Origin: Escherichia coli
Lineage (GTDB): Bacteria > Pseudomonadota > Gammaproteobacteria > Enterobacterales > Enterobacteriaceae
Length of the DNA: 333 nucleotides
Assembly: GCF_003334385.1 (NCBI RefSeq)
Contig: NZ_QOWN01000200.1
Strand: one strand, 5' to 3'
Both the position numbers and the translations under genes were made by a program. Each line of letters starts with the position of its first letter. Positions within the stretch are counted from its first letter, which is position 1. The notes beneath the pieces were generated by a model. The model was not told the DNA's origin, made no database searches, and worked only from the letters and a program-made list of their open reading frames with translations. Positions 1 through 333 of this stretch are shown here, one piece after another.

Positions 1-212
1 CCGGCACGCCAGACCGCAGTCACACCGTGTATCACGGGATTACCGTCCGTGTCCGTCAGCGGGGTTTTGTTCACCAGGATACTCTGCAGTCCCTTCACCG
101 GGCCTTCTATCGGTCCCTCACCAATGGCATCAATCACACTCATCATCTGCGTGGATTTGAGATTATCCTTCGCCTCACGCGGTGTGTGCCCCTTGCCGCC
201 CCCTTTACCCAC
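1..212 (-). CDS. J: Phage host-specificity / central tail fibre (tail tip) protein, lambda gpJ-like; N-terminal 70 codons only, 3' end runs beyond the window
   Basis: Minus-strand translation from GTG at +212..210 gives MGKGGGKGHTPREAKDNLKSTQMMSVIDAIGEGPIEGPVKGLQSILVNKTPLTDTDGNPVIHGVTAVWRA with no stop before the window edge. This closely matches my memory of the lambda gpJ N-terminus (MGKGSSKGHTPREAKDNLKSTQLLSVIDAISEGPIEGPVDGLKSVLLNSTPVLDTEGN...). A purine-rich Shine-Dalgarno sequence lies just upstream. GC is about 59% by hand count. Start choice is by homology; the same frame stays open further upstream but contains no better start. Confidence 0.85.
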   Translation of the reverse strand, partial: MGKGGGKGHTPREAKDNLKSTQMMSVIDAIGEGPIEGPVKGLQSILVNKTPLTDTDGNPVIHGVTAVWRA

Positions 213-216
213 TCTG

Positions 217-228
217 TCCCCCTCTCCT
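217..228 (-). promoter_or_regulatory. Ribosome-binding site (Shine-Dalgarno) for the J-like CDS
   Basis: Minus-strand sequence AGGAGAGGGGGA (AGGAG at +224..228) lies 5-11 nt upstream of the GTG start at +210..212. Confidence 0.5.
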
Positions 229-255
229 GTCTGATGTCTGAATCTGTTTATGCCC

Positions 256-287
256 AAAAAACAACAGGCACCCCGGAGGATGCCTGT
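256..287 (-). terminator. Rho-independent (intrinsic) terminator, minus-strand orientation
   Basis: Minus-strand RNA reads 5'-ACAGGCAUCC-UCCG-GGGUGCCUGU-3': a 10-bp GC-rich stem with one G.U wobble and a tetraloop, followed at once by UGUUUUUU then GGG. On the plus strand the hairpin is preceded by an A-tract and not followed by a T-tract, so it is unidirectional for minus-strand transcripts. Confidence 0.65.
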
Positions 288-333
288 ATCATGACTGAAT
301 AAAAATTCTGAATATCTTCACATTTTCACAAAC

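Follow-up and report, generated by a model that had tools for sequence, protein, structure and literature searches.

Start of a lambda-J-type tail-tip gene and a conserved terminator-like and CRP-like block beside the sRNA locus pasB in an Escherichia coli lambdoid tail module

The window analysed in this report is a stretch of 333 nucleotides from the Escherichia coli contig NZ_QOWN01000200.1 (assembly GCF_003334385.1). Its bases 1–212, read on the minus strand, almost certainly represent the translation start (GTG at 212–210) and the first 70 codons of a lambda-J-type gene of an Escherichia lambdoid phage or prophage (Table 1). The homology to J is far beyond chance, every test applicable to 70 residues assigns the fragment to the lambda gpJ family, and there is no evidence that contradicts the reading as a J start. 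This start is already known: hundreds of phage and E. coli records carry its annotation, and a dedicated curated NCBI model covers it. It serves here only as a label of the locus, putting the window where genes I and J of a lambdoid tail module meet. The modest added value comes from the flanking 120 bases, by which the published sRNA PasB is shown to occupy a conserved cassette between the tail genes I and J.

Table 1. Features of the 333-nucleotide window, with the evidence on which each of them is based.
Feature	Position	Strand	Basis
5' end of lambda-J-family tail-tip (host-specificity) gene	1–212	minus	translation, homology, annotated starts in relatives
Shine-Dalgarno region AGGAGAGGGGGA	217–228	minus	read from sequence; function inferred
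CAGACAT repeat in the untranslated J leader, one full and one partial unit	228–240	minus	copy comparison
Intrinsic-terminator-like element	256–287	minus (J strand)	terminator scan, RNA fold, 80-copy comparison
CRP-like palindrome TCTGA-ATATCT-TCACA	307–322		motif match, conservation; candidate site
-35 hexamer TTCACA	325–330	plus	promoter scan of L001, identical to window here

The GTG codon is followed by codons 2–70 and two further bases, and the frame is open up to the left edge of the window. Minus-strand translation from base 212 to base 3 yields V(M)GKGGGKGHTPREAKDNLKSTQMMSVIDAIGEGPIEGPVKGLQSILVNKTPLTDTDGNPVIHGVTAVWRA, which corresponds to 70 codons without a stop. BLASTP aligns residues 1–70 of this product with residues 1–70 of lambda gpJ without gaps (52 of 70 identities, E 3e-34). 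The same residues correspond to profile positions 1–70 of 1163 in the NCBIfam model NF049904 lambda_TipJ ('phage attachment tail tip protein J'), with an E value of 4.5e-39 and 133.7 bits. Additionally, the product matches PHROG 31 ('central tail fiber J') and PHROG 1727 (central tail fibre J / host specificity) as well as the solved lambda gpJ chains in the PDB, 8iyk_J and 9e7m (E about 2e-28). The gpJ-family N-terminus named in the original prediction, which had been made from the bare sequence, is borne out by these matches. Similarity to gpJ is also found in phage databases, as was proposed there as a check: tblastn retrieved a relative of the 70-residue segment in 422 phage records, 32 of which are at least 99% identical in protein.

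Identity to the start of lambda J is 74% at the amino-acid level and 73% at the nucleotide level. Over the same 70 residues, the identity to J of PhiR12_2 and of several Stx2a-converting phages is 100%. The gene is thus a homologue and not lambda itself, as had been supposed. The three replacements relative to lambda J that had been named (GGG for GSS, QMM for QLL and AIGEGP for AISEGP) are all present in the alignment. The stated divergence after residue 40 is found as well, with five non-synonymous codons in 2–39 compared with 13 of 31 in 40–70. Nucleotide differences to lambda at codon positions 1, 2 and 3 number 15, 6 and 35, respectively. Codons 2–22 contain nine synonymous and two non-synonymous changes, and the 60 nt 5' of the start have an identity of 27%, which is the random level. 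Since codons 2–22 differ mostly by synonymous changes and the upstream identity is random, protein-level constraint begins exactly at the GTG codon. At window position 158 (codon 19 of J on the minus strand), GCC (Ala) is present compared with GCG in four of four aligned relatives. This is a private synonymous SNP.

Two plus-strand frames, at 27–302 (91 aa) and 49–234 (61 aa), are contained in the mechanical ORF list, and either one might be considered the real gene, the J-like frame then being incidental. The probability of this reading is negligible. Both frames are antisense to the constrained J frame, whose substitutions show third-position bias, and neither matches a PHROG family at E values up to 0.1. 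Furthermore, the 91-aa ORF extends through the leader, which varies by indels, and through the hairpin. A plus-strand terminator-like hit at 46–63 (five pairs, 8-nt loop) is located inside the J coding sequence and was taken as chance.

Start codons were compared in 80 independent copies, comprising 75 IMG/VR copies pulled with an invariant 20-mer (codons 9–15) and the annotated loci. The start triplet is GTG in 45 copies and ATG in 34; in one copy it is shifted by an upstream 1-nt deletion. Among the 24 resolvable GTG alleles, 19 lead into a full-length ORF. The GTG start is a common allele and not an anomaly. A gpJ coding sequence is annotated from the equivalent of window base 212 in PV340550 (PhiR12_2, L001), NZ_CP024127 and NZ_CP148357 (loci L001, L002 and L003), in agreement with the GTG start assigned in the original prediction. 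Most likely, as judged from comparative evidence and annotation, GTG 212–210 is used as the start. The purine-rich AGGAGAGGGGGA at -16 to -5, 4 nt 5' of the GTG, would serve its translation. It is kept in GTG-type leaders, whereas ATG-type alleles have another purine-rich leader, GGTAAGAGGTGATGTA.

The CAGACAT unit of the leader occurs once, twice or three times among the copies (7-nt steps), and 1-nt indels are present nearby. Its copy number varies among otherwise near-identical prophages, which alters the distance from the terminator to the ribosome-binding site. In the mechanical ORF list the J frame is taken further, up to an in-frame TTG at 257–255. Translation from this codon would give the protein an N-terminal extension of 15 residues and turn the GTG into an internal valine, for which there is hardly any probability. 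The 7-nt repeat units and 1-nt indels between TTG and GTG would break the frame among the copies. Thus, the leader is non-coding and the TTG is excluded as a start. Furthermore, the TTG is placed inside the T-run of the terminator and lacks a Shine-Dalgarno sequence, the leader of ATG-type alleles is unrelated and the similarity to lambda ends exactly at the GTG/ATG. The annotations in PV340550, NZ_CP024127 and NZ_CP148357 all use the GTG. A TTG start is effectively refuted by these observations, and the GTG is retained.

In the collections searched, no record is identical to the window over its 333 bases; the best is 99.4% identical, with 2 differences. By megablast, the 333 bases match 150 phage records and 1888 of 5426 complete E. 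coli genomes. E. coli genomes with any match contain a median of 2 and up to 11 copies. The gene order in PV340550, NZ_CP024127 and NZ_CP148357 is H-M-L-K-I-J-lom-stf. As this order is found in records 97–99% identical to the window, the assignment to a lambdoid tail module is supported, and the lom/stf genes anticipated downstream of J are present in the annotated near-identical relatives. K and I upstream and lom and stf downstream are found in all relatives examined; the window itself carries only sequence of the I-J gap beside J. Lambda gpJ (PDB entries 8IYK, 8K35 and 9E7M; NF049904) is collinear with the product from residue 1, and the position after K/I and before lom/stf is the same in the nearest relatives of the window. 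The closest counterparts are the gpJ genes of Stx-converting and other lambdoid E. coli phages and prophages (PhiR12_2 PV340550, Stx2a LC7278xx, E2348/69 PP6), whose DNA is 94–99% identical over the 333 bases and whose first 70 residues are up to 100% identical. They share leader, hairpin and CRP-like block with the window; prophage PP6 of E2348/69 differs by an ATG start and another leader after the hairpin.

The 70 residues encoded in the window correspond, by comparison with lambda, to the assembly end of J. The end responsible for receptor binding and host range is thus outside the window, as stated in the original prediction. The segment is assigned to the HDII-insertion hub domain on the basis of PMC10721106 and would comprise strands β1–β4 of this domain, as in lambda. 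Its earlier description as the tail-tip-attachment region is correct in that this end builds J into the tail tip. The wording is loose, the segment being the HDII-insertion hub end. This end of J probably joins gpL and gpI during assembly. By homology to lambda, the complete protein, of about 1130–1160 residues, would form a trimer. Its C-terminal domain, beyond the window, would bind an outer-membrane receptor and in this way define the host range, a role known from lambda. During lytic growth, J would be read within a long late transcript, if transcription proceeds as in lambda. Compared by description with the baseplate hub protein pb3 of phage T5, the lambda-type hub is split over several genes.

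In L002, the relative with 99.4% identity, J comprises 1159 aa and scores 2374 bits against NF049904 (curated cut-off 1950). Pfam assigns the domains FNIII-A_GpJ, Phage-tail_3, Ig_J, Ig_J_second, Phage_Tail_Tip and Ig_GpJ_C (PF12421, C-terminal receptor-binding) to this protein. A different case would be a J gene that persists in a cryptic prophage as a truncated or decayed remnant, with an intact N-terminus but no functional tail-tip protein. This is quite unlikely for the window. Among 50 related copies, namely those with an ORF end inside the fetched DNA, nine fall short of 900 aa and 14 fall short of 1100 aa, whereas 36 reach at least 1100 aa. The neighbourhood of L002 contains a frameshifted tape-measure gene, and many of the multiple copies of E. 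coli (median 2, up to 11 per matched genome) are likely defective. On the other hand, the 70 codons of the window are free of defects and their protein is 100% identical to J of PhiR12_2 and the Stx2a-converting phages. In the PhiR12_2 record, which names K-12 MG1655 as host, J has just 954 aa (L001 6122–8986) and is followed by a separate ORF of 163 aa ('tail fiber protein'). J of this viable phage may be split or rearranged.

A hairpin is found on the J strand, 52 nt ahead of the J start. It extends from 287 to 264 and consists of a 10-bp stem (ACAGGCATCC/GGGTGCCTGT) with six G-C pairs and a 4-nt loop, TCCG. The tail TGTTTTTT follows at 263–256. Folding of the RNA gives -20.9 kcal/mol with a z-score of -4.4, and none of 200 shuffles is as stable. 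Bases 256–287 combine a G+C-rich stem-loop with a U-run, as is characteristic of a Rho-independent terminator. The hairpin is kept in 80 of 80 copies, in 13 distinct versions. Three changes are seen in the stem, all of them single-sided, and two of these keep a G-U pair in the J-strand RNA. Compensatory double changes in the stem were not found among the 80 copies; covariation support is absent because the stem is nearly invariant. The element is conserved and is regarded as a predicted terminator.

A hairpin with a T-run ahead of J is common to lambda and the window. Lambda, however, has an ATG start, a different leader and an I-J gap of 60 bp, whereas the window type has a GTG start and a gap of about 250 bp (about 240–255 bp in relatives), of which bases 213–333 are a part. 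In lambda, the polymerase that transcribes the late operon is modified by Q and reads through terminators. Since Q-modified polymerase ignores terminators, the hairpin should not hinder J in lytic growth. In the lysogen, it would stop unmodified transcription from entering J. A promoter scan detected no J-strand promoter from which a short sRNA with its 3' end at the hairpin could arise. Neither the hairpin sequence nor that of the PasB terminator has a match in the supplements of Tree et al. 2014 or in the searched literature, and the accessible part of the EPEC RIL-seq tables of PMC8550237 lists no J-strand RNA from the I-J gap.

PasB is an Hfq-dependent prophage sRNA of EPEC E2348/69 (PMC8550237; bioRxiv 10.64898/2026.05.13.724894). 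It has a length of 83 nt and is found on the minus strand of NC_011601 from 1466343 to 1466261, between E2348C_1436 and E2348C_1437 (PMC8550237 Table S6). These coordinates map into the I-J gap, on the strand opposite to J (L004 1844–1762). The PasB northern probe AATCCCGCAGTGATCGCGGAGCT (PMC8550237 Table S6) is present verbatim on the J-coding strand by the gene I stop in both L001 and L004. PasB is antisense to the tail operon (L001 5873–6000, L004 1757–1880), and the stop codon of gene I directly adjoins the PasB terminator. According to the preprint (10.64898/2026.05.13.724894), PasB sits in an operon of phage structural genes and gives 1,158 hits in a set of 1,362 genomes. PasB itself is absent from the window, as the equivalent region is beyond base 333. 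The window thus contains promoter-side DNA only, including the -35 hexamer of the promoter facing pasB.

Near-identical relatives of the window carry different PasB alleles. Clearly different sRNA bodies (e.g. L018-type and L024-type) are found behind one conserved block of promoter, CRP-like site and hairpin. The presence of different sRNA bodies behind the same block suggests a cassette with an exchanged payload. In 48 variants of the gap, the major-allele frequency is 0.89–1.0 in the block at ~257–327, 0.62–0.92 in the PasB body and ~0.75 at the 3' end of gene I.

The -35 hexamer is part of a near-consensus sigma-70 promoter (TTCACA-16 nt-TATAAT, 11/12) that heads to gene I and PasB, with its -10 hexamer beyond the window. 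In the scan of L001 it is the strongest promoter pointing at PasB. There it occupies positions 6009–5982, and the predicted start is ~15 nt 5' of the published, coverage-based 5' end of PasB. PasB may be made as a ~98-nt transcript that is then trimmed, or it may originate from a weaker downstream promoter.

Read on the J strand, the palindrome adjacent to this promoter is AAATGTGA-AGATAT-TCAGA (TGTGA-N6-TCAGA). It agrees with TGTGA-N6-TCACA at nine of ten core positions and has an AAA flank in addition. One CRP motif with at most one mismatch is present in the window compared with 0.01 expected; among 200 shuffles, two contain such a match. Conservation covers both half-sites in 47 of 48 distinct variants of the gap, while the 6-nt spacer varies. 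Activating CRP sites are centred at positions such as -41.5 or -61.5. The centre of the candidate site is about -44.5 from the start predicted for the TATAAT promoter and about -59.5 from the published, approximate 5' end of PasB, both of which are non-canonical positions. The CRP-like site may control pasB.

Spf is repressed by cAMP-CRP. Its level is about 5-fold higher in DMEM, whereas, conversely, overnight static LB cultures contain more PasB than exponential DMEM cultures. This expression pattern fits CRP activation of PasB and, equally well, stationary-phase control. The literature searched contains no mention of CRP, cAMP or a promoter for PasB.

Other candidates for the gap were rejected. 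Rfam at permissive thresholds found nothing in the window. A hit to Hrs1 in the whole gap of a relative (18.8 bits, gathering score 56.4) and hits to archaeal snoRNA models inside the J coding region of a relative are sub-threshold noise. Two ORFs of 22 aa (MKINVKELFLLLGQKNTNAAKL) and 28 aa, located in the gap outside the window and antisense to PasB, were considered as type-I-toxin-like or moron peptides. They were rejected, since close relatives either lack the ATG or have a changed frame. AgvB, AsxR and other EcOnc sRNAs were discarded as occupants of the I-J gap, as the literature puts them at the pR' moron site.

It is tentatively proposed that the conserved CRP-like operator, together with the terminator beside the PasB promoter, is a genuine CRP-dependent control region. 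Bases 257–330, the best-conserved part of the I-J gap, run from the hairpin across the CRP-like palindrome to the -35 hexamer. They could likewise be a module through which PasB and its allelic variants are controlled in response to the host, a possible reading that is nonetheless somewhat doubtful. In such a module, cAMP-CRP would switch the antisense sRNA on when glucose is absent, and in the lysogen the terminator would keep non-Q read-through across pasB away from J, lom and stf. The block would act as a fixed 'socket' behind which sRNA bodies are exchanged, at least three unrelated-looking bodies sharing it.

The conserved CRP-like operator/terminator block may be new, as it is undescribed as far as the searched literature goes. 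The CRP-like site may place the neighbouring sRNA under catabolite control. If the operator is real, it would link a prophage sRNA of over a thousand pathogenic E. coli genomes to the carbon status of the host.

Follow-up and report, generated by a model that had tools for sequence, protein, structure and literature searches.

Four G-tracts on one strand of an Escherichia coli prophage cover both the ribosome-binding site (RBS) and the GTG start codon of gene J, and the question they raise is whether they form a regulatory G-quadruplex (G4) or simply reflect a G-rich Shine-Dalgarno (SD) sequence followed by glycine codons. The initial annotation of the site had proposed that a quadruplex folded in the mRNA or in the template DNA could modulate J translation or transcription, and had offered as an alternative that the tracts are incidental to the purine-rich RBS and the Gly/Lys codons. 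The region analysed is a 333-nt stretch of DNA, referred to throughout as the window, in which J lies on the minus strand.

Identity of the window

By megablast, 1,888 of 5,426 complete E. coli genomes contained prophage matches to the window at 97–99% identity, and the gene over the matches was always labelled gpJ, "phage attachment tail tip protein J" or host specificity protein J (gpJ annotation at the window match in 1900 E. coli records). The window was also matched by 172 phage records, most of them Stx1/Stx2-converting phages. No complete E. coli genome was 100% identical over the full window (best 99.4%); a 66-nt core does reach 100%, and 532 of 778 matching complete-genome E. coli records, O157:H7 EDL933 included, carry it at 99% identity or more, the core search listing 2,517 E. 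coli places in all. Against PHROG profiles, the 70 amino acids encoded in the window matched phrog_31 "central tail fiber J" (E 8e-35) and phrog_1727 (E 1.5e-36), and N-terminal profile homology thus places the protein in the J family. Two annotated relatives were used, E. coli 14EC001 (L001) and phage PhiR12_2 (L002); the first 400 aa of the L001 J allele matched phrog_31 at E 6e-251. Both relatives show the lambda-type tail-module synteny (H-M-L-K-I-J-lom/stf), with the order tape measure, M, L, K (C40 peptidase), I, a spacer of ~249 nt, J and Lom/tail fibre, and RefSeq/GenBank annotation places the J start of both exactly at the GTG.

Translation of tail-tip protein J, in a lambdoid or Stx-type E. 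coli prophage, begins in this segment, and a J start at the coordinates of the motif is already known and annotated. Read 5' to 3', the minus strand runs from the end of a non-coding spacer through a strong hairpin, a U-run and a purine-rich stretch to the GTG and an ORF that runs off the window (Table 1); the initial annotation was right about the RBS, about J and its GTG start, and about an N-terminus reading MGKGGGKG. Two plus-strand ORFs with GTG starts (27–302, 91 aa; 49–234, 61 aa) were set aside, being antisense to the strongly supported J frame and without support as genes.

Table 1. Coordinates of features in the window (position 1 is the first base of the plus strand).
Feature	Position	Strand	Basis and remarks
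5' end of J (tail-tip / central tail fibre gene, first 70 codons)	1..212	-	gpJ annotation and PHROG matches
Codons 4-8, GGG GGC GGC AAG GGG (Gly-Gly-Gly-Lys-Gly), holding G-tracts 3 and 4	189..203	-	codon comparison
Canonical G4 motif GGGGGACAGAGTGGGTAAAGGGGGCGGCAAGGGG, four G-tracts, loops of 7, 4 and 6 nt	189..222	-	regular expression and G4Hunter 2.0; polymorphic among close relatives
GTG start codon of J	210..212	-	annotated start in L001 and L002; aligns with the ATG of other alleles and of lambda
Shine-Dalgarno region GGAGAGGGGG	218..227	-	G5 (222-218) is G-tract 1 and SD core; duplex with the 16S 3' tail
J-sense intrinsic terminator-like hairpin, ACAGGCAUCC UCCG GGGUGCCUGU, then UGUUUUUU	256..287	-	terminator scan
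Putative -35 box TTCACA of the PasB promoter	325..330	+	promoter scan; transcribed away from J, with the -10 box and the RNA beyond the window end

Geometry and score of the G-tract motif

Seen on the plus strand, the tracts are C5 (218–222), C3 (208–210), C5 (199–203) and C4 (189–192), each flanked by non-C bases, and the tract coordinates and the loop lengths of 7, 4 and 6 nt given in the initial annotation proved correct on checking. A regular expression for four G3+ runs with loops N1-7 found exactly one locus in the window, on the minus strand at 189–222, in agreement with the claimed canonical fit; the same expression found no canonical G4 motif on the plus strand of the window. The reported overlap with both SD and start codon also holds, with the GTG at 212–210 and the G5 run at 222–218 lying 5 nt upstream of it. 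The G4 prediction that had been suggested as a check was run with G4Hunter and gave 2.0 over the 34 nt of the motif and 1.8–2.0 in 25-nt windows; at the level of sequence, the site thus combines four G3+ runs and loops of 1–7 nt with a score above the usual 1.2–1.5. The thresholds for in-vitro folding that Bedrat et al. are said to have set in 2016 lie well below 2.0. On this score, folding of the motif in vitro is plausible, and such folding would not show function.

Coding content and chance expectation

The start of J reads GTG GGT AAA GGG GGC GGC AAG GGG CAC (M G K G G G K G H), and its translation begins MGKGGGKGHTPRE. Tract 2 (208–210) is made of the last G of GTG and the GG of codon 2 (GGT, Gly2), tract 3 of GGG (Gly4) and the GG of Gly5, and tract 4 of the last base of AAG (Lys7) and GGG (Gly8). 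Since GGG makes up 19% of the Gly codons of this J, its use for two of five glycines here is unremarkable.

Recoding was carried out with the SD held and codons 2–12 redrawn synonymously, and among such recodings of MGKGGGKGHTPR the G4 motif persisted in 35% under J codon usage and in 42% under uniform usage. Dinucleotide-preserving shuffles of the window produced a J-sense motif of this type in 689 of 20,000 cases (3.4%). As a bare sequence event the motif is moderately rare; once SD and peptide are taken as fixed it is not rare, and at 35–42% of recodings and 3.4% of shuffles it does not occur beyond what composition and coding lead one to expect. A general link between the coding of Gly-rich or RGG proteins and RNA G4 (rG4) motifs is described in PMC11789052.

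Related prophage DNA (1.03 Mb) contained 128 motifs of this type, 59 of which are this very site, corresponding to a density of about 0.07–0.12 per kb and of ~0.07 per kb outside this site. Nearly all the other motifs (L083–L190) have the form GGGxCCxxxGGGxCCxAAGGG, which reads as Gly-rich repeat coding (G-x-x-G). These repeat motifs lie downstream of J, and we take them to be collagen-like repeats, probably of tail-fibre genes.

Conservation among J alleles

The closest J N-termini (82 loci, 97–100% protein identity over 300 aa) carry the motif in 5 of 82 cases. In the 77 loci without it, the upstream region is one of several unrelated types, J begins with ATG, and the codon string is GGT GGC GGY AAG GCR. 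A set sharing the same SD was obtained by searching IMG/VR contigs with a degenerate pattern for this SD plus GTG, which returned 108 viral contigs; the motif was present in 59 of them and absent from 49. Of the latter, 47 have both a synonymous GGG>GGT change at Gly4, which breaks tract 3, and Gly8Ala (codon 8 being GCG or GCA), which breaks tract 4 and turns it into GGCG/GGCA; the remaining 2 have lost tract 4 alone. The alternative haplotype of codons 4–8 is GGT GGC GGY ARG GCR (G-G-G-K/R-A). Over 49 nt of J start RNA, the motif haplotype reads AGACAGGAGAGGGGGACAGAGUGGGUAAAGGGGGCGGCAAGGGGCACAC and the natural non-motif haplotype ...AAAGGUGGCGGCAAGGCGCAC.

It had been suggested that conservation of the tracts be checked at synonymous positions across J homologues, and the outcome speaks against the quadruplex, as homologues keep Gly4 yet break tract 3 in 47 of the 108 same-SD contigs. 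G-tracts conserved at synonymous sites across homologues, the pattern by which selection on them would be recognised, are not seen. The 15-nt coding string GGGGGCGGCAAGGGG is identical in 59/59 motif-bearing contigs, which therefore appear to carry one haplotype spread by descent and recombination and not the product of repeated gains. Where the motif coding haplotype stands behind a different SD (AAAGGGTGACGCAATG, in L194 and L196), the first loop is 9 nt long and the canonical motif is lost. No G4 motif was present at the J starts of E2348/69 PP6 and lambda, or in any of the other upstream alleles of the same J N-terminus that were compared. Being common yet absent from many same-SD relatives, the haplotype is evidently tolerated and equally dispensable.

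Shine-Dalgarno pairing and predicted folding

All pairing energies between the 16S 3' tail (ACCUCCUUA) and J starts were calculated with RNAduplex. Over the 22 nt upstream of the start, a 7-bp duplex (GAGGGGG) was predicted at -11.1 kcal/mol, ending 4–5 nt before the GUG, and was stronger than the duplexes of four other J alleles including lambda (-6.8 to -7.4). The site therefore has what a bacterial SD requires, a purine element complementary to 16S rRNA 4–9 nt before a start codon that aligns with those of homologues, and the identical SD is also found in non-G4 haplotypes. Without G4 terms, Watson-Crick folding of 51 nt around the start gave nearly no structure (MFE -2.0 kcal/mol, z +0.9), as expected of an open, accessible ribosome-binding site.

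With the G4 terms of ViennaRNA, the three-tetrad RNA quadruplex as proposed was marginal at -2.0 kcal/mol, three Gs per tract leaving a total of 19 nt in loops, and the SD:anti-SD duplex was predicted to be far more stable than this fold. The same model put a compact two-tetrad G4 (GG-N-GG-N-GG-NAA-GG, -4.8 kcal/mol) into codons 4–8 of the MFE structures of the two haplotypes alike, with or without the motif, at similar ensemble energies. Since this two-tetrad alternative is open to both, the haplotype difference barely alters the predicted ensemble, and the model, a crude one, gives no reason to suppose that the two haplotype-defining substitutions would switch a structure on.

The SD G-tract itself varies among loci, being G5, or G6 in L001 (4109–4114) and L132, and reading CAGGGAGAGGGGG in L197. 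Homopolymer phase variation was considered and rejected, because the G5/G6 variants are confined to the non-coding SD tract and the tracts were judged too short for slipped-strand switching. A CsrA-type GGA site in ACAGGAGAG was likewise rejected as a poor fit, by eye, to the ACARGGAUG consensus. An Rfam scan of the I-J spacer and the J start (E up to 1) found no known RNA family covering the G-tracts, and the sub-threshold hits were chance matches (Hrs1, 19 bits where the gathering score is 56; archaeal snoRNAs).

Neighbouring elements of the I-J spacer

Upstream of the SD, the J-sense hairpin has a 10-bp stem and a UCCG loop (-18.7 kcal/mol, z -3.4) and lies 44 nt before the GTG, within the late tail operon (L001 4047–4078, plus strand). 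E2348/69 and L194 keep it while replacing U.G by C-G in the stem, and lambda has an unrelated hairpin and U-run at the equivalent place between I and J. One possible role of the hairpin is to shield J, lom and stf against stray transcripts in the lysogen, with Q-modified polymerase reading through it during lytic growth. When window 213–255 (minus strand) is compared with L191 1163–1196 and with L194, the alleles are near-identical through PasB and the J-sense terminator, fully divergent over ~40 nt that contain the SD, and similar again from J codon 1, the start being GTG in some and ATG in others. In alignment, this collapse and return of similarity has the form of a typical mosaic junction.

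On the strand opposite J, the I-J spacer encodes PasB, a known Hfq-dependent prophage sRNA. The Northern probe for PasB of EPEC E2348/69 (AATCCCGCAGTGATCGCGGAGCT; PMC8550237 table S6; Pearl Mizrahi et al. 2021) matches 23/23 in L001 (3886–3908) and in E2348/69, at the terminator region, and the published coordinates (NC_011601 1466343–1466261, minus strand) put PasB between the tail assembly gene and gpJ. Probe, coordinates and opposite-strand orientation between the tail assembly gene and J thus all agree, and the position fits the statement, in the preprint of Zhu, Shabalina & Storz (2026), that PasB is embedded in a phage structural-gene operon. The PasB region corresponds to L001 3880–4009 (opposite J) and, in E2348/69, to L191 962–1044, and the window's spacer shares with E2348/69 the same synteny of tail assembly protein, PasB on the opposite strand, and J. 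The promoter scan gave a near-consensus sigma-70 promoter (TTCACA-16-TATAAT, 11/12 matches), with an intrinsic terminator ~80–95 nt downstream of it. Because the best -10 box stands 22 nt ahead of the published 5' end of the 83-nt RNA, an extra ~15 nt may belong to the primary transcript, or else a weaker TAGTGT -10 may be in use. AgvB, AsxR and other EHEC prophage sRNAs were rejected as the identity of the spacer RNA, since Tree et al. 2014 places them near Q/PR' and not in the tail module.

Across ~100 loci, the PasB segment beside the terminator is hypervariable (L001 3909–3925; variants GGGGACAGACAAATG, GGGAGAGAACGATG, GGGAACAGAAAATG, GGGAAATAAACGATG, GGGAAGAGATACGAAG and GGGAGCGTTACGAAG), in contrast to a conserved promoter and terminator. 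The variation, which seems larger than the "few nucleotide differences" mentioned in the 2026 preprint, may represent seed diversification. In L001 and L002, the PasB sequence 5'-UCUGUCCCC-3' is perfectly complementary to GGGGACAGA, which comprises the SD G-tract and the spacer; the same 9-mer is also a direct repeat on the J-sense strand. By hand estimate, the chance probability is ~0.01. Pairing between PasB and the J start was nevertheless rejected, since over ~190 loci the PasB part is hypervariable (GGGAGAGAACG, GGGAACAGAAA and GGGAAATAAACG among the variants) without co-varying with the J start, most identical start regions stand beside non-complementary PasB, and the GGGGACAGA PasB variant occurs beside unrelated starts, which points to chance or mosaicism. 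The 9-bp repeat was also rejected as a target-site duplication of a PasB module, its first copy lying inside the PasB terminator stem, so that the "insert" would lack the terminator. PasB lies almost wholly outside the window, with just its putative -35 box inside, and bears no consistent relationship to the G-tracts.

Explanations for the G-tract cluster

The G-tract cluster is very probably the ordinary initiation region of J together with its first eight codons, and its fit to the G4 consensus a by-product. The G5 run is the core of a strong SD that pairs with the 16S rRNA 3' tail, and 5 nt of spacer lie between this run and the GTG; tracts 2–4 come from the third base of GTG with codon 2 and then from the GGG codons of Gly4 and Gly8 in a Gly/Lys-rich N-terminus (MGKGGGKGH); and the match to the quadruplex consensus would be what SD and coding constraints and one particular codon haplotype produce between them, an unselected structure. 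The incidental origin that the initial annotation had named as its alternative is borne out by the recoding test, by the other prophage motifs and by the SD duplex. Its main proposal, a quadruplex that modulates J translation or transcription, does not survive the synonymous breaks of tract 3 (GGT at Gly4 in 47 of 108 contigs). A regulatory quadruplex at the J start is not supported, since the motif is not conserved, is accounted for as a by-product of coding and is of marginal modelled stability, and we infer that quadruplex-dependent regulation is absent in vivo. The site then matters little in itself, and serves as a worked example of a perfect G4 consensus at a bacterial start that can be fully explained by a G-rich SD and glycine codons and that close relatives discard.

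Three other explanations were weighed against this one. A lineage-specific rG4 attenuator, in which a three-tetrad fold would hide SD and GUG and keep J synthesis low, is unlikely, even though low synthesis would suit J, a protein required at just three copies per virion. Its canonical pattern and G4Hunter score of 2.0 are offset by long loops (7/4/6 nt, 19 nt in total at three Gs per tract) and by a motif that is expected in ~35–42% of recodings anyway. The motif spans SD and start codon exactly, and the start region has no competing Watson-Crick structure, but the fold is modelled at -2.0 kcal/mol against -11.1 for the SD:anti-SD duplex. Both substitutions that separate the haplotypes create G-tracts, and the haplotype is widespread in STEC prophages, common and no rare accident; yet all 59 carriers share a single haplotype with no sign of independent gains, and the motif is missing from 45% of same-SD contigs, from all other J upstream alleles and from lambda, with a synonymous codon at Gly4. 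Precedent also favours the attenuator, as SD-proximal rG4s repress E. coli reporters according to PMC11087576, and folded rG4s are reported to persist in bacteria in PMC10801317 (citing Guo & Bartel 2016). The fuller claim, that in hundreds of STEC prophages (EDL933 included) a K+-dependent rG4 in the late mRNA masks SD and GUG and throttles low-copy J, is distinctly unlikely. If true, it would supply a rare natural SD-masking RNA quadruplex in an E. coli phage, in a host whose transcriptome is reportedly depleted of rG4s, and the two haplotypes would provide test and control, the GGT/GCG form being the natural "off" state.

It is very improbable that a small two-tetrad rG4 in codons 4–8, common to most J alleles, slows early elongation or initiation. 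The GGNGGNGGNAAGG string occurs in most alleles and the fold is in the ViennaRNA MFE of both haplotypes at -4.8 kcal/mol, but the string is dictated by the peptide G-G-G-K-(G/A) and is lost where the peptide differs (GKGSSKG in lambda, GKSGGKA in L077), and the energy model is crude. Two-tetrad rG4s are weak. A DNA quadruplex on the non-template strand, affecting transcription, R-loops or recombination at the I-J/J junction during late transcription or replication, is extremely improbable. The G-rich strand is indeed the non-template (J-sense) strand of J, and the motif adjoins the mosaic junction, where allele similarity collapses between terminator and start codon; module junctions are, however, equally present where the motif is missing, the motif itself is not conserved, and no data tie it to a particular junction, L194 and L196 combining the coding haplotype with another SD. 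Lambdoid phages in general have module junctions at their gene boundaries.

Comparison with known systems

Lambda J is the same gene in the same position after the tail-assembly gene I, with the same N-terminal pattern M-G-K-G-x-x-K-G-H-T-P-R-E, and shares the AAG GGG CA(Y) codons of tract 4 and the (A/G)TGGGT of tract 2. Its start (ATG GGT AAA GGA AGC AGT AAG GGG CAT) differs in that ATG follows a GAGG-type SD and Ser-Ser (AGC AGT) stands where the window has Gly-Gly, leaving two G3+ tracts and no G4 motif, and its I-J spacer is 60 nt long, against 249 nt with PasB in the window's allele.

Among regulatory systems, PMC11087576 reports that an rG4 near the SD inhibits translation in E. coli and that far-upstream G4s can enhance it. 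The engineered SD-proximal rG4s cited there (Wieland & Hartig 2007; Holder & Hartig 2014) resemble the present site in placing a sense-strand G4 that overlaps or abuts SD and start, an arrangement which, according to the same paper, blocks 16S-SD pairing. The J site differs from them in its 7/4/6-nt loops, its marginal modelled stability and its evolutionary dispensability. The engineered Hartig constructs are said to be short-loop, very stable G4s with folding and effect both measured. An SD-masking rG4 is a legitimate mechanism in principle, and nothing site-specific supports one at J.

In PMC10801317 (citing Guo & Bartel 2016 and Shao et al. 2020), rG4s are reported to be depleted in bacteria yet able to stay folded. 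The natural rG4 regulators cited there (Shao et al. 2020; rG4-seq; hemL, bswR) have in common with the J start a G-rich gamma-proteobacterial mRNA that is foldable in principle; the hemL and bswR rG4s were identified experimentally and validated by mutation, whereas the J site fails the conservation test. A likeness in origin may be drawn to Gly-rich G4 coding (PMC11789052; collagen-like Gly-X-Y repeats of phage tail fibres), where clustered GGN glycine codons likewise generate G-tracts automatically, with the difference that at J three of the four tracts are coding and tract 1 is the SD.

Follow-up and report, generated by a model that had tools for sequence, protein, structure and literature searches.

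Why would a structure with the look of a Rho-independent terminator stand directly before the host-specificity gene J of a lambdoid prophage? The late operon of lambdoid and Stx phages is transcribed by a Q-modified, terminator-resistant polymerase, as is established for lambda, and the tail genes I and J are presumed to belong to that single operon. The window analysed here, a stretch of 333 nt from Escherichia coli, covers the 5' part of J and the adjoining part of the I-J spacer. A preliminary description of this DNA noted a strong intrinsic terminator on the J strand and offered two origins for it, either the terminator of an inserted gene or a mark left in a prophage remnant. We compared the structure with its close relatives, with the sRNA unit that shares its spacer and with the corresponding junctions of distant phages.

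Anatomy and stability of the hairpin upstream of J

On its minus strand the window leads from the spacer into the first 70 codons of J (V/MGKGGGKGHTPREAKDNLKST...), which begin with a GTG codon at 212-210 behind the Shine-Dalgarno sequence GGAGAGGGGG at 227-218; the gene is named gpJ in RefSeq and GenBank annotation. Within the spacer, a stem of six G-C pairs, three A-U pairs and one G.U pair is capped by a tetraloop and followed directly on its 3' side by the tract UGUUUUUU (Table 1). The 10-bp stem and tetraloop are as first described, whereas the "U7" of that account is in fact seven U within 8 nt, interrupted by a single G. The distance to J, given as about 45 nt, also holds, the T-run ending 43 nt and the stem 51 nt from the start codon. 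On the opposite strand the stem is followed by AUCAUGAC, which is no U-tract.

Table 1 Features of the window, of the PasB and sodC loci and of pre-J hairpins in other phages (positions refer to the window unless a locus is named)
Feature	Position	Strand	Sequence, basis or remark
Tail-tip/host-specificity gene J, 5' part	1..212	-	Translation resembles lambda J-type proteins
J leader with Shine-Dalgarno sequence	213..253	-	Direct reading of sequence
U-rich tail	254..263	-	UGUUUUUUGG, flush with stem 3' end
Predicted terminator hairpin	264..287	-	10-bp stem; consensus scan, folding, stem pairing in variants
Hairpin 3' arm	273-264	-	GGGUGCCUGU
Hairpin loop	277-274	-	UCCG
Hairpin 5' arm	287-278	-	ACAGGCAUCC
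Short lead-in	288..298	-	UCAGUCAUGAU; moves together with the window-type hairpin
CRP-like site	307..322	+	TCTGA-ATATCT-TCACA (other strand AAATGTGA-N6-TCAGAATTT); about 10 bp upstream of PasB -35
PasB predicted -35	325-330	+	TTCACA; promoter scan; -10 TATAAT and PasB gene beyond the window end
PasB unit	L001 5880-6009
PasB, published extent	L004 1762-1844 (E2348/69 1466261-1466343)
sodC	L006 840-1370		Reverse-oriented, third spacer type
Lambda hairpin, as DNA	L005 (J02459) 1463-1494; also L090-L092, L216		AAACCGCC-TGCG-GGCGGTTT + TGTCATTTATGG
HK106 hairpin (33% identical J)	Directly before J		GGCCACC-UUCG-GGUGGCU, then U6
Serratia Bonzee hairpin (38% identical J)	Directly before J		AGCCCC..GGGGCU, then U7
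Acinetobacter Acba_16 hairpin	Directly before J		AGGCGC..GCGCCU, then U6
T1-like hairpins: Shfl1, LF82-10, BHUENT2, GS156, JulesPiccard			(A)CCCGC..GCGGG(U) or similar, then U5-8
T1-like hairpins: Klebsiella 2811 and SXFY507			(A)CCCGC..GCGGG(U) or similar, then U5-8

The J-sense fold reaches -21.1 kcal/mol over 46 nt (z -3.7) and -18.7 kcal/mol over 41 nt (z -3.4), and none of 200 dinucleotide shuffles was equally stable; the reverse strand folds more weakly (-13.2 vs. -18.7 kcal/mol). These energies and the shuffles confirm the placement, strand and anatomy originally reported, and the proposed check of folding strength comes out in favour of the structure. With its GC-rich stem, tetraloop, stable fold, one-strand U-tract and pair-preserving changes among relatives, the element has, as far as its sequence tells, the textbook form of an intrinsic terminator on the J strand, and the I-J spacer around it is unusually long. 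It has in common with the intrinsic terminators of E. coli and phages the GC-rich 10-bp stem, the tetraloop, the flush U-tract, the intergenic position and the strand specificity. It differs from them in lying inside a presumed single Q-antiterminated late operon.

The consensus scan returned two terminator-like sites in the window, compared with 0.2 expected in shuffles. The second site (46-63, plus strand, tail to 73) is antisense within the J coding region; with a 5-bp stem, an 8-nt loop and GTTTTGTT it is weak, and it is probably due to chance. A search of Rfam 15 with the window gave no match at E <= 1, and the full I-J spacer gave chance matches below threshold only. Two other candidate identities were rejected. 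A 91-aa plus-strand ORF running across the hairpin (27-302) is the shadow ORF of J, which runs opposite to it, and the anti-sRNAs AgvB, AsxR and EcOnc03 of EHEC have a different common terminator (GCCCGAAC..TTCGGGC).

Close relatives and their mosaic spacers

Matches to the window were found in 1888 of 5426 complete E. coli genomes (coverage of at least 80% in 885) and in 150 phage records, with a best identity of 99.4%; their source is E. coli lambdoid and Stx prophages and phages. Relatives were collected as 80 viral contigs retrieved through the J N-terminus and about 120 more retrieved through the block upstream of the hairpin, and a peptide-pattern search of genome contigs, using narrow patterns, returned eight loci only. 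The hairpin element is intergenic in every match, so that the suspicion that it might form part of an intact coding sequence in close relatives is not borne out. Nor does it mark a prophage remnant, as had been suggested, since it is present in plaque-forming phages, namely the PhiR12 series and Stx2a phages; mosaic joints do flank it.

Comparison of lambdoid I-J junctions, recommended in the preliminary description, yielded 26 distinct window-type variants, among which the hairpin is kept by pair-preserving changes. Across these variants 98.5% of stem cells are paired, a value that drops to 32-48% once the 3' partners are shifted along by 1-3 columns. Pair 8 is C-G in 15 variants, U-A in eight, U.G in two and unpaired in one (a recombinant with C.A), and the basal pair is A-U or G.U; there is a two-sided change at one pair, with one-sided wobble changes at two pairs. 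The observed covariation score was reached by 1 of 500 shuffles, and the covariation is weak in depth because it comes from close relatives only and from a single two-sided pair. All wobbles (U.G at pair 8, as in the window, G.U at the stem base and a second U.G in L080) can pair as G.U only in the J-sense RNA; read from the other strand, each becomes a C.A mismatch. A T-run of at least four is kept in every variant despite unrelated downstream leaders. The pattern supports the view that selection may act on a J-sense RNA hairpin with its U-tract, held between two mosaic joints.

The window-type spacer measures 234-254 nt (about 250 nt in annotated relatives), compared with 60 nt in lambda, and its mosaic joints lie on both sides of the hairpin, the 5' one at 299/298 and the 3' one directly after the T-run. 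Upstream of the 5' joint is the shared sequence ...CAGAATTTTTAT (310-299), after which about half of the relatives continue with the window-type hairpin and about half with an unrelated segment of approximately 190 nt, here called type B. Behind the window-type hairpin there are at least four unrelated leader types, each tied to different J alleles. The window type has a GTG start and its own leader, and other J alleles have an ATG start and unrelated leaders; these differences past a shared hairpin place the 3' joint right after the T-run. Breakpoints immediately 5' and 3' of the element might mean that it is a functionless by-product of mosaic exchange between prophages, that is, a recombination joint or linker. 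We consider this very unlikely, because pairing is kept through C-G, U.G and U-A changes, the wobbles fit one strand only, and analogues of unrelated sequence occur at the same gene boundary in distant phages.

Type B is the commonest spacer among the viral contigs retrieved through J. It has a hairpin of its own about 105-140 nt upstream of J (GAAAACCCCGGUAUC-UGCU-GAUACCGGGGUUUC, 13 bp, -29.8 kcal/mol, z -7.5; L015, L071, L024 and about 40 further loci), which differs from the window hairpin and is even more stable. Its stem is flanked by both an A-run and a T-run, so that it may terminate in both directions. A third spacer type, of 851 nt, contains reverse-oriented sodC (Cu,Zn superoxide dismutase; 218 bits against NCBIfam SodC, cutoff 165) after a variant of the PasB sRNA gene discussed below, and has no sense hairpin near J (L006; also L008, L009, L012, L077, L085, L088 and L089). 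This architecture indicates that the hairpin is dispensable, and the insertion of sodC beside a PasB variant that the I-J gap is a repeatedly used insertion slot. Two loci with E. coli-type I-PasB-J DNA (93-98% protein identity) come from metagenome-assembled genomes named "Collinsella sp." (L086) and "Clostridiales bacterium" (L089); the occurrence of this DNA in Gram-positive gut assemblies is probably a matter of mis-binning or contamination.

The PasB unit in the I-J gap

PasB, a prophage-encoded sRNA that depends on Hfq, was described in EPEC E2348/69 (Pearl Mizrahi et al. 2021, PMC8550237), and is also the subject of a preprint by Zhu, Shabalina & Storz (2026, 10.64898/2026.05.13.724894). 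It is listed as an 83-nt RNA on the minus strand between E2348C_1436 and E2348C_1437, with AATCCCGCAGTGATCGCGGAGCT as its northern probe (Table S6, PMC8550237). The I-J spacer contains an exact match to the probe, and the whole window can be aligned to the E2348/69 locus, which shows that PasB is encoded antisense in the I-J spacer. A promoter scan of relative L001 predicts a sigma-70 promoter for PasB, TTCACA-16-TATAAT, with 11 of 12 matches, on the strand opposite to I and J. The unit's own terminator, on that same strand, abuts the I stop codon, and in most close relatives a PasB-family gene comes directly after I. PasB and the hairpin thus occupy opposite strands of one spacer, the hairpin standing upstream of the predicted PasB promoter; the window stops at the predicted -35, and PasB itself lies beyond it.

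PasB is absent from RefSeq and GenBank annotation. Read coverage put its published 5' end about 15 nt further downstream than the TATAAT box predicts, which means either processing of the sRNA or an imprecise coordinate. The log2 change of -6.8 given for PasB refers to delta-hfq vs. wild type. PasB-family genes vary strongly in body and promoter-proximal sequence (L011, L013, L062, L067, L072, L075, L024, L006), their constant parts being the terminator beside I and an upstream TGTGA..TCAGA block, and several sRNA alleles appear to occupy the one I-J slot. The CRP-like site departs from TGTGA-N6-TCACA at a single position, a match that chance would give 0.01 times per window, and is kept in all PasB-bearing architectures retrieved through J. 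PasB is reported to be higher in the "non-activating" condition, in which the CRP-repressed Spot 42 (Spf) is lower; activation of PasB by CRP through this site would fit. The main text of neither PasB paper mentions the PasB promoter, the CRP site or the J-side hairpin.

In the moron model of Hendrix and Juhala, a unit of promoter, gene and terminator is said to be inserted between conserved genes. The preliminary description invoked this model, in which the hairpin would be the terminator brought by an inserted same-strand gene upstream of J. Part of the proposal stands: the spacer is about 190 nt longer than that of lambda and does hold an inserted, independently transcribed unit, PasB, with its own promoter and terminator, and the I-J gap is a moron slot in which PasB, and sometimes sodC, has been inserted with its own signals. 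The hairpin as the terminator of that unit does not stand, since PasB is read from the opposite strand and stops next to I, leaving the hairpin outside the unit and upstream of its promoter. A sense-strand promoter or small ORF in the stretch from I to the hairpin was considered and rejected, as no promoter is predicted there and the ORFs of 25 and 32 aa are not conserved. Hairpins occur at the same position in lambda and in other phages without any insertion. A moron's terminator is on the same strand as the insert, downstream of it and absent without it, and the hairpin differs on each of these counts, so that we regard this origin as extremely doubtful.

The geometry of the locus raises another possibility, namely that the hairpin is the 3' end and Hfq module of a sense RNA (from the I 3'UTR or the spacer) that serves as cis-antisense partner or sponge of PasB. 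Any sense transcript ending at the hairpin must contain the full PasB complement, and a hairpin with a U-tail is the classical Hfq-binding module. However, there is no sense I-J or I 3'UTR entry in the E2348/69 RIL-seq data of all of Table S5 and part of Table S3, no sense promoter is predicted, and the hairpin is also found in phages without PasB. Such a role for the hairpin seems highly improbable to us.

Pre-J hairpins in other phages and a proposed function

The 60-nt I-J spacer of lambda, which lacks PasB, contains the hairpin AAACCGCC-UGCG-GGCGGUUU followed by UGUCAUUU (-16.5 kcal/mol, z -3.3), with the tail UGUCAUUUAUGG, about 20 nt before J. The earlier statement that lambda has no known terminator between I and J agrees with the annotation, but a terminator-like hairpin is there. 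Lambda-like Escherichia prophages have the lambda hairpin with a UCCG loop, and HK629, like lambda, has a T-tract hairpin just before J. These I-J hairpins are unmarked in the GenBank records of lambda, HK629 and HK106, although the HK106 record marks another rho-independent terminator nearby. Across HK106, Bonzee, Acba_16, the T1-like phages and lambda, the stems of the pre-J hairpins show no sequence relation. Sequence homology linking the spacer of lambda to the window block (a common CCUCCGGG core with the lead-in) was considered and rejected, as the local alignment scores were equalled by 342 of 2000 and 933 of 2000 dinucleotide shuffles; because shuffles align equally well, only positional and architectural equivalence is claimed. 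Equivalents in lambda and in phages whose J is only about 30-40% identical make the hairpin independent of the PasB insertion.

J homologues were sampled across the phage collection, where several of the T1-like examples are mutually related. Among the sampled lineages, all I-J spacers of at least 40 nt hold a pre-J hairpin, the sodC type excepted. Seven lineages lacked a pre-J hairpin, and in each of them gene I runs up to or into J (Mannheimia, Pantoea, Rhizobium, Vibrio, a Pasteurella prophage, Serratia Smarc2 and AV129). The recurrence is less surprising than the raw counts make it look, since phage genomes are tightly packed and any spacer is likely to hold a regulatory signal.

In most of the sampled T1-like phages (Drexlerviridae) a TATAAT or TACAAT box lies within about 10-15 nt past the T-run; such -10-type boxes were noted in the I-J spacers of L219, L226, L225, L229, L222 and L231. 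Hairpin and box together look like a terminator-promoter junction before the J homologue. The T1-like and window-type junctions both have a hairpin in the I-J spacer directly before J, with T6-8 in the former. The T1-like phages are lytic and mostly have the -10-like box after the hairpin, whereas in the window type nothing resembling a promoter lies between hairpin and J. T1-like phages are not known to rely on Q-type antitermination.

As the late operon is believed to be transcribed by a terminator-resistant polymerase, a terminator within it seems idle, and the hairpin might instead be an element of the late mRNA, either a barrier to 3'-exonucleases or a signal for processing, or else a standby or S1-type enhancer for J translation. 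The structure is conserved on the mRNA strand, and in lambda, HK106 and Bonzee only about 10-25 nt separate the U-rich tail from the Shine-Dalgarno sequence of J, both of which would suit such an element. Yet a stem-flush U-tract is kept in all lineages, and a nuclease barrier needs none; the window-type tail, about 30 nt from the Shine-Dalgarno sequence and 43 nt from the start codon, is far for an S1 enhancer; and the -10 box past the T1-like hairpins is typical of a terminator-promoter junction. A role in the late mRNA is thus possible but unlikely.

Our preferred reading, to which we assign a probability of about 0.6, is that the hairpin and U-tract would form a Rho-independent terminator or attenuator of J-sense late-strand transcription at the I|J boundary. 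Similar hairpins at the same place in related phages, lambda included, favour ordinary operon punctuation over the terminator of an inserted gene, and the pre-J hairpin may be a recurrent "punctuation" of siphovirus tail clusters wherever a spacer parts I and J. During lytic growth the site would be passed by the Q-modified polymerase, as read-through is to be expected where the late-operon polymerase is terminator-resistant. In a lysogen it would stop or strongly reduce unmodified polymerase arriving from upstream, e.g. from moron promoters or spurious starts, and J and the downstream genes would thereby be kept Q-dependent. The PasB unit, with promoter, sRNA and own terminator on the opposite strand, would be a separate module between the I stop codon and the hairpin. 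We infer in-vivo termination, Q read-through and a physiological benefit, the read-through from the occurrence of the hairpin in Stx-converting and lambda-like phages together with established lambda biology.

I and J are hardly expressed in E2348/69 lysogens (baseMean about 5 and about 15, vs. 480-1080 for PasB), so that no effect of the site can be read from the expression tables. Table S2 of Tree et al. is uninformative here, as its filtering removed every peak that lay within 100 bp of a CDS on the same strand. Neither a description of an I-J terminator nor 3'-end, Term-seq or reporter data for the site turned up in the literature searched, a search that did not extend to the older lambda literature. 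A bolder version of the terminator reading, which we think quite unlikely, is that the pre-J terminator is a regulatory checkpoint that makes the host-range module Q-dependent and turns unmodified rightward transcription into a U-tailed anti-PasB RNA. If true, the level of a virulence-associated sRNA would be linked to leakage or induction of the late operon.

No current model is challenged by the pre-J hairpin. PasB is already known, and what the comparison adds, a pre-J hairpin in phages ranging from lambda to the T1-like group, is modest and testable. For annotation, it means that the long gap between I and J in many E. coli and Stx prophages can be read as a PasB gene on one strand and a putative late-strand terminator on the other, neither of which is marked in RefSeq records. 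The recurrence of terminator-like pre-J hairpins in lambda, T1-like and other phages suggests that the I|J junction is an old transcriptional boundary before the large host-range gene, and such a boundary would be relevant to the engineering of J and tail modules and to the prediction of prophage gene leakage.

Follow-up and report, generated by a model that had tools for sequence, protein, structure and literature searches.

An AT-rich patch ahead of tail gene J in Escherichia coli prophages as the probable upstream half of the pasB small RNA promoter

The window, a stretch of 333 nucleotides of Escherichia coli DNA, begins inside J, the tail-tip and host-specificity gene of lambdoid prophages, and ends in a short AT-rich patch (288-333) on the far side of a hairpin. 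This raises the question of what the patch belongs to. An earlier note on the same DNA took it as possibly the 3′ end of a moron-like protein gene on the minus strand, representing acquired cargo or a mosaic joint in the place of a canonical tail assembly gene I. Our analysis indicates that the patch is in all likelihood non-coding and forms the upstream half of the promoter of pasB, the gene for an Hfq-dependent small RNA (sRNA), with the adjacent hairpin being a separate terminator in the J sense. The pasB gene itself is already published; the reading of the patch as a gene end is rejected.

The AT-rich patch and its genomic setting

GC content is 0.261 over 288-333 against 0.585 over 1-212 and 0.52 over 213-287, in agreement with the fall from about 59% (1..212) to about 26% (288..333) that the earlier note had counted by hand (58.5% and 26% as measured). 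The same holds over a larger region: across the 10.3 kb of relative L001, 46-nt windows have a mean GC of 0.572 (sd 0.082) and those at or below 0.27 start only at 4998-5004, which is the AT-rich patch. The low GC arises because the patch is promoter-type sequence, made up of an A/T tract, a CRP-like palindrome and a -35 hexamer (Table 1).

Prophages in 1,888 of 5,426 complete E. coli genomes match the window, as do 150 phage records, the majority of them from Stx-converting phages. The best matches (97-99% identity) have the order H-M-L-K-I, a 249-nt unannotated gap, J and lom, with gpJ as the annotation in all of them; everything said here about DNA past position 333 rests on relatives at this level of identity. 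The genes follow the canonical H-M-L-K-I-J order. The gene upstream of the gap is a full-length I homologue, 67% identical to lambda I (E = 3e-105) with a GC of ~0.6, so the proposed non-canonical alternative to gene I falls away. In the relatives that extend the window, gene I ends ~170 nt beyond the TGA at 289-291. The I-J spacer measures 60 nt in lambda, 249 nt in the window type, ~343 nt in L010 and L011 and ~907 nt in L118.

Relatives share the spacer as blocks: pasB with its promoter and the AT block, the hairpin, and the J leader. The breakpoints between blocks recur at the same positions (spacer query 162 and 204), which points to modular recombination within the 249 nt. Spacers of the PPompW type part from the others right after TTTTAT. 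The J leader (213-253) consists in part of CAGACAT heptamer repeats and is kept in most relatives; the copy number of the heptamer (window 229-247) is two in the window type, three in L039 and four in L007. In Stx2a_WGPS2 (L008 ~615-1015) an IS66-family transposase lies directly after the J-sense terminator, at the site where the J leader and start would be expected.

Table 1 Features of the 333-nt window
Feature	Position	Strand	Basis or remark
5′ end of J, tail-tip/host-specificity gene	1..212	-	GTG start 212..210; 70 codons in window; translation VGKGGGKGHTPREAKDNLKST...
Shine-Dalgarno-like sequence of J, AGGAGAGGGG	219..228	-	Direct sequence reading
J-sense intrinsic terminator	254..287	-	Stem-loop 287..264 and U-tract 263..254; ends 41 nt before J start
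Junction of terminator module and pasB cassette	288..296	.	Homology between spacer types breaks about here
TGA closing the frame of the earlier note, not a functional stop	289..291	-	Frame unconserved
A/T tract GAATAAAAAT	297..306	+	Adjoins CRP-like site upstream; outer edge of pasB cassette
CRP-like palindrome TCTGA-ATATCT-TCACA	307..322	+	9/10 core positions of TGTGA-N6-TCACA
-35 TTCACA of pasB promoter	325..330	+	Promoter scan of relatives; -10 lies 14 nt beyond window edge

The minus-strand frame that suggested a protein gene is present. Frame 0 reads VCENVKIFRIFIQS over 14 codons and then stops at TGA 291..289, 1 nt from the stem as drawn and 2 nt from it if the A-U closing pair is left out, and stops do occur in all three minus-strand frames between position 333 and the start of J. 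A stop codon 1-2 nt ahead of a strong terminator would suit a hairpin-terminated, moron-like gene ending here, as would the 39-aa ATG open reading frame found in frame in Sakai-type spacers and the 100 open codons in L009. In the 12 relatives compared, however, the frame lacks the combination of start codon, adequate length and conservation that a gene ending at 289-291 would have. It is open for 18-100 codons, and the longest reading from any start codon to the stop is 10 aa in most of them; in L001, 48 codons are open and translation from the sole start codon would yield 10 aa. Upstream peptides are unrelated owing to frame-shifting indels, and only the last dozen residues persist, the DNA there being conserved on other grounds. 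RefSeq has no annotated gene at this place, the opposite strand of the same DNA encodes the validated PasB RNA, and a search of both strands of the I-J spacer for a conserved open reading frame found none. The hairpin is a feature of the junction that is present also where no such frame exists, with lambda and a third spacer type each having an unrelated one at that place, so it does not serve as the end of this frame. A protein gene ending at this TGA is therefore barely credible: the proposal has the wrong strand, the wrong coding nature and the wrong end of a gene, since what the window contains is the upstream end of an sRNA gene. There is thus no hidden cargo protein gene upstream of J, and a false lead is removed. 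A 50-aa ‘hypothetical protein’ called in phage 1720a-02 (AGR48338.1; L004 359-511) spans the I stop, the PasB terminator and the PasB body in a frame unlike that of the earlier note; it is probably spurious.

pasB in the I-J spacer and its probable counterparts in EHEC

PasB was reported from prophage PP6 of EPEC E2348/69 as an RNA of 83 nt (NC_011601 1466343..1466261, minus strand) between E2348C_1436 and 1437, with an orientation given as ‘(> <) >’ and a Northern probe of sequence AATCCCGCAGTGATCGCGGAGCT (Pearl Mizrahi et al. 2021, PMC8550237). These two flanking genes are I and J. The probe AATCCCGCAGTGATCGCGGAGCT occurs verbatim in the spacers of L001, L002, L003 and L010, all of which extend the window at 97-99% identity. 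With I and J as flanks, the spacer therefore carries pasB, transcribed away from J. The assignment combines (i) location in the I-J spacer of a lambdoid prophage; (ii) convergent orientation with I; (iii) sequence identity; (iv) a 3′ intrinsic terminator with a U-tract. pasB lies on the + strand of the window and ends 6 nt past the stop codon of I, its terminator being ~80-100 nt downstream of the promoter in the relatives. The -10 TATAAT, the transcription start site (TSS) and the gene fall at window-equivalent ~347-454, and the RNA itself is outside the window because the window stops 14 nt before the -10.

PasB has been validated by Northern blot and takes part in 37 RIL-seq interactions; in an hfq deletion strain its level drops ~110-fold in the activating condition and ~5-fold in the non-activating one (PMC8550237). 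Among the expression values tabulated in that study, baseMean is 482-1082 for pasB against ~5 for I and ~15 for J (PMC8550237), a contrast that implies pasB is expressed on its own from a silent prophage. The level of pasB was higher in overnight static LB than in virulence-activating medium, in a comparison confounded by growth phase (PMC8550237). A 2026 preprint by Zhu, Shabalina and Storz describes PasB as embedded in a phage structural-gene operon and gives 1,158 hits. One part of the cargo or mosaic idea of the earlier note thus stands, in that the patch is extra, modular and independently expressed DNA; the cargo in this case is an sRNA gene that codes for no protein and lies on the opposite strand. 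In the sense of Juhala et al. 2000, a moron is extra DNA between genes that are adjacent in related phages, and this describes the spacer. Its own promoter and terminator are both predicted, expression from a repressed prophage is taken from the literature (PMC8550237), and the product is an sRNA rather than a protein.

The published 5′ end of PasB, which comes from RNA-seq coverage (L003 1044, with the -10 at ~L003 1066-1071), is ~17 nt further downstream than the TSS that the 11/12 promoter predicts. The additional 5′ stretch, GCGUUAGUGUUUUUUU, would base-pair with the CA-rich region. Either approximate annotation or processing of the RNA would account for the mismatch. The CA-rich RNA (AACAAAAACAAC) had suggested an AgvB-type anti-GcvB sRNA; this was rejected, as AgvB lies downstream of PR′, has another sequence and gives no match with its Rfam model. 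Rfam scans under E-value and gathering thresholds gave no match at all: the AgvB, AsxR, Esr41 and STnc100 models fail, and the best model, Hrs1 (E = 0.32), is far below its gathering score.

In EHEC O157 Sakai, three homologous Hfq-bound RNAs on the + strand have been reported, EcOnc22 (Sp15), EcOnc23 (Sp14) and EcOnc24 (Sp11), the first giving a band of ~85 nt and losing stability when Hfq is absent (PMC4104026). In the current Sakai record each of the three lies in an I-J spacer, on the PasB strand. The region ECs2161...ECs2162 ranks 48th among Hfq-crosslinked intergenic regions and has a ~100-fold strand bias. The coordinates in Table S2 of Tree et al. 2014 run ~+139 relative to NC_002695.2 at 1.94 Mb (AgvB1 at 1941922 against 1941783). 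With this offset, calibrated at AgvB1 as the one landmark, the EcOnc22/23/24 peaks sit on the PasB body and terminator; uncorrected, they apparently sit on the J leader. At ~80% identity, their spacers retain both terminators as well as the CRP-like site with its spacing, whereas the RNA body and the -35 have diverged (TTCCGG, with -10 AATAAT). The PasB paper lists no EHEC homologue (PMC8550237). We infer that EcOnc22/23/24 are very probably the EHEC homologues of PasB, which joins two literatures so far unconnected.

A CRP-like site at a fixed distance from the pasB -10

The predicted pasB promoter, TTCACA-16-TATAAT (11/12; L001 5009..4982), is the same in L001 and L010. The CRP-like palindrome just upstream is the one such match in the window, against 0.01 expected per window, and the sole match in the 10.3 kb of L001. 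When 12 spacers were aligned, the patch proved more conserved than the PasB body and than the promoter hexamers. Viral contigs were scanned with the PasB terminator as anchor to avoid selecting on the motif, which gave 143 anchored sites; nine of these were unrelated chance terminators and ten (five distinct sequences) had the whole promoter region replaced. Both CRP-like pentamers are kept in 65 of 66 distinct intact spacers, the remaining one having a single half-site change.

Within 52 distinct promoter variants the N6 takes at least seven forms. TCACA and the -10 are always 24 nt apart, even as the sequence between them diverges almost completely. The hexamer at -35 usually matches poorly (TCCGGC, TTCTGT, TTTGCA). 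Homology ends ~8-10 nt upstream of the CRP-like site and the contexts beyond differ completely; the A/T tract is kept as (A)ATAAAA(A/T)T in nearly all variants, whatever lies upstream, and is possibly an UP-like contact for the α-CTD of the polymerase. Taken together, fixed spacing, conserved pentamers and a weak -35 are what an activator site would be expected to show. The second half-site reads TCAGA in every case and never matches the consensus. The centre of the palindrome is at -44.5 from the TSS predicted by the -10 and at ~-60 from the published coverage-based 5′ end; canonical CRP centres are at -41.5 (class II) and -61.5 (class I).

On this pattern in the sequence, control of pasB by cAMP-CRP through the palindrome stands at slightly under an even chance. 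cAMP-CRP would bind 307-322, activate pasB and tie the sRNA to carbon status. Spot 42, which CRP represses, behaves oppositely to pasB in being lower in overnight LB, with growth phase again confounding the comparison (PMC8550237). The conserved block could instead be a pasB promoter element of another kind: an UP element, a site for Fur, IHF, Fis or H-NS, or the target of a phage-encoded regulator. The block is indeed very A/T-rich with flanking A and T tracts, and a centre at -44.5 departs from the canonical CRP positions. The conservation pattern, however, in which a variable centre of 6 nt separates two invariant pentamers, is a CRP signature and not that of an UP element. A Fur box, which reaches 13/19 positions of the consensus when aligned by hand, was rejected: the matching bases vary between variants, and repression by Fur predicts more expression in iron-poor tissue-culture medium, opposite to the direction reported. 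We consider such a non-CRP element unlikely, if still a serious competitor. It is quite improbable that the block lacks a regulatory role and persists only as a linker for recombination where modules of mosaic lambdoid genomes meet. Homology breakpoints on both sides of the block would fit such a linker, but a linker has no need of a fixed 24 nt to the -10 across diverged promoters, and would not be copied with each cassette inside one spacer.

Such copying is seen in the L118 spacer (907 nt; 12175-13081), which holds four diverged pasB-like cassettes, each with a CRP-like site, these being the only four matches in 14.5 kb. Tandem arrays of 2-4 diverged cassettes occur also in L039, L061, L128 and L129, with two copies in L027 and L110; each arrayed cassette has its own CRP-like site and terminator. 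One L118 cassette (~12620-12772) has a different terminator, AAAAAATCTCCCGT...ACGGGAGA. The AT block recurs in every arrayed cassette, and the J-sense hairpin appears once, after the J-proximal cassette. In L020, L022, L052, L053 and L119 homology breaks at the 5′ end of pasB (...CATTAAC followed by TCAGAGAGGGAGGATG...; e.g. L020 minus strand, anchor 1516), and the promoter and CRP-like region are replaced by unrelated DNA with a GGTAAGGGGCCCGCCCCTTACC hairpin. The sRNA gene in these five is probably promoterless.

The J-sense terminator and a model for the cassette

The hairpin between the patch and J has the properties of an intrinsic terminator in the J sense: a GC-rich stem, a U-tract directly after it, and covariation. 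The terminator scanner gave a stem of 10 pairs (6 G-C), a loop of 4 and the tail TGTTTTTTGG; the fold has -20.9 kcal/mol (z = -3.7). Covariation is seen at one stem pair (T.G, C-G, T-A), and the U-tract persists. Lambda (-21 kcal/mol, z = -2.8) and the long spacer of the PPompW type (-33 kcal/mol, z = -4.9) have J-sense hairpins of unrelated sequence in the same position, likewise with U-rich tails. Both were found by folding, as the scanner missed them, likely because a G.U extension of the stem consumes the T-run. The lambda I-J spacer (15445-15504; L016 846-905) has the hairpin GAAACCGCC-UGCG-GGCGGUUUU with a U-rich tract just before J. Since the hairpin is single in arrays and has unrelated counterparts at the same place elsewhere, it belongs to the I/J junction and neither to pasB nor to any open reading frame.

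The AT block and hairpin could alternatively be the body and Hfq-binding 3′ module of a second sRNA in the J sense, as might arise if the near-symmetrical pasB -10 drove transcription in both directions. An AU-rich single strand, a GC hairpin and U6 do resemble an Hfq module, and the block is among the best-conserved parts of the spacer. This would require a J-sense promoter, and no spacer type has one scoring at least 9/12; hand searches for a promoter driving RNA to the hairpin gave only poor hexamers. Hfq-CRAC reads at ECs2161...ECs2162 are ~100-fold strand-biased (21338 against 241) towards the PasB strand, the strand having been calibrated on the GadY and SdhX rows and on the strand of EcOnc24. 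No J-sense intergenic transcript appears among the entries listed in the RIL-seq tables (PMC8550237), which is weak evidence. The two supposed parts also separate: the AT block repeats with each arrayed cassette while the hairpin does not, and PPompW-type spacers keep the block and swap the hairpin. A second sRNA is improbable, and the reading as pasB promoter plus separate J-sense terminator is preferred.

In many lambdoid and Stx prophages of E. coli, pasB in all likelihood forms a self-contained cassette (upstream site, promoter, RNA of ~83-100 nt and intrinsic terminator) inserted between I and J, which the prophage expresses while the flanking tail genes stay silent. The J-sense terminator would stop polymerase lacking Q modification before J-lom-stf in the lysogen, and Q-antiterminated late transcription would read through it. 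Tentatively, and at somewhat less than even probability, the 22-bp CRP-like operator may be the outer defining element of a mobile sRNA cassette found in about one third of complete E. coli genomes, with cAMP-CRP switching on prophage sRNAs in silent lysogens and the J-sense terminator insulating the tail-tip gene and lom. The literature makes no mention of a promoter or of CRP for PasB, and neither the EPEC study nor the 2026 preprint describes a CRP-like site or a J-sense terminator. What appears to be undescribed so far is the CRP-like operator with the fixed geometry of the promoter, along with the tandem arrays and the link from PasB to EcOnc22/23/24; these are an incremental advance.

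The conserved CRP-like site, its fixed distance to the -10 and the weak -35 supply a regulatory hypothesis for a widespread prophage sRNA. If correct, prophage sRNAs driven by cAMP-CRP in silent lysogens would pass carbon status to the Hfq network of the host. In pathogenic E. coli, riboregulation encoded by prophages would thereby gain an input that senses nutrients, which would be an incremental step and not a novel type of system.

Promoters that combine CRP activation with a weak -35 include class II types such as galP1 and those of sRNAs such as CyaR and McaS. Like them, the pasB promoter has its site directly next to a degenerate -35, with constant spacing to the -10, and its RNA reaches a higher level in glucose-free stationary culture; it differs in a predicted centre of -44.5 instead of -41.5, and its site is a candidate only. 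The AgvB and AsxR ‘moron’ sRNAs of lambdoid prophages are likewise short, Hfq-binding, terminator-bearing autonomous units convergent with their neighbours. These anti-sRNAs, however, lie downstream of PR′ in the late-gene leader, not in the tail operon, and match neither in sequence nor in structure. The lambda I-J junction has the K-I-J synteny, the related I, a homologous J N-terminus and a J-sense hairpin with U-rich tract before J, yet its 60-nt spacer lacks a pasB cassette and the hairpin has an unrelated sequence. With PasB of E2348/69, of which the window holds only the upstream part of the promoter and none of the RNA, and from which it differs in the loop and J-leader sequences, the locus is the same: the probe sequence is identical, the terminator and the 11/12 promoter are shared, and the spacer aligns through the AT block and the hairpin.

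Follow-up and report, generated by a model that had tools for sequence, protein, structure and literature searches.

The J-proximal end of a lambdoid I-J spacer

The window, by which we mean the whole 333-nt stretch of DNA analyzed here, consists of the start of gene J on the minus strand (212..1) and 121 nt of the spacer that lies between genes I and J in lambdoid prophages. On the minus strand, positions 212..2 translate to VGKGGGKGHTPREAKDNLKST..., the N terminus of a lambda-type tail-tip protein J, and the best matches to the window all carry a gpJ annotation here, in both RefSeq and GenBank. With these annotations and the I-J context, an earlier note's guess that the DNA belonged to a prophage proved correct. 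The window was matched in 1,888 of 5,426 complete E. coli genomes and in 150 phage records, mostly of Stx-converting phages. In annotated relatives, tail-assembly gene I precedes J and an unannotated spacer of about 250 nt separates the two; the I-J gap of lambda is about 60 nt. The features that we distinguish are as follows.

1..212, minus strand: 5' end of gene J (tail-tip/host-specificity protein), GTG start codon at 212..210, translation VGKGGGKGHTPREAKDNLKST...
218..227, minus strand: putative Shine-Dalgarno-like sequence GGAGAGGGGG, read from the sequence, 5 nt upstream of the J start codon
226..243, plus strand: imperfect 18-nt direct repeat, copy 1, CCTGTCTGATGTCTGAAT, partner at 283-300
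255..287, minus strand: intrinsic terminator towards J from a terminator scan, hairpin 287..264 followed by UUGUUUUUU
283..300, plus strand: imperfect 18-nt direct repeat, copy 2, CCTGTATCATGACTGAAT, including most of the first CTGAATA
299..333, plus strand: left end of the pasB cassette (upstream control region), from a homology border at about 299 and a probe match in the extended locus
304..325: CRP-consensus-like 22-mer AATTCTGAATATCTTCACATTT, centered at 314.5, TCTGA-N6-TCACATTT
307..311: left half-site TCTGA, inside the second CTGAATA
318..322: right half-site TCACA, inside the first TTCACA and followed by an invariant TTT (323-325)
325..330, plus strand: second TTCACA, candidate -35 hexamer of promoter P1 (TTCACA-16 nt-TATAAT), with the -10 hexamer outside the window at window-equivalent 347-352

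The terminator at 255-287 folds with -20.9 kcal/mol (z = -4.4). At pair 271/280, C.A in the window corresponds to C-G in most relatives and to T-A in a single locus (L049), which amounts to one compensatory change; prophage contexts of one type (L005) have no minus-strand terminator. The two 18-nt repeats agree at 15 of 18 positions, and 0.7% of Markov resamples do as well (p ~0.007). They flank the terminator, as though a 57-nt unit carrying it had arisen by insertion or duplication.

The DNA to the right of position 299 belongs to pasB

We extended the window through a locus that is 99.4% identical to it (L001). On the plus strand of L001, the TTCACA at window positions 325-330 is followed after 16 nt by TATAAT and, about 100 nt further on, by a GC hairpin and a run of seven T residues (T7), immediately adjoining the gene I stop codon. 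PasB is an sRNA of enteropathogenic E. coli (EPEC) E2348/69 that was identified by RIL-seq and validated by Northern blotting; it is Hfq-dependent, about 83 nt long and encoded on the minus strand at NC_011601 1466343..1466261 (83 nt), between E2348C_1436 and E2348C_1437, and its Northern probe was AATCCCGCAGTGATCGCGGAGCT (PMC8550237; bioRxiv 10.64898/2026.05.13.724894). An exact copy of this probe sequence occurs in L001, on the plus strand of the window, the E2348/69 pasB locus aligns with both the window and L001, and the published 3' end of PasB is the final T of the T7 run. It follows from the probe match and the alignment that the repeats lie in the DNA immediately upstream of pasB. Positions 299-333 are the upstream control region of this gene, at the left end of its cassette; their location and the identity of the downstream gene are matters of observation. 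The RNA begins about 26 to 41 nt past the end of the window, and none of it falls within the 333 nt; its transcription follows the plus strand of the window, leads away from J and is antisense to the tail operon. The minus-strand terminator sits between the pasB promoter and the start of J.

Of 5,426 complete E. coli genomes, 1,649 (30%) carry the pasB cassette (L001 4300-4456), at 2,381 places in all. There was no annotated feature under the cassette match in the 12 records listed, and the cassette has no Rfam family; Rfam covariance models gave no match in the spacer at the gathering score, with sub-threshold chance matches only (E up to 10). A CA-rich stretch had raised the suspicion that the RNA was AgvB. 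That identity was ruled out: AgvB and AsxR occupy a PR' moron site, and their models (RF02702 and RF02703) did not match at the pasB locus. A separate observation concerns phage PhiR12_1, in which a full-length match to sar RNA (RF00262, 69 bits; L003 5753-5819) lies beside an antirepressor gene among the tail genes.

Short direct repeats at the cassette border

The earlier note had described two short direct repeats, CTGAATA at +295-301 and +308-314 and TTCACA at +317-322 and +325-330, and they stand where it placed them; we number the copies 1 and 2 from left to right. A third, partial copy (CTGAAT) is present at 238-243. Direct repeats of at least 7 nt arose in 5.6% of dinucleotide-preserving shuffles of 295-330 and in 14% of those of 288-333, and at least three repeated 6-mers, the number observed, in 2.5% and 8%, respectively. 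Given these rates, and given that the shuffled regions were picked after the repeats had been seen and because of them, the repeat content is not beyond chance. The note had warned that chance was a strong alternative, a caution that was justified for the repeats as such, since 6 to 14% of shuffles equal them.

The four copies differ in their conservation across the eight cassette lineages described below. CTGAATA-1, which straddles the left cassette border, is kept in two of the eight, and T296 is retained in just 13% of copies. Within CTGAATA-2, CTGA alone is invariant across the lineages and contributes to the invariant TCTGA. TTCACA-1 is kept in all eight lineages; TTCACA-2 is kept in two and elsewhere reads TCCGGC, TCCGCA, TTCAGT, TTCTGT, TCTGCA or CTGAAA. 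Conservation of both copies of each repeat in related sequences, as direct-repeat regulator sites would lead one to expect, was therefore not found. The 18-nt repeat pair accounts for CTGAATA-1 and for the partial CTGAAT at 238-243: CTGAATA-1 is outside the pasB cassette and is part of this longer, unrelated duplication. Thus, the suggestion that the repeats were remnants of a short duplication holds for CTGAATA-1, which forms the end of the 15/18 repeat, and fails for the other copies. The suggestion that they were regulator binding sites was right in spirit, in that a conserved operator-like element is present, and wrong in anatomy, in that its arms are inverted and not direct repeats. The repeats themselves are incidental and ordinary, and pasB was already known; the operator and the family relationships reported below are modest new details.

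A family of PasB-like cassettes with a conserved upstream element

Viral contigs were fetched by using the PasB terminator alone, and the loci were then searched with an nhmmer profile of the RNA body only, which left the upstream DNA unselected. The profile replaced a loose pattern, CGCTGCGTTANTNTTTT, whose matches in viral contigs were mostly due to chance. We recovered 151 copies representing 63 distinct PasB-like cassettes (29-118 bits), which fell into eight lineages at 90% identity. Homology ends sharply at about position 299: none of the 22 columns to the left is invariant (mean pairwise identity, 0.24), and to the right the sequence is near-invariant and is shared even where the neighboring DNA is wholly different.

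Every one of the 63 distinct cassettes contains the element TCTGA-N6-TCACA, and its spacing to the downstream elements is fixed in 61 of them; more diverged RefSeq variants with different RNA bodies also retain this element. Across the eight lineages, the half-sites are invariant at 10 of 10 positions (13 of 13 with the TTT flank) and the N6 spacer at 2 of 6. The longest invariant run, of nine columns (permutation p = 0.006), lies under CTGAATA-2 and TTCACA-1. Part of this invariance reflects shared ancestry, as many of the cassettes are recent copies.

Several prophages carry tandem arrays of diverged PasB-like cassettes, with three copies in L096, L105, L117, L118, L104, L127 and L131 and two in L124 and L095. 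Each copy has its own TCTGA-N6-TCACA and terminator, and all are antisense to the tail genes. In L096, the J-adjacent spacer is enlarged to 920 nt (7517-8436) and is bounded on its far side by a 214-amino-acid open reading frame where I is expected; this frame was placed by position alone and not by homology.

The conserved element resembles a CRP site

The conserved element is an imperfect inverted repeat, TCTGA-N6-TCACA, assembled from parts of CTGAATA-2 and TTCACA-1, and its pattern of conservation looks like the footprint of a dimer. The 22-mer AATTCTGAATATCTTCACATTT agrees at all but two positions with AAATGTGAnnnnnnTCACATTT, the consensus for the sugar-sensing regulator CRP, a match that none of 200 window shuffles yielded. 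Compared with AAATGTGA-N6-TCACATTT, it agrees at 13 to 14 of 16 informative positions in all eight lineages, and a 14/16 match was reached by 0.02% (2e-4) of composition-matched spacer resamples; by the same count, the CRP site of lac scores 12/16. The positions that are informative for CRP are invariant at 14 of 16 columns versus 19 of 67 other promoter columns (Fisher p = 2e-5). CRP was chosen after the site had been seen, and the p values for consensus match and conservation are to be read as post hoc. The fit has one odd feature. Where the left half-site TCTGA has C, CRP prefers G (TGTGA), and yet this C never varies, as would be unusual in a CRP site that was drifting.

The site recurs across many prophages, with different neighbors and in tandem copies, and for this reason a host factor is likelier to act here than a phage-specific repressor; we infer that the site would be bound by a factor of the host. 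We consider it probable that positions 299-333 constitute a pasB control region with a CRP-like operator for a dimeric host regulator, most likely cAMP-CRP. The consensus match and the conservation are observed; from them we infer that a protein binds, that it would be CRP and in which direction it would regulate. In the mechanism that we propose, the regulator would bind the imperfect palindrome TCTGA/TCACA together with its A/T flanks, CRP binding would couple pasB transcription to carbon status, and TTCACA-2 (325-330) would be used as a -35 hexamer in the PasB lineage proper only.

Two candidate promoters

A promoter scan of the 333-nt window alone found none. In L001, the scan returned TTCACA-16-TATAAT, an 11/12 match to the sigma-70 consensus (0.3 expected per region), which we call P1; the distance between its hexamers lies within the 16-18 bp of sigma-70 promoters. 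Its start would lie 7 nt after TATAAT and would give an RNA of 98 nt, with the palindrome centered at -44.5. The P1 -10 hexamer is kept as nATAAT in most lineages and the -35 hexamer is lost in six of eight; the family alignment thereby rules out TTCACA-2 as a universal conserved -35 element. The published 5' end of PasB, which is based on RNA-seq coverage and Northern size alone (PMC8550237; bioRxiv 10.64898/2026.05.13.724894), lies 15 nt downstream of the P1 start.

A second candidate, P2, has a -10 hexamer of the form TAnnnT (TAGTGT, TACTTT or TACAGT), in which T, A and T are invariant in the seven lineages compared in register (L049, with a 1-nt indel, was omitted), and a poor -35 hexamer (2/6). 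Transcription from P2 is predicted to begin 1 nt away from the published 5' end, which would place the palindrome center at about -60.5, a lac-like class I geometry minus 1 bp. The distance from TCACA to the P2 -10 hexamer is 40 nt, and the corresponding distance in lacP1 is 41 nt. Measured against the positions from which CRP activates (-41.5, -61.5, -71.5 and so on), the site does not fit P1 (-44.5) and nearly fits P2 (about -60.5); with respect to P1, the stronger promoter, its phase matches neither of the classical CRP classes. In the tabulated RIL-seq data, fragments that have PasB as their 5' partner extend up to 1466344 and not past it, which fits either P2 or a processed P1 transcript. 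Between versions.1 and.2 of the Sakai genome, coordinates shift by somewhere from 97 to 119 nt at 2.19 Mb, from 159 to 187 nt at 3.49 Mb and from 122 to 160 nt at EcOnc22; with the shift known only within these brackets, the EHEC Hfq-CRAC peak is not placeable relative to P1 and P2.

In RNA of the length expected from P1 (L001 4360-4455, plus strand), a 5' U-run is predicted to pair with the CA-rich ACAAAAAC, and the shorter published form leaves ACAAAAAC free. The predicted fold is a hint that removal of the 5' end by trimming could expose part of the PasB RNA.

Alternative explanations

The nearest alternative to CRP is an operator for another dimeric regulator, for instance Cra, FNR or an unknown factor. 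The invariant C of TCTGA, which is not optimal for CRP, would suit such a protein, as would the off-phase position of the site relative to P1; TGAA-N4-TTCA is Cra-like and reaches 10/12 in the lineage of EcOnc22 (an EHEC RNA considered below), and the non-activating culture in which PasB is more abundant was both static and in stationary phase. However, the matches to Cra (7-10/12) and FNR (6-7/10) are weaker than that to CRP and uneven across lineages, and the invariant TCACA and TTT, with the AAA-side flank, are bases read by CRP and not by Cra or FNR. We judge another regulator rather unlikely. In a comparison with consensus sequences by eye, which offers leads only, none of sigma-E, sigma-54, sigma-28, sigma-32, OmpR, CII and LysR-type regulators fitted the invariant bases or the border. 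A simple constitutive sigma-70 promoter that has no regulator of its own, with TTCACA-2 as its -35 hexamer, TATAAT as its -10 hexamer and the palindrome stretch acting like an UP element for the alpha subunit of RNA polymerase, appears unlikely to us. UP elements are A/T tracts situated around -60 to -55, and the conserved A-tract at 299-303 lies at about -60 to -55 from the start of P1, itself an 11/12 consensus match. But this -35 hexamer is lost in six of eight lineages while the palindrome 3 to 18 bp upstream is invariant; the invariant half-sites contain G and C, the spacer between them varies freely, and the invariant positions follow the CRP pattern. Neither the published 5' end nor the RIL-seq fragments reach the P1 start.

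That the repeats are chance occurrences in AT-rich DNA, or functionless leftovers of small duplications, agrees with the 6 to 14% of shuffles that equal them, with the poor conservation of CTGAATA-1 and TTCACA-2 and with the place of CTGAATA-1 in the 15/18 duplication. As an account of the locus it is nevertheless very unlikely, because no other part of the promoter region is as conserved as the sequence under CTGAATA-2 and TTCACA-1 and this stretch lies directly upstream of an experimentally validated sRNA. It is more improbable still, to the point of being nearly negligible, that the conservation serves the minus strand, whether as a small open reading frame or through a signal carried by the mRNA of the late tail operon. 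The late operon must be transcribed through the spacer, and a 32-amino-acid hypothetical protein, covering the promoter and 5' end of pasB, is annotated on the minus strand of phage PhiR12_1 (L003 3318-3416; window-equivalent 318-416). Against this, no frame is open through the site across the eight lineages, a search of 295-333 found no RNA structure (z = +0.5), and the conserved block moves with the plus-strand sRNA into different contexts and tandem arrays. A minus-strand small open reading frame was thus ruled out, and the PhiR12_1 annotation is probably spurious, as no reading frame is conserved.

Expression and physiology

DMEM contains glucose, and Spot 42 (Spf) is repressed by CRP. PasB was more abundant in overnight static LB culture (non-activating conditions) than in exponential DMEM culture, and Spot 42 showed the opposite pattern (PMC8550237; bioRxiv 10.64898/2026.05.13.724894). 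This contrast agrees weakly with activation of PasB by CRP, as growth phase and oxygen also differ between the two cultures. PasB is among the EPEC sRNAs with the most interaction partners, virulence transcripts included, and the published accounts of it make no mention of a promoter, CRP or a mapped start site (PMC8550237; bioRxiv 10.64898/2026.05.13.724894). The control of PasB is thus absent from the publications, and a conserved, testable operator would provide a handle on when prophage sRNAs are made. For genome annotation, the long I-J spacer is to be read as a gene with its own promoter and terminator and not as junk.

Comparison with known systems

The locus studied here and PasB of EPEC E2348/69 are the same: both occupy the I-J spacer on the antisense strand, with an exact probe match and the same terminator. 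The two publications on PasB (Pearl Mizrahi et al. 2021, PMC8550237; Zhu, Shabalina and Storz 2026, bioRxiv 10.64898/2026.05.13.724894) cover the RNA, its partners and its distribution, and the window contributes the upstream DNA.

EcOnc22, EcOnc23 and EcOnc24 of EHEC O157:H7 Sakai are Hfq-dependent RNAs of about 85 nt that are destabilized without Hfq (Tree et al. 2014, PMC4104026). We located them in the I-J spacers of Sp15, Sp14 and Sp11, on the same strand as PasB, and the EcOnc22/23/24 Northern probe is antisense to the PasB-like body in Sakai I-J spacers (Sp15, L226 560-730; Sp14, L227). By position, strand and Northern probe, these RNAs are members of the PasB family; the table entry for PasB in the EPEC paper gives no EHEC homologue (PMC8550237). 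Upstream, they have the same TCTGA-N6-TCACATTT as pasB, whereas their RNA bodies have diverged from PasB and TTCACA-2 is replaced by the palindrome GGCAATTGCC. In the EcOnc22 lineage, this perfect 10-bp palindrome (L226 605-614; window-equivalent ~327-336) sits between the CRP-like site and the -10 hexamer, where it could be a second operator. The operator described here would tie PasB to these EHEC RNAs. We speculate, and consider it possible although short of probable, that PasB, EcOnc22-24 and their diverged relatives make up a single family of sRNA cassettes, each a self-contained unit of a prophage, that share one CRP-type operator, through which lysogens would switch a variable set of regulators according to the carbon status of the host. 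The members of such a family would differ in their target-binding regions and would sometimes stand three in a row between I and J.

The closest parallels for the operator are found in CRP-dependent class I promoters, lacP1 for example, and in sRNA genes that CRP activates, such as cyaR. The site upstream of pasB shares with them the 22-bp TGTGA-N6-TCACA pattern and its A/T flanks, and differs in its left half, which here reads TCTGA. AgvB and AsxR, the anti-sRNAs of Stx prophages, are likewise prophage-borne, Hfq-bound short RNAs of pathogenic E. coli; they are sited at the PR' moron downstream of Q, whereas pasB lies between I and J.
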